Shown: in pieces, positions 1-41,590 of the stretch
Numbering within the stretch: the first letter of the stretch is position 1
Layout of the letters: each line of letters opens with the position of its first letter
Origin: a virus
Taxonomy: Duplodnaviria > Heunggongvirae > Uroviricota > Caudoviricetes
Length of the DNA stretch: 41,590 nucleotides
IMG/VR virus record: IMGVR_UViG_2585427774_000008
Strand: one strand, 5' to 3'
Translations under genes and position numbers: made by a program
The notes under the pieces: model-generated
Databases searched by the model: none
What the model was told of the DNA's origin: nothing
Seen by the model: the letters and a program-made list of their open reading frames with translations, nothing else

Positions 1-1194
1 ATGATCACCGACACAAAGCTCAGGAAGGCGCTCGGCAAGAAAAGAGATGATATCGAGATTATTTCTGATTCGCACGGGCTCAACGCCAGAATCAGCCAGG
101 CCGGAAAAATATCATTTTTCTATCGGTATCGCTGGGCCGGTAAAGCGGTAAAACTCAATGTTGGTGATTATCCTGCAATGAGTATCACCCAGGCAAGAGA
201 GCGTCGCCAACAATTCAGAAACTGGTTAACTGAGGGACTGGATCCGCGAGAGCAGGTGAAGCTGGATAAGCAGACCCGACAGGAAGCGATGTCCGTTGCC
301 GAAGCGTTCAATTACTGGATTGAAAGGCACTGTATCGCTAACGGGCTAGTTAAAGTCGATTACTATCGCCAGGTGTTTGAGAAACATATCGCCGAACCGA
401 TGAAGAATGTCAAAGTCGATAACACAGCGAAAATGCACTGGATCAACGTCTTCGATTCTATAGAAAGCAGGGTGATGGCTCATTACATGCTTTCGCTGTG
501 CAAACGGGCGTTTAGGTTCTGCGTTAACAGAAGTGTGATCGCCTCAAACCCACTCGAGGGATTACTGCCATCTGATGTCGGGCAAAAGCCTAAAAAGAGA
601 ACTCGCAGGATGGACGATGACGATCTGCGCAAAATCTATCAGTGGTTGAAAAGCCATATGTCGATAGAGTCCGTTTTCCTGGTGAAATTTATTATGCTTA
701 CCGGATGCCGTACGGCTGAGATTCGACTTAGTGAGAGATCATGGTTTCGATTGGATGATAATGAGTGGGTCGTGCCTGCGGGCAGTTATAAAACTCGGGT
801 ACATATTAGAAGGGGACTCTCAGACGCCGCCGTTAACCTGGTCAGAAATCACCTCAAGAAAATAAACACCAATCACCTGGTGACTTCACAACGTAAAATT
901 GATGGCGGGATCAAAGATTCGCCCGTTCATTCACCTGTGGCATCCAATTACGCCCGTTCTATTTGGAATGGAACAGGTATGGCAGAGTGGTCGCTTCATG
1001 ATATGAGGCGGACGATAGCCACAAATCTCTCTGAGTTAGGTTGCCCGCCGCACGTAATTGAAAAGCTGCTCGGGCATCAGATGGTGGGGGTTATGGCGCA
1101 TTACAACCTTCATGACTATATCGATGATCAGAAACACTGGCTCCGCGTTTGGCAGAGCCATCTTGAAGAGATCATCGGAGAGCCCTTCAGTTAA
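1..1194 (+). CDS. int: Phage integrase (tyrosine recombinase)
   Basis: 397-aa ORF; C-terminal catalytic region typical of tyrosine recombinases (LHDMRRT...GHQ...HYNLHDY); window begins at its ATG. Confidence 0.9.
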
Positions 1195-1388
1195 TTTATC
1201 TTCTTTTTATCCTCCCACTCTTTGATTGACTCAGAGCGCCAGCGGTTAGGGTTGCCGGGCCAGTCAGGGGGTGGGAACGGGCATACGAAGCCCCGAGGCA
1301 TTGTGTCTGCACTTTGCCATGACCAAAGGGTTTTGCGTGAAATTTTGTAGCGACTGGTCAGGTCTGACGTTACCAAAATATCATCCAT
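1191..1388 (-). CDS. xis: AlpA/excisionase-like small DNA-binding protein
   Basis: 65 aa from ATG at 1388 preceded by GGAGAG SD; ORF track extends to a TTG at 1433; adjacent and convergent to int. Confidence 0.6.
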
Positions 1389-1429
1389 AGCTCTCTCCAG
1401 TTGCCCGTTCGGGCCATTCAAAATCTTTT

Positions 1430-1672
1430 TCAACCAACCTGCCCGGGCAGGGAGCGGAGACGGCGCATGCCGGTCATCGCTGTGGCCACGTAGCTCGCCT
1501 TTCGGTTCACCACCTCCACCCAGACTTTCACGCCTTCAACCTTCACCGTATAAGTCTCTTTCATCTTGCTTCGCCCATAGTCGCCATATGTTTGCAAGTG
1601 AGCTGCCAGCGCGATGTCGCATGCTTGGCGAGCTAAAGGTGATTGCTTACTTCCTCGATTGATCAGTCGCAT
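1430..1672 (-). CDS. Hypothetical early-left protein
   Basis: 80-aa ORF, ATG with AAGGAG SD upstream; same operon orientation as recombination genes. Confidence 0.5.
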   Translation of the reverse strand: MRLINRGSKQSPLARQACDIALAAHLQTYGDYGRSKMKETYTVKVEGVKVWVEVVNRKASYVATAMTGMRRLRSLPGQVG

Positions 1673-1710
1673 ATAATCTCCTTGAGGGAGGGTTACCCCT
1701 CCCGGTCTCG

Positions 1711-2829
1711 TCAGGCCACGTATTCCGGTTTCATATCCGCCAGGGTGATGCTGAATTGATCGTGCAGTTCATCGCCTAAGTGACGCTTTGAAGATGCAAG
1801 CATGCGCTCGGCTTCAGCGAACCGTTCGGCTGCATGCGGCTCGTCGGGCTGGGGCAGGGATTTAATAGCCTCCTCAACCTTGTTGCGTGCATCCACTAGG
1901 TAATAACGCTTTACGGCTTTGTTTTTCAGCTCGGTGAATAGTGCGGATCCCAGCGTAGCTTTCGCCGTTTCAATGTCGGCACGCAGCGATTTGGCGCTAT
2001 CCACGTCCTGAGCAGATTCGATGCGTTCGCGGAAATCATCGGCAAGAGAGTCGACATTTACCGACGATTCCTGTGCGCTTTGCGTGGTTGTGACGGTGTC
2101 ACCTGAGATATCAGCCAGGCTAACGCGTTGCGGCGTTGGGTTGATCTCTTTTTCTGTGCGCTGTTCAATCTCATCAGGGGTGTACACACCAAGAACAACT
2201 GCAGGGCAATACAGGCGCGCCCAGTATTTGAGTGCCAGATAAGCGATCTGCTGTTTCGGGTTTGATACCCAAAGTGGAGAATTACGTGTGATTACGCTGG
2301 AGAGGAAAACAGGCTCTCCCCAGGTGATATCACTTTCACCGCGAATAACGGCACCTACCCGTACCGACAGTCCTTGTTCATCAGCACTTTCCCAACCGCG
2401 TACCATTTCTTTCTTGTCGTACGTCCCGCCACCTTTCGCAGGCTTTTTAACGGTTATCTCGCGGCTGCTGGCACATTTCGACCAGTCGCCCTCGTACTCA
2501 TAGTGAAAGCGGCCAACGATGGCGTTTGAGCTGGAGATCACCGCATTAACCAGTTGCGCTTCGTATCCCAGGACACCGTTAACCAGGTGCGTCTTTTGCG
2601 CCACGGCGTAAGGGTTCATACCCCACTGCATCGCCTGCATGATGATGGCCATGCAGTCTGCCGGATTGCCGCGGAGGTGCTCAGGCACCGTTACGGCTGC
2701 CTGTGCCATCAACCCGGCGACAGACTGAAGCTGGGTTAAAGCCTGCACGTTGAAAATGGCATTGCTGGCTGAGATCGTGTTTGGAGTCTGCTGTTCAGCG
2801 GTTACGATATTCGTGTTTTCCATCATCAT
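1711..2829 (-). CDS. recT: RecT/Bet-family single-strand annealing protein
   Basis: 372-aa ORF; two segments resemble lambda Bet by recollection (ADCMAIIMQAMQWGMNPY vs AQFIALLIVANQYGLNPW); three tandem ATG codons at start, exact start uncertain. Confidence 0.8.
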   Translation of the reverse strand: MMMENTNIVTAEQQTPNTISASNAIFNVQALTQLQSVAGLMAQAAVTVPEHLRGNPADCMAIIMQAMQWGMNPYAVAQKTHLVNGVLGYEAQLVNAVISSSNAIVGRFHYEYEGDWSKCASSREITVKKPAKGGGTYDKKEMVRGWESADEQGLSVRVGAVIRGESDITWGEPVFLSSVITRNSPLWVSNPKQQIAYLALKYWARLYCPAVVLGVYTPDEIEQRTEKEINPTPQRVSLADISGDTVTTTQSAQESSVNVDSLADDFRERIESAQDVDSAKSLRADIETAKATLGSALFTELKNKAVKRYYLVDARNKVEEAIKSLPQPDEPHAAERFAEAERMLASSKRHLGDELHDQFSITLADMKPEYVA

Positions 2830-2834
2830 TCCCC

Positions 2835-5744
2835 TTATGCATGAGTACGCAGCGCTTCAAGGCGGCGCAGGTCGAAGTCGTTCAGTTCGTCGGTGTAGTC
2901 AGCAGTGATTGGCGCTGGCCATTCACCTGTGTCGAATCCGGTTGCGATATTGCGCATCGCTTTGCGGTACTCGAGCATACCCAGCTCCAGTAGTTCAGCG
3001 GATGCCTCGATGATGGCGATCCAGTGGTAGTTCTCGTCTTTGTTGACGAAAATCCAGAAGAACTGATCCAGCGCTGCGGTTTCGCAGTACATAGCCGCGC
3101 TCAGGTGATAATCACGTTCAATAATTTCCCGGTGTAGCCTGGCGCGCAGGCTTTCCTGCTTAACATTCCACATGCTGATGGTTTTCAGGTCAGCACCGAT
3201 ACGCACGCCGTCTAGGTCGATCTCAAGGTCAGGGCGCACACGAACTTCCAGTCCCGTCTCCTCGTCAAAGCCAAAGTAGCTCACCTCAACGGCGCGGCTC
3301 GGGTGGGTTAGCAGCATGCCTGCGGTCGGGTGCGAGAGCAGTGCTGACTGAATTGCCTGCGCGGTGGCAAGTTGCTGGTGGGTAACCAGCACTTTCCCTT
3401 CCGGGTTGTTGCGCCAAGCATCGAGCAGCTCGTCGGCGAACACTGCATCTGGTTTGACTGCCTTCACGGCCTGAATCAGATCGGCCTTCGTGCCAGAGAC
3501 TTTCAGCGGTTGCAGCTTCTGAGCTTCCTGCGCGACCAGGTCAGGATTGATAATCGCAAGTTGTTCGAGTAGTGCGTCGCGGCTGCCGCTGGTTTTAATC
3601 TGCGCTGGCAGGGTGGCGTTGTACTCTTTGATGCACGCCTTCATTGCTGTTGCTGTCTTCTTCTGATCTGCATCGATACGTTGGAATTCAGCTGGCAGCG
3701 CCATATAGTTCTGCGCCGTTTCATCCAGGCTAGCGCCCAGCGGCACCAGCGCTGGCAGGGTGGCGTTGTATTCATCCAGCAAAGCTTTGATATCGTCTGC
3801 GCTCAGTTGCGCTGGCAGGCTGGCGTTGTACTCATCAATAAACGCGCGGATCGTTGCCGTGGTGGTAAATGCACCTTCCGGAATTACGGGTTCAACGCTA
3901 AATTCTTCATCGAGCTGTTCTGGCTGCAACGCCAGCGCATGTACCAGGTTTCCCATGTCCAGCACTGAGGAGCGCTCTTTGACGATGGTTTTCTCAACGT
4001 GGCGCGCATTGAAGTACATCAGCGAAACGCGCGCATCTTTTACCTGGGTGGAACTGATGCCGTTGGCAGCGTGGTAAACCTCGTTCGGCAGACCTTCATA
4101 GCGCCCAGGCTCGAAGTAATCGGGGTAAAAAACAGCTTGTTCGTCAGATTGCGCCTCTGGCTCGACGTGTGCCAAAACTGGTTCAGTCTGGTTTACAGAA
4201 TCGCTATTTTGAGCGACAGATTCCGTATTTTGGTTTACATCGGCCTGCTGGCCGGGATGTGACTCTTCACCAGTTTCCAGACTGCTTTCGCCTGACTGCA
4301 TTTCATTACCAACATTTTTTTCATCACTGACAGTTTCTTGAACCTGCACATTGCTGGTGGTTTCCGTAGCCTGTTTCGTGCCATGAGTTGCTGAGTTCTG
4401 CAGTAAAGCCGTAACATCGAATATTCCGTTGCCGACATTTTTAACCAGTTCTTGTTCGGCTTTATGTGGTTGTGCTGTCGCTTCCTCTGCGCGGCGGCGT
4501 ACTTCTTCTTCACGTACGCGTTGCAGGTTCTCTTCGTGAGTGCAGAAGGGTTTGCGTGGAGACTCCTTACTTTCAGGTTGGGGAATTTCCTGTGTTGCGG
4601 GCTCAGCTTCATGCAATGGCAATAACTCAACAGCAGCATTAAACGCAGCAGTCATGGTCCGGTTAACAAACTCCAGGTGAGCGACAGGAGTTAGATGAAT
4701 ATTTTCCGGCGCGATACGTATCAGGTTAAAAATAGCTGTGCGGTTAACGCCAAGAACGCCGGGTTGATTGCGCAGAATGCTGCTCCATGATTTCCACGGT
4801 TTTTCTTTTTTGGTCACGATTTCTTTAGCGCGACGAAGAATGCTGCCCGGGATCTCGAAGTGGTTGAAGTTCATAGGCAGAAGGGCACATGCAATCTCTA
4901 AATCGAGAGTGTCAAGGGTATGGTATGTATCAGGTCCACGGTCAGTGACGTAACCGCCGTTGGCATTGGTTCCGGAATCAGTACGCTGAACACTACTGAT
5001 GTGATTACCGGCAGCCCATTCACGCGCCAGGATGCCACGGTCAATGTAATCAGTAGCCGCCCACATTCTGGTGAAACGGAGTACCAGCGCGAGTTCGTGA
5101 CGCTTGTCCTGGCTGAACACTTTGCGAATGGCATCGGTGTAGCGCCACAGGTCTTTGGTGTCGTAACCCTTCACTTCCGGGCAGTTCTCAGCAGCTAACA
5201 GCAAGTTCTGGACGTAACTGTTATCAGTGTCCATCTCCAGCGCGCCGATAGCTTCGTACTCTTCGCGGGTTACGTGGTGGCGCAGTTCGTCGGCGGTGAA
5301 CTGGGAAAGCAGTTGCTTACGAAACGGCATCTGCACTACCGGGTAGAGGGTTGAGTCGTCGTCGTGTTCGTCCAGCGTGATGCCAGCGGTTTCTGGCAGC
5401 GTTGACTCAGTAGTTATGTGACTATCAACGGTCTGAGCCGTTTTCTCGTCAGAGTTTTCAGCTGTGACTTTTGGCAGCCAGGTGCGGTCATCGTTCTGCA
5501 GTTCGTAGCGTTCGCACCAGGTGTAATCCACTGCGCCTTCTTCCGGCAGGTCGTCATATACCGGGAAATCGGTGCGGATTGGTTTGGCATAATCTTTACC
5601 GCGGCCAGTTTCTTCAATTCCGGCTTCTTCCAGTGCCACATCGAGTTGGAGATTGGCGCGCGCTACACTTTTCGCAGTGAACCAAATCACTGCATCTTTC
5701 TTGCCAGACTTCTGACTGGCTTTTATCAGATGGAAAAATTCCAT
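2835..5744 (-). CDS. recE: RecE-like exonuclease VIII (C-terminal nuclease domain)
   Basis: 969 aa from ATG at 5744 with AGAGGA SD (ORF track extends to 5849); large protein immediately upstream of recT as in Rac recET; contains internal tandem repeat. Confidence 0.65.
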   Translation of the reverse strand: MEFFHLIKASQKSGKKDAVIWFTAKSVARANLQLDVALEEAGIEETGRGKDYAKPIRTDFPVYDDLPEEGAVDYTWCERYELQNDDRTWLPKVTAENSDEKTAQTVDSHITTESTLPETAGITLDEHDDDSTLYPVVQMPFRKQLLSQFTADELRHHVTREEYEAIGALEMDTDNSYVQNLLLAAENCPEVKGYDTKDLWRYTDAIRKVFSQDKRHELALVLRFTRMWAATDYIDRGILAREWAAGNHISSVQRTDSGTNANGGYVTDRGPDTYHTLDTLDLEIACALLPMNFNHFEIPGSILRRAKEIVTKKEKPWKSWSSILRNQPGVLGVNRTAIFNLIRIAPENIHLTPVAHLEFVNRTMTAAFNAAVELLPLHEAEPATQEIPQPESKESPRKPFCTHEENLQRVREEEVRRRAEEATAQPHKAEQELVKNVGNGIFDVTALLQNSATHGTKQATETTSNVQVQETVSDEKNVGNEMQSGESSLETGEESHPGQQADVNQNTESVAQNSDSVNQTEPVLAHVEPEAQSDEQAVFYPDYFEPGRYEGLPNEVYHAANGISSTQVKDARVSLMYFNARHVEKTIVKERSSVLDMGNLVHALALQPEQLDEEFSVEPVIPEGAFTTTATIRAFIDEYNASLPAQLSADDIKALLDEYNATLPALVPLGASLDETAQNYMALPAEFQRIDADQKKTATAMKACIKEYNATLPAQIKTSGSRDALLEQLAIINPDLVAQEAQKLQPLKVSGTKADLIQAVKAVKPDAVFADELLDAWRNNPEGKVLVTHQQLATAQAIQSALLSHPTAGMLLTHPSRAVEVSYFGFDEETGLEVRVRPDLEIDLDGVRIGADLKTISMWNVKQESLRARLHREIIERDYHLSAAMYCETAALDQFFWIFVNKDENYHWIAIIEASAELLELGMLEYRKAMRNIATGFDTGEWPAPITADYTDELNDFDLRRLEALRTHA
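3600..3835 (-). repeat. Intragenic tandem repeat, three copies of gctggcagg(g/c)tggcgttgta encoding (D/K)EYNA(S/T)LPA
   Basis: Copies seen at 3605-3624, 3751-3770 and 3811-3830 on the + strand; protein repeats DEYNASLPAQL / DEYNATLPALV / KEYNATLPAQI. Confidence 0.7.
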
Positions 5745-5882
5745 GTGAGATCCTCTTTTTTGAGTGTTAGAATCCCCGGGCCAGAGATAGCGCCCATTGG
5801 ATGTTTTTTGGTTTGGTATAAATTCCGGTGTAACTTTGGTCGGTGGCACCGGACGTGAATCCCGCCTTGCGCGGGTTTTACG

Positions 5883-6044
5883 TTAGCCTTCGTGAGCCAT
5901 CTGGTCGTGCGAAGCGCAACGTTTGGAGCAATACTCTTTTTCTTTGCGCGCCAGCTGTGAGCCGTTGCGATAGAGAAGGGTGCTCTTGATTACTTCCTCC
6001 GTTTTAACCGGCTTGCCGCAATATCCGCATTTCTTGTCTAACAT
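5883..6044 (-). CDS. Small zinc-ribbon protein (YdaE-like position)
   Basis: 53-aa ORF not in track (MLDKKCGYCGKPV...CSKRCASHDQMAHEG); ATG preceded by GGAGGA SD; CxxC...CxxxC. Confidence 0.45.
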   Translation of the reverse strand: MLDKKCGYCGKPVKTEEVIKSTLLYRNGSQLARKEKEYCSKRCASHDQMAHEG

Positions 6045-6055
6045 GACATCCTCCG

Positions 6056-6262
6056 CTAGTGGCTGAGTCCATGCCCCAGACCGTTCAGATAAACTTCAAC
6101 CAGCAAATCCTTGGTGTAAGTCATTTCTACGCCGCGATGCAGATACAAACGTCCGCGAGCGTTAGCTGATGCCGTCCAGGTTGAGTCTTTGTGTTTGACG
6201 AGCATCCCCGGCTGAACTGCGCCGCGGTTTACTGTCTGTGTACCGTAGTGCTGATGAACCAT
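6056..6262 (-). CDS. Small early protein (kil-like position), hypothetical
   Basis: 68 aa from ATG at 6262 with GGAGA SD; ORF track long form starts at a TTG (6406). Confidence 0.4.
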   Translation of the reverse strand: MVHQHYGTQTVNRGAVQPGMLVKHKDSTWTASANARGRLYLHRGVEMTYTKDLLVEVYLNGLGHGLSH

Positions 6263-6505
6263 GATGTTCTCCAGTTTTTCTGAGTGAACTTCGCTGGTGG
6301 TGCCGCGGCGCTGATCTTCACGGTTGAGCGTTTTAACTCTGCAATTCACCACCGCGAAGCTCACTCTGTGCTTTGCCCTTGTCGCCAGGCTGGCGGAACG
6401 TTTCAAACCTACTGCGCGTTAATCTCACCACCTCATTCCGGTCTTCGTATGCCCCGGACGGCTTCTTCGTGGGCGTCCTGCTTTGGTGGTTGTGTTGATG
6501 GAGTA

Positions 6506-6545
6506 ATTAAACACAATGTTTATTTGCGTGTCAACATAATGAGTG
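6506..6545 (-). promoter_or_regulatory. Candidate PL promoter with OL operators
   Basis: On minus strand, consensus -35 TTGACA (plus 6529-6534), 17-nt spacer, -10 TTTAAT (plus 6506-6511); operator-like palindrome taaacacaatgttta (6508-6522) and half-site tcaacataatg (6531-6545) matching OR sites. Confidence 0.5.
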
Positions 6546-6646
6546 TTTTTATATAAACAAAAAGTTTAGTTGGTTGCGCTCGTTGGCACGAGTAGTATGT
6601 TTTGTGGTCTATTTTGTGGTTATAAAAAAATCGATGAGGGTGAGTT

Positions 6647-6853
6647 ATGGATCGTGACGAACTGGAAGAAGACCGCGCAGCGTTTATTGCGGGGGAGATT
6701 GGTGGCGCAGTTGTCAGTCTGATAGCTAACGGGATTGTGATCAGCCGCGATGCGATTGTGGATAGTCTAGAGGCTAAGCGCAGGGTAGTGGGAAACGTCA
6801 TTCACAAGTGGGTATTGCGGGATGCGGCTGCTATGGTGAGAAAAGGGCAATAA
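6647..6853 (+). CDS. Hypothetical small protein
   Basis: 68-aa ORF with GAGGGTGAG SD; followed by hairpin terminator. Confidence 0.45.
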   Translation: MDRDELEEDRAAFIAGEIGGAVVSLIANGIVISRDAIVDSLEAKRRVVGNVIHKWVLRDAAAMVRKGQ

Positions 6854-6889
6854 AAAACCCAGTTCGGTAACTGGGTTATTGCTTTATTC
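6850..6889. terminator. Bidirectional rho-independent terminator
   Basis: Hairpin aacccagt-tcggta-actgggtt (6856-6877); A-run upstream gives a U-tract on the minus strand, T-rich tract downstream on plus; sits between convergent genes. Confidence 0.55.
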
Positions 6890-7342
6890 AACAGATGATG
6901 GGGGGGTCGGTGCTTTCTTAAAGATCGACCACTGAGAAATGTAGGTCAGCAACCTTGAGCTTAACTCGAGTTCTTTTCGTAATATTTCGTCATAACGTTT
7001 TTTTGCTGCTTGCATGGTCGCATCACTAGCGTGATTGTCATCCATAATGATCTTTAGCCTTTTCTTTTCTCGGCTTGAGCATATTGTAAATAACAGACCT
7101 GTAAATGACATTCCACCAAAATCCTTTAACGTTTTGATTACAAAAAGAAGAATCAAAGACAGAAAAGGAACAGATCTGTAGGCCCAATCACGAAACTCAC
7201 CGTCAGGAAAGAAGATAGGAATAGCATCTGTAGCATAACCACATATGAGGGAGACAATTAGAAAAGGTAGTCCATTTTTAGCTACATTTTTAACGTTATC
7301 GTTAGCCATGATTTTTTCCCGAGAACGATTTCGAGTCAACAT
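6884..7342 (-). CDS. Small membrane protein (possible superinfection exclusion SieB-like)
   Basis: 152-aa ORF (141 aa from second ATG); hydrophobic segments LPFLIVSLICGY and VPFLSLILLFVI; located in immunity region downstream of repressor. Confidence 0.45.
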   Translation of the reverse strand: MLTRNRSREKIMANDNVKNVAKNGLPFLIVSLICGYATDAIPIFFPDGEFRDWAYRSVPFLSLILLFVIKTLKDFGGMSFTGLLFTICSSREKKRLKIIMDDNHASDATMQAAKKRYDEILRKELELSSRLLTYISQWSIFKKAPTPPSSVE

Positions 7343-7685
7343 GTAACTTTTGTGTTTTGACTACATAATACGCAAATCCAATCTTAACTAACCAATAAGC
7401 TACTGGTATGAGTGCTGCGTAAAGAGGGATATAGTACATAACCTTACCTCCTGTTAACCACACTATAACACCTAGCATCACTATTAGCGCGACAGAAAAT
7501 GCTTTCAGCCCAACACAGCTATCAGGATGTGAAACACTGTTCCTTAGCAACAATATCTTGGATTCATCAAGTGTGTAAGGAATATCGCCAACATGATTTT
7601 CGATTTTTGGGAAGGTCTCAAATACTTCAACCCGATCAATCGAAATAATTGAGCTTGATTGATGATCTAAGCAAACTGCAGCCAC
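7302..7685 (-). CDS. Hypothetical protein with C-terminal transmembrane segment
   Basis: 127-aa ORF from GTG located 2 nt after upstream stop; an internal ATG at 7439 has a strong AGGAGG SD and would give a 45-aa membrane peptide. Confidence 0.4.
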   Translation of the reverse strand: MAAVCLDHQSSSIISIDRVEVFETFPKIENHVGDIPYTLDESKILLLRNSVSHPDSCVGLKAFSVALIVMLGVIVWLTGGKVMYYIPLYAALIPVAYWLVKIGFAYYVVKTQKLHVDSKSFSGKNHG

Positions 7686-7687
7686 TG

Positions 7688-8011
7688 TTATCCCTCTCGA
7701 ACCTTTAGTGATACTCGGTTAGCAGCAAATGTGGCAATGAAACCACATTCTACACATATAACAGGGAATGCCCATATACCTCGGCCAGCTGAATGAGGTA
7801 GAGGAAGGGTAATTATTGCAGGATAGTCTTGACTATCTTCTCGTGGAGGAACTCCCCAAAGCGTATGCTTACAAAGCGGACAGGCCATCTCGCCATGTTT
7901 TTCTTCGAGGCGTTGAAAATAATCTCCAAATTCTTGTCTTGATATTGATAGCGTCAATGCTGTTGTATTGACACTTTCCTGACTTTTTTCTTCTTCAACC
8001 TGTTCGCCCAT
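7688..8011 (-). CDS. Zinc-ribbon protein, hypothetical
   Basis: 107 aa from ATG at 8011 (track starts at TTG 8023); CPLCKH and CVECG motifs. Confidence 0.5.
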   Translation of the reverse strand: MGEQVEEEKSQESVNTTALTLSISRQEFGDYFQRLEEKHGEMACPLCKHTLWGVPPREDSQDYPAIITLPLPHSAGRGIWAFPVICVECGFIATFAANRVSLKVREG

Positions 8012-8122
8012 CTCAGCTCTCAATATAATGATAATTAACTGGTAAGTGAATTTTGCATATCGTTAAGATGTATCCCATTGGTACAGAAACATCTGAGGGG
8101 TAAGTAGCTTTTAACTACCGTG

Positions 8123-8518
8123 CTACTCACCATCCCCCTTAATCCGCCGTCCCATGTACTTGGCGTACAGTTCATCGAGTTCTTTCAACCGTAGAGATAC
8201 GATCCGCAACATGTTCTGTTGTTCTTCTTCGTTTGGGAGTTGATTATAGAGTTCCAACAGTCTCCGTTCGTCGTGTCTCAAACCGTCCTTAGCATCCACG
8301 TCCTGACCTAGAACCCACTCAAGACTTACGCCTAGCGCATCGGCAAGTTTTATTGCTGAGCTTTTTCCTATCGCTCCTCTGACAAACCAGTTGTTGACTG
8401 ATTGTGCGCTCACACCACAGATTCTCGCTATATCCGCTTTGGATATGCGCTTCTTCTCGATGATTTCATTTAACCGCCGAACCTGCGGGTTATCTGTTTG
8501 GTGTGTGTTTTTTCTCAT
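8123..8518 (-). CDS. HTH (XRE-family) prophage repressor, RacR/CI-like
   Basis: 131-aa ORF; HTH segment ISKADIARICGVSAQSVNNW; divergent from cro-like gene; no SD before ATG (likely leaderless); no S24 peptidase domain evident. Confidence 0.8.
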   Translation of the reverse strand: MRKNTHQTDNPQVRRLNEIIEKKRISKADIARICGVSAQSVNNWFVRGAIGKSSAIKLADALGVSLEWVLGQDVDAKDGLRHDERRLLELYNQLPNEEEQQNMLRIVSLRLKELDELYAKYMGRRIKGDGE

Positions 8519-8526
8519 ATATCAAG

Positions 8527-8594
8527 ATTCTAAACTAAAAGTTTATCGCCTCAACATTCATAATGTTGACTTTAATATAAACATAATGTTTAAT
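8527..8594. promoter_or_regulatory. OR region: divergent PR/PRM-like promoters with two operator palindromes
   Basis: Perfect palindromes TCAACATTCATAATGTTGA (8551-8569) and TAAACATAATGTTTA (8578-8592); plus strand -35 TTGACT (8566-8571) and -10 TTTAAT (8589-8594); minus strand -35 TTGAGG (plus 8549-8554) and -10 TAGAAT (plus 8527-8532) ending about 7 nt before the repressor ATG. Confidence 0.6.
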
Positions 8595-8621
8595 TTGGTT
8601 CGTTATTACTTGGAGCCAAAT

Positions 8622-8855
8622 ATGAAAGCACTTGATAAAGCAATATGCATCGTAGGGGGTGCAACCCGTTTAGCAGAAAAGCTCAATGTATCCCCAATGA
8701 CGGTCAGTCACTGGCGTCACCGTGACAATGGATTCGTACCGGCTAACCGTGTCATTCCTATTTTCAATGCTACAGGTGTAACTCCACATGAGTTACGCCC
8801 TGATTTGTACCTCAACCCTACGGATGGGTTACCAGCTCAGGAAGCGGGGGCATAA
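8622..8855 (+). CDS. Cro-like HTH regulator, YdaS family
   Basis: 77 aa from ATG at 8622 with GGAG SD (ORF track N-terminal extension rejected); MKALDKAI...GGATRLAEKLNVSPMTVSHW resembles YdaS/Cro-like proteins. Confidence 0.75.
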   Translation: MKALDKAICIVGGATRLAEKLNVSPMTVSHWRHRDNGFVPANRVIPIFNATGVTPHELRPDLYLNPTDGLPAQEAGA

Positions 8856-8857
8856 CC

Positions 8858-9397
8858 ATGCAGTCACTGTCACTTCATCAAAATAGCGGATATCAACCGG
8901 CTGCGATGATAAATCGCAATCAACCTGTCTCGGTAGATAAACATGACCAGATCCGCGATGCCGTTCGTGCGTGGGCGGGTGTAGATGGTCAGGATGTCGT
9001 TTCTGCTCTGATCGTCGAAGAGTACCGGGCGAAGGGTGGTGACGAGATTACTTTCCCTAGCGATCTCAGCCGACAGCGTCAGAAGCTTTTCCGCTTTCTC
9101 GATAACCATTTCAATAGCGAGCGGTACCGCGAGAACGTTCGTCAGTTGACGCCGGCAATTCTTGCTGTTCTGCCGCTCGAGTTCCGCAATCGCCTGCTAC
9201 CAGAAGACAACGTTATGGCCCGTCTGGCTCGGCTGGAGAAAGAAACCAGCGAAGCGAAGATTGCCGTCGCGATGAATGCTCCACGTCATCAGAAGCTGAA
9301 AGAGTTGAGCGAGGGGATCGTGGAGATGTACCGCGTTGACCCTAGCTTAACCGGTCCATTGATGGAGATGGTGCAGATGATGCTGGGGGTTGTATGA
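8858..9397 (+). CDS. YdaT-like regulatory protein (cII-position)
   Basis: 179-aa ORF immediately downstream of YdaS-like gene, same arrangement as Rac ydaS-ydaT. Confidence 0.5.
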   Translation: MQSLSLHQNSGYQPAAMINRNQPVSVDKHDQIRDAVRAWAGVDGQDVVSALIVEEYRAKGGDEITFPSDLSRQRQKLFRFLDNHFNSERYRENVRQLTPAILAVLPLEFRNRLLPEDNVMARLARLEKETSEAKIAVAMNAPRHQKLKELSEGIVEMYRVDPSLTGPLMEMVQMMLGVV

Positions 9398-9481
9398 CGG
9401 GTTCAAATATGGCGAAAGCCGCGGTGCTCGAACACCAACGGCTTTCAGGTGCAAAAACTGAGCGTAATTGCGGAGAACAGT

Positions 9482-10390
9482 ATGTCAAATACCGCTGAAA
9501 TAATCAATTTCCCAAATAAAACCGAACAACCGGGAGGTCGTATGGCCGACCTGTCGAACGGGTATACCAAGGTCGCTAACGAGATCCAACAGCTTAAGCC
9601 TCGCCTGAGACTGTCAGGCCGGGAATGGCAATGTTTTGAGGCGGTGATCTGGCTTACCTACGGCTGGAACAAGAAACAGGACCGCGTGACAAATACGGTT
9701 ATTGCCGAGCTTACGGGCCTGAGCGATACGCATGTATCGGACGCGCTTAAGTCTCTCGCAGAACGCAAAATCATCTTTTCACAGAAGCAGGGCATGATGA
9801 AAATCGTCGGTGTAAACACTGACCTTTCAGCATGGATTTTAGACAAACCGGAAACGGGAAGAAAATTCCCGAAAACGGGAAAATCCTTCCCGAAATCAGG
9901 AATAACCTTCCCGAAAACGGTAGACACCCAATACAAGAACAAGAACAGTATTAAAAGATCTTCGTCCGAGAATTCTGACGAATCCTCTGACGCACGTCTG
10001 AAGAAATTTTTATCAACTCATCCTGAAGCTGCGGTCTACACACCATCCGGTGCGAAGTGGGGCTCTGCTGAAGACCTCGAGACAGCTAAGTGGATTTCCT
10101 CCAGGGTGAAGCTGATTAACCCAACCTGCAAAGCCCCGGACATGACCTCCTGGTCTAACACTGTTCGCCTGATGCGCCAGATAGACGACCGGTCGCACCA
10201 GGACATCTGCGCGCTGTATGACTGGGCTAGCAAACACCACTTCTGGCAGACCAACATCCTGAGTCCCGAAAGCCTGCGTAAGCAGTGGGACAAGCTGACA
10301 ATGCAGCGTAACGCCGGAGGTGAGCAGCGCGCTGTCAAGCCAGATCTGGACTTCAACAACACTGACTGGGCCTATGGGGTGATCCGATGA
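9482..10390 (+). CDS. Replication initiation protein, lambda O-like
   Basis: 302 aa from ATG at 9482 with GGAGA SD; N-terminal replisome-organiser-like region (LSGREWQCFEAVIWLTYGW...AELTGLSDTHVSDALKSL); contains iterons. Confidence 0.8.
   Translation: MSNTAEIINFPNKTEQPGGRMADLSNGYTKVANEIQQLKPRLRLSGREWQCFEAVIWLTYGWNKKQDRVTNTVIAELTGLSDTHVSDALKSLAERKIIFSQKQGMMKIVGVNTDLSAWILDKPETGRKFPKTGKSFPKSGITFPKTVDTQYKNKNSIKRSSSENSDESSDARLKKFLSTHPEAAVYTPSGAKWGSAEDLETAKWISSRVKLINPTCKAPDMTSWSNTVRLMRQIDDRSHQDICALYDWASKHHFWQTNILSPESLRKQWDKLTMQRNAGGEQRAVKPDLDFNNTDWAYGVIR
9846..9923 (+). repeat. Iterons (candidate replication origin) inside O-like gene
   Basis: Four direct repeats of (t/a)cccgaaa(a/t)c(g/a)gg starting at 9846, 9867, 9888, 9909 with exact 21-bp spacing, followed by A-rich tract; encodes FPKTG/FPKSG peptide repeats. 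Confidence 0.65.
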
Positions 10391-11076
10391 AATCTCTTGC
10401 AGAGCAGATGCGTAACCACGACCGCGAGCAGATGAGCCGCATGGCCCATAACCTGCCAGAGCAGTACCAGGAGTGCGCGCTGGTCGAGCAGGTGGCGCAG
10501 GTATTCAACAAGCTGTTCAACGAGCTGCGCGCCGCGTTCCCGGCCAGCATGGCGAACTTTCGCACCCAGGAAGACCTGAACGAATTCCGCCGTCAGTGGC
10601 TGCTGGCGTTTCAGGAGAACGGGATCCACACCATGGCTCAGGTCGATGCCGGCATGCGCATTGCCCGCCGCCAGGAGCGCCCATTCCTGCCGTCGCCGGG
10701 CCAGTTCGTAGCCTGGTGCAAGCAGAGCGGCGGCGCGCTGGGCGTCAACGTTGACCAGGTGATCGCCGAATACTGGGACTGGCGTAACCGCTCGTTCGAA
10801 TTCATCTCCAGCGAGCAATTTCCATGGTCGCAGCCGGTCATGTACCACATTTGCGTAGAATTGCGCCACCGCAGCACCGAGCGCCAGTTAACGCATGGTG
10901 AACTGGCACGCGAGGCAGGCGATCTGCTGGACATGTGGGAAAGGCGCGTCACCGAGGGTAAGCCAGTGCCGCCGGTACGCCGGGCTATTGCCGCACCAGC
11001 TGCCGAGCAAGGGCCGACGCCGATCCAGCTGCTGCTGGCCAAGTACAACCGCAACAAGTCGAACGGGATGGTGTGA
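10387..11076 (+). CDS. P: Replication protein P (DnaB helicase loader), lambda P-like
   Basis: 229-aa ORF; closely resembles lambda P as recalled (FDREQM...MPEQY...RPFLPSPGQFVAWC). Confidence 0.9.
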   Translation: MKSLAEQMRNHDREQMSRMAHNLPEQYQECALVEQVAQVFNKLFNELRAAFPASMANFRTQEDLNEFRRQWLLAFQENGIHTMAQVDAGMRIARRQERPFLPSPGQFVAWCKQSGGALGVNVDQVIAEYWDWRNRSFEFISSEQFPWSQPVMYHICVELRHRSTERQLTHGELAREAGDLLDMWERRVTEGKPVPPVRRAIAAPAAEQGPTPIQLLLAKYNRNKSNGMV

Positions 11077-11138
11077 CATGAACATAACAATCCGTGAGCA
11101 GGTGCTGGCAGCCCTGCGCAACAACCCAGGGTTGAACA

Positions 11139-11318
11139 ATGCCAAACTGGCAGGGCTTCCCGGAGTGGTACATCATCGATCAGGACTATCGGGGGCAGAA
11201 GTACGCGAAGGACAAGCAGGTTGCGCGTTGTGGCAACGCAGTTCCGCCGCCATTCGCCGAGGCACTGGTGAGGGCTAATTTACCGGAGCTTTGTCAGCAG
11301 AAAGAGATCGCAGCTTAA
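11139..11318 (+). pseudogene. C-terminal remnant of a C5-cytosine DNA methyltransferase
   Basis: 59-codon ORF ending ...QGFPEWYII...ARCGNAVPPPFAEALVRANLPELCQQKEIAA; GNAVPP is the motif X signature; no upstream catalytic motifs present. Confidence 0.5.
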
Positions 11319-11906
11319 TGTCCGAGTTTCAGAACATGGTGTAACAAATCCTGCTACTTCAATGACGTAGATTCAAACCTGATATAATTAGGCTCTTCAC
11401 AACACGAGGAGCCTAAAATGCACCATTACATGATCCCTATCAACGGAACTGTTCACCTGATCAAGACTGACTCTCTAATCCCTGAAGGGACTGAGTATAG
11501 CTTTGAAGGAGAAAGTCTAATCTGCGCTCATGCCACTTTTAAATCTGGGACGTATGGCTTCCTGATACCAAAGGGAAATCAGTTGAATAGAGAGCATGCG
11601 TTCTGGCATGTAAGTGGAATTCACCCTAATCCCCTGGGAATGGATAAATCGTAATCCATAATATGCATGCCATCGTCCTGAACATACGGTGGCATGCATC
11701 CGGCACTACAACAGAAACGTTAAAGTGCAAACAATACAATTCGAGCAATATTCAACCTGTCACAGATGGCGAATACCACCGCCATTTCGTGCATTCTGTG
11801 GTTTCTATTACCCATTGCGTTAATGCTGTCCAATCATCAGCTCGCTGAGGCGCTGGTTAGGGCTAACCTACAGGAGCTTTGTCAGCAGAAACAAATAGCG
11901 GCGTAA
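11255..11906 (+). repeat. Diverged direct repeat pair (about 64 bp, about 83 percent identity) flanking an inserted segment
   Basis: 11255-11318 and 11843-11906 both encode AEALVRANL(P/Q)ELCQQK(E/Q)IAA-stop; 11 mismatches counted by eye. Confidence 0.6.
11418..11654 (+). CDS. Hypothetical moron protein
   Basis: 78-aa ORF with AGGAG SD and upstream AT-rich promoter-like sequence (gatataatt); lies between the repeat pair. Confidence 0.4.
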   Translation: MHHYMIPINGTVHLIKTDSLIPEGTEYSFEGESLICAHATFKSGTYGFLIPKGNQLNREHAFWHVSGIHPNPLGMDKS

Positions 11907-11924
11907 TAAAACATCGCTAATTCA

Positions 11925-11952
11925 ACCCGCTACGGCGGGGTTTTTTTTTTTT
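11925..11952 (+). terminator. Rho-independent terminator
   Basis: cccgc-tacg-gcggg hairpin followed by 12 T. Confidence 0.7.
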
Positions 11953-12013
11953 CTACTGACAGAAAATTAACAATTTGTGCTCTTAAAGCGTTGATCATTT
12001 CCGCGCATAGGTA

Positions 12014-12033
12014 TACTGTATAAAAACACAGTA
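12014..12033 (+). promoter_or_regulatory. LexA (SOS) box overlapping promoter of dinI-like gene
   Basis: TACTGTATAAAAACACAGTA matches CTGT-N8-ACAG consensus; overlaps a TATACT -10 candidate about 20 nt upstream of the gene. Confidence 0.7.
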
Positions 12034-12051
12034 AATGCAATGGGGGCCATT

Positions 12052-12285
12052 ATGAAAGTTGAATTAACCATTGATCGCATGAAAGAACTTCCTAAAGGCG
12101 CAGTACCAGCACTGGAGAAAGAACTGCTTAAGCGCCTGAATGATCACTATGACAATTGCAGGCTCACAATCCGCCGTGCCGGGGCCGATGGGTTAAGTGT
12201 TTTTGGTGGTGACAAGGACGATAAAAAGAAAATTGAATCAATCCTCCAGGATACCTGGGAAAGCGCTGACGACTGGTTTTATTAG
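12052..12285 (+). CDS. dinI: DinI-family protein
   Basis: 77 aa from ATG at 12052; MKVELTIDRMKELPKGA...ILQDTWESADDWF closely resembles E. coli DinI as recalled. Confidence 0.85.
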   Translation: MKVELTIDRMKELPKGAVPALEKELLKRLNDHYDNCRLTIRRAGADGLSVFGGDKDDKKKIESILQDTWESADDWFY

Positions 12286-12402
12286 AATTGCGCTTAAGGC
12301 TGGCGCGCATTTTTCAGAATACCGCAATTTGCGTAACCCTCTGATGCTGCTGCCGACAATCTTTAATCGCGTCTGTTAGTCGCTCGAAGGGAGAACATAA
12401 AT

Positions 12403-12651
12403 GTGAGTGATTCAGCTTTGCAAACGTCAGAAGACAACTGGTATGACATTGTAAGAAGGTCTGACGGCTGCGTGGTGTTTAGCTTTCCTTCATCGGGCAG
12501 GCATCTAATTTATCGCGTCAATGGCATGGTTTCTATGCGGCCTTTGCTGGATGATGAAGAGGTCTTTACTCCTAATGGTTTTATGCAGTTTATTCACCGT
12601 CTCGGCTACCGGGTAACCCCACCTTCTGATAATATGAAATCAACGGTCTGA
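12403..12651 (+). CDS. Hypothetical protein
   Basis: 82-aa ORF from GTG with AGGGAG SD. Confidence 0.4.
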   Translation: MSDSALQTSEDNWYDIVRRSDGCVVFSFPSSGRHLIYRVNGMVSMRPLLDDEEVFTPNGFMQFIHRLGYRVTPPSDNMKSTV

Positions 12652-12685
12652 ACAACCGTAACCTACTGCGCCACGGAGAGAAACC

Positions 12686-13285
12686 ATGGCGCACGAACTA
12701 CAACTCATCAAGCATTCCTCAGGAATCCTGATCCCCGCTACGCCGGAGACCAGTGATTTACTGCAATCAAAAATCAAACTCGGCTCCGTACTGGTGGCTG
12801 AGTTCCGGCAGGTACGCAACCCGGCCTTTCACCGTCGTTTCTTCGCGTTACTCAATCTCGGTTTCGAATACTGGGAACCCACCGGCGGGGCAATCTCCTC
12901 CAACGAACGCAAGCTGGTAACCGGCTATGCCAAGTTCCTTGCCTCATTCGCGGGAAGTGAAGCAGCACTCCTGGATGCTGCTGAGCAATATCTGGACCGC
13001 ATCGCCGATAAGCGTACTGGTAGCATCTGCGCCTGTAAGTCATTCGATGCATATCGTGCATGGGTCACTATTGAGTCCGGCCATTACGACGCCATTCAGC
13101 TGCCTGACGGCACCCTCCGCAAACATCCCCGCAGTATCTCATTCGCAAATATGGATGAAACTGAGTTCCAGCAGCTGTACAAAGCCGCGCTCGATGTTCT
13201 GTGGCGATGGATACTCTCCCGATCATTTCGCAGTTGTGAAGAGGCAGAAAACGCCGCCGCCCAGCTGATGAGCTTTGCGGGGTGA
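12686..13285 (+). CDS. Hypothetical nin-region protein
   Basis: 199-aa ORF with AGAGA SD-like sequence; typical position between replication genes and rusA. Confidence 0.55.
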   Translation: MAHELQLIKHSSGILIPATPETSDLLQSKIKLGSVLVAEFRQVRNPAFHRRFFALLNLGFEYWEPTGGAISSNERKLVTGYAKFLASFAGSEAALLDAAEQYLDRIADKRTGSICACKSFDAYRAWVTIESGHYDAIQLPDGTLRKHPRSISFANMDETEFQQLYKAALDVLWRWILSRSFRSCEEAENAAAQLMSFAG

Positions 13286-13491
13286 TGGCGATGAAATTTT
13301 CCTGGTTCCACCATCACGAATGCACCACCGAACAGGCCGACGAGCTGGTGGAGAAATACCGGGCGCGCGGTGTAAAGACAGAGCGCAGCCTGAATCGCGA
13401 CAACATCACCTGGACCGTCAGCGCGCAATTGCCGGAAGGCGATAACGCGCCTCGCCCGAGCCGGGTATGGCAAAGCAAGGCGTGGGGGTGA
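13285..13491 (+). CDS. Hypothetical small protein
   Basis: About 68 aa; start overlaps upstream stop (GTGATGG). Confidence 0.4.
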   Translation: MAMKFSWFHHHECTTEQADELVEKYRARGVKTERSLNRDNITWTVSAQLPEGDNAPRPSRVWQSKAWG

Positions 13492-13493
13492 GC

Positions 13494-13784
13494 ATGGCAA
13501 ATTTACGCAAAGAGGCTCGTGGTCGTGATTGTCAGGTTCGAATTCCCGGCGTCTGCAACGGTAACCCGGAAACGTCTGTACTGGCGCACATTCGCCTGGC
13601 CGGGTTATGTGGCACCGGAATCAAACCGCCTGATCTGATTGCCACCATTGCATGCTCTGCCTGTCACGACGAGATCGACCGCCGTACACATTTTGTCGAT
13701 GCTGAGTATGCTAAAGAATGCGCGCTGGAAGGTATGGCGAGAACGCAGGTTATCTGGCTGAAAGAGGAGGTAATCAAGGCGTGA
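13494..13784 (+). CDS. YbcO-like (DUF1364-like) nin-region protein
   Basis: 96 aa from ATG at 13494 with GGGGGTGA SD; Cys-rich [13 protein letters not shown]...CSACHDE; sits immediately upstream of rusA as in DLP12. Confidence 0.6.
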
Positions 13785-14143
13785 ATACTTACAACATCAC
13801 ATTGCCCTGGCCGCCGAGCAATAACCGCTACTACCGCCATAATCGCGGGCGCACGCACATCAGCGCAGAAGGGCAGGCATACCGCGATAACGTCGCCCGA
13901 ATCATTAAAAACGCAATGCTGGATATCGGTCTGGCTATGCCTGTGAAAATCCGCATTGAGTGCCACATGCCGGATCGCCGTCGCCGTGACCTGGATAATC
14001 TGCAAAAGGCCGCTTTTGACGCACTCATCAAAGCAGGTTTCTGGCTGGACGATGCTCAGGTCGTTGATTATCGCGTTGTGAAGATGCCCGTTACCAAAGG
14101 TGGAAAGCTGGAACTGACAATCACCGGGCTGGAGGCCGTATGA
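13781..14143 (+). CDS. rusA: Holliday junction resolvase RusA
   Basis: 120 aa from GTG at 13781 with GAGGAGG SD; near-identical to E. coli RusA as recalled ([25 protein letters not shown]...[13 protein letters not shown]). Confidence 0.9.
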
Positions 14144-14280
14144 CATTTGAATCCTGTTTTTCCGATCACCTCCGCGTTCGCTGGCAGCGGCTTCGCTTAT
14201 ACCACTTTCCCGGCTCTGTGCTAACGGACTACCGGATACTGAAGAATTACGTGAAAACTTATGCTGGAGAAGCGCTATGA
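14140..14280 (+). CDS. YlcG-like small protein
   Basis: 46-aa ORF not in track ([25 protein letters not shown]...); ATGA overlaps with rusA stop and with Q start. Confidence 0.5.
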
Positions 14281-15059
14281 ACCTTGAAAACACAGTGAAA
14301 TACCACTTCGCTAAATCCACACTGATTAGCGATTCTCCGCGCGCTACCGCCTCCGATTCACTGACCGGTACCGACATAATGGCTGCCATGGGCATGACGC
14401 AGGAACGCGCCGCAATGGGTTACAGCGCCTTCCTCGGCAAGATGGGCATAAGCAATAACGACCGGGATCGGGCGATCGGTCTGCTGGCTGAGTACGCGAT
14501 GACAAAATGCGACAAGGTTGCCGCACTGCGTAAGCTCGGTGCCGCGGTTAAACCTCAGGTGATGCACCAGTTGGCCACCTTCGCTTTTGAGGACTATTCC
14601 CGCAGCGCTGCCAGCGTGAAGCAGTGCGATTGTTGTGACGGTCAGGGCTTCATTGAGGCTGACGTGTTTACCAATAAATTCCGTAAGCCAGAAGGGAAAA
14701 TGACCGTGTCCGGGATGGTGAAGGTCAAAGAATCCATCAAAGTGCTATGCAAAAAGTGTAATGGCTCTGGTGTGGTTAGTGCTTCTTGCAGTGATTGCCA
14801 TGGGCGCGGCAAGGCAGTGAACCAGGCTCTTACTGAGAAACAGGGCGTTCCTGTTCTGGCTGACTGTAAGCGCTGCGGAGGGCGTGGGTATGAACGACTT
14901 CCGTCGACTGAAGCCTATGCTGCTGTATGCCAGATTACTGACGCCATTAGCCTGGACACCTGGAAAAAGTCTGTTAAGCCATTCTACGACCTGCTGATCA
15001 CGAAATTTGATATCGAAGAGTCCTGGGCCGAAAAACAGCTTAAGCAGATAACGCGGTAA
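14277..15059 (+). CDS. Late-gene antiterminator Q-like protein
   Basis: 260-aa ORF with GGAGAAG SD; four CxxCxGxG zinc-finger repeats; positioned between rusA and lysis cassette. Confidence 0.65.
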   Translation: MNLENTVKYHFAKSTLISDSPRATASDSLTGTDIMAAMGMTQERAAMGYSAFLGKMGISNNDRDRAIGLLAEYAMTKCDKVAALRKLGAAVKPQVMHQLATFAFEDYSRSAASVKQCDCCDGQGFIEADVFTNKFRKPEGKMTVSGMVKVKESIKVLCKKCNGSGVVSASCSDCHGRGKAVNQALTEKQGVPVLADCKRCGGRGYERLPSTEAYAAVCQITDAISLDTWKKSVKPFYDLLITKFDIEESWAEKQLKQITR

Positions 15060-15115
15060 CGCCTATAGCGATAGCCTATGATTTTGTCTTGGGCTATTTA
15101 CTTTTCCCGAATCTG

Positions 15116-15198
15116 TGTTAATTTTGTCCCAACGATGGGTTAATGCCTTCGTTTCAAGCCCTGCGGATAACACCGTGGGGTTTTTGCGTTTCTGGAGA
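15116..15198 (+). promoter_or_regulatory. Candidate late promoter and short-transcript terminator (PR'/tR'-like)
   Basis: Extended -10-like TGgGTTAAT (15136-15144); hairpin ccctgcgg-ataaca-ccgtgggg (15169-15190, two G-U pairs) followed by TTTTT. Confidence 0.35.
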
Positions 15199-15262
15199 CA
15201 GCAATACCAAGGTTCGAGACATTCAGGTAAAATTGATGCATTACAGGATGTGAGGTTGGGGA

Positions 15263-15832
15263 ATGAATAATCTACCCGATGATTACTTTTTGGATGCGGA
15301 CGACGAACTCGTTGCTTTTCTGGAGAAGCAGGGCGAGGATTGTATACGCGAAATTCACCAGTCCAACGCACTAAACAAAGAAAATGGCCAGAAGTTATTG
15401 AGTATACTCATTGCTGGCGTGGGCTCGTCATTTTTGTTATTAACGCAACGTACAGGTTTTGATTACCTCACCGCTGGAATGTCTGTTTTTTTAGTCTACT
15501 GGGCAATGTGTGCGGCTTATCTTGTTCGCTGCGTCCTCGTTGTAAGGTCACGAGCTCTCGTGTCATCGACACCCTATGCGCTTTACCATGATGGCTATAA
15601 AGGGTTTACTGAAGATGATTACACTGGTTTTGAGTCGAAAGGATTTTCAGGAAAGCGTTCAACATTGAACGTCTTGCGGCGCTACCGGCTTGCGGATTTA
15701 ACCAGAATGGCTGAAATGAGTAAAAAAGAGAATGCCAGAATAGGCCGAGAACTAGAAAGGGTAAGGATCGCTACAATCCTCACCCCTGTTTGTGCACTTG
15801 TAATCTCAGTACTTACTTACCTTTTTTTCTGA
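15263..15832 (+). CDS. Hypothetical membrane protein (late moron)
   Basis: 189-aa ORF with GAGG SD; acidic N-terminus, hydrophobic segments LLSILIAGVGSSFLLL, VFLVYWAMCAAYLV and ILTPVCALVISVLTYLFF. Confidence 0.5.
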   Translation: MNNLPDDYFLDADDELVAFLEKQGEDCIREIHQSNALNKENGQKLLSILIAGVGSSFLLLTQRTGFDYLTAGMSVFLVYWAMCAAYLVRCVLVVRSRALVSSTPYALYHDGYKGFTEDDYTGFESKGFSGKRSTLNVLRRYRLADLTRMAEMSKKENARIGRELERVRIATILTPVCALVISVLTYLFF

Positions 15833-15962
15833 TGTTTTCAGCAGAATCGGCAACAAAGGTATAACCTGTCCTCAGATTTCTTTCGGCTGGCTGTGGAGCC
15901 GGTTTAGGCTGTGGTGCGGGTTGAGGCTTATTTTCTCCAGATGGTTTGTTTGATTCACTCAT
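15813..15962 (-). CDS. Small Pro/Gln-rich ORF, doubtful
   Basis: 49-aa ORF not in track with GGAGAA SD (MSESNKPSGENKPQPAPQPKPAPQPAE...); overlaps 3' end of previous gene. Confidence 0.25.
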   Translation of the reverse strand: MSESNKPSGENKPQPAPQPKPAPQPAERNLRTGYTFVADSAENIRKKGK

Positions 15963-16054
15963 ATAATTCTCCATGTTTGATAGGGTTATTTTTGGCGATT
16001 TAACGATATCAAATACAGTGATTTGCTGCTAGAGCATGCACTTATCTATAACTC

Positions 16055-16086
16055 GCCCCGGCACCCGCTGGGGCTTTTTTATTTCC
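16055..16086 (+). terminator. Rho-independent terminator upstream of lysis cassette
   Basis: 8-bp GC-rich stem gccccggc/gctggggc with acc(c) loop followed by TTTTTTATTT. Confidence 0.65.
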
Positions 16087-16196
16087 GGCTCACGGTAATC
16101 ATCCGCTACGTGCTTTGTTGATAAATCCAACCCGTGAAGCCTGAGCCTATTTCCCCTCATACCTGAGAGGACTCACAGCAATTAAGAGGGGGCTAA

Positions 16197-16583
16197 ATGT
16201 CCGATCCAATTTCCGGTACTGGGCTGGCTGGTGGTGCCCTGACGGGTGCCAGTGTTTATGGACTGCTGACCGGAACTGATTACGGCGTTGTATTTGGCGC
16301 ATTTGCAGGGGCTGTATTCTACATAGCAACAGCAGCGGATCTGAGCGCATCGCGCCGACTGGCATATTTTATCGTGTCGTATATTGCCGGGATCCTTTGC
16401 TCTGGGTTGGTTGGCTCCAAGCTGGCAAGCTTGACCGGATACAGTGATAAACCTCTGGATGCCATTGGTGCCGTAATCGTATCTGCTTTAGCCGTTAAGA
16501 TCCTGACGTTCCTGAATAATCAGGATATCGGGTCGCTGGTGGCGCTCATAACGCGCCGGGGAGGTTCAGGTGGAGCTAAATGA
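16197..16583 (+). CDS. Putative holin
   Basis: 128-aa ORF with AAGAGGGGG SD; Gly/Ala-rich hydrophobic helices; first gene of lysis cassette. Confidence 0.6.
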   Translation: MSDPISGTGLAGGALTGASVYGLLTGTDYGVVFGAFAGAVFYIATAADLSASRRLAYFIVSYIAGILCSGLVGSKLASLTGYSDKPLDAIGAVIVSALAVKILTFLNNQDIGSLVALITRRGGSGGAK

Positions 16584-16851
16584 CCCGACAGCAACTATAA
16601 ACGCGCTGTTATGTGCTTGTGTTGTTATTACTCTGATGTTTTATCGTCGTGGTGATTCGCGGCATCGTCCTTGGGTTTCACGTTTAGCCTGGCTGATTAC
16701 TGTTACATACAGTGCTGTTCCGTTGGCCTATCTCTGTGGGATTTATCCCCATTCCTCATGGCCCATTATCGTGGCGAATACTATTTTTCTTTCCGTGCTG
16801 GTGGCCGTCAGAGGCAACGTTGCACGCCTGGTTGATCATCTGAGGCACTAA
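16570..16851 (+). CDS. Second holin-like membrane protein
   Basis: 93-aa ORF from GTG with GGGGAGG SD; two to three hydrophobic segments; overlaps neighbours. Confidence 0.5.
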   Translation: MELNDPTATINALLCACVVITLMFYRRGDSRHRPWVSRLAWLITVTYSAVPLAYLCGIYPHSSWPIIVANTIFLSVLVAVRGNVARLVDHLRH

Positions 16852-17465
16852 TGAACCAACAATTATTTCAAAAGGCGGCTGGTATCAGCGCCGGACTGGC
16901 TGTGCGCTGGTTTCAACCAGTAGATGCAGCGATGAAAGAATTCGGCATTACAGCACCCGCGGATCAGGCCATGTTCATCGCTCAGGTAGGTCATGAGTCA
17001 GGCGGCTTTAGCGCTGTAGTTGAAAATTTGAACTACACACCATCTGCGCTGGTGGCGACCTTCGGAAAGAGGATCACACAGCAGCAGGCTGATGCGCTTG
17101 GCAGAACAACCGAACACGCAGCCCGCCAGGATGCTATCGCCAATCTGGTGTATAGCAACCGCCTGGGTAACAAAGCGCCCGGCGACGGCTGGAAATATCG
17201 CGGCAGAGGGTTAATTCAAATCACTGGCCTCGACAATTATCGCACCTGCGGGGCGGCGTTGAAGTTAGACCTCGTTACTTCACCTGAACAGCTCGAACAG
17301 GAACTTCAGGCAGCACGCTCTGCCGCCTGGTTCTACACATCCAAAGGGTGCATGGCCTACGGTGCCGATATTACTCGTGTTACGCGCATCATTAACGGCG
17401 GCCTGAATGGCATTGATGACCGCAAAATCCGCTACAACAAAGCGCGGGCGGCGCTGCTGGTATGA
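16851..17465 (+). CDS. Endolysin, glycoside hydrolase family 19 (chitinase-like)
   Basis: 204-aa ORF; GH19-type motifs AQVGHESGGF, NLNY, GRGLIQITGLDNY. Confidence 0.85.
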   Translation: MNQQLFQKAAGISAGLAVRWFQPVDAAMKEFGITAPADQAMFIAQVGHESGGFSAVVENLNYTPSALVATFGKRITQQQADALGRTTEHAARQDAIANLVYSNRLGNKAPGDGWKYRGRGLIQITGLDNYRTCGAALKLDLVTSPEQLEQELQAARSAAWFYTSKGCMAYGADITRVTRIINGGLNGIDDRKIRYNKARAALLV

Positions 17466-17854
17466 AAATGAGTTATTGGGTGCTCATTGTGACGTTTATC
17501 GCCTGTATTGCAGGCGGTCTTGTCTGGTCAGCGGATCACTACCATGGAAAATTTCTGGAGGAACAGCGTCGCGCTGACGATGCAGAACAGCGTGCTGATT
17601 CCTCTGAGACCATCACCGCGAATGTCCTGCGCACCGTAGCAATAACGAACATCATTCTGGAGACAAACCAACATGCTAAGCAGCAGATCGCACTGGAGTC
17701 ACAGAGAGCCGAGAACGATATCAAAGCTGCTGTTGCGGATGATGATTGTGCTGTTCGTGTTGTGCCTGCTGGCGCAGTTAAGCGGCTGCACGAATACGCG
17801 AACGGTCTACGTGCCGGTTCCGGTAGTTCCATTACCAGCCAGCCTGACGGCTGA
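17462..17854 (+). CDS. Rz-like inner-membrane spanin
   Basis: 130-aa ORF, N-terminal TM helix (YWVLIVTFIACIAGGLVW) then charged coiled-coil-like region. Confidence 0.7.
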   Translation: MKMSYWVLIVTFIACIAGGLVWSADHYHGKFLEEQRRADDAEQRADSSETITANVLRTVAITNIILETNQHAKQQIALESQRAENDIKAAVADDDCAVRVVPAGAVKRLHEYANGLRAGSGSSITSQPDG

Positions 17855-18017
17855 AACACCCCAGCCAGAATTACCCGACCCGTTTACGTGGGGAGCAAGT
17901 CTTGATCTGAATGTCGCGTTGCTGTCAGCGCTGGCGCAGTGCAACAGGGATAAGGCTGATATCAGGACTTTCGAGAACAACAGGGCAGGACAAACCGATG
18001 GCACGATTAAACGTTGA
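17739..18017 (+). CDS. Rz1-like outer-membrane lipoprotein spanin, +1 frame overlapping Rz
   Basis: 92 aa from ATG at 17739; lipobox LLAQLSGC followed by Pro-rich sequence (VYVPVPVVPLP); extends past Rz stop. Confidence 0.65.
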   Translation: MMIVLFVLCLLAQLSGCTNTRTVYVPVPVVPLPASLTAETPQPELPDPFTWGASLDLNVALLSALAQCNRDKADIRTFENNRAGQTDGTIKR

Positions 18018-18183
18018 AGTTACCCCACCAGACAGCGAGGCGCTGAACGGGATTTTTGCAGAGATTGAGCGCAAATATGCGCGTCAGCCGCTGACGCCAA
18101 AAGTAATTGATGAAATGCAACGCGAAGCGACGCGCCTTGTACGGCGAATGATAACCACAAAGGTTACGTTCGTCCGGGACTGA
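17998..18183 (+). CDS. Hypothetical small protein
   Basis: 61 aa from ATG at 17998 with AGGA SD; followed by hairpin gaagccc...gggcttc (18190-18217). Confidence 0.35.
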   Translation: MARLNVEVTPPDSEALNGIFAEIERKYARQPLTPKVIDEMQREATRLVRRMITTKVTFVRD

Positions 18184-18239
18184 CATTACAGAAGCCCTTC
18201 ACACTGAGGGGCTTCGATAATGGAGCACTGGAATTATTC

Positions 18240-18860
18240 ATGAACAGACCACACCCACCAGCGCATTTTACGATGCCACCTGACCCGAAGCCGTACATCA
18301 GCATAATGCCCGCCAGTGACGTTGGCGAGTGGCTGAATCAGCACATCCTGAGCGATGAGGGTGACCTCTACAACCCTGATCACCAGCATTTGCTTGAAGC
18401 GGATCTGTGCTTTCTCTGGGCGTCGAACACTTTCGAGAAGAAAGGGCGGTCCGTGCTGGGGCAGGCGGAAGAAGTGGCAATGCGGGCTAGAGGCTGGCAG
18501 AAAGCGCGGATGGAGCAGCAGATGTATGAATGGTTCGGCAGGGTGCCGCAGTACATCATCACGCTGGCCGCTGATTACTGCTCGCAATGTTCTGATCTGG
18601 AGTTCTGCGCCCTGATAGAGCACGAGCTTTATCACATCTGCCAAGCGACAGATGAGTTTGGCGCGCCGAAGTTCACGCAAGAGGGGCTGCCAAAGCTGAA
18701 GCTACGCGGCCACGATGTGGAAGAGTTTGTGGGCGTGGTTCGCCGTTACGGTGCGAGCCGTGATGTGCAGGAAATGATTGATGCGGCGAATCAGCCAGCG
18801 GAGGTTGCTCATCTCGATATTGCCAGAGCTTGCGGGACGTGCATGCTGCGACTGGCTTAA
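18240..18860 (+). CDS. Hypothetical protein with HExxH metallopeptidase-like motif
   Basis: 206-aa ORF; ALIEHELYHI motif; start uncertain. Confidence 0.5.
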   Translation: MNRPHPPAHFTMPPDPKPYISIMPASDVGEWLNQHILSDEGDLYNPDHQHLLEADLCFLWASNTFEKKGRSVLGQAEEVAMRARGWQKARMEQQMYEWFGRVPQYIITLAADYCSQCSDLEFCALIEHELYHICQATDEFGAPKFTQEGLPKLKLRGHDVEEFVGVVRRYGASRDVQEMIDAANQPAEVAHLDIARACGTCMLRLA

Positions 18861-18890
18861 AACTGGACTGAATAAGACGAATGGTGATTT

Positions 18891-19364
18891 ATGGCTGCAT
18901 TAAAACCTGATGTGAAAGCCTTCATCATTCAGTCGCTTGCGTGCTATGACACGCCGACGCAGGTGGTTGAGGCTGTCCAAAAAGAATTCGGGATCAAGAT
19001 CACCCGCCAGCAGGCTGAATCTCACGACCCCACGAAGGCCAGCGGTAAGACGCTCGCCAAAAAGTGGATCGAGATGTTCCACGCTACGCGCGAACGGTTC
19101 CTGACCGAAACCAGCGACATTCCGATCGCGAACAAATCCTATCGCCTCCGCGTGCTTGACCGCATGGCAACCAAAACCGAGGGGATGAAAAACTTCTCCC
19201 TGACGGCGCAGCTGATTGAACAGGCCGCGAAAGAGGTTGGCGACGCTTACACCAATAAGCTGAAGGTTGAAAGCACTGGCAAGGATGGCGGCCCGATCAA
19301 GACCGAGACGACCAACCTCACCGCAGATCAGGCCGCAGAGATTTACCGCAAGATGATGGGGTGA
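18891..19364 (+). CDS. Putative terminase small subunit
   Basis: 157-aa ORF immediately upstream of terminase large subunit; N-terminus MAALKPDVKAFIIQSLACYDTPTQV recalled from small terminase-like proteins. Confidence 0.55.
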   Translation: MAALKPDVKAFIIQSLACYDTPTQVVEAVQKEFGIKITRQQAESHDPTKASGKTLAKKWIEMFHATRERFLTETSDIPIANKSYRLRVLDRMATKTEGMKNFSLTAQLIEQAAKEVGDAYTNKLKVESTGKDGGPIKTETTNLTADQAAEIYRKMMG

Positions 19365-19389
19365 TAGCCGCATGTTGCGGCTATGGATT

Positions 19390-19602
19390 CTAGGCTTGTT
19401 TTGGTCGAGTAATACGGCCAAGAGCTTTAATTGCAGCGACTTTGACGTTGTGATTTAGATCCGAAGATAAATCAAGTAAGCGATTTACATGAGCTGGCGT
19501 TGCTGAAGCACTCTCGCCGAGAGCATAAATTGCAGACAATTTTACTTCGTTGTTAAGGTCGTTGGTTAATTCCAACAACTTAGCGCTAACTGCTGGTGTC
19601 AT
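19390..19602 (-). CDS. Small HEAT-repeat-like protein (antisense moron)
   Basis: 70 aa from ATG at 19602 with AGGAGG SD; two repeats LNNEVKLSAIYALGE / LNHNVKVAAIKALGR; region appears AT-rich. Confidence 0.4.
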   Translation of the reverse strand: MTPAVSAKLLELTNDLNNEVKLSAIYALGESASATPAHVNRLLDLSSDLNHNVKVAAIKALGRITRPKQA

Positions 19603-19673
19603 AAAACCTCCTGTAATTGGTACATAAACAATATCAACTTTGTTACGCAAAAACTCAATGCCTGGAATTGTTT

Positions 19674-21296
19674 ATGCCTCTTCCGTTTGAATTCGATTTC
19701 AGAAACCCTGATTACCAGATGGTTTTTGAATGGCGGATGGAGCGCTTACAGCGCATTCGCCAGAACCCTGAAATGCTACCAGCGCTAAAGCAGTTTTATC
19801 GCACCAACCCGGCACAGTTCATCATCGACTGGGGTATGACTACTGACCCGCGTAACATCGATTATGGCCTGCCGGTCACCATCCCTTTTCTGCTGTTCCC
19901 GAAACAGGAAGAGTGGATTCACTGGATCATGGAGCGGCGCGAACGACTGGAGAACGGCATCACCGAAAAGAGCCGCGAAATGGGGCTCAGTTGGACCGCG
20001 ATCGGGCTGGCCTGCTCGCTTTGTCTCTTCAACAAAGAAATGGTTATCGGTTTCGGCTCCCGTAAAGAGGAATACGTCGACAGCACCGGTGACCCGAAGG
20101 CGCTGTTCTGGAAGGCGCGAAAGTTCGTGGAAACACTGCCCATCGAGTTTCGTGGTTCGTGGGACGAGAAGAAGCATGCGCCGTATATGCGCGTTGAGTT
20201 TCCAGATACTGGCGCGGTTATCAAAGGCGAGGCTGGCGACAATATCGGACGTGGTGACCGTACCACGCTCTACCTGGTGGATGAAGCTGCATTCCTCCAG
20301 CGTCCTCTGTTGATTGATGCGGCGCTGTCGCAAACCACCCGTTGCCGTATTGACCTGAGCTCGGTTAATGGCATGGCGAACCCGTTCGCGCAGAAGCGCC
20401 ACGGCGGAAAAATACCAGTATTCACGTTCCACTGGCGAGATGACCCGCGCAAGGATGAAGAGTGGTATCGCAGGGAGTGCGAGAAAATCGACAATCCGGT
20501 GGTGGTGGCGCAGGAACTTGACCTGAACTACAGCGCATCTGCGGAAGGCGTCCTGATCCCGTCCGACTGGGTACAGGCTGCCGTCGACGCGCATATCAAA
20601 CTTGGTATTCAGCCAACGGGCAAGCGACTGGGCGCGATGGACGTCGCCGACGAAGGCCGGGACAAAAATGCCTTTTCGACCCGTCACGGCTTCCTTCTGG
20701 AGAACGTGCGTGAATGGTCCGGCGTTGGCAGCGACATTTACCAGTCTGTTGAGAAGGTCTTCGGCTTTTGCGAACAGGACAACCTCGAAGAGTTTCGCTT
20801 CGACGAGGACGGCCTGGGTGCTGGCGTTCGCGGCGATGCGCGCGCCATCAACGAACTGCGTTACGCAGCGCGCCGACCGTCAATACTCGCCACACCGTTT
20901 CGTGGTAGCGGCGCGGTATTTGATCCGGACGATGAAGCGGTGCGCGGGGACAACGGACAGGCCGCACGCCTGAACAAGGACTTCTTCGCCAACGCCAAGG
21001 CCCAGAGCTGGTGGTGGCTACGCAAGCTTTTCCAGAACACCTATCGCGCCGTGGTTGAGGGCATGGCCTACAACCCGGACGAAATCATCTCAATCAGCAG
21101 CGCCATGGCGAGCAAAGACAAACTCATCATTGAGCTGTCGCAGCCGACCTACTCCATTAATGGCGTGGGGAAAATCGTTGTTGATAAACAGCCTGATGGC
21201 ACCAAGTCGCCGAACCTCGCCGACTCGGTGATGATCAGCTACGCGCCAATGAATTCAGCCCTGAACATCTGGGAGCTGCTAGGGAGACAGGCCTGA
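19674..21296 (+). CDS. Terminase large subunit
   Basis: 540 aa from ATG at 19674 (track starts at TTG 19617); Walker B-like [11 protein letters not shown]; position before portal. Confidence 0.8.
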
Positions 21297-22765
21297 TGGC
21301 ACGAAACAAGCAATCCTCTCAGCGAACGGCACAGGCCACCGCTGACGGCTACGAGAACTTCGTCGCCCGCGTTGGGATGCAGACGCCTAACCAGCATTCA
21401 GCATCGACCTACCGGGCGAACTTCACCAGCCGCAACCGCATGCTGGTGGAATGGTCATATCGCGGTTCGTGGGTTATCGGTGAAGCGGTCGACGCTATCC
21501 CGGACGATATGACCCGAAAGGGCATTCGCATCACTTCGGAGATTGACGCCAAAGACCGTGGCACCCTCGAAGCGCAACTGGATGAGTTGCAGATCTGGGA
21601 TGCGCTGAACGACGTGCTGAAATGGTCGCGCCTCTACGGCGGCGCGGTCGGCTTCATCATGATCGAGGGGCAAGCACCAATGACCCCGCTGCGACTCGAA
21701 ACCATTGGCGAGGGCAAGTTTAAGGGCATTCTCCCGCTCGACCGCTGGATGATTAACCCGGTGCTGACACGCCGCATTAAAGAGATGGGGCCGGACCTCG
21801 GCAAGCCTGAGTTTTACGACGTGGTGACCACCGCAACGGGTATTCCGGCCTGGCGCATCCATCACAGCCGCCTGATCCGCTTTGATGGCGTCACGCTGCC
21901 ATTCCAGCAGAAGATGACCGAAAACGAATGGGGAATGTCGGTTGTAGAGCGTATCTGGGATCGGCTTACTGCGTTCGATAGCGCTACTGTCGGCGCGGCG
22001 CAGCTGGTCTATAAAGCGCATCTGCGTACCTATAGCGTGGAGAAGTTGCGCGAGCTTATCGCGCTTGGAGGCCCGGCGTTCGAAGCGTTGCTGAAGAACA
22101 TCGACCTGATCCGCCAGTTCCAGAGCAATGAAGGTATGACGCTCATGGACTCGCGGGATAAGTTCGAAACCCACCAGTACAGCTTTAGTGGTCTGGATGA
22201 CATTCTTTCGCAGTTTGCTGAGCAGATCAGCGGTGCCGTTGGTATCCCGCTGGTACGCCTGTTCGGTCAATCCCCGAAAGGCTTCTCTACTGGTGATGCA
22301 GACCTCGCCAACTATTACGACCGGGTGAGCTCATTGCAGGAGCGCCGCTTACGGCTGCCGATGCGCCGGATACTGGACATTATGCACCGCTCGGAACTCG
22401 GAAAGCCGCTGCCGGACGATTTCACGTTTGAGTTTAACCCGCTATGGCAAATGTCAGACGTTGACCGATCAACGGTGGCCGTAAACACCACCAACGCGAT
22501 CAGTACCGCGCTGGGCGACGGATTGATGACGCGTAAGGCGGCGATGACCGACCTGCGCGAAAACTCTGACGTCACCGGCATCGGGGCATCCATTACCGAC
22601 GAGGATATCGAGAATGCCGAAGACGAAGCGCCGCCAGGCATCGGCGAACTTGGCGACAAACCGCCAGAGCCGCCAGGCGGAGATCCGATATCGAACGAGC
22701 CTACGGCAGATAGCGCGGGCGGTCGGGGATATCGTAAATGGTCGCTACGATGGTTCAAACGATAG
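21296..22765 (+). CDS. Portal protein
   Basis: 489-aa ORF after terminase; ATGA overlap with terL stop; acidic C-terminal tail. Confidence 0.75.
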   Translation: MARNKQSSQRTAQATADGYENFVARVGMQTPNQHSASTYRANFTSRNRMLVEWSYRGSWVIGEAVDAIPDDMTRKGIRITSEIDAKDRGTLEAQLDELQIWDALNDVLKWSRLYGGAVGFIMIEGQAPMTPLRLETIGEGKFKGILPLDRWMINPVLTRRIKEMGPDLGKPEFYDVVTTATGIPAWRIHHSRLIRFDGVTLPFQQKMTENEWGMSVVERIWDRLTAFDSATVGAAQLVYKAHLRTYSVEKLRELIALGGPAFEALLKNIDLIRQFQSNEGMTLMDSRDKFETHQYSFSGLDDILSQFAEQISGAVGIPLVRLFGQSPKGFSTGDADLANYYDRVSSLQERRLRLPMRRILDIMHRSELGKPLPDDFTFEFNPLWQMSDVDRSTVAVNTTNAISTALGDGLMTRKAAMTDLRENSDVTGIGASITDEDIENAEDEAPPGIGELGDKPPEPPGGDPISNEPTADSAGGRGYRKWSLRWFKR

Positions 22766-23387
22766 CGTCACCGAAATAATGGATGCGCTGGAGCGCTACA
22801 GCGAAATCATCACCCCTTGGGCGACTAAGGTTGCTGAGAGCTTCACCGCCGACATTGCGCGCCAGAATGAAAAGCAGTGGCGTCAGCACAGTCGGAACAT
22901 CAGCGCAGAACTACGCAACATGGTCGACCGCGCCCCGGTAGGCCAGGTGATGAAATCCATCGTCGCCGAGCAAATTAAGTACATCAAATCTCTGCCTCTT
23001 GAGGCCGCCGATCGGGTGTATGACATTCAGAACAAGGCCATCGAGGCTGTAGTAACTGGTGGCCGCGCTGAGCCATTCGCGAAAGAGATAGCTGCTTCCG
23101 GTGACGTGTCACGCTCACGAGCGAACCTTATCGCCCGGACTGAGCTTGGGCGCGCAACCGGTGCATTGGATCAGGCGCGTGCGCTGTCAATCGGCTCGAA
23201 TGGTTATATCTGGCGTACAGCCGAAGATGGCGACGTCCGGCATTCTCATCGAGAGATGGAAGGGAAGTTTGTCGAATGGGGCCGACCTCCAACGCTTGAC
23301 GGCATGACCGGTCACGCTGGCGAGCTCCCGAACTGCCGCTGTTACAAAGAAATCGTCTTCCCCAACCCTCATTCTTATCTCGCCTGA
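22614..23387 (+). CDS. Head morphogenesis protein, Mu F / SPP1 gp7-like
   Basis: 257-aa ORF; conserved RTELGRA...YIWRTAEDGDVRHSHREMEGK region; start uncertain (overlaps portal by 152 nt). Confidence 0.75.
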   Translation: MPKTKRRQASANLATNRQSRQAEIRYRTSLRQIARAVGDIVNGRYDGSNDSVTEIMDALERYSEIITPWATKVAESFTADIARQNEKQWRQHSRNISAELRNMVDRAPVGQVMKSIVAEQIKYIKSLPLEAADRVYDIQNKAIEAVVTGGRAEPFAKEIAASGDVSRSRANLIARTELGRATGALDQARALSIGSNGYIWRTAEDGDVRHSHREMEGKFVEWGRPPTLDGMTGHAGELPNCRCYKEIVFPNPHSYLA

Positions 23388-23401
23388 ATCGCAGGTAAAC
23401 C

Positions 23402-24634
23402 ATGAAATATTTTTTCAATACCCGGCTGGGGGAAACCCGTTATCAGCTGGCTGACGGCTCGCTGCTGTGCAAAGACGTGCCGATAGGTCGAACGGGTAAG
23501 CAGCTTTACGGCGCTGCCGATCTGCCAAACCTCAAACCCGACAAGCTCGGCGAGATAGTCGTAACGCGCTCTCCTGATCAGGTATTCCATCCGGCCACGC
23601 TCGCCTCATTCGAAGGGATGAGCATCACGATCCTGCATCCTGAAGATGAAAACGGGAATGTGCGGCTGGTCAACCCCGAGAACTGGAAAGAGCTTGCGGT
23701 CGGGCATCTTCAGAACGTTCGGCGCGGGACTGGTGATCAGTCTGATTTGATGCTGGCTGACCTTATCGTCAAAGACGAAAGCGCCATTCAGCTGATCGAA
23801 GATGGTCTGCGCGAAGTGTCGTGCGGCTATGACGCTGAGTACGAGCAGACCGAACCCGGAAAAGCCGAGCAGGTCGATATTACCGGAAACCATGTGGCTC
23901 TTGTCCCTAAAGGCAGAGCCGGAAATCGTTGTGCAATTGGAGACAGAGACACAATGGCAAATCAAAAGAAAAGCTGGTGGACCCGCATGCGCACGGCCAT
24001 CAAAACGGGTGATGCTGACACCATGAACGAACTGCTGGACTCTGCGCCAGCGGCGGTAACGGGCGATGAAGGGGATCTGCCGAGCGGCGTTAACCTCAAC
24101 ATTAATCTTTCACCGCAACAACCATTGCCGGACAAAAAGCCGGAAATGGGCGGAGAGCCAACCGGCGACGGCGAGGACGATATCAAAACCTTGCTCAAAG
24201 CCCTGCTGGCTAAGCTGGAAGGTACTGCAACGGGCGATAACGACGATAAGCCTGACGGCAAAGATAACAAAGACCCTACCGGCGACGGTGAGGACGACGA
24301 AGAGGAAACCACGATTACCGGTGACGCTGCTTATCGTGCCGAAGTTATCGTTCCGGGTATCGATCTGAGCCGTAAGGTGAAACCGACCGCGTTCAAACGT
24401 GATGTGCTGTCCGCCGCTGACAAAACACTGGTTCGCCAGGTTGTCGGTGATGCAGATATCCGCAAATTGCCCAAGCAATCGGTCGATATGGCGTTTAACG
24501 CCGTGTCTGAGATTGCCAAAGGGCGAAACACCCGCAGCACCACGGGCGATGCACAACGTCCAAATATGGGCATGACCAGCATCGCTTCCCTGAACAAACA
24601 AAACGCCGACTTCTGGTCTAACCGCAAAGGATAA
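23402..24634 (+). CDS. Putative scaffold/prohead core protein
   Basis: 410-aa ORF with long acidic low-complexity middle (GDGEDD repeats); position between MuF-like and capsid genes. Confidence 0.45.
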   Translation: MKYFFNTRLGETRYQLADGSLLCKDVPIGRTGKQLYGAADLPNLKPDKLGEIVVTRSPDQVFHPATLASFEGMSITILHPEDENGNVRLVNPENWKELAVGHLQNVRRGTGDQSDLMLADLIVKDESAIQLIEDGLREVSCGYDAEYEQTEPGKAEQVDITGNHVALVPKGRAGNRCAIGDRDTMANQKKSWWTRMRTAIKTGDADTMNELLDSAPAAVTGDEGDLPSGVNLNINLSPQQPLPDKKPEMGGEPTGDGEDDIKTLLKALLAKLEGTATGDNDDKPDGKDNKDPTGDGEDDEEETTITGDAAYRAEVIVPGIDLSRKVKPTAFKRDVLSAADKTLVRQVVGDADIRKLPKQSVDMAFNAVSEIAKGRNTRSTTGDAQRPNMGMTSIASLNKQNADFWSNRKG

Positions 24635-24638
24635 TCCA

Positions 24639-25142
24639 ATGACTGCATATTTGTACCGGATGCCTGTTGGCATTGCCGGGGCTATCTCTCGCCCGCAGGA
24701 TTTAACCGTCGAGCCGGTGATCCTTAAATCCGCTAACGCCTTCGCTGCCTATGGTCTGGCTGGCAAATACGACGCTGACGGCTTTTTTGTGCCGCTGGCG
24801 GACGGTGACACCTCCGACAAAGTGAAGGGGATCTACGTTCGTCCGTATCCGACCACATCACAGCCGGACATGGTTCGCCAGGTGGGGACGGATAAGAACT
24901 TCCCGGGCGATGCAATGAAGCGCGGTTACATGACCGTTAACCTTGGTTCTGACTTTGATGCCAGCACCATCAAAAAAGGTGACCCGGTATACGTTGTTGT
25001 CTCCACTGATGAATCTATTAAAGTGCCGCTGGGTGGTTTCTGCTCTTCAAGCGTGGAAGGGAAAACTGTCGTACTCGCGAATGCTGAATTTACTGGTGCC
25101 GGTGACGCTAACGGTAATGCAGAAATCTCCTGGAAGATTTAA
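24639..25142 (+). CDS. Putative head structural/decoration protein
   Basis: 167-aa ORF immediately upstream of major capsid gene. Confidence 0.4.
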   Translation: MTAYLYRMPVGIAGAISRPQDLTVEPVILKSANAFAAYGLAGKYDADGFFVPLADGDTSDKVKGIYVRPYPTTSQPDMVRQVGTDKNFPGDAMKRGYMTVNLGSDFDASTIKKGDPVYVVVSTDESIKVPLGGFCSSSVEGKTVVLANAEFTGAGDANGNAEISWKI

Positions 25143-25153
25143 GGAACAGACAA

Positions 25154-26095
25154 ATGATTACTTTTGATCAGGCAACCGTAGATAGCTCCGGTGCCTTTCT
25201 CATCGGGGAGCTGGAGCGACTCGACCAGACGCTGAACCTGCCTCTGGTGGGGTACACCTGGACCCGAGATATTCAACTGCGTGAAGACGTGTCTATCGCA
25301 GATGACATTTCCAGCTGGACGAATACCAGCTTCGCCGCTGCGGGTACTGGTGCAAATCCGAATGGTAAAAACTGGGTAGGCAAAGACTCCACCGCTATTG
25401 CTGGCGTGAACGTGGATATCAGCAAAGACGGCAATCCACTGAACCTCTGGGGTATGGAACTGGGCTGGACCGTTGTAGAGCTGGCAGCTGCTCAGCAGGT
25501 AGGCCGCCCGATTGATACCCAGAAGTACGACGGGATGCAGCTCAAATGGCAGATGGACAACGACGAGCAGGTTTACATCGGTGATGACGCACTCGGCCTG
25601 AAAGGTCTGGCAAACCTCGTCGGTGTGACGCTGAACAACGCGCCGAAGACCTGGGCGAACTCAACCAACGACGAGATCCTCGATAGCGTGAACAGCATTC
25701 TGTCTAATGCCTGGGCAGCATCCGGTTATTCCATCGTGCCTTCTGATCTGCGCATTCCGCCAGAGCAGTATTCACTGCTGGCGAGCCGTAAGGTTTCCGA
25801 AGCGGGTAACCAGTCACTGCTGACCTATCTGGCTGTGAACACTATCGCTTTCCACCAGAACGGCGTTCCGCTTGAAATCAAAGCGGTCAAATGGCTGAAA
25901 GGGCGTGGGGTTGGCGGTAAAGACCGTATGATCGCCTACACCAACGACAAGAAATACGTGCGCTATCCGCTGGTGCCGTTGCAGAGCGTTCCTGTCCAGT
26001 ATCGCGGTCTGTATCAGATTGCGACCTACTACGGCAAGCTCGGTGCGGTTGAGCCAGTGTACAAAGAAACCCTGTCCTACGTGGACGGTATCTGA
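25154..26095 (+). CDS. Putative major capsid protein
   Basis: 313-aa ORF; size and position typical of a major capsid protein; strong SD AAGGAACAGACAAATG. Confidence 0.6.
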   Translation: MITFDQATVDSSGAFLIGELERLDQTLNLPLVGYTWTRDIQLREDVSIADDISSWTNTSFAAAGTGANPNGKNWVGKDSTAIAGVNVDISKDGNPLNLWGMELGWTVVELAAAQQVGRPIDTQKYDGMQLKWQMDNDEQVYIGDDALGLKGLANLVGVTLNNAPKTWANSTNDEILDSVNSILSNAWAASGYSIVPSDLRIPPEQYSLLASRKVSEAGNQSLLTYLAVNTIAFHQNGVPLEIKAVKWLKGRGVGGKDRMIAYTNDKKYVRYPLVPLQSVPVQYRGLYQIATYYGKLGAVEPVYKETLSYVDGI

Positions 26096-26136
26096 TAACC
26101 AGAACGGCCCCGAAAGGGGCCAGAAGGGAACTGAAA

Positions 26137-26526
26137 ATGGCGAAAGAAAAGCTGGTTACCATCCATGTTCACACCCCGTTTACGCTGACGCTCGGCGATC
26201 AGTCAAAAAGGGAGTTTGGCCGGGGACGGCATAACGTACCGGAAGAGGTCGCGTCGCACTGGTTCACCCAGGCGCACTCCGAGCTTTCCGAAAGCGTGAT
26301 TAGCGACACCGATGATCTGCAACCCATTATCGACAGCCTGCAAGCTCAGATTGCCGACAAAGATAAGCAGATTATCGATAAAGATCAGTTGATTGCCGAT
26401 CTGCGAGAAGCGCTGCTCAAGCTGCAAGAGCAGAACGACAGCCTGCAAGCGCAGATTGCTGCCGCCCAGACTGGCGGTAATGGGGCGAAAGATGCCAAAG
26501 AATCAAAGCCTGCCAACAGTAAGTGA
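26137..26526 (+). CDS. Hypothetical phage protein with coiled-coil segment
   Basis: 129-aa ORF; heptad-like [42 protein letters not shown]. Confidence 0.5.
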
Positions 26527-26899
26527 TTTTCGGCGCGACTTTCCACAGTTTGCTGGCCCTGCCAAATATCCCGAAGCACAAATCCAGTTTCGTCTGAATC
26601 TGGCTGATGTGCTGCTGAGCGAAAACGTCACCGGCAAAGAGTTGTTTCCGTACTTTGTCGAGTTGTTCGTGGCTCACTACATGACGCTCTGGGCGGCAGA
26701 TAGCCGGGCAATGCTCGTCGGCGGCCCGGGTGGCTCAACCAATGGTGTTCAGTCCTCCAAGTCCGTTGACAAGGTAAGCGTCAGCTATGACACCAGCGCG
26801 ACGCTAAACCCTGACGCAGGCTTCTGGAATAACACCCGATATGGCGCTGAATTTTATCAGCTGATCACGATGTTCGGTGCGGGCGGTCGCCAGCTATGA
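26492..26899 (+). CDS. Hypothetical head-tail joining protein
   Basis: 135 aa from ATG at 26492 (track starts earlier at non-ATG); start uncertain. Confidence 0.45.
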
Positions 26900-27450
26900 G
26901 TTTCAAAAGTGGTGTAACAACGAGGGTTGATAACGCTCAGGCCATTCTGGATGCGCTCCGGTCGCTAACCAAAAAGGATGTGCTGGTGGGCATCCCGGAA
27001 GAAGACAGCGAGCGTGAGGATGTTCCGTTTGGTAATGCCGGGATCGGTTACGTCAACGAATACGGCTCACCAGCGCAAAACATACCCCCACGCCCGCACC
27101 TGATCCCCGGCGTTAAATCCGTAGAGGAACAGACGGTGCCGCAGCTCAAAGCAGCGGCGCAGGCTGCGCTTGATGGAAATGCGGCGGGTGCGGAAAGAGC
27201 GCTTAACCGCGCCGGAACGCTGGCCGCGAATGGCGTCAGGCGTTACATGACCATTACCGGCTTTACACCGCTTGCTGATAGCACCGTTGAAGCACGCGCA
27301 CGCCGTGGGCGCAAAGGGGCAAAAGAGGAACTTGCGCGGCGCGCTGCTGGTGAGTCTCCTGGAACCGATCTGGTGAAACCGCTAATCGACACCGGGCAAT
27401 ATCGCAGAGCTATTACCCATATTGTGAGGGATAAAGATGCCGACTCTTGA
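26896..27450 (+). CDS. Hypothetical phage structural protein
   Basis: 184-aa ORF with overlapping start/stop. Confidence 0.5.
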
Positions 27451-27826
27451 TGTAACAGACGTGCTTTTTGACCCCGATTTTTGCGACTTCAACCTGTGGG
27501 TAACGCGTCGCGCGCAAACGGTGGACGATGACGGGATCGGCAGCGACAGCGAAGTTAAAACGCAGTTTGCCGGGGTTGTTACTGTTGACCGCTCCCTGGA
27601 AAACCGCCGCATGCAGGCCGGGCAGGTTATCAGCGGCGCGATTCTCATCGTGACAACTGAGCGGCTGACGCAGGGGCAGACTGGCCGTGATGCCGATATC
27701 GTGACGTATCAGAACCGTGATTATCGCGTGACATTCGTCGACCCGTATACGGCTTACGGTGCTGGCTTCGTCCAGGCTCATTGTGAATTACTGCCGTTTG
27801 ATGGGGGAACTCCCATTGAGCAATAA
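27437..27826 (+). CDS. Hypothetical phage structural protein
   Basis: 129-aa ORF in structural operon. Confidence 0.5.
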   Translation: MPTLDVTDVLFDPDFCDFNLWVTRRAQTVDDDGIGSDSEVKTQFAGVVTVDRSLENRRMQAGQVISGAILIVTTERLTQGQTGRDADIVTYQNRDYRVTFVDPYTAYGAGFVQAHCELLPFDGGTPIEQ

Positions 27827-28364
27827 CACCAGCACAGAGCGCGGCTGGCTGACACCCACCAGCGGCGATCCGGCTTATGACGAAGCGCTCGACAGGCTGC
27901 TAAGCCAGTGGATGCGCAATGTTTCCGGCTTGCCGTCTGGAATGGTTCGTCCGCGCTGGCAGAAAAATCAGCCGCCACTGCCACCCGTTGAAACGAACTG
28001 GTGCGCGTTTGGCGTTACCGGGTTGCTCATTGATAACAACCCTGCATTCACCGGGCAGACTGAAGAGGGCGCTCAGCTCTGGAGGCATGAAACGTTCGAG
28101 TGCATGGCGTCGTTCTATGGTCCGGCTGGTATGTCTTATGCGTCCCGTTTTCGCGATGGTATATCTGTCCCGCAAAACAATGCTGAGCTGAACGCGCTTG
28201 GTTTATCCCTTGGCGACTATACCGCTCTGACCCCTTTCCCCGAACTTATCAACCAGCAATGGGTTCGCCGTTACGACATGACGGTGCGACTGCGCCGGAA
28301 GGTTGTCCGCGAGTATGGCATCAAATCGCTGGTGGAAGTGCCAGTCACCTTTTTTGGAGAATAA
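27801..28364 (+). CDS. Hypothetical phage structural protein
   Basis: 187 aa from ATG at 27801; start uncertain. Confidence 0.45.
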   Translation: MGELPLSNNTSTERGWLTPTSGDPAYDEALDRLLSQWMRNVSGLPSGMVRPRWQKNQPPLPPVETNWCAFGVTGLLIDNNPAFTGQTEEGAQLWRHETFECMASFYGPAGMSYASRFRDGISVPQNNAELNALGLSLGDYTALTPFPELINQQWVRRYDMTVRLRRKVVREYGIKSLVEVPVTFFGE

Positions 28365-28367
28365 ACT

Positions 28368-29528
28368 ATGACGCAGGGCTTACCTGTATCCAACGTTGTA
28401 AACGTTGATGTGATCATCTCGCCGAAAGCGGCTACTGGTCGTAACTTCGGCGCATTGCTAATCCTTGGCTCTTCCACTGTCATTCCGGTGACAGAACGTA
28501 CTCGCCTATATGCTTCCATTGAGGACATTGGCGAAGACTTCGGTGTCGACAGCCCGGAATATAAAGCAGCGCAGGTTTTCTTCAGCCAGTCACCGAAGCC
28601 GACACAGGTTTATGTTGGTCGCTGGGCGAAGACGCTGAGTTCTTCCGAGAGTGGAGATACTGAAACTATCGTGCAAGCCGTTAATGCCTGCCTGCAATAT
28701 ACCAACTGGTATGGGCTGGTTGTCGCTGATGATGTTGTCGCTGGTGGCGATGTGCTTGATGCTGATGACGTGATTGAGGTCGCCAAACTTATTGAAGCGT
28801 CCAGCCTTAGCCGTATCTTTGGTGTGACCTCTGCCGACGCCGAGATTATCAGCACGACTTCGACGACCGATGTTGCGTCGAAATTAAAGGCTGGCAAGTA
28901 TGCCCGTACCTTTATTCAGTATTCCACCAGCAGCCCTTACGCAGCGGTTTCTGCTTTCGGTCGTGCGTTTACTGTCAATTTCAACGGCAGCAATACCACC
29001 ATTACCCTGAAGTTCAAACAGGAACCAAGCGTAACCTACGAAACGTTGACGGTAGGCCAGGCGGCTGCGGTGGATACGAAGAATGCGAACGTGTTCGTGT
29101 ACTACGCCAACGACACGGCGATCCTGCAACAGGGTGTCATGGCGAACGGTGACTTCTTCGACGAGCGCCACGGGCTCGACTGGTTGCAGAACTACGTTCA
29201 GACCAACCTCTATAACCTGCTTTACACCAGCACCACCAAAATTCCGCAGACTGATGCCGGTGTTACCCGTCTGCTTTCCAACGTTGAACAGTCCATGGAT
29301 CAGTCCGTCACGAACGGTCTGGTAGCTGCTGGCGTGTGGAATGGTGGCCCTATCGGACAGCTGAATTCCGGCGATACGCTGACCAAAGGCTATTACGTGT
29401 ATGCGCAACCGCTGTCCGAACAGGCGCAGGCCGACCGCGAAGCGCGCAAAGCACCGTTAATCCAGGTGGCCTGTAAGCTGGCTGGCGCAGTTCATTATGC
29501 CGATGTGCAGATCAACGTGGTTCGCTAA
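28368..29528 (+). CDS. Putative tail sheath-like protein
   Basis: 386-aa ORF preceding tube-like and chaperone genes; assignment by position and size only. Confidence 0.45.
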
Positions 29529-29538
29529 GGAGCGATAA

Positions 29539-29979
29539 ATGGCAACTTATTCTTTTCTCGATGTAACCGCGTCGCTCACCGGGCCGACCGGCGTTATCGA
29601 TCTTGGTCAGGGTTCTGCGAACTCTGAGGAAGGTATCACCCAGACCATGGGCGGCAACAAAAACACCATGACCATCGGTGCCGATGGCGAGGTGATGCAC
29701 AGCCTGCACGCCGATAAGTCAGGCACCATTACGGTGACGCTACTCAAAACCTCCCCGGTGAATAAAAAGCTGTCTCTGGCGTATAACGCGCAAAGCCAGT
29801 CCTCTGCCACCTGGGGCAATAACGTGATCGTCATTCGCAACACGGCATCGGGTGATATTTCTACTGCGCGTTCGTGTGCATTCCAGAAACAGCCTGATTT
29901 CAATAACGCTAAAGAGGGCGGAACCGTCGCCTGGGTATTCGACTGCGGCAAGATTGACCAGCTTCTCGGGGAGTTTTAA
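29539..29979 (+). CDS. Putative tail tube-like protein
   Basis: 146-aa ORF with AAGGAG SD between sheath-like and chaperone genes. Confidence 0.45.
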   Translation: MATYSFLDVTASLTGPTGVIDLGQGSANSEEGITQTMGGNKNTMTIGADGEVMHSLHADKSGTITVTLLKTSPVNKKLSLAYNAQSQSSATWGNNVIVIRNTASGDISTARSCAFQKQPDFNNAKEGGTVAWVFDCGKIDQLLGEF

Positions 29980-29982
29980 CGC

Positions 29983-30408
29983 ATGGAATTCGAAATTAAA
30001 GGCGTGAAATATCGCACCGCAAAGCTCAGCGTTTTCGAACAGCTGAAGGTGTCCCGCAAGCTGTTGCCGGTTCTGGCCGGGATGGTTTCGGACTTCCGGA
30101 GCGTTCAGGAGAAGATCAGCAGCAAAGACACCGAAGGCGCGATGGCTACCATCCTGCCAAAGATTGCCAATGCTGTGTCCGATCTGAGTGATGGCGACGT
30201 GGACGCTATCCTGTTCCCCTGTCTTTCCGTTGTTTCACGCGAGCACATGAAAGGCTGGGTGCCGGTCTGCCAGCATGGCGAAATGGCGTTTGACGATATC
30301 GACCTGCTTACCATGCTGCAACTGGTGGCGCGGGTGGTCGCCGACTCGCTGGGAAATTTTTTGCAAGGACTCCCTACCAGCGAGACGCCCACCCCGCTAG
30401 CGGAATAA
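29983..30408 (+). CDS. Tail assembly chaperone (G-like)
   Basis: 141-aa ORF immediately upstream of tape measure gene; contains slippery site near 3' end. Confidence 0.6.
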   Translation: MEFEIKGVKYRTAKLSVFEQLKVSRKLLPVLAGMVSDFRSVQEKISSKDTEGAMATILPKIANAVSDLSDGDVDAILFPCLSVVSREHMKGWVPVCQHGEMAFDDIDLLTMLQLVARVVADSLGNFLQGLPTSETPTPLAE

Positions 30409-30596
30409 CCTTCAACAGCCTGCCGGGCGGTGAAGATTTTATTCTTCGCCCGGCGCTTGCCTTCCATATTGACCAGAAAGACCTTAACAGCGGTGCGGTA
30501 GACCTTTGCCGCATCGCGCTTCTCAATGACTACCTCGACATGCGCGAGGATAACGACGCCCGGGTAGATAAATGGAGAGCGGCCAATGAGCGGTAA
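30351..30596 (+). other. Programmed -1 frameshift site and extension ORF (GT-like chaperone product)
   Basis: Slippery heptamer A_AAT_TTT at 30354-30360 (within GGGAAATTTTTTG); the -1 frame stays open for about 80 codons to TAA at 30594-30596, overlapping the tape measure start. Confidence 0.55.
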
Positions 30597-32667
30597 CGCA
30601 GATACGATTAAAGATTTCCTTGTTTCGCTGGGATTCGATATCGATCAGGCTGGCGCTAATAAGTTTGAAGCCGTGCTGAAAGGCGTTACAGCTAACGTTC
30701 TGAAGGTCGGCGCGGTGGTGGAAGGCGCAGCGCTGAGCATTGTCGGATTTACCACTCAGATCGCGAACGGTCTGGATAAAATTTACTGGGCATCCCAGCG
30801 GACGGGGGCCAGTGTCCAGGGCATCAAAGCGCTGGGATACGCCGCATCGCAAACCGGTGCCAGCGCCGAGTCGGCTATGTCCTCCCTCGAAGGGCTGGCC
30901 GGTTTCATGCGTAGCAATCCGGGCGCGGAAGGCTTCCTGAACCGCCTGGGCGTCCAGACTCGCGATGCCAGCGGAAAGATGCGTGATACTGCGGCCATCT
31001 TTACTGGCGTTGGGCAAAAGCTCAACAACATGCCGTATTACCGCGCGAAACAATACGCGCAGATGCTTGGCATCGATGAAAACACGCTGATGGCGATGCG
31101 GCGCGACATGAATGGCTTTACCGCCGATTACCAGTCGATGCTGCAAAAGACAGGGTTCAACGCTGATAAAGCGGCTGTTCAGTCCAACAAATTCATGACG
31201 TCCATGCGCGGGCTTACGTCGCTGTTCGGCATCATGCGGGACAAGATCGGCTCAAACCTCGCTGGTGGCCTGGCTGGTTCGCTGGACAGCCTGCGGCGGC
31301 GCATCCTCGACAATTTCCCGAAGATTGAAGAGACGCTGACCAGAGTTATTAAAGGCGTGATCTGGCTTGCGAACGCATTCACGAGAATGGCGTGGCGGCT
31401 GATACAGGGCGCTGGCTCTGTCATCGACTGGTGGAAGCGTCTTGACGATGGCAGTAAAAATCTGCTGAAAATATTCGGTGCTCTACTGGTCGCATGGCGT
31501 CTGCTTAATTCTGCGTTCCTGAAATCCCCGATTGGAATTATCACCACACTGATTCTGGCGATCGGATTGCTGTACGACGATTACCAGACGTGGAAAGAGG
31601 GCGGTAAAAGCCTGATTGACTGGTCCAAATGGCAGCCAGAAATTGAGCAGGCAAAGAAGGTGTTCAAGTGGCTGCGCGATAAGTTTCTGGAGCTCAAGGA
31701 CAACCTCGGCGGCTGGAAAAATACGCTCACCATCCTGTTTGGCTTTCTGGCTGGTGCGAAGCTGGTCTCCATGCTCACTGGCATCGGGCGACTTGTCGCC
31801 GGATTTATGGGGCTTGGTAAGGCAATTGGCGGCTCTATTGGTGGGCTGGGTAAGCTGGCGCAGGGGATCGCACAGCTGGCAATCAAGAATCCATGGTTGC
31901 TTATGTTCATTCCTGCCAACAATACGCCGACCACCAGTGAAGAAATGGCGTCGATTGGCGGTATAGGCAGCAATATCGTACCTGAAAGGCAGCAGGCATA
32001 TGAGGCGCTGAGAAAGGAAAATCCCGGCAAAGACTTTTTCACTGATGAGCAAATCCAGCGAAAAATTCAGGAGATGGGACTGGAGCCGGAGCAGCGAGCG
32101 CAGTCGGTTAAGCGACCTCAGGCGACGGCCCAGGGCAAGGTATTGCTCGACTGGATGGGGCCAATGTTCAATAAACTGGAGTCGCTTTATCAGCTGCCAG
32201 CTGGCCTGTTGAAAAGCGTGGCGATCACCGAGTCGGGTGGTAACCAGTTCGCCATATCCGGCGCAGGCGCGAAAGGACTGTTTCAGTTTATGGATGGCAC
32301 GGCGCGCGACATGGGCCTGCGTGGGAATGATGTATTCGACCCGGAAAAGTCAGCTCAGGCAGCCGCTAAGTACCTCAGCCAGCTGTTGCGGCAGAACGGC
32401 GGAGACCTTAGCAAAGCACTGGCATCATATAACTGGGGGATCGGGAATGTTAAGCGTTATGGAATGGGGCTAATGCCGCAGGAAACGCGCAACTACATTC
32501 CGAAAGTAATGAGCAATATGCCCACCAGCGCCCCGGTGATTCAGCAGGAAACGAATATTAACATCCACGGCGTTTTCGATCCGCGCGAGGCTGCCCGTTT
32601 GACTGTTGACCGTCAAAAGGGCGTGAATTCACAGTTAACCCAGCAACTCCCCGCAGGACCGAGATAA
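30586..32667 (+). CDS. Tail tape measure protein with C-terminal lytic transglycosylase (SLT) domain
   Basis: 693-aa ORF; central hydrophobic/Gly-rich segments; C-terminal SLT motifs ITESGGNQFAISGAGAKGLFQFM...YNWG. Confidence 0.8.
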   Translation: MSGNADTIKDFLVSLGFDIDQAGANKFEAVLKGVTANVLKVGAVVEGAALSIVGFTTQIANGLDKIYWASQRTGASVQGIKALGYAASQTGASAESAMSSLEGLAGFMRSNPGAEGFLNRLGVQTRDASGKMRDTAAIFTGVGQKLNNMPYYRAKQYAQMLGIDENTLMAMRRDMNGFTADYQSMLQKTGFNADKAAVQSNKFMTSMRGLTSLFGIMRDKIGSNLAGGLAGSLDSLRRRILDNFPKIEETLTRVIKGVIWLANAFTRMAWRLIQGAGSVIDWWKRLDDGSKNLLKIFGALLVAWRLLNSAFLKSPIGIITTLILAIGLLYDDYQTWKEGGKSLIDWSKWQPEIEQAKKVFKWLRDKFLELKDNLGGWKNTLTILFGFLAGAKLVSMLTGIGRLVAGFMGLGKAIGGSIGGLGKLAQGIAQLAIKNPWLLMFIPANNTPTTSEEMASIGGIGSNIVPERQQAYEALRKENPGKDFFTDEQIQRKIQEMGLEPEQRAQSVKRPQATAQGKVLLDWMGPMFNKLESLYQLPAGLLKSVAITESGGNQFAISGAGAKGLFQFMDGTARDMGLRGNDVFDPEKSAQAAAKYLSQLLRQNGGDLSKALASYNWGIGNVKRYGMGLMPQETRNYIPKVMSNMPTSAPVIQQETNINIHGVFDPREAARLTVDRQKGVNSQLTQQLPAGPR

Positions 32668-33269
32668 TGGATATTTTATCAGCGATTTTTCGCCAGCAAT
32701 CCCGGCGAATTGGAATATTAATCCCCAGCGTGGTTGTTTCTGAAAAGCATTCTGATGCGCTAGAAATTACTGAGCACCCGGTGGAGAAGCCAACAACGAA
32801 TAGCGCGTCGGGTTTCATCGCCGATCATGCGTATAAGCGCCCCAGCGAAGTCACGATGGAATGCGGCTTCGCAGGTGGCGGTTCGTTGCTGGACTTCATT
32901 GATACATCGTCAATCGGCCTCAGCGCCGGACTTAGCCCGAAAGAGACCTATCAGCAACTACTGGATCTCCAGTCCTCTCGGGTGCCGTTCGATGTAGTGA
33001 CCGGAAAGCGGGTTTACAGCAATATGCTGGTGCGAGCCATCGAGGTGACAACGGATAAAACCAGCGAGAACGTGCTGAACTGCACGCTTACCCTGCGTGA
33101 AGTGATCATGTCGCAGACGCAGAGCGTTAGCGTTGCAGATAAATCAGATATGCAGGATGGCGTCAGCACATCGGCGGTGCAAAATTCCGGGACGAAATCC
33201 ACTACACAGCCAAACGAATCCTTGCTGAGCCAGCTTGGCGGAAGCGTTACATCAGCATTCGGGGGATGA
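32667..33269 (+). CDS. Hypothetical tail/baseplate protein
   Basis: 200-aa ORF, TAATG overlap with tape measure. Confidence 0.5.
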   Translation: MDILSAIFRQQSRRIGILIPSVVVSEKHSDALEITEHPVEKPTTNSASGFIADHAYKRPSEVTMECGFAGGGSLLDFIDTSSIGLSAGLSPKETYQQLLDLQSSRVPFDVVTGKRVYSNMLVRAIEVTTDKTSENVLNCTLTLREVIMSQTQSVSVADKSDMQDGVSTSAVQNSGTKSTTQPNESLLSQLGGSVTSAFGG

Positions 33270-33270
33270 T

Positions 33271-33576
33271 ATGCAGTTTAACGAAATACCGCTTTCTCCT
33301 GACAATCAGCAGTTCCGCGTTTTGCTGGGCAATACCACCTATACGCTCAGGATCATCTGGCGCGATGCGGCTGGCTGGATCATGGACGTGATGGATAGCG
33401 GCGGTGCTGCGCTTCTTTCTGGCGTACCTCTCCTGACCGGCGTGAACCTATTACGACAATATCCACAGCTTGGCATTGATGGCGCGCTGGTGGTGGCGAC
33501 TGATAAGGGCGCACCAGACGAGCCCACCAAAACCAACCTCGGCACATACAGCCACCTCATTTTCGTACAGGAGTAG
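33271..33576 (+). CDS. Hypothetical tail protein
   Basis: 101 aa from ATG at 33271 with GGGGGA SD. Confidence 0.5.
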   Translation: MQFNEIPLSPDNQQFRVLLGNTTYTLRIIWRDAAGWIMDVMDSGGAALLSGVPLLTGVNLLRQYPQLGIDGALVVATDKGAPDEPTKTNLGTYSHLIFVQE

Positions 33577-33578
33577 AA

Positions 33579-34646
33579 ATGTCTCTTAACTGGATGCGCC
33601 ATTTTGAGCTGCAACTGTTGGACCAGAACGGGCAGGGCGTTTCCCTGTCTGATTTTAAGGTCACGTTCCAGATCGAGTGGGCAGATACACGCTGGCCGCG
33701 AGTGGCGAACGTGAAAATTTACAACCTTTCGACCGATACCACGAACAAGATACTGGGGCAGGAGTTTGCCAAAATTCGCATCATTGCCGGGTATGACGGT
33801 ATAGCGCCGGATGTTGATGCGAGCCAGGTTGGTGTGTCCCGGGAGATTTCACCAGACCAGATAGGGCAGGTGAACGGTCAGAACTACGGCCTGATTTTTG
33901 ACGGTGATATTCGCTTCACCGTCACCGGGAAGGACAACATCACCGATTCCTGGGTGCTGATTCAGGCCATCAGTAACCACGAAGCGTTCCTCTACGCGAC
34001 TACCATCACCACGCTTGCCGCTGGTTATACCGTTGCGGACCTGCACCGGGCGACTATGCAGGATTTCAACGCGTTCGGCGTGACGCAGGGCATTACCGGT
34101 GACTTTCCTGATACCGTGTTTCCTCGTGGCCGTGCGATTTATTCATCCACCCGTAACGTGATGGATAATATTGCTGCGCAGTGCAAAGCGACATGGCAGC
34201 TGGTGGATGGTCAGGTCCAGATGGTGCCGGAGGATAAATATATTCACGAAGCCATTGTGTTGAATGCCGATACTGGCCTGATCGGTATGCCGCAACAAAC
34301 GATGGGCGGCGGAGTAAACGTGCGGTGCCTGATAAACCCAAACATCCGTATTAATGGTCTTATCCAGCTCGATCAGGCTTCGGTGTACCGCGCCGCGCTC
34401 GGCAATAGCGAAATCGCACAGTCGCCCGGGCGTATCACCGAAACAGAAGAGAACGGCAACCGTGTGCTGACCGGCACGACGTCACAGGCTGCCAGCATTG
34501 CGACGGATGGCGTTTATATCGTCAAAGCTATCGACTATACTGGCGACACCAGAGGTCAGGCGTGGTACATGGATTTGATGTGTTTTGCGCGTGGCGCTCG
34601 TGACCTGATTAGCCAGTCGACTATAGCTCGCTCAGGAGGAAATTAA
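33579..34646 (+). CDS. Hypothetical baseplate/tail protein
   Basis: 355-aa ORF in tail operon. Confidence 0.5.
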   Translation: MSLNWMRHFELQLLDQNGQGVSLSDFKVTFQIEWADTRWPRVANVKIYNLSTDTTNKILGQEFAKIRIIAGYDGIAPDVDASQVGVSREISPDQIGQVNGQNYGLIFDGDIRFTVTGKDNITDSWVLIQAISNHEAFLYATTITTLAAGYTVADLHRATMQDFNAFGVTQGITGDFPDTVFPRGRAIYSSTRNVMDNIAAQCKATWQLVDGQVQMVPEDKYIHEAIVLNADTGLIGMPQQTMGGGVNVRCLINPNIRINGLIQLDQASVYRAALGNSEIAQSPGRITETEENGNRVLTGTTSQAASIATDGVYIVKAIDYTGDTRGQAWYMDLMCFARGARDLISQSTIARSGGN

Positions 34647-35537
34647 GTGGGTACAAATAAGAACGGAATTCGATATAGCGCACTTTTTCTTTCCGGGTTG
34701 CTCTTATCCGGGGGCGCGAGTGCAGGCTTTAATTCCGCGCAGAACGCTGAGTACAAAAGACGTCCAGGATGGCAGCCGATAGTAATTTTATCGACAGATG
34801 ATTGTCAGACATGGAAATCTAAAGGGAAGTCACTAATTGACTGGAGTGGCGAGATCTGTGGTCCTGACGGGTTGATTAAGGCAATCAATAAAAAGCCGGA
34901 GAATATACCAGCTTTTTATGCTGCATATCATGAGTACGGCACAGGTGGAGTTAGGGCTATCGATGTAAGAGATAATTCTCAGCTAAATTATCTCAATTTT
35001 GTAAATGATTTAGCTAAGAAACTTTCTTCTTCGGCTGTTGTATTAAAGATTTATGATGATTATATCATTGATAGAAAACCCATGGGGCTTGCAGAGGTTT
35101 CACGAGAAAATTTTGTAAAACAGCTAAATGAGTTATCGCTGAAGCAACCTGCCATCTATCAAAAAATGAACGACGTAGCCAAGGCTGATTACGAGAAAAG
35201 TAGTAATGTTCACAGTAACGAAAAGCTTGGCGTGAATTACAAAACAGTCTGTGGTCCTTATACGATTGATCTGTCTTCTGCTGATGGTTGGGCCAGAATT
35301 AATGGCGCAAAACCAGAGACGCAAAAAATTAGCCCAATCGGCTCTGGTGGTAGCACCAAAGGGGAACCGGATAACATCAAGATGGAGTGGATGGCTGCCA
35401 CTAATCAACCCGGCCGCTGGGTTGGGCTTGAGTACATCAAGCGCAACGGAAAAGCTATTCTCAACGCACAGTGGTTGCAGGCCAGCATAGACGCGCCGCG
35501 CCAGTATGCAACATACGACTGCCGAAAAGTAAAATAG
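34647..35537 (+). CDS. Secreted/periplasmic protein with signal peptide (moron), function unknown
   Basis: 296-aa ORF from GTG with AGGAGG SD; N-terminal signal-peptide-like MGTNKNGIRYSALFLSGLLLSGGASA; four Cys; region appears AT-rich. Confidence 0.6.
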   Translation: MGTNKNGIRYSALFLSGLLLSGGASAGFNSAQNAEYKRRPGWQPIVILSTDDCQTWKSKGKSLIDWSGEICGPDGLIKAINKKPENIPAFYAAYHEYGTGGVRAIDVRDNSQLNYLNFVNDLAKKLSSSAVVLKIYDDYIIDRKPMGLAEVSRENFVKQLNELSLKQPAIYQKMNDVAKADYEKSSNVHSNEKLGVNYKTVCGPYTIDLSSADGWARINGAKPETQKISPIGSGGSTKGEPDNIKMEWMAATNQPGRWVGLEYIKRNGKAILNAQWLQASIDAPRQYATYDCRKVK

Positions 35538-35555
35538 CCCGCCAGATAGGCGGGC
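35537..35555. terminator. Hairpin between convergent genes
   Basis: gcccgcc-agata-ggcgggc inverted repeat. Confidence 0.4.
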
Positions 35556-35560
35556 ATGCG

Positions 35561-35851
35561 TCAAAAATATTGAGCTTTAATTATAATAAACACAATAATT
35601 ACGAACAGGATGTTTCTAATTATTTTTTGCTTATGAGTAAGTTGTTTTTTTTCTGTCGATTTCCCGGGAGAGTAAAGGTTAGTGGTATGCGACAGCCCCG
35701 TGCCGGGAAGGCCATTTGTCATCTTTACGCCTTTTTTCCCGATGTTAATGGTGGAACCTTTACCACCAATTGAAGTGCTTACTCCGCTTTTACTAATGTT
35801 GATCGCGAGTCCGGGCGCAATCCGGATTCTTTTACGAAATCTAAATCCCAT
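35561..35851 (-). CDS. DUF4236-like small membrane-anchored protein
   Basis: 96-aa ORF with AGGAG SD; N-terminus MGFRFRKRIRIAPGLAINISKSG recalled as DUF4236-type; C-terminal TM helix ILFVIIVFIII. Confidence 0.55.
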   Translation of the reverse strand: MGFRFRKRIRIAPGLAINISKSGVSTSIGGKGSTINIGKKGVKMTNGLPGTGLSHTTNLYSPGKSTEKKQLTHKQKIIRNILFVIIVFIIIKAQYF

Positions 35852-36037
35852 TTGTTACTCCTGTAGTCAATAATGCGATGGTGCAGGTCCACTCTATGGC
35901 GGCTTCATGGCTGAAATTGATTTTCAATGCTTACTTGTTGCAAACATATCCTAATACACCTTGTGAATGTGTGCCATTGCAGCGGAAAAGCCTTACTTCA
36001 CACTGATGTAGCTTAGTTACTAAGAGATAATTGATAC

Positions 36038-36063
36038 CAAACCAGCTTCGGCTGGTTTTTTTA
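36038..36063 (+). terminator. Rho-independent terminator
   Basis: aaccagc-ttcg-gctggtt hairpin followed by TTTTTTT. Confidence 0.65.
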
Positions 36064-36073
36064 TGGGGGTTTT

Positions 36074-36814
36074 ATGCCAATCCCAACTCAATCACAGATC
36101 GGCGGTGAGCAGCAGACCGCGCAGGCCATTGCCGATTCTGTGTCTACCCAGATGCGCGTAGCGATGCCCGGCATCATTCAGTCGTTCGATCCTGACACTG
36201 TTACCTGCACAGTAGAGGTAGCGCTTCGCGGTATTGTTGGCGATGGCTCCACCGAATTAAAACCGCTGGTGGATGTGCCGGTTATCTTCCCGCGCGGCGG
36301 CGGTTGCACGCTGACCTTTCCGGTAAAAGAAGGCGACGAGTGCCTGCTGATCTTTGCCGACCGTTGCATCGATTTCTGGTGGCAGAGCGGCGGCGTTCAG
36401 GAGACCGTCGATCCGCGACAGCATGACTTATCTGATGCGTTCGCCATCGTTGGCCCGCAGTCGCAAGCACAGAAAATCAGCGGTATCAGTACCAGCGCCG
36501 CGCAGCTGCGAACCGATGATGGTGCGGCGTTCGTAGAGGTTGCCGCAGGACATAACATCACCGTTCAAACACCGGGCCAGCTCACGGCTACGGCTGAAGG
36601 TGGAACGACAATCACATCCCCGACTATCACGCTGAACGGCAACGTAACGATTAATGGCAATCTGTCTCAGGGAATGGGCGAAAGTGGCGGTACTGCGACG
36701 ATGCTTGGGCCGGTGACGGTGACTAACGATGTGAAGGCTGGAGGTAAGAGCCTCATCCAGCATACCCATGGCGGTGTGCAGAATGGCAGCGGGAATACTA
36801 CCGCGCCTAATTAA
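36074..36814 (+). CDS. Baseplate spike protein, gpV-like
   Basis: 246-aa ORF; C-terminal region TLNGNVTINGNL...HTHGGVQNGSGNT typical of gpV-type spikes. Confidence 0.65.
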   Translation: MPIPTQSQIGGEQQTAQAIADSVSTQMRVAMPGIIQSFDPDTVTCTVEVALRGIVGDGSTELKPLVDVPVIFPRGGGCTLTFPVKEGDECLLIFADRCIDFWWQSGGVQETVDPRQHDLSDAFAIVGPQSQAQKISGISTSAAQLRTDDGAAFVEVAAGHNITVQTPGQLTATAEGGTTITSPTITLNGNVTINGNLSQGMGESGGTATMLGPVTVTNDVKAGGKSLIQHTHGGVQNGSGNTTAPN

Positions 36815-36832
36815 AAACTACCAAACAGACAA

Positions 36833-36867
36833 AAGCCCCGGGTGCGCTAACACTTCGGGGCTTTTTA
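36833..36867 (+). terminator. Rho-independent terminator
   Basis: agccccg...cggggct stem followed by TTTTT. Confidence 0.5.
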
Positions 36868-36940
36868 CTTTCTGCACCTTGAGGATAGCAAGGGAGAATA
36901 TGTGATTAATTTTAGCAAACTGATACGGGAGTTGCGAGTC

Positions 36941-37039
36941 ATGGGCGAAAAACTACCCAACTGGAAATTCTTCCTCATCTGGGCCGTGTTCTTTTTATTC
37001 GGTCTGTCAAGCGTTATTAGCGCTATACGCTGGTGGTGA
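36941..37039 (+). CDS. Small transmembrane peptide, doubtful
   Basis: 32-aa ORF not in track (MGEKLPNWKFFLIWAVFFLFGLSSVISAIRWW) with GGGAG SD. Confidence 0.3.
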   Translation: MGEKLPNWKFFLIWAVFFLFGLSSVISAIRWW

Positions 37040-37042
37040 TTT

Positions 37043-37396
37043 ATGCGATACAGACGTGAAGACGCCGACGGTGATTACACTTTCGGGCAGGGTGACGATA
37101 CTTTCCTTATCGACAGTCCGGAATGTGTCGCCCAGGCAGTAAAAACCCGCTTCGAGCTGTGGCGCGGTCAGTGGTTTCTCGATCTGACGGAAGGCACGCC
37201 GTATGTTCAGTCGGTGCTTGGTAAACAGCGATCTGACGTCTACATCCTGGCTATACGTGAACGCATACAGGACACACCGGGCGTTCTGTCGATTCTTTCC
37301 TTCGATACCAATTATGACGGCACCAGCCGTCGCGTCACCTTCACTTCCTCCATTGACACAATCTACGGCCAGACGACTGTAACAAGCGAGGCATAA
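37043..37396 (+). CDS. Baseplate protein, gpW/gp25-like
   Basis: 117-aa ORF; size and position before J-like gene. Confidence 0.6.
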   Translation: MRYRREDADGDYTFGQGDDTFLIDSPECVAQAVKTRFELWRGQWFLDLTEGTPYVQSVLGKQRSDVYILAIRERIQDTPGVLSILSFDTNYDGTSRRVTFTSSIDTIYGQTTVTSEA

Positions 37397-38596
37397 ATGG
37401 CTTTGAACCTCGACACGCTGGGGCTATCGGCAACGGTAACCGCCCAGGGGATTAGTGCGCCTGATTACCAGACAATCCTAGATACACTGACCAGCTATTT
37501 CAGGCAGATTTACGGTAGTGATGCCTACCTCGAACCAGACAGCAAAGACGGGCAGATGGTCGCGCTGGTGGCTCTTGCCGTGCATGACGCTAACAACACC
37601 GCTATCGGGATCTACAACTCTTTTTCACCGACGACAGCGCAGGCCGCAGCGCTTAGCAGCAATGTGAAAATTAACGGGATCACGCGAAAAGTAGCGACAA
37701 ACTCTACAGCTGACCTTCTGTTAACCGGTACGGCAGGCACGACTATCTCGAATGGTTCTGCACGGGATAAAAACGGCATAATCTGGAATTTTCCAGCGAG
37801 TGTAGCGATCGACGTTGATGGTACTGTGCTGGTGACGGCCACATGTGCGAATAGCGGTTCGGTTGCGGCGATGGCCGGGACTATCACCACCATTAACACA
37901 CCGACTCGCGGCTGGGTGTCGGTAACCAACCCGGCTGCGGCTACTGTCGGTTCACCAGCAGAAACCGACGCAGAGCTGCGCATTCGGCAGGGGCAAAGCG
38001 TAGCGCTATCATCGATCACACCGTTTGAAGGCGTCGACGGTGCGATCGCCAACGTTGCGGGCGTGACACGTCACAAGCTCTACGAAAATGATACTGGAGC
38101 AACCGACAGCAACGGGTTGCCACCGCATTCAATTTCCGCCATCGTTGAGGGAGGGGATGTTACTGAAATAGCCCAGACCATCAGGGGGAATAAAGGGCAG
38201 GGAACCGCAACTTACGGTACAACTTCTGTCACCGTGCCGGATACTTACGGTAATCCTCACGTCATCAGTTTTTCGCGTTCTACCGATGTGCCAATTTTTG
38301 TAGCCATTACCCTGAAAGTTTTTACCGGGTATACATCTCAAATCGGCGAGCAGATAAAACAGGCTGTTGCCGATTATATAAATGGCCTGGCAATTGGCGA
38401 TGACGTTCTGCTGAGTCGTATTTATTCCCCGGCAAACCTTGGCGTGGTAAGCGGAGGCAGTGCTCGCTATTACGACATTCAGGAGCTGCTCATCGGCAAA
38501 TCCTCTGACTCAGTCGCAAGCGGAAATATCGATATTGCTTATGACGAATCTGCGTCATGCGTTGCGAGTCACGTCACTATCACGGTGACCTCATGA
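37397..38596 (+). CDS. Baseplate protein J-like
   Basis: 399-aa ORF between W-like and I-like genes. Confidence 0.65.
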   Translation: MALNLDTLGLSATVTAQGISAPDYQTILDTLTSYFRQIYGSDAYLEPDSKDGQMVALVALAVHDANNTAIGIYNSFSPTTAQAAALSSNVKINGITRKVATNSTADLLLTGTAGTTISNGSARDKNGIIWNFPASVAIDVDGTVLVTATCANSGSVAAMAGTITTINTPTRGWVSVTNPAAATVGSPAETDAELRIRQGQSVALSSITPFEGVDGAIANVAGVTRHKLYENDTGATDSNGLPPHSISAIVEGGDVTEIAQTIRGNKGQGTATYGTTSVTVPDTYGNPHVISFSRSTDVPIFVAITLKVFTGYTSQIGEQIKQAVADYINGLAIGDDVLLSRIYSPANLGVVSGGSARYYDIQELLIGKSSDSVASGNIDIAYDESASCVASHVTITVTS

Positions 38597-39273
38597 GCAA
38601 ATACACCGAACTGATCACTAACTACCATGCTACCAAGCCACTCTTTTTTGACCATATAGATCTGAGCACCCGCCCGCTGATTGATGTGTCCAGCACTATG
38701 TCAGGGCTTGTAACAGCCTTCGATATCGATACGGCGGTTGGCGTGCAACTCGATATCCTCGGCCTGTGGATTGGGCGTAGTCGTATAGTCAGCCAGCCAA
38801 TTAGCGGCGTTTATTTCAGCTGGGACACTGACGGGCTCGGATATGACCAGGGCATCTGGCAAGGGCCATATGATCCTGATTCTGGCTATACGACGCTGAG
38901 TGATGAGACGTACCGCATCATTCTGAAAGCGAAAATCGCTATCAACAACTGGGATGGTCGGAACGACTCTCTGCCTCCCATCCTTGACGCTGCTACCGCA
39001 GGCTCTGGACTGAAGATGCAGATCGTCGATAACCAGGACATGACGATATCGGTCTGGGTTTTTCCCGAGACTGATATTTCTGATGTGTCACTCGAACTGA
39101 TAGCCGCTATCAAACAGGGTTATCTCACCGTTAAAGCTGCTGGTGTATGGGCTGGCGGCGTTGAAACACCCTCAGTCGAAACACCGTCCGAAGGAACAAA
39201 ATTCTTTGGATTTGACATGGATAACGAATACATCGCCGGTTTTGATGACGGCGCATGGGGGAGATTACTTTAA
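38593..39273 (+). CDS. Baseplate/tail protein I-like
   Basis: 226 aa from ATG at 38593 overlapping J stop. Confidence 0.5.
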   Translation: MSKYTELITNYHATKPLFFDHIDLSTRPLIDVSSTMSGLVTAFDIDTAVGVQLDILGLWIGRSRIVSQPISGVYFSWDTDGLGYDQGIWQGPYDPDSGYTTLSDETYRIILKAKIAINNWDGRNDSLPPILDAATAGSGLKMQIVDNQDMTISVWVFPETDISDVSLELIAAIKQGYLTVKAAGVWAGGVETPSVETPSEGTKFFGFDMDNEYIAGFDDGAWGRLL

Positions 39274-39935
39274 TGGCTGGAACTAATGATTTTAAAGCGT
39301 TTGCGACAGATGCTAATGCAAATGTTACCTCGCAGGAGGAATGGGAGACGCTAACCGCACTGAAGAAAGGATTCTCCTCGGGTAAAGCATCCAGCGCACA
39401 GGTCAGTAAAGCGCTGCGCCAACCGTCGACGATGGCGGCTGTACTGGGGCAGTTTATCGCGAACGCCGAACTGGACGCGCTCGATGATGGTGACGTTGAT
39501 GGACTGGTGGCAAAGCTGGCGACAGCGATTACCACAAACCTTGGTCTGGGAGAAATTGCCACTGTAGCTGATATTCAGGCTGGTACAGCCAGTAAGTTGG
39601 TGGATGCGGAGGGGCTAAAAAAATACCTGCCAACGAAAGTAATGCAGGTATCCGGTTTTATTCGAATTCCTGACGTTCCTGGTGGGACCATAATTCAGTG
39701 GGGACAAGTTACAGAAACCATAAATGAGGGGACTAAAAACGTGGTATTACCCACGCCATTCCCTAATTCTGGACGTTTTGCAATTGCAATTCCTTTGAAT
39801 CTTGCAGGGGATACCTCATGTGACATTTTTGCACAATTACAAAGTGCATCCCTTACGGGAATTAATTTCTTCTTTTCCTGGGTGTCCAGTTCAACCCCGG
39901 CAAATGGTTTCCAATGGTTCGCAATAGGATATTAA
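39273..39935 (+). CDS. Tail fibre protein (constant N-terminal part plus variable C-terminal part)
   Basis: 220 aa from ATG at 39273 with GGGAGA SD; conserved N-terminus MAGTNDFKAFAT...; 3' half appears AT-rich; contains candidate recombination site. Confidence 0.7.
   Translation: MAGTNDFKAFATDANANVTSQEEWETLTALKKGFSSGKASSAQVSKALRQPSTMAAVLGQFIANAELDALDDGDVDGLVAKLATAITTNLGLGEIATVADIQAGTASKLVDAEGLKKYLPTKVMQVSGFIRIPDVPGGTIIQWGQVTETINEGTKNVVLPTPFPNSGRFAIAIPLNLAGDTSCDIFAQLQSASLTGINFFFSWVSSSTPANGFQWFAIGY
39529..39554 (+). promoter_or_regulatory. Candidate invertase crossover site (left), hix/gix-like
   Basis: TTACCACAAACC-TT-GGTCTGGGAGAA; left half matches hix half-site consensus TTATCAAAAACC at 10 of 12 positions; same TT core as right site. 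Confidence 0.5.
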
Positions 39936-39936
39936 A

Positions 39937-40368
39937 ATGAGAGCGTATTTTATTCCATCGGTACCAACATTCATTTCTGAATCATGGAAAAGTGACGGTA
40001 CCTATACAAAAGAAAACTGGCCCTCTGATGCTGTGCTCGTTACCGAAGAAGAGACTGCTGAATACTGGATGACCATACCACCTGATGGGAAAAAACTTGG
40101 TGCTGTGGATGGGAAACCAGCGTGGGTTGATATTCCGCCCCAGACCCGGGAAGAATTGATTACGACTGCTGAGAATGAACGTCAGCGGCTGTTGGCTCAC
40201 GCTGATGCGATGATGCTCGACTGGCGTACAGAATTAATGCTGGGAGAAATCAGCGACGCCAACAAAGCAACATTGTCGGCGTGGCTGGCATATAAAAACG
40301 ATGTGAAATCGGTTGATGTGACAATCGACCCTGAGCATGTTAGCTGGCCTGTTCCCCCGGAAGCGTAG
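39937..40368 (+). CDS. Tail fibre assembly protein (Tfa)
   Basis: 143-aa ORF directly after fibre gene; C-terminal region typical of Tfa chaperones. Confidence 0.7.
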   Translation: MRAYFIPSVPTFISESWKSDGTYTKENWPSDAVLVTEEETAEYWMTIPPDGKKLGAVDGKPAWVDIPPQTREELITTAENERQRLLAHADAMMLDWRTELMLGEISDANKATLSAWLAYKNDVKSVDVTIDPEHVSWPVPPEA

Positions 40369-40690
40369 GCCATACGGGTTTTGCTGTATCAACTCGCATC
40401 AGCAAGACCCGGTATTTTTTCCATTCAGAAAGCGCGGCGGTTTCCTCATCAGTCGAGATACCGGCATCAACCGCATCCTGTCGCCAGGCTATCTCGGCGT
40501 CAGCAATGGCTCGTAATTGCAACTTATTAGCTTCGGCTTTCTCGATCAATTCTGCCTGCGACGGTGGATGATTTAATATTGAATTAACCTCATCTTCCGT
40601 AATTTCTTTTTTATTACCAATAAACTTATCTTGTGAACCGTCATCCTCATAGGCATAAATTATATCTGCATCATCGATAAAATACTTCAT
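40340..40690 (-). CDS. Alternative tail fibre assembly protein (Tfa')
   Basis: 116-aa ORF convergent with Tfa; MKYFIDDADIIYAYEDDG...KKYRVLLMRVDTAKPVWPTLP. Confidence 0.7.
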   Translation of the reverse strand: MKYFIDDADIIYAYEDDGSQDKFIGNKKEITEDEVNSILNHPPSQAELIEKAEANKLQLRAIADAEIAWRQDAVDAGISTDEETAALSEWKKYRVLLMRVDTAKPVWPTLPGEQAS

Positions 40691-40989
40691 CTTAGCTCCC
40701 TCCAGTTTACACTTGAGATACCAGTGGTAATAACCTGGTAGGTGGAATTATTGGGAATAACGGGGCAATAACCTCCTGCGCCACTTATTGTCACACCATT
40801 TATTCGGACATTCACAGACCAGCTTGCTGATGGTCGGACAAAATCAAGCAATAACTGAATTGGTTTTCCTGTTGTGTTTGTGTAAACCACTCCAATACTT
40901 CTACTTGATGTCATGTCTTGCCATGTCTGATCAACTCCGAGGCTTACTTTTGCAGCTTCTCCCAATTGAACCTTTTTTATAACCATCAA
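40687..40989 (-). CDS. Alternative tail fibre variable C-terminal segment (S'v-like)
   Basis: 100-aa ORF; N-terminus KKVQLGEAAKV parallels NLGLGEIATV in the + strand fibre at the left crossover site. Confidence 0.55.
   Translation of the reverse strand: MMVIKKVQLGEAAKVSLGVDQTWQDMTSSRSIGVVYTNTTGKPIQLLLDFVRPSASWSVNVRINGVTISGAGGYCPVIPNNSTYQVITTGISSVNWRELR
40957..40982 (-). promoter_or_regulatory. Candidate invertase crossover site (right), hix/gix-like
   Basis: Minus strand reads TTATAAAAAAGG-TT-CAATTGGGAGAA; about 60 nt upstream of the invertase ATG. Confidence 0.5.
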
Positions 40990-41041
40990 AAATCTGGTGA
41001 TGCTTCGCCGTTTCTCCTGTTTTCATAACAGGAGAAATCCC

Positions 41042-41590
41042 ATGATTTACGGTTATGCCCGAGTATCAACAAACCACCAGGACACTGAATTGCAACTAAC
41101 GGCGCTCAAGTCAGCGGGTTGTGAGAAAATTTTTGAAGAGCATGCCAGCGGGAGGAAATCGAATCGGCCGGTTCTAAAACGGCTGATCGCCACTATGCAG
41201 CCGGGGGATGAACTGGTGGTCTGGAAGCTGGACAGGATAGGCCGCAACGTTCTGCATGCGCTGTTGATGTTCCAGCAGTTACAGGAAAAGGGTATCAACT
41301 TCCGCAGTATTACCGATGGCGTGGATCTCAAAACAGCCAGCGGCCGCTATAAATTTCGTAACATCCTTTCCGCAGCACAATATGAATCTGATCTTAATAG
41401 CGAACGTACCTTAGCAGGGCTGGCCGTAGCCAGGGCAAAAGGGCGAGTTGGTGGTCGCAGGCCTAAGTTCACGGATGAGCAATGGCGGGAAATGGGGGAG
41501 CGGATGGCAACCGGTGAATCACGACAAAGCGTATCAAAAACGTATGGAGTAGGGCTCTCAACTCTGTATAAAAAGTTTCCAGCTAGCTGA
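41042..41590 (+). CDS. Serine DNA invertase (Hin/Gin/Pin/Cin family)
   Basis: 182 aa from ATG at 41042 with AGGAG SD; strongly resembles Hin as recalled (GYARVST, LVVWKLDRIGRNV, GVGLSTLYKKFPA); stop coincides with window end. Confidence 0.9.
   Translation: MIYGYARVSTNHQDTELQLTALKSAGCEKIFEEHASGRKSNRPVLKRLIATMQPGDELVVWKLDRIGRNVLHALLMFQQLQEKGINFRSITDGVDLKTASGRYKFRNILSAAQYESDLNSERTLAGLAVARAKGRVGGRRPKFTDEQWREMGERMATGESRQSVSKTYGVGLSTLYKKFPAS

Follow-up and report, generated by a model that had tools for sequence, protein, structure and literature searches.

A rare antisense cassette between terS and terL encodes a conserved 70-residue HEAT-repeat protein

In the 41,590-nt stretch of viral DNA analysed here (the window; IMG/VR record IMGVR_UViG_2585427774_000008), the genes for the small and large terminase subunits are separated by an AT-rich segment in which one short gene is read against the packaging operon, and the question raised by this locus is how that gene came to be there and what it might do. 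The DNA is that of a temperate phage or prophage, a mosaic of lambdoid/SEN34-like type, whose left half (integrase, exo/RecT, O and Q) matches the lambdoid phages mEp237, HK225 and phi80 at 95-99% identity and whose right half is a SEN34/Omnitron-type myovirus structural module. From ~14 kb to the window end all long ORFs, with shadows of longer ones excluded, lie on the plus strand; the ORF between the terminase genes is the lone minus-strand gene of the late region and opposes ~25 kb of late genes (Table 1). The initial annotation, made from the letters of the sequence, placed an AT-rich insert of 310 bp at this point, with a minus-strand ORF of 70 codons, and read it as an acquired moron. 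Its placement of the gap, between the terS stop and the terL ATG, was correct and the exact length is 309 bp. The ORF is present where it was drawn, and the GC content of the insert is 0.41 vs 0.55 in terS and 0.57 in terL, a composition unlike that of the flanking genes.

Table 1. Coordinates of the cassette and its neighbours in the window; strand is given where recorded.
Feature	Position	Strand	Remarks
Endolysin	16851-17465		
Spanin	17462-17854		
Putative metallopeptidase	18240-18860		
terS, DUF2280 type	18891-19364	+	Pfam DUF2280 E = 9e-50; stop TGA 19362-19364
terS-terL gap / cassette	19365-19673		309 bp
Hairpin	19364-19384		9-bp stem, 3-nt loop
HEAT gene, 70 aa, ATG start	19390-19602	-	
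Shine-Dalgarno AGGAGG	19607-19612	-	4 nt before ATG; read from sequence
Putative sigma-70 promoter	19630-19658	-	-35 TTGAGT 19658-19653, 17-nt spacer, -10 GATATT 19635-19630
terL	19674-21296	+	PHROG 2 terminase large subunit; ATG 19674-19676
Portal	21296-22765		

Comparison with related prophages, which had been proposed as a check, shows that the usual junction is 2 nt long and that the cassette is rare. Citrobacter phage Omnitron has flanks 99% identical to those of the window, a TerL that is identical across all 540 aa and a TerS that is 99% identical, and its junction reads GGGGTGA-TC-ATGCC, with 'TC' replacing the 309 bp. The terS stop and the terL ATG are also 2 nt apart in BL21, E2348/69 and phage SEN34. 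The 80 IMG/VR relatives nearest by TerL include 64 in which the gap is 2 nt, one in which it is 4 nt and 6 with the 309-bp cassette; L120, whose variant terS tail escaped the automated count, has a 2-nt gap too. This terL family is carried by 349 of 5,426 complete E. coli genomes (~6%), and the cassette is found in 5 of the 349. The cassette is thereby shown to be a precise insertion between the terS stop and the terL start, and the existence of a near-identical phage that lacks exactly these 309 bp supports the reading of the locus as an acquired antisense moron. The cassette ends show neither terminal repeats nor a target-site duplication, only chance repeats of 8-11 nt, and the sequence gives no sign of a transposon- or MITE-type insertion. 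In the cassette-bearing window the 2-nt coupling of terL to terS is gone and terL has only a weak SD (GGA).

The same junction accepts other DNA. Two relatives (L114 and L095) carry a 434-nt insert whose antisense ORF encodes 112 aa when read from the ATG that follows its own SD, AAGGAGA, or 120 aa when the earliest potential start codon is used, and in which a hairpin flanked by A/T directly follows the terS stop; in a third (L119) the insert is ~630 nt long and includes a DUF1508/YegP-like gene (Pfam E = 3e-20), also antisense. The 176-nt insert of L057 has a plus-strand terminator-like hairpin and a full-length, sub-threshold match to the sRNA family STnc100 (31.8 bits vs 47, E = 0.0014), and a ~220-nt, apparently non-coding element with repeated TATGCA motifs is present in L118, L116, L126 and L123 as well as in the HEAT-bearing L032. 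These alternative inserts all span the interval from the terS stop to the terL ATG, and the terS-terL junction is thus shown to be a cargo hot spot with several alternative inserts. The last ~35 codons of terS form a tail common to otherwise unrelated terS modules adjoining this terL, and the simplest explanation suggested by the sequences is that homologous recombination in two conserved stretches, this tail and the 5' end of terL, allows cargo to be gained, spread and lost.

An ORF of 70 codons is by itself within chance; what takes this one beyond chance is its conservation. The window allele differs from that of L026 by 8 synonymous changes and 1 non-synonymous change (dN/dS 0.04), and the L026 and L027 alleles differ by 7 synonymous and 0 non-synonymous changes. 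A second clade of alleles gives a dN/dS of 0.09-0.15, and between distant alleles pS is saturated at 0.7-0.9 with pN at 0.25-0.35. The homologues are 68-72 aa long and start at the same alignment column. The ORF is therefore a real gene under purifying selection. RefSeq labels it 'HEAT repeat domain-containing protein' and in one genome annotates it as 86 aa from a TTG start at 19650. The homologue alignment and a conserved GGAG-N4-ATG argue for the 70-aa ATG start, which would be preferable in annotation; the TTG start is unsupported because the extra upstream stretch is the non-coding, putative promoter region.

The two HEAT-like repeats that the initial annotation had suspected were recovered by profile and by structure prediction, the latter also proposed at that stage. 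The window protein scores above the gathering cut-offs of Pfam HEAT_2 (PF13646; 35.1 bits vs 27.7) and HEAT (PF02985; 31.0 vs 23.5) and under those of HEAT_PBS (15.6 vs 20.9) and HEAT_EZ (17.6 vs 27). An AlphaFold2 model built from five aligned sequences only has a mean pLDDT of 92 and a pTM of 0.80, with four helices (residues 3-12, 18-29, 36-45 and 51-65) in two pairs, and its top PDB matches are engineered alphaRep/HEAT binders (TM 0.78-0.83, rmsd 1.3-2.3 Å). Per-column variation divides the protein in two: the B helices (AIYALGE and AAIKALGR) and R63/R66 are invariant, and the variable positions (2, 6, 7, 11, 14, 16, 33-40, 44, 47, 49 and 51) fall in the A helices and the inter-repeat linker. 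To judge from the alignment, the protein is patterned as a repeat scaffold that displays a variable surface. The protein also diverges faster than the adjacent TerL, with 62% identity for the HEAT protein vs 96% for TerL in L030, and 50% vs 91% in L033. Read from the sequence, it has no signal peptide and no hydrophobic segment.

Searches for a functional relative gave little. PHROGs, PADLOC and NCBIfam yielded nothing specific for the protein, at most generic HEAT similarity; in PADLOC-DB 2.0 there were weak partial matches of 10-27 bits to the 1972-position HEAT-ARM_XIII for 6 of 7 family members. A profile search of 1.84 billion representatives returned 15,259 matches, mostly giant HEAT proteins of 500-3000 aa, and since these matches amount to thousands of unrelated large HEAT proteins, homology yields no functional lead. 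Foldseek against BFVD returned nothing at E <= 0.001, and neither the gene nor its family was found in any paper in a literature search on HEAT-repeat morons, the RefSeq accessions and DUF2280.

The gene appears to sit within a compact transcription unit. A footprint alignment covered the 71-80 nt between the HEAT ATG and the terL ATG in eight alleles, and the only columns invariant in all eight are the CAT of terL, TTG, ATA.T, GGAG and the HEAT ATG. Across alleles these blocks give a promoter-like pattern, TTGAnn-N17-(C/G)ATATT, in which the spacer sequences are otherwise unalignable; the distance from the -10 end to the HEAT ATG is 27-30 nt (27 nt in the window) and that from the -35 to the terL ATG is 13-17 nt (15 nt in the window). 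The window candidate matches 8 of 12 consensus positions, as does that of each allele, which is below the scan threshold, and the consensus promoter/terminator scan called zero promoters and likewise did not call the hairpin. It is because of the phylogenetic footprint, not the score, that a putative sigma-70 promoter is assigned here. The strong AGGAGG SD reported at the outset holds, and GGAG stands 4 nt before the HEAT ATG in 8 of 8 diverged alleles. The scan's sole terminator-like site (19399-19423, plus strand, inside the ORF), with counts no better than in shuffles, was discarded, and an Rfam match on the region to the L25-leader (18 bits vs 34, E = 0.42) was dismissed as chance.

At the 3' side of the ORF the hairpin that had been noted there was found again, one base pair longer, as ATAGCCGCA-TGT-TGCGGCTAT with a perfect stem. 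It abuts the terS stop and, in the minus-strand direction, follows the HEAT stop at a distance of 5 nt; it occurs once in the window vs 0 expected from 100 shuffles. A GC-rich stem right after the terS stop is present in the window, Yersinia, Salmonella, L029, L030 and L031 alleles with differing sequences (TAGCCGCA, AGCCGCC, ATAGCCGC, GGCCGC, ATGCCGCTC and GCCGCCA), and these different stems at an equal place indicate that the structure is kept by compensatory, covarying change. The window hairpin has no adjacent U-tract on either strand, so that it is not a canonical intrinsic terminator and termination there is uncertain; it may be a weak terminator or a 3' stabiliser. Putative promoter, SD, ORF and hairpin together make up, as far as the letters can tell, the classical moron architecture.

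The HEAT family is tiny, with 7 clusters among 5.8 billion proteins; its members occur only in prophages and IMG/VR contigs, which is why tblastn against GenBank phages found none. In 15 IMG/VR contigs a homologue occupies the same slot, antisense between terS and terL, and the slot is filled in prophages of E. coli, Enterobacter kobei, Yersinia enterocolitica and Salmonella enterica. At the protein level the occupants of the slot range from 100% down to 50% identity. Their terS neighbours come from no fewer than three unrelated families (DUF2280, Terminase_2 and others), with only the ~35-residue C-terminal tail in common. A second, more divergent group of homologues, with 40-57% identity and 68-69 aa counted from the aligned start, was found in Citrobacter and Enterobacter genomes and in prophage contigs of IMG/VR; its members are also antisense and lie between the lysis cassette and terS. 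The start codons of HEAT gene and terS are ~30 nt apart in L035, L036 and L039; in L042, L047, L041 and L037 additional cargo or a different terS intervenes, and the HEAT gene is preceded there by a decayed 55-60-nt relic of the 5' end of a Terminase_2-type terS (for example MPLTDKQEIFCRGYLFDL and MIPTDKPEMCSRKYPIGSTY, both ending in a stop) that contains an invariant TTGTCnGTG block. A convincing -10 element was not found in this group, in which the TTGTCnGTG block alone was seen, and we read the relic as indicating that the gene probably moved along with the stretch that holds its putative promoter. At each of the ~25 loci found to hold a true family member, the gene is antisense, and it is separated from the start of a terminase gene, or from the relic of one, by no more than ~130 nt or by a single ORF.

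The explanation that best accounts for these data, with a probability of roughly 60%, is that the 309 bp are a moron, an autonomous unit lodged in a Q-dependent late operon, whose product is a minimal HEAT binder. On the minus strand it would comprise a moderate sigma-70 promoter, a ~20-nt leader with the SD, the 70-codon ORF and the GC hairpin, which would form or stabilise the 3' end. Because the cassette opposes the late genes, host RNA polymerase would presumably transcribe it while the prophage is repressed, and after induction head-on late transcription would be expected to occlude it. The product is predicted to be a cytoplasmic two-repeat HEAT solenoid built like the alphaRep binders, and given the invariant B helices and the variable A helices and linker it would most likely act by stoichiometric binding of another protein. 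The partner could belong to a phage-phage, phage-satellite or phage-host conflict. The insertion breaks the translational coupling of terS and terL and could thereby carry a cost, or have a role, in the lytic cycle.

Position beside the terminase genes might alternatively reflect the target. A small HEAT protein could bind a terminase subunit and block packaging by superinfecting phages or satellites, or serve as a self-immunity or adaptor factor. If it blocked packaging, the linked resident terminase would be insensitive; on this account tight linkage to terminase genes would be selected. The family is indeed found beside terL starts in group 1 and terS starts in group 2, transplanted copies retain the terS relic, and a small antisense lysogeny gene that inhibits the terminase of invaders has a precedent in TerI (bioRxiv 10.1101/2025.02.27.640495). 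However, both positions are general hot spots that also hold unrelated genes, so adjacency to terminase needs no functional explanation and the cheaper account suffices; the terS relic is better explained as a promoter carrier, one HEAT allele adjoins three different terS families, Omnitron has the identical TerL and no cassette, and the resemblance to TerI is a positional analogy only. This reading is accordingly considered improbable. Its boldest form, in which the 68-72-aa two-HEAT proteins are a natural mini-binder family tied to terminase starts and acting on the packaging machinery, is similarly a long shot; they would then either do in Gram-negative hosts what TerI-type packaging interference does, with rival phages or PICI satellites as targets, or shield TerL or TerS from host sensors, with the variable A-helix face setting specificity.

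Protection from host defence is somewhat less probable still. Avs systems sense terminase and portal, and from this comes the idea that the HEAT protein masks a phage protein such as TerL or portal from sensors such as the Avs-type STAND NTPases, or else sequesters a host defence protein during infection. A fold predicted to be of binder type with variation on one face, divergence quicker than that of the neighbouring TerL and a rare, patchy distribution, as is typical for conflict genes, would all suit such a role. Nevertheless, orientation against the late operon and a putative sigma-70 promoter of its own fit lysogenic or constitutive expression better than co-expression with TerL, and there was no match to known anti-defence families in the libraries searched, none of which is dedicated to anti-defence.

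A further alternative, about as doubtful as the last or slightly more so, makes the protein secondary and the insert a cis-acting lytic regulator, in which uncoupled terS-terL translation and convergent antisense transcription would tune the TerS:TerL ratio or silence leaky late transcription in the lysogen. The insert does replace a 2-nt coupled junction, the terL SD is weak or absent in most alleles, and the -35 lies very near the terL ATG. Pairing of the terL AUG would also be possible in the window allele, through a 10-nt inverted repeat (19623-19632 / 19667-19676); as a conserved regulator this repeat was rejected, being broken in L026 and absent from other alleles, and leader folding was no better than in shuffles (z -0.84 to +0.64). 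Purifying selection on the HEAT protein sequence is strong, however, the insert is dispensed with by 98% of phages having this terL, and other cargo at the junction encodes unrelated proteins, so that a purely cis-regulatory role is disfavoured. The last possibility, that a chance ORF overlies a pac site or other non-coding element, might be suggested by the location between terminase genes, the AT-richness and the hairpin, but it is effectively refuted and very improbable, as relatives either are without the insert or keep its coding sequence, the Pfam scores exceed the gathering cut-offs, the model has a pLDDT of 92, synonymous changes far outnumber non-synonymous ones, ORF length, start and SD are kept at 50-60% protein identity while the non-coding parts are unalignable, and, since most phages that have this terS and terL do without the region, it cannot serve as their pac site.

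The preferred reading, that of a moron with a HEAT binder as its product, describes a rare and conserved accessory gene of a kind already known, and to that extent is well supported. New here are the corrected start, the putative promoter and the hairpin conserved across alleles, the antisense placement next to terminase genes throughout the family, and the demonstration that the insertion is clean, rare and at a site where cargo recurs. If the inference is true, the terS-terL junction of a widespread enterobacterial prophage lineage would be a small cargo hot spot, with a logic comparable to that of the P2/P4 and Listeria TERi hot spots, in which to look for new conflict genes expressed from prophages; the HEAT gene itself would be among the smallest natural alpha-solenoid binders. 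The window and Omnitron form a natural presence/absence pair for gene function and for the cost of uncoupling terS from terL.

Among known proteins the closest likeness is to the alphaRep binders (PDB 3ltj, 4jw2, 4jw3 and 8aw4), which have the same 31-residue helix-turn-helix, PBS-lyase-type HEAT repeat. As in the alphaRep libraries, one helix of each repeat serves as an unchanging scaffold while most of the variation falls on its partner; where the variable positions lie in those libraries is reported in Urvoas 2010 and Guellouz 2013. Compared with natural HEAT proteins, the protein has two repeats only and no dedicated caps, is far shorter and lacks a lyase context. E. coli YibA (PRK09687, 'putative lyase') has weak repeat-unit similarity to three family members (E 2e-4 to 5e-4), but the family does not belong to PRK09687, with ~20 bits vs a cut-off of 275 for three homologues and no match for the window protein, and YibA is a chromosomal protein of 285 aa, unlike the 70-aa prophage product.

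The moron concept is said to go back to Juhala et al. 2000 and Hendrix et al. 2000, with lambda bor and lom and the extra genes of HK97 as examples. Lambdoid morons are likewise extra DNA between genes that are adjacent in a close relative, with unlike base composition; the putative promoter and the hairpin of the HEAT cassette, and an orientation that would permit expression from a repressed prophage, would be further points of likeness, and lambda bor is likewise antisense to the late operon, near the lysis/packaging boundary. The HEAT cassette differs in that lambdoid morons sit between modules, whereas it lies inside the terS-terL pair and breaks the coupling, and in that its hairpin has no U-tract and its product is soluble and not an envelope protein.

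The nearest positional parallel is the TERi locus of Listeria comK prophages, where TerI is encoded by a 65-aa antisense gene in the lytic module that is expressed in lysogeny, inhibits the terminase and packaging of invading phages, and alternates with unrelated genes behind a conserved promoter (bioRxiv 10.1101/2025.02.27.640495). Targeting of terminase by the HEAT protein, drawn from this analogy, is pure conjecture. The TerI gene overlaps an early-module gene and the HEAT gene lies at the terminase junction, and self-immunity genes are part of TerI-like systems whereas none was identified with the HEAT cassette. What the two loci share is a small gene (65-70 aa) on the opposite strand of a lytic module, at a site where the cargo alternates.

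A moron other than the HEAT cassette, again antisense, occupies the identical terS/terL junction in two IMG/VR relatives (L114 and L095). Its ORF is preceded by the SD AAGGAGA and encodes 112 aa when counted from the ATG that follows this SD; taking the earliest possible start codon instead gives 120 aa (MAFEEEILRQQIEQDVFHNEDSKV...). The ORF matches no family in Pfam, and an A/T-flanked hairpin (AAAGGGCAAAAATTTGCCCTTT) lies directly 3' of the terS stop. At the same junction in L119, a DUF1508/YegP-like gene is accompanied by a TATGCA-repeat element.

This element recurs among the relatives, is apparently non-coding and contains three TATGCA-type repeats (GCTATGCAAAAnCnCCCnnTTTTATGCAnCGTTTATGCAGTCCG ... 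CGGGTAACGGTnnTTATGTTAAA). Nothing in Rfam matches it and it is not present in the window; a site bound by protein (pac or regulatory) is one possibility, an RNA another. The insert of L057, another relative, terminates in a plus-strand hairpin (GGCTCGCTTAGGCGGGCCTTTTTATTT). It matches the sRNA family STnc100 over the full length but scores below the threshold (31.8 bits, GA 47, E = 0.0014), and it may be sRNA cargo.

Coordinates of features at and around the terS/terL junction (L-numbers, compared loci)
Feature	Location	Strand	Remarks
HEAT gene, 86-aa TTG form	L002:4026-4286		WP_136769304.1
HEAT gene, 70-aa ATG form	L003:4026-4238		WP_032214630.1
10-nt inverted repeat	window 19623-19632 / 19667-19676		CATAAACAAT / ATTGTTTATG
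434-nt insert	L114:2067-2500; L095, same position	antisense ORF	IMG/VR relatives
DUF1508/YegP-like gene, 67 aa	L119 locus 1870-2500	antisense	~630 nt upstream of terL ATG; Pfam E = 3e-20
176-nt insert	L057:2305-2490	+	terS/terL junction; terminator-like hairpin at end
TATGCA-repeat element, ~220 nt	L118, L116, L126, L123, L119, L032		directly upstream of terL
182-aa hypothetical gene	L008:1361-1909; L009	antisense	directly upstream of terS
Convergent two-gene pair	L037:756-2398		adjoins a distant HEAT homologue
terS 5' relic	L042:4860-4943; L047:4870-4950; L041:~810-890; L037:~443-500		
terS tail	window 19200-19364; L003/L004 3881-3997; L005 6255-6359		

RefSeq gives two starts for the same HEAT gene, an ATG and an upstream TTG, and the comparative data support the shorter, 70-aa product as the correct form. 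In the window, a perfect 10-nt inverted repeat overlaps the putative HEAT promoter at its -10 region, and in late transcripts it would pair the start codon of terL. The repeat is not conserved in the other alleles compared, and folding around it showed no improvement over shuffles.

In L042, L047, L041 and L037, a decayed relic precedes the distant HEAT homologue; it derives from the first ~18 codons of a Terminase_2-type terS (e.g. MPLTDKQEIFCRGYLFDL*) and keeps an invariant TTGTCnGTG block. A full copy of that terS lies ~570 nt from the relic in L047, and therefore the terS 5' end was duplicated on insertion of extra cargo. Beside the L037 homologue, the members of the convergent pair resemble, by eye from their N-terminal sequences, a PIN-like/DUF4411 protein and an HTH-ImmA/IrrE-type protein; they may represent a toxin-antitoxin or defence pair. 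Separately, the 182-aa gene in E. coli BL21 (L008) and E2348/69 (L009), terL relatives without the HEAT cassette, is another moron-like gene, located at the lysis/terS boundary.

All of the unrelated terS modules paired with this terL, including DUF2280, Terminase_2 and others, close with a similar tail of ~35 residues (...TNLT.(D/E)QAAE.YRKMMG). This is presumably the TerL-docking tail, and it would double as the left homology arm in cargo exchange.

What the first reader, a model, noticed from the sequence alone, without database searches (positions are those of the whole stretch)
34647..35851. AT-rich two-gene insert in the tail cluster: signal-peptide protein plus convergent DUF4236-like membrane protein
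Between baseplate genes sits a 296-aa protein with a signal peptide and four cysteines, transcribed with the tail operon from a GTG with a strong SD, and a convergent 96-aa DUF4236-like protein with a C-terminal TM helix. Hairpins flank the insert (35537-35555 and 36038-36063). The secreted protein shares a short motif with the tape measure protein of this phage: DDCQTWKSKGKSLIDWS vs DDYQTWKEGGKSLIDWS (DNA 34797-34853 vs 31575-31634, diverged at nucleotide level). This could be a lysogenic-conversion or effector-like cargo.
Basis: partly seen in the sequence, partly recalled or inferred. Interest (0 to 1): 0.68.

Follow-up and report, generated by a model that had tools for sequence, protein, structure and literature searches.

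The report
Exported accessory proteins in tail-gene slot
Between two baseplate genes of this E. coli prophage lies a swap-prone cargo slot holding an uncharacterised exported two-domain protein, which copies a short invariant tape-measure motif, and a small DUF4236 membrane protein; they look like phage-competition genes, not toxins or tail parts, but no function is shown.

Summary

The "two-gene insert" reading is only partly right. The hub-to-spike interval is a variable cargo slot in Brunovirus-like prophages. The last about 100 residues of the 296-aa protein are the slot's resident gene, a small periplasmic beta-barrel (phrog_3443) present in most relatives examined. What is extra here is two separate AT-rich modules:
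- **A helical N-terminal domain.** It is rare (20 representatives among 1.84 billion proteins) and normally lipoprotein-anchored. The window copy has lost the lipid-attachment cysteine. The same domain sits in two satellite-like elements with P4-type primases.
- **The convergent DUF4236-plus-TM gene.** It is commoner cargo of the same slot.

Both genes are under strong purifying selection (dN/dS about 0.05). No toxin, effector, defence-system or virion-protein homology was found, and the spanins lie elsewhere.

The TMP motif is nearly invariant in this phage group's TMPs and is a family feature of the N-domain. The likeliest role is superinfection exclusion at the DNA-delivery step. This is inferred, not shown.

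The parts
31576..31626 (+). TMP motif DDYQTWKEGGKSLIDWS (TMP residues 331-347). It follows a hydrophobic helix (about residues 296-329) and precedes a second hydrophobic Gly-rich stretch.
   Evidence: The motif is identical in the TMPs of the window and L011, differs at one residue in L015 (DDYMTWK...), and is near-identical in phage SEN34, even where the TMP C-terminal domains differ.
33579..34646 (+). Baseplate hub gene (context). Homology to relatives breaks at about 34606-34616, which is the left edge of the variable slot.
   Evidence: Pfam E217_GP41 and phrog_196 baseplate hub; blastn breakpoints.
34634..34639 (+). Shine-Dalgarno site AGGAGG, 7 nt before the GTG start.
   Evidence: Read directly from the sequence.
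34647..34724 (+). Signal peptide (residues 1-26). The lipobox position L20-S21-G22-G23 (34704-34715) has Gly where homologues have the lipidated Cys. An A-S-A|G signal-peptidase-I-type site follows.
   Evidence: Alignments. The C. freundii allele P0021 has LLSGC, while the E. coli alleles have LLSGG. AF2 pLDDT is below 50 for residues 1-32.
34725..35237 (+). AT-rich helical N-terminal domain module (residues 27-197; helices at 33-185). It has invariant C53 and C71.
   Evidence: GC 0.39, GC3 0.36. dN/dS 0.05. The AF2 model is helical with pLDDT 80-97. Only 20 representatives were found among 1.84e9 proteins. It is absent from all 50,697 deposited phage genomes.
34797..34847 (+). TMP-like motif DDCQTWKSKGKSLIDWS (residues 51-67). 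The family consensus is DDCxTWKxGGKSLIxWSGExC.
35238..35537 (+). C-terminal beta-barrel domain (residues 198-296, plus stop). This is the phrog_3443 family, the resident periplasmic protein of the slot, with invariant C202 and C292.
35537..35555 (.). GC-rich hairpin between the convergent genes. It looks like a terminator on the minus strand, for the DUF4236 gene.
35561..35851 (-). DUF4236 gene, 96 aa: a basic Gly-rich DUF4236 domain (residues 3-55) followed by a C-terminal TM helix. AGGAG lies 7 nt before the ATG.
   Evidence: Pfam PF14020 E=1.8e-20. dN/dS 0.047. Found in 19 of 5426 complete E. coli genomes, once per genome. The exact protein sequence occurs on at least 1000 contigs.
35852..36038 (.). 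AT-rich intergenic stretch that travels with the DUF4236 cargo. It presumably holds that gene's promoter, but no consensus sigma-70 site was found.
36039..36065 (+). Intrinsic terminator immediately before the spike ribosome-binding site and ATG. This is the right edge of the variable slot.
   Evidence: It is present in all 14 loci with at least 6 different stem sequences and a largely constant T-run plus RBS.
36074..36814 (+). Baseplate spike gene, gpV-like (context).
   Evidence: Pfam N-terminal spike domain E=1.1e-41 plus the GpV Apex motif.

Best explanation
The hub-to-spike interval of this Brunovirus-like prophage is an accessory-gene slot closed by an intrinsic terminator.

**What is in the slot.**
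- **Resident gene.** Its usual occupant is a small Sec-exported, disulfide-bonded beta-barrel protein (phrog_3443).
- **N-terminal module.** In this window the 5' end of that gene has been replaced by an AT-rich module. The module encodes a signal peptide plus a rare helical domain, giving a 296-aa two-domain envelope protein.
- **Lipid anchor.** Homologues are lipoproteins. With no Asp at position +2, they are probably sorted to the outer membrane. The E. coli allele in the window has Gly in place of the lipidated Cys, so it is probably released as a soluble periplasmic protein.
- **Second cargo.** A second, independent gene encodes a tail-anchored DUF4236 membrane protein and is convergent with the first.

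**Proposed function (inferred).** These are phage-competition genes. The exported protein would act in the periplasm, the only compartment where it can meet an incoming phage's ejected tape measure protein. It would interfere with DNA delivery by kin phages through its copy of the nearly invariant membrane-proximal TMP motif, either as a decoy for the motif's partner or by binding the TMP itself.

**Shown:**
- gene structure;
- export signals;
- domain modularity;
- slot variability;
- purifying selection;
- the shared motif.

**Inferred:**
- expression in lysogens;
- final localisation;
- any exclusion phenotype;
- any role of the motif.

The confidence figure is for the exclusion and competition function. 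The anatomical description I hold at about 0.9.
For: - **Slot variability.** Ten E. coli relatives show at least seven configurations. After the phrog_3443 gene come DUF4236, Phd/Doc, or unknown proteins of 181, 128 (with signal peptide) or 53 aa. One relative instead has a 371-aa lipoprotein. Homology breaks at about 34606-34616 and resumes at about 36040-36056.
- **Terminator.** It is present with covarying stems in 14 loci.
- **C-domain.** It matches phrog_3443. Of 68 short forms, 67 have AxA-type Sec signal peptides.
- **Lipobox.** It is present in most long forms, lost in the window, and kept in the C. freundii allele.
- **N-domain.** It is rare and modular, fused to at least three different C-terminal domains. 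It also occurs in two satellite-like elements with P4-type primases, one of them next to a TumE toxin-antitoxin pair.
- **Selection.** dN/dS is 0.05-0.08.
- **Motif.** The match is 14/17 residues with divergent codons. hhalign gives E=4.6e-8. The motif is fixed or nearly so in TMPs whose other parts vary. Related TMP central regions occur in 78 phage records.
- **Not a spanin.** Holin, endolysin, Rz and Rz1 lie at 16197-18017.
- **Precedents.**
  - Exclusion lipoprotein genes inside the structural clusters of temperate coliphages have been tested experimentally (PMC11893012).
  - The TP-J34 lipoprotein Ltp targets the TMP (Bebeacua 2013, cited in PMC3952083).
Against: - The gene abuts the hub gene with coupled translation signals, and no good lysogenic promoter was found. 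The only candidate is a 9/12 match at 34513-34541, and such matches are about as frequent in shuffled sequence. Expression may therefore be late-lytic only.
- The motif does not co-vary with the cognate TMP. In L011 the TMP motif is unchanged while the lipoprotein motif has drifted to DDCETAKAGGKTLLKW.
- A weaker form of the motif occurs in distant N-domain proteins outside this phage group, at 4-10 of 17 residues. It may simply be a structural element of the domain, stapled by the invariant C53 and C71.
- The phrog_3443 barrel is conserved in position across a wide phage group, which is unusual for exclusion cargo.
Confidence: 0.45

Rival explanations
1. Lysogenic-conversion or host-fitness factors. 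The exported protein and the DUF4236 membrane protein would change the host envelope, for example serum resistance like lambda Bor, adhesion, or stress tolerance. They would have no role in phage-phage competition.
For: - Both products are targeted to the envelope.
- The region has foreign composition and sits in a variable slot.
- The carriers are gut and clinical Enterobacterales.
- Several slot occupants in relatives are also exported or membrane proteins of unknown function.
Against: - There is no similarity to Bor/Iss, adhesins or any virulence family.
- The shared TMP motif is left unexplained, as is the presence of the N-domain in satellite-like elements.
- The slot also carries Phd/Doc in one relative, which is typical of phage and mobile-element conflict cargo.
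Confidence: 0.2
2. A periplasmic function in the phage's own lytic cycle, expressed late with the tail operon. One possibility is protecting progeny from wasteful adsorption or ejection into debris, as T5 Llp does. Another is modulating the cell wall before lysis. Under this reading the barrel is a core gene and the N-domain a tethering add-on.
For: - The GTG start directly follows the hub stop, with the SD inside the hub's 3' end.
- The phrog_3443 gene is syntenic in 20 deposited phages, about 3 kb downstream of the TMP motif region, and across at least 80 protein clusters.
- No convincing independent promoter was found.
Against: - The gene can be replaced outright: L006 has a different C-terminal domain.
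- It can also be truncated without its signal peptide, as annotated in the isolated phage SEN34. It is therefore not essential.
- A terminator right before the spike gene would be an odd feature inside a purely late operon unless it insulates separately expressed genes.
Confidence: 0.2
3. The TMP resemblance is a relic or a shared structural or membrane-interface element with no functional link between the two proteins. This is compatible with any of the functions above.
For: - The similarity is confined to about 17-22 residues. An exhaustive profile search with the N-domain found no TMP.
- The motif is part of a Cys-stapled element conserved in distant N-domain proteins that are not in this phage group.
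- There is no co-variation with the cognate TMP.
Against: - Identity to the TMP 17-mer is highest (13-14 of 17) in the alleles closest to the window allele. It falls to 9-12 of 17 in more diverged same-family members and to 4-10 of 17 in N-domain proteins elsewhere.
- Synonymous sites differ, including serine codon classes, while the residues are kept. That argues for selection on the peptide in both proteins.
Confidence: 0.35
4. A secreted toxin or effector-like cargo.
For: A signal peptide, cysteines and foreign composition.
Against: - There is no adjacent immunity-like gene pattern and no secretion-system context.
- Homologues are lipid-anchored, so they stay on the producing cell.
Confidence: 0.04
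5. A virion or tail-assembly component.
For: Its position between the hub and spike genes, and the conserved synteny of the C-domain.
Against: - Sec or lipoprotein signal peptides are present in essentially all family members, whereas tails assemble in the cytoplasm.
- The gene is replaced or truncated in some relatives.
Confidence: 0.03

Closest known systems
Superinfection-exclusion lipoproteins encoded in phage tail or structural clusters (T5 Llp; phi80/N15 Cor; mEp021 Lpp021 and mEp010 Lpp010)
   Same: - It is an exported or lipid-anchored small to mid-size protein encoded inside the tail gene cluster of a temperate enterobacterial phage.
- It has disulfide-capable cysteines.
- It varies between related phages.
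   Different: - There is no sequence or fold similarity.
- Llp and Cor act on the outer-membrane receptor FhuA (my own knowledge) and sit next to receptor-binding genes. This gene sits between hub and spike and resembles the TMP.
- It has a two-domain modular build.
- No phenotype is known.
Ltp of Streptococcus thermophilus phage TP-J34, an exclusion lipoprotein whose target is the TMP (Bebeacua 2013, cited in PMC3952083)
   Same: It is a prophage lipoprotein family with a plausible link to the tape measure protein at the DNA-entry step.
   Different: - Ltp is from a Gram-positive host and has a helix-turn-helix-repeat fold.
- The TMP link there is genetic and experimental. Here it is only a shared 17-residue motif.
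Morons (independent transcription units inserted between phage late genes; PMC3594210)
   Same: Foreign base composition, a position between two late genes, presence that varies between relatives, and a terminator at the 3' end.
   Different: - No clear promoter was found.
- The first gene is translationally abutted to the hub gene.
- No relative was found in which hub and spike are directly adjacent, so this is a permanently occupied slot rather than a simple insertion.
[quoted passage not shown] 2022, PMC9122126)
   Same: - It is a fixed position in a mobile-element backbone where unrelated small cassettes replace each other.
- One relative carries a toxin-antitoxin pair there.
- The N-domain family also occurs in elements with P4-type primases.
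   Different: - This is a different phage group and a different position, inside the baseplate operon rather than next to cos.
- None of the cargo matches a PADLOC model.
- I did not establish that the satellite copies lie in the psu-int hotspot.
Pfam DUF4236 (PF14020) and phrog_3443
   Same: The 96-aa protein is a clear DUF4236 member. Residues 198-296 of the 296-aa protein are a clear phrog_3443 member.
   Different: Both families have no known function. Only one paper in the library mentions DUF4236, in passing.

Membership tests
Pfam DUF4236 (PF14020) | HMM score above the gathering threshold | tested here: met
   73.6 bits against a cut-off of 27, E=1.8e-20, covering profile positions 1-54 of 55.
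phrog_3443 (small exported beta-barrel, function unknown) | HMM match over the domain | tested here: met
   E=3.4e-34 for residues 198-296 against profile positions 21-114 of 115. Short forms align with invariant C202 and C292.
Bacterial lipoproteins | Signal peptide with a basic n-region and a hydrophobic core | tested here: met
   MGTNKNGIRYSALFLSGLLL, read directly from the sequence. No SignalP or LipoP was available.
Bacterial lipoproteins | Lipobox [LVI][ASTVI][GAS]C with the lipidated Cys | tested here: not met
   The window has L-S-G-G. 15 of the other 17 full-length homologues in A1, and the C. freundii allele P0021, have the Cys. The family is therefore a lipoprotein family, but the window allele is not a lipoprotein by this criterion.
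Moron | Base composition different from the flanking late genes | tested here: met
   GC is 0.39 for the N-domain and for DUF4236, against 0.54-0.57 in the flanks. GC3 is 0.36 against 0.63.
Moron | Own promoter | tested here: inconclusive
   Only weak consensus matches were found, at 34513-34541 on the plus strand (9/12) and at 8/12 on the minus strand upstream of DUF4236. The number of matches is no higher than in shuffled sequence.
Moron | Own terminator | tested here: met
   A minus-strand terminator-like hairpin at 35555-35537 and a plus-strand terminator at 36039-36065. The latter is present in all 14 loci.
Moron | Flanking genes directly adjacent in related phages | tested here: not met
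   All 13 relatives examined have something between hub and spike.
Known exclusion lipoproteins (Llp, Cor, Ltp) | Sequence or fold similarity | tested here: not met
Known exclusion lipoproteins (Llp, Cor, Ltp) | Exclusion phenotype when expressed | not testable with these tools
   This needs plating and DNA-entry assays.
Known anti-phage defence systems (PADLOC) | HMM match to a defence protein model | tested here: not met
   Only PDC-S15 at E=0.024 (11.7 bits) for the 296-aa protein, and nothing for DUF4236. Cargo proteins of relatives also gave none.
Spanins (Rz/Rz1) | Outer-membrane lipoprotein gene embedded in or next to the i-spanin gene in the lysis cassette | tested here: not met
   The Rz1-like LysC gene is at 17673-18017, within or overlapping 17462-17854, next to the holin and endolysin.
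Periplasmic lysozyme or transglycosylase inhibitors (MliC/PliC, Ivy) | Family HMM or close fold match | tested here: not met

The most novel reading that the evidence does not exclude
The helical N-domain is a periplasmic mimic of the nearly invariant membrane-proximal loop of this phage group's tape measure protein. Tethered to the outer membrane, or free in the periplasm in the Cys-less E. coli allele, it would capture the partner of that loop or poison TMP channel assembly. This would block genome delivery by kin phages. The same decoy module would be traded between prophage tail-cluster slots and satellite-like elements with P4-type primases, fused to different C-terminal domains.
Probability: 0.18. 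Interest if true: 0.75.

Novelty: new variant of a known kind. Interest (0 to 1): 0.45.

Why it matters
If the exclusion reading is right, three things follow:
- It would add an uncharacterised, modular family of envelope proteins to the short list of Gram-negative systems that act at the genome-delivery step.
- It would mark a very conserved 17-residue TMP element as functionally important. The periplasmic stage of myophage DNA entry is poorly understood.
- It would define a new accessory-gene hotspot inside a baseplate operon.

There is also a practical point. The gene is missed or truncated by standard annotation. It is called as 123 aa, 101 aa, a pseudogene, or not at all, so surveys of prophage cargo overlook it.

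Tried and rejected
- **Family and structure searches on the 296-aa protein.**
  - Pfam, NCBIfam and PADLOC gave nothing usable.
  - A PDB sequence search with the family profile gave nothing below E=1.
  - Foldseek against BFVD and PDB gave nothing below E=0.02.
  - afdb50 was unavailable.
- **Word-indexed search with a 63-aa TMP fragment.** It returned only five TMP fragments, which cost one of the three capped searches for little.
- **Weak second BLASTP alignment.** Residues 58-175 aligned to the TMP's SLT region at E=0.007. I considered a degenerate transglycosylase-like domain and rejected it, because neither the fold search nor the exhaustive profile search linked the N-domain to SLT or to any TMP.
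- **Spanin hypothesis.** Rejected.
- **P0064.** This 836-aa repeat protein hit by the N-domain profile appears spurious.
- **Rfam.** Nothing reached gathering score. A weak isrK-like hit at 35979-36061 (23 bits against 50) probably rests largely on the terminator hairpin.
- **Co-variation test.** Comparing the lipoprotein motif with the cognate TMP motif showed none, because the TMP motif barely varies.
- **Literature.** Searches for DUF4236 and for the Brunovirus slot found no functional data.
Full report
**1. Observation**

The region is as described.

- **Gene order.** The ORF listing and Pfam/PHROG scans give this order:
  - TMP with a C-terminal SLT domain, 30586-32667;
  - Dit-like protein, 32667-33269;
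  - plug, 33235-33576;
  - baseplate hub, 33579-34646;
  - a 296-aa ORF, 34647-35537 (+);
  - a 96-aa DUF4236 ORF, 35561-35851 (-);
  - gpV-like spike, 36074-36814;
  - a 45-aa TM ORF, a sheath-initiator-like gene, and baseplate J.
- **Start of the 296-aa ORF.** It starts at a GTG that directly follows the hub stop codon, with AGGAGG 7 nt upstream.
- **GC content.** GC falls to 0.35-0.45 across 34800-36150, against 0.52-0.59 in the flanks.

| Feature | GC | GC3 |
|---|---|---|
| N-domain part | 0.39 | 0.36 |
| C-terminal part | 0.50 | 0.52 |
| DUF4236 gene | 0.39 | 0.39 |
| Intergenic stretch 35852-36073 | 0.41 | - |
| Hub gene | 0.54 | 0.63 |
| Spike gene | 0.57 | 0.62 |

- **Hairpins.** Both exist.
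- **TMP match.** It is 14/17 residues and 32/51 nucleotides, with both serines in different codon classes. BLASTP gives E=2e-6 for the pair. The profile-profile comparison gives probability 94.9% and E=4.6e-8, limited to 42 columns.

**2. The 296-aa protein is a fusion of a resident gene and an extra module**

- **C-terminal domain.** PHROGs matches only residues 198-296, to phrog_3443, a 115-aa family of unknown function.
- **Short forms in relatives.** In most related E. coli prophages examined, the gene right after the hub is a protein of 114-118 aa. It consists of a Sec signal peptide and this domain.
  - At least 80 clusters of such short forms exist across Enterobacterales.
  - 67 of 68 have a signal peptide ending AxA|D(S/T/Q)QCG and no lipobox.
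- **Phage genomes.** tblastn of the full protein against 50,697 phage genomes finds only this C-terminal third, in 20 Brunovirus-like phages of Klebsiella, Escherichia, Salmonella, Citrobacter and Yersinia. It never finds the N-terminal two-thirds.
- **Replaced segment.** blastn against short-form relatives shows that window 34615-35281 (667 nt) replaces 142 nt.
- **AF2 model.** Built on 19 homologues, it has mean pLDDT 76.7.
  - Residues 1-32 are disordered.
  - Residues 33-185 are an all-helical domain with pLDDT mostly 80-97.
  - A short linker follows.
  - Residues 198-296 form a beta domain.
- **Fold searches.**
  - Foldseek against PDB and BFVD is non-significant.

**3. The long form is a lipoprotein family, and the window allele has lost the Cys**

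- Only 18 clusters of full-length homologues (43-99% identity) were found among 5.8 billion sequences.
- 15 of the other 17 full-length sequences in the alignment have a lipobox (..SGC....TGC..) at the end of the signal peptide.
- The window has L-S-G-G, with GGC where the others have TGC.
- The nearly identical C. freundii allele (P0021, seen on 88 contigs) has L-S-G-C. Several E. coli alleles share the Gly, so this is a lineage variant and not a sequencing error.
- An A-S-A|G site follows the hydrophobic core, so export with signal-peptidase-I cleavage is plausible. That is my reading of the sequence, not a prediction tool result.
- C53, C71, C202 and C292 are invariant, which fits one disulfide per domain in the periplasm.
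- dN/dS against the 82%-identical L001 allele is 0.052 for the N-domain and 0.078 for the C-domain. The long ORF is therefore a real gene.
- RefSeq and GenBank nevertheless often call it as 123 aa, 101 aa, a pseudogene, or nothing.

**4. The N-domain is a rare mobile module**

- An exhaustive HMM search with the N-domain profile against 1.84 billion representatives found 20 proteins.
- Most are 350-374-aa lipoproteins that carry the N-domain at residues about 35-200 and unrelated C-terminal domains.
- One of these types occupies the same hub-to-spike slot in E. coli AR_0119. It is the L006 371-aa protein, with BLASTP E=3e-8 to the window's N-domain.
- Two others lie in integrative elements with AlpA, DUF4222 and a Zn-ribbon/Toprim/DUF927 primase, or with a P4-type integrase next to a TumE toxin-antitoxin pair. 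These are satellite-like mobile elements. I did not check whether the position is the published psu-int hotspot (PMC9122126).
- No TMP was hit by the N-domain profile, so the TMP similarity is confined to the motif.

**5. The slot**

- **Frequency.** Among 5426 complete E. coli genomes, 72 carry this tail segment. Of those genomes, 19 carry the DUF4236 gene and 4 carry the N-domain, and all 4 also have DUF4236.
- **Boundaries.** Homology between relatives breaks at about 34606-34616 and resumes at about 36040-36056.
- **Cargo seen after the barrel gene** (none of the unknown proteins matches Pfam or PADLOC):

| Locus or phage | Cargo |
|---|---|
| Window, L001-L003 | DUF4236 gene, minus strand |
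| L004 | Phd/Doc toxin-antitoxin pair |
| L005 | 181-aa unknown |
| L008 | 128-aa protein with signal peptide |
| L007, L009, L010 | 53-aa unknown |
| L015 | 150-aa unknown, minus strand |
| L011 | possible 43-aa TM peptide (my own ORF reading) |
| SEN34 | 138-aa TM protein; barrel gene annotated without signal peptide |

- **Terminator.** In all 14 loci a GC-rich hairpin plus T-run sits immediately before the spike ribosome-binding site. There are at least six different stem sequences and a largely constant T-run/RBS.
- **Reading.** The slot has the composition, variability and terminator of a moron. It lacks a recognisable promoter, and it was not empty in any of the 14 loci examined.

**6. 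The TMP motif**

- **In the TMP.**
  - The motif follows a strongly hydrophobic helix (about residues 296-329).
  - It precedes an amphipathic stretch and a second hydrophobic Gly-rich segment.
  - It is identical in the TMPs of the window and L011 and differs at one residue in L015.
  - It is near-identical in SEN34 (EDYQTWKEGGQSLIDWEKW).
  - The TMP C-terminal domains nevertheless differ, SLT in some and another domain in others.
  - Related TMP central regions occur in 78 phage records.
- **In the N-domain family.** The consensus is DDCxTWKxGGKSLIxWSGExC.
- **Identity to the TMP 17-mer**.

| Group | Identical residues out of 17 |
|---|---|
| Alleles closest to the window | 13-14 |
| More diverged members of the same 296-aa family | 9-12 |
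| Distant N-domain proteins | 4-10 |

- **Co-variation.** None, because the TMP motif is nearly fixed.
- **Codons.** The divergent codons argue against a recent DNA copy and for selection on the peptide in both proteins.

**7. Mechanism**

- The prophage's lysis cassette, including Rz and Rz1, is elsewhere, so the lipoprotein family is not the o-spanin.
- Virion assembly is cytoplasmic, so a Sec- or Lol-targeted protein is not a tail part.
- The only situation in which this protein and a TMP share a compartment is when a phage ejects its TMP into the periplasm of a cell that expresses the protein.
- Three further points make superinfection exclusion at the DNA-delivery step the best-supported function:
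  - the position in the tail cluster;
  - the tested precedents of exclusion lipoproteins encoded in structural clusters of temperate coliphages (PMC11893012);
  - the precedent of a lipoprotein that targets the TMP (Ltp; Bebeacua 2013, cited in PMC3952083).
- I put this at about 0.45. A motif-dependent decoy mechanism specifically I put at about 0.18.
- Alternatives are a host-fitness factor, a late lytic periplasmic role, and a motif that is merely structural.
- For the DUF4236 protein I can say only the following.
  - It is a conserved, tail-anchored small membrane protein: dN/dS is 0.047 and the exact sequence occurs on at least 1000 contigs.
  - It has no known function and is an independent cargo of the same slot.
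  - A membrane-acting exclusion or abortive role is a guess.

**8. Novelty**

- Both families are known only as 'unknown function' entries (DUF4236, phrog_3443). The N-domain has no family entry in any library searched.
- Accessory slots and exclusion lipoproteins are known kinds.
- What is new here:
  - the slot's position inside the baseplate operon;
  - the modular N-domain shared with satellite-like elements;
  - the TMP-like motif.
- No function has been demonstrated, so I give it moderate interest.

Noticed in passing
window 36804-37042 (ORF 36902-37039 +): There is a second small indel slot between the spike and the sheath-initiator-like gene. It holds a 45-aa TM peptide (phrog_6632, E=3e-21). 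The slot is present in L002, L005, L006 and SEN34 and absent in L001, L003, L004, L007 and L008, where the spike and the next gene abut.
   Followed up: partly
window 36039-36065, and the equivalent site in L001-L011, L015, L016: An intrinsic terminator lies directly before the spike gene RBS in all 14 loci. The stems covary (at least 6 variants) and the T-run plus RBS is largely constant. This implies that late transcription must read through it, presumably by antitermination, and that it insulates the slot.
   Followed up: partly
window 34704-34715 (residues 20-23): The lipobox Cys is replaced by Gly (GGC for TGC) in the E. coli alleles. The 98%-identical C. freundii allele keeps Cys. This is a natural switch from a tethered to a presumably soluble form.
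   Followed up: partly
window 34647-35537; NZ_CP143627 (L001 2646-3536) and other RefSeq genomes: The 296-aa gene is systematically mis-annotated. It is called as a 123-aa or 101-aa protein from internal Met codons, as a partial pseudogene, or not called at all.
   Followed up: yes
window 30586-32667, compared with L011 3035-5041 and L015 3047-5011: The TMP C-terminal domains are swapped between relatives: SLT transglycosylase in the window and SEN34, and a different domain with an NNNPGNI motif in L011 and L015. The central hydrophobic region and the 17-residue motif stay essentially fixed.
   Followed up: partly
L017 7001-8125, L018 7001-8125, L020 7001-8071: N-domain lipoproteins (P0048, P0049) are encoded in integrative elements with P4-type primases or integrases. 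One is next to a TumE/HVO_A0114 toxin-antitoxin pair and another next to an IS element.
   Followed up: partly
window 35979-36061 (+): A weak Rfam isrK-like match (23.4 bits against gathering 50, E=0.036) ends at the terminator. It is probably driven by the hairpin. A 42-aa ORF at 35878-36006 overlaps it and is kept in L001, but nucleotide identity there is high.
   Followed up: no
L016 3582-3815 (Salmonella phage SEN34 gene 20): The phrog_3443 homologue in the isolated phage SEN34 is annotated as 77 aa without a signal peptide. Either the gene is truncated or its start is mis-called.
   Followed up: no
L011 7871-8002: In a 52%-identical relative, the lipoprotein gene is followed by a possible 43-aa TM peptide ORF (MGCWFKAIIIAALIALALYLF...) before the terminator.
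   Followed up: no
window 1-1194, 16197-18017, 39255-41590: The window spans what appears to be the whole prophage:
- a P4-type-arm integrase at the left end;
- holin, GH19 endolysin, Rz and Rz1 in the middle;
- tail fibre, tail-fibre assembly protein and a Hin/Gin-like invertase at the right end, which suggests invertible host-range switching.
   Followed up: no

Follow-up and report, generated by a model that had tools for sequence, protein, structure and literature searches.

Organisation of the fibre locus

The window analysed here, the whole 41.6-kb stretch of DNA (41,590 nucleotides), is a prophage of Escherichia coli that contains a 1.4-kb invertible segment whose flipping, probably by a neighbouring recombinase, swaps the tip of the tail fibre. 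The prophage, a temperate myovirus that looks complete and adjoins yciI, carries the locus at its right end, and its genes include integrase, portal, capsid, sheath and tape measure. Citrobacter phage Omnitron, which is deposited as a complete circular phage genome, covers 74% of the prophage at 95.5% identity. The genes follow the order fibre, Tfa, convergent Tfa', convergent promoterless fibre C-terminus and Gin-like serine invertase, and the segment measures 1430 bp from core to core (39541-40970). The features of the locus are as follows.

38593-39273, + strand: baseplate wedge gene (DUF2612 / Phage_Wedge1; Pfam PF11041, E 1.9e-46)
39273-39935, + strand: whole tail-fibre gene in the window orientation
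39273-39542, + strand: constant fibre N-terminus, ~90 aa (MAGTNDFKAF...AITTNL; matches the tail-fibre N-termini phrog_11303 and phrog_1396)
39529-39554, + strand: left crossover site, TTACCACAAACC-TT-GGTCTGGGAGAA, core TT at 39541-39542
39543-39935, + strand: variable fibre C-terminus A (GLGEIATV...AIGY), Gp53-like_C (Pfam PF21882, E 3.9e-13)
39937-40368, + strand: Tfa-A, tail-fibre assembly chaperone, 143 aa (Caudo_TAP, E 2.3e-23; phrog_188)
40340-40690, - strand: Tfa'-B, convergent chaperone, 116 aa (Pfam Caudo_TAP, E 3e-21)
40687-40968, - strand: silent fibre C-terminus B (QLGEAAKVSLGVDQ...WRELR), promoterless here (C-terminal end of phrog_18834, E 1e-18)
40957-40982, + strand: right crossover site, top strand TTCTCCCAATTG-AA-CCTTTTTTATAA, core AA at 40969-40970
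41010-41038, + strand: stem-loop with a 12-bp stem (RNA fold), an 11-nt perfect DNA repeat and a 5-nt loop (z -4.68)
41042-41590, + strand: serine DNA invertase of the PinL type, 182 aa (Pfam Resolvase and HTH_7)

The wedge gene lies directly upstream of the fibre gene, and its stop overlaps the fibre start (TAATG). On the convergent side, the 3' end of Tfa'-B overlaps Tfa-A by 29 nt, a length that we also found for the convergent Tfa overlap of the cryptic prophage e14, and the start of Tfa'-B overlaps the stop of C-terminus B. C-terminus A is the expressed module in the window orientation. The two C-termini are unrelated by family, A being a Gp53-like_C module and B a WRELR-ending module without a Pfam match. 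Among other prophages, module A was found in both silent and expressed positions; module B ends full-length expressed fibres elsewhere, with the 116-aa Tfa' always next, and is 100% identical to the C-termini of the expressed fibres P0001, P0002, P0003 and P0010. The gene identities proposed in a sequence-only reading of this DNA (fibre, Tfa, Tfa', alternative C-terminus and invertase) are borne out by Pfam, PHROG and an alignment to Gin. Its assignment of the locus to the Mu G / P1 C / e14 layout also agrees with the arrangement found, with a constant N-terminus outside and two convergent cassettes inside. Both cassettes, each of a variable C-terminus and a Tfa, are in frame after inversion, as in an invertible tail-fibre system.

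Crossover sites

We identified two imperfectly palindromic 26-bp sites that are inverted relative to each other and carry an identical asymmetric 2-bp core, which is the design of Din crossover sites. In reverse complement the right site reads TTATAAAAAAGG-TT-CAATTGGGAGAA, and the sites are identical at 16 of 26 positions (hand count), with the TT/AA core in common. Both 26-mers lie exactly where they had been placed from the letters of the window, with the TT core shared as claimed. Their description as hix/gix-like holds for the left site, which has two mismatches to the Din crossover consensus used for scoring (TTNTCNNAAACCNNGGTTTNNGANAA), and not for the right site, a far poorer match than had been claimed (six mismatches). 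The left site is the sole match in the window with three or fewer mismatches to this consensus (0.01 expected), five other places in the window match as well as the right site, and among 33 pairs the inverted repeat formed by the two sites (20 nt, 75%) does not stand out. As the right site and the repeat lie within chance, the window taken alone therefore singles out only the left site.

The right site is validated by related prophages and by the flipped form of the same phage. Relatives read TTCTCCCAAACC-AA-CCTTTTTTATAA at this position, with three mismatches to the consensus, and the window differs from them by three substitutions beside the core in the inner half-site (AAACC to AATTG), AAACC being present in every relative examined. 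Where related prophages are compared, their homology ends at each of the two sites. In its inner half-site and core the sequence agrees with e14 pix, and the outer half-sites (TTACCACAAACC and TTATAAAAAAGG) are conserved and family-specific. We also weighed whether a third TTCTCCCA, within Tfa at 40241-40248, might serve as an additional crossover site in the manner of the p15B Min system; it was rejected because it is without an outer half-site and the count of such matches is within chance.

The flipped state in public data

Public data contain the predicted inversion product, in agreement at every residue and every base. The flipped fibre of 183 aa that had been predicted matched P0001 at 100% identity and 100% coverage in Logan ERR10688734 and DRR848934, and the constant N-terminus is identical in the window fibre P0121 and in P0001. 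At the nucleotide level, a 2132-bp contig of ERR10688734 (L012) has 0 mismatches to the in-silico inverted window over 2132 nt, and a further contig (L013) has 2 mismatches over 1004 nt. It had been claimed that the reading frame is kept across the inversion (..ITTN-LQLGEAAKVSLGVDQ..) and that both variable segments begin with an LGE(I/A)A motif; both statements are correct, and the fusion exists as protein P0001. The observed junction reads ...ACCACAAACC-TT-CAATTGGGAGAAGC. Since the bases flanking TT differ between the parental sites (CC-TT-GG versus GG-TT-CA), the exchange falls within the TT core, to which the L012 junction is resolved.

Further orientations were identified in relatives. 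The related E. coli prophage L025, also at yciI, carries the same 1430-bp segment at 99.5% identity in the flipped state, with both flipped-state junctions on one 127-kb contig, and L002 and L009 share a cassette pair that is oriented oppositely in the two. Among relatives, different cassettes occur between flanks of 93-99.6% identity, and homology stops at the sites. The segment occurs in two other backbones at 99.5-99.6%, with homology ending at the cores; it occurs in a P2-like phage with a different invertase, and in L026 it stands beside a Hin-like 193-aa invertase. In L012, L025 and L026 the gene immediately 3' of the flipped fibre is Tfa'-B.

The reciprocal junction of this exact phage, expected as ...TTCTCCCAGACC-AA-CCTTTTTTATAACC, was not recovered, L012 ending exactly at the right-site core, and a protein database search returned no exact product of the reciprocal silent ORF (MMVIKKVGLGEIATV...). 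When the alternative cassette of the window was scanned for by exact pattern, genome_contigs and metagenome_contigs gave no match, and viral_contigs gave the source contig IMGVR_UViG_2609459798_000006 alone. The whole internal segment was found in no E. coli complete genome, the best match being ECONIH5 (44% coverage), a decayed copy within a P2-like prophage.

We additionally noted that the end of L012 at the second core may reflect a branch in the de Bruijn graph, with both orientations in ERR10688734; this is no more than a hint, since the contig runs unbroken through the other junction.

Relationship to known inversion systems

The closest likeness in gene order and scale is to the P segment and PinE of e14, a cryptic prophage of E. 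coli K-12 (stfP-tfaP / tfaE-stfE'-pinE). Both loci consist of a short fibre of ~210-220 aa, Tfa, a convergent Tfa', a silent C-terminus and an invertase, and both place the junction in ..N(L/V)GLGE..; e14 also has the same inner half-site (TTCTCCCAAACC) and TT/AA core as relatives of the window phage. The e14 segment is 1797 bp long (PMC12529663), compared with 1.4 kb here. The two loci differ in their outer half-sites and in their invertases, the window enzyme being only 55% identical to PinE. Upstream, the baseplate gene belongs to DUF2612 here rather than to DUF2313, and the prophage is complete-looking here whereas e14 is cryptic.

For Mu, the G segment and Gin (Sc, Sv-U, U'-Sv', gin) match the layout found here, with 26-bp sites in the fibre ORF, and Gin aligns without gaps over 181 residues at 52% identity. 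In contrast to the window, Mu has a TC/GA core, a 3-kb segment and fibres of ~500 aa, and Gin keeps the Fis-contact residues and distal Fis site, both of which the window invertase is without. Cin of the P1 C segment and Salmonella Hin share the enzyme family and the site design, and the cix core is also TT/AA; however, cin lies on the opposite side of its segment from the arrangement here, Hin flips a promoter rather than fibre exons, and both enzymes are Fis/enhancer-dependent and carry Q151/R154/L155.

The same invertase (93-99% nt, 99.5% aa) was identified in phi80 (PinL), HK225 and mEp237, together with the same right-hand outer flank, the hairpin IR3 and a position just before the yciI attachment site. 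These are lambdoid siphoviruses in which the segment has decayed to a fibre fragment and a single site, whereas here it is intact and flips.

The invertase and its regulation

The invertase contains a resolvase domain (PF00239, E 2.2e-39) and a C-terminal HTH (PF02796, E 1.5e-09), and its catalytic residues R7, S9, D64, R65, R68, E121 and R122 are invariant in our alignment (A2), which together mark it as a small serine recombinase. It is closer to invertases than to resolvases, being collinear with Gin (PDB 3uj3, E 1.5e-56, residues 1-181 without gaps; gamma-delta resolvase, E 3e-25). Identity is 99.5% to the mEp237 enzyme and 52-56% to Gin, Cin, PinE and Hin-like invertases, and in A2 the classical invertases appear by eye closer to one another than to the PinL type.

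At the positions corresponding to Q151, R154 and L155 of Hin, which contact Fis from helix 1 of the DNA-binding domain (PMC3798978), the window invertase has E, E and R (W148-REMGERMAT-G158), a reversal of charge (R154 to E, L155 to R), whereas Q, R and L stand in all six classical sequences of A2; the numbering of the Hin row of A2 agrees with PMC3798978. In helix B, Hin positions 47, 48 and 51 make enhancer-DNA contacts and are basic in 15 of 15 invertases (PMC3798978); here K46 and R47 are kept and the third is A50. The helix-E lock is also altered (Hin F105 to K, H107 to R, M109 to I, L112 to A).

We took the canonical enhancer to lie towards the 5' end of the invertase gene and to comprise two Fis cores ~48 bp apart, each with G at -7 and C at +7. 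At what are presumably the Fis-core positions in the gene, the proximal 15-mer (GTATCAACAAACCAC) keeps G..C, and the distal 15-mer (CAGCGGGTTGTGAGA) has C..A as opposed to G..C in 7 of 7 classical genes. ATTTA and TAATG have been published between the two cores. The Fis dependence implied in the sequence-only reading is not supported by the E, E and R residues, the helix-B alanine and a distal core without G/C at +/-7, and it is unproven because the Fis-contact residues are absent and the canonical distal Fis site is missing. Judged from these features, classical Fis/enhancer control of the PinL-type clade appears doubtful.

Nucleotide differences among PinL-type genes fall in mosaic patches, and their spread therefore says nothing on enhancer constraint.

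Upstream of the gene, the stem-loop at 41010-41038 is predicted to sequester the invertase Shine-Dalgarno. It corresponds to 'IR3' of phi80, its arms being conserved while the loop and flanks have diverged. A promoter scan gave no convincing sigma-70 promoter for the invertase, its matches equalling the shuffle expectation.

Interpretation and alternative explanations

We interpret the locus, in an apparently complete prophage, as a functional inversion system that switches the tail fibre and so the host range, of the same type as e14 P, Mu G and P1 C, with a probability of roughly 0.88; what was observed directly is its anatomy, the occurrence of this one phage in both orientations, and the location of the exchange inside the 2-bp core. 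The late operon would transcribe a fibre gene that is constant over its first ~90 codons and from codon 90 onward lies inside the 1430-bp segment, with its two convergent cassettes, each of a receptor-binding C-terminus and its own Tfa. A small serine recombinase, probably the adjacent invertase, would make 2-bp staggered cuts at the TT/AA cores and rotate the segment by 180 degrees, such that the constant N-terminus would continue in frame into the alternative C-terminus (QLGEAAKV... in place of GLGEIATV...), with the matching chaperone now downstream of the new fibre. The two fibres presumably recognise different receptors; the mode of regulation is likewise something that we infer.

Catalysis could instead be provided in trans by a different Din-family enzyme of the host (PinE, PinQ, PinR or similar), leaving the PinL-type gene an orphan or with another role. 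In favour of this, the site resembles e14 pix in its inner half-site and TT core, PinQ from Qin acts in trans on the e14 P segment and inverts it (PMC12529663), and the Hin-like enzyme beside the same segment in L026 points in the same direction, as do phi80 and HK225, which retain a PinL-type invertase beside decayed fibre fragments without an intact segment. The window invertase moreover has K at the position at which Hin F105K barely works. We nevertheless consider a trans-acting catalyst unlikely: many E. coli prophages carry the PinL-type invertase intact and ~99% conserved beside an intact segment, the window enzyme keeps all catalytic residues and the essential F106, and the outer half-sites are conserved and family-specific. 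A horizontal replacement of the whole cassette block, from phages carrying it in the opposite orientation, through recombination at or close to the conserved sites and with no inversion in situ, might account for the portability of the 1430-bp block, whose homology in two other backbones extends to the cores, and for the many different cassettes between near-identical flanks in relatives. This is very improbable, given that L012 equals the inverted window at all 2132 bases whereas candidate donors differ at 6-7 segment positions, and that exchange is confined to the 2-bp core of sites sharing only ~8-14 bp, which is the signature of serine recombinase cleavage and not of homologous recombination.

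It is hardly to be believed that the switch is frozen, the three substitutions beside the right-site core having inactivated it. The six mismatches of this site and the presence of AAACC in every relative examined would fit such a loss, but the CAATTG half-site occurs in both orientation states of the phage and also in L025 and L026, so that inversion postdates its origin, which contradicts a frozen switch. The positions reportedly critical for Hin binding (A5/A6 and T10/C9) are also unchanged in the right site. A different question is whether the main benefit falls to the lysogen, through a prophage-made fibre variant that blocks receptors and inhibits adsorption of other phages, rather than to the host range of the phage itself. 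Such an effect is reported for StfE2 of the closely similar e14 P segment (PMC12529663), and the modules here are common to e14-type segments. However, e14 is a cryptic remnant, whereas the late operon that includes the fibre here is intact, the prophage appears complete and has a close relative deposited as a complete phage genome, and each module has a cognate chaperone, as expected of virion fibres. We regard this as improbable for the main benefit, to a marked degree, although the two roles are not mutually exclusive and can coexist.

Within the reading as a working switch, the PinL type may form a natural Din-like subclass outside canonical Fis/enhancer invertasome control, perhaps with occasional intermolecular exchange, a tentative proposal that we rate as possible rather than probable. 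If it is true, intermolecular exchange without the topological filter would explain the 1430-bp blocks transplanted core to core between backbones, and also the many different cassettes among near-identical yciI prophages.

Significance

The system is a real switch of a classical kind, probably of host range. It provides a sequence-level case of probable host-range switching in a widespread family of temperate myoviruses of E. coli and Citrobacter, with both states recovered from public data and the crossover mapped to 2 bp, and indicates that such switches are callable from raw sequence. An implication for annotation is that short ORFs labelled 'gp53-like' or 'hypothetical' next to these recombinases are silent exons of the fibre rather than independent genes. 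Finally, as an invertase clade without the Fis-contact signature, the PinL type is a natural test case for directionality control and for the movement of cassettes between phages.

Organisation of the invertible segment

We read the region 37000-41590 and listed its ORFs, with identities taken from Pfam and PHROGs.

Genes of the invertible region
38593-39273, DUF2612 baseplate wedge gene (Pfam)
39273-39935, fibre gene, 220 aa, with a tail-fibre N-terminus and a Gp53-like_C C-terminus (Pfam, PHROGs)
39937-40368, Tfa, 143 aa, Caudo_TAP tail-fibre assembly chaperone
40340-40690, minus strand, convergent Tfa', 116 aa, Caudo_TAP tail-fibre assembly chaperone
40687-40968, minus strand, silent convergent coding stretch, 91 aa, matching the C-terminal ends of fibre PHROGs
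41042-41590, invertase ORF, 182 aa, Resolvase and HTH_7

The start of the fibre gene overlaps the stop of the upstream DUF2612 gene, the 91-aa silent stretch has no credible start codon of its own, and the invertase ORF terminates at the window's final base. The sequence-only reading had placed this layout with Mu G, P1 C and e14, and the placement holds: the e14 P segment is the closest known system, sharing with the window its gene order, the size of its fibre, a 29-nt stretch where the convergent Tfa genes overlap, and the inner half-site and core of its crossover sites. Mu G and P1 C are textbook relatives.

We compared the 3'-end Tfa overlap (40340-40368) across the window, the related yciI prophages L002-L008 and e14 (L021 2018-2046), and found it to be exactly 29 nt in all e14-type segments examined; U/U' of Mu have no overlap. 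Both strands encode a W-P-x-x-P C-terminus within it, and the segment centre is therefore a quasi-palindrome and a likely point of half-segment reassortment.

Crossover sites

The 26-bp sites previously proposed at 39529-39554 and 40957-40982 have correct coordinates on reading the sequence. The left site, TTACCACAAACC-TT-GGTCTGGGAGAA, has two mismatches to the Din consensus (18 specified bases) and is the only match with three or fewer mismatches in 41.6 kb, where 0.01 would be expected. The right site, TTCTCCCAATTG-AA-CCTTTTTTATAA, would be a guess from the window alone, because it has six mismatches to this consensus, five unrelated places in the window match equally well, and the inverted repeat formed by both sites is unremarkable as such. 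Comparison with relatives settles it: in eight E. coli prophages at yciI and in phage Omnitron both flanks are 93-99.6% identical and the internal cassettes different, with homology ending at the two sites, TTACCACAAACC-TT-GGTTTGGGAGAA (left) and TTCTCCCAAACC-AA-CCTTTTTTATAA (right). The e14 site, pix, has the same inner half-site and core as these. Three adjacent core-flanking bases in the window's right inner half-site are unlike those of all relatives (ACC to TTG), so that a Gly codon (GGT) becomes one for Gln (CAA).

TTCTCCCA occurs a third time within the segment (40241-40248, minus strand), where it encodes ..MLGEIS.. in Tfa. It is probably not a crossover site, having no outer half-site, and three copies occur in 13% of shuffles.

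Evidence for inversion

We built the fibre predicted after inversion and used it as a query against a collection of 5.8 billion proteins. The predicted in-frame product was found as a real protein: the best match, P0001 (183 aa), is 100% identical over 100% of the predicted flipped fibre, and is encoded on two Logan contigs from the separate runs ERR10688734 and DRR848934. At the DNA level, we compared Logan contigs with the window carrying 39543-40968 inverted in silico; L012 (2132 bp) is identical to it at every base, and L013 has 2 mismatches in 1004 bases. By blastn, L012 1-716 matches window 38839-39554 directly and L012 703-2132 matches window 40970-39541 inverted, both at 100%, and its genes run fibre with C-terminus B (silent in the window) and Tfa'(B), followed in the convergent direction by Tfa(A) and C-terminus A. 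The L012 junction is ACCACAAACC-TT-CAATTGGGAGAAGC. The parental sites diverge at once on either side of TT (CC-TT-GG versus GG-TT-CA), and exchange was therefore confined to the dinucleotide, as expected of a serine recombinase that cuts with a 2-bp stagger. Replacement of the cassette in place of inversion is unlikely, since L012 is base-perfect against the inverted window and candidate donors of the block differ at 6-7 positions.

We additionally identified flipped segments in related prophages. L025 has a divergent fibre N-terminus and the same 1430-bp block, flipped, at 99.5%, with both junctions and the invertase on one 127-kb contig, and a single cassette pair, taking the invertase as reference, faces opposite ways in PSJ-22 (L002) and isolate 44 (L009). 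Together with L012 and L013, these show that public data hold both orientations rather than one. A protein search for the reciprocal ORF of the exact phage did not recover its reciprocal junction. A frozen switch is excluded.

The last two bases of L012 (Logan ERR10688734_5266) are the AA of the second core, which is where the two orientation states diverge, and the contig end may therefore be a graph branch arising from both orientations in that sample.

The resemblance of the crossover sites to pix, and the reported inversion of e14 in trans by PinQ (PMC12529663), make it possible that another host Pin inverts the segment in trans. An intact invertase is conserved beside intact segments, which argues that it probably acts in cis.

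Use of both fibre modules

Module B (QLGEAAKV...WRELR) is joined to three other N-termini in full-length fibres, of which it forms the C-terminus; these are found in E. coli, Citrobacter portucalensis, Cronobacter sakazakii and a P2-like phage (L026), and the 116-aa Tfa' comes next in every locus examined. Module A (GLGEIATV...AIGY) occurs elsewhere in expressed form, and a silent copy of it also stands next to e14-type pin genes. Thus, each module travels with its own chaperone and serves as a real fibre tip, and both orientations would be functional, as the earlier reading anticipated. We infer that receptor specificity differs between them. Alongside host-range switching there may also be a defence of the lysogen by receptor blocking, by analogy with StfE2.

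The invertase and its control

The invertase aligns without gaps to Gin (PDB 3uj3; E 1.5e-56), with resolvases far lower in score, and its catalytic residues are intact. It shares 99.5% identity with the mEp237 invertase, 93-99% nucleotide identity with phi80 pinL and HK225, and 52-56% identity with Gin, Cin, PinE and Hin-like enzymes. In these lambdoid phages the invertase immediately precedes the yciI attP and has decayed remnants of fibre genes next to it. We conclude that the window enzyme is a Din invertase in the broad sense.

Johnson's laboratory (PMC3798978) established contacts of the Fis beta-hairpin with Hin R154, L155 and, probably, Q151; Fis-activated inversion falls more than 50-fold with L155A, R154D has almost no activity, and residues 47, 48 and 51 are basic in 15/15 invertases. 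In our invertase alignment, the contact positions read Q, R and L in each of the six classical sequences and E, E and R in the window enzyme and its clade. The third basic residue is replaced by Ala; the first two, K46 and R47, are kept in the window enzyme. The distal Fis 15-mer has G at -7 and C at +7 in 7/7 classical genes, and C...A here. The centre of the right site lies about 100 bp from the proximal Fis-like core, which is the classical geometry. The Hin sequence and Fis core positions used here are corroborated by the papers only in part. In helix E, whose residue roles are known in Hin (PMC4513852), F105 is replaced by K, H107 by R, M109 by I and L112 by A, and the essential F106 is kept. 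The Fis dependence implied by the sequence-only reading therefore cannot be assumed: judged by these alignments, the features that define Fis/enhancer dependence (Fis-contact residues, distal Fis core) are not conserved.

The mEpX1 invertase (L022 2501-3049) is a chimera, its first ~60 residues classical Din-like and the rest of PinL type; the classical part of the gene includes a canonical distal Fis core.

A stem-loop at 41010-41038 (a perfect repeat of 11 nt in the DNA, 12 bp when folded as RNA, with a 5-nt loop; RNA fold z = -4.68) directly precedes the invertase ATG and contains the Shine-Dalgarno AGGAGA. Its arms are conserved in the phi80/L025 intergenic version, with loop and flanks diverged, and the phi80 annotation names it IR3. 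It probably keeps invertase translation low. It also reads TTCTCC-N13-GGAGAA, the crossover-site spacing minus one base, so an operator role is conceivable.

The prophage and its portable segment

The rest of the window is apparently a complete prophage, with a tyrosine integrase (1-1194), portal, major capsid, DUF3383 sheath and SLT tape measure; the limits of the window are exactly the integrase start codon (from 1) and the invertase stop codon (41590). Citrobacter phage Omnitron, whose deposited genome is complete and circular, covers 74% of the window at 95.5% identity, and the structural module is related to Salmonella phage SEN34. An identical region occurs in the NCBI E. coli assembly GCA_000703985.1, followed directly by yciI and tonB, and the database entry for the fibre protein names E. 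coli 2-210-07_S4_C2. A limited literature search turned up nothing published about this prophage family or the activity of PinL.

The invertase-attR-yciI order is the same as in the lambdoid phages phi80, HK225 and mEpX1, indicating one integration and invertase module common to myovirus and siphoviruses. Two ORFs (34647-35851) that look like a moron insertion separate the baseplate hub gene from the spike (gpV-like) gene:
34647-35537, plus strand, ORF of 296 aa, N-terminus signal-peptide-like, no Pfam match
35561-35851, minus strand, DUF4236 ORF
Both seem to be missing from the corresponding place in L025.

The 1430-bp block is found at 99.5-99.6% in three phage backbones (window 39541-40970, L025 3931-5360, L026 3981-5429), namely two yciI myovirus variants and a P2-like phage whose Hin-like invertase has 193 aa, with homology stopping at the core dinucleotides or within a few bases. 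Across these sequences the invertible block behaves as a portable module.

The switch is well supported and belongs to an already known kind; the only leads beyond the ordinary are an invertase clade that may be independent of Fis and a cassette block that is portable and bounded by the cores.
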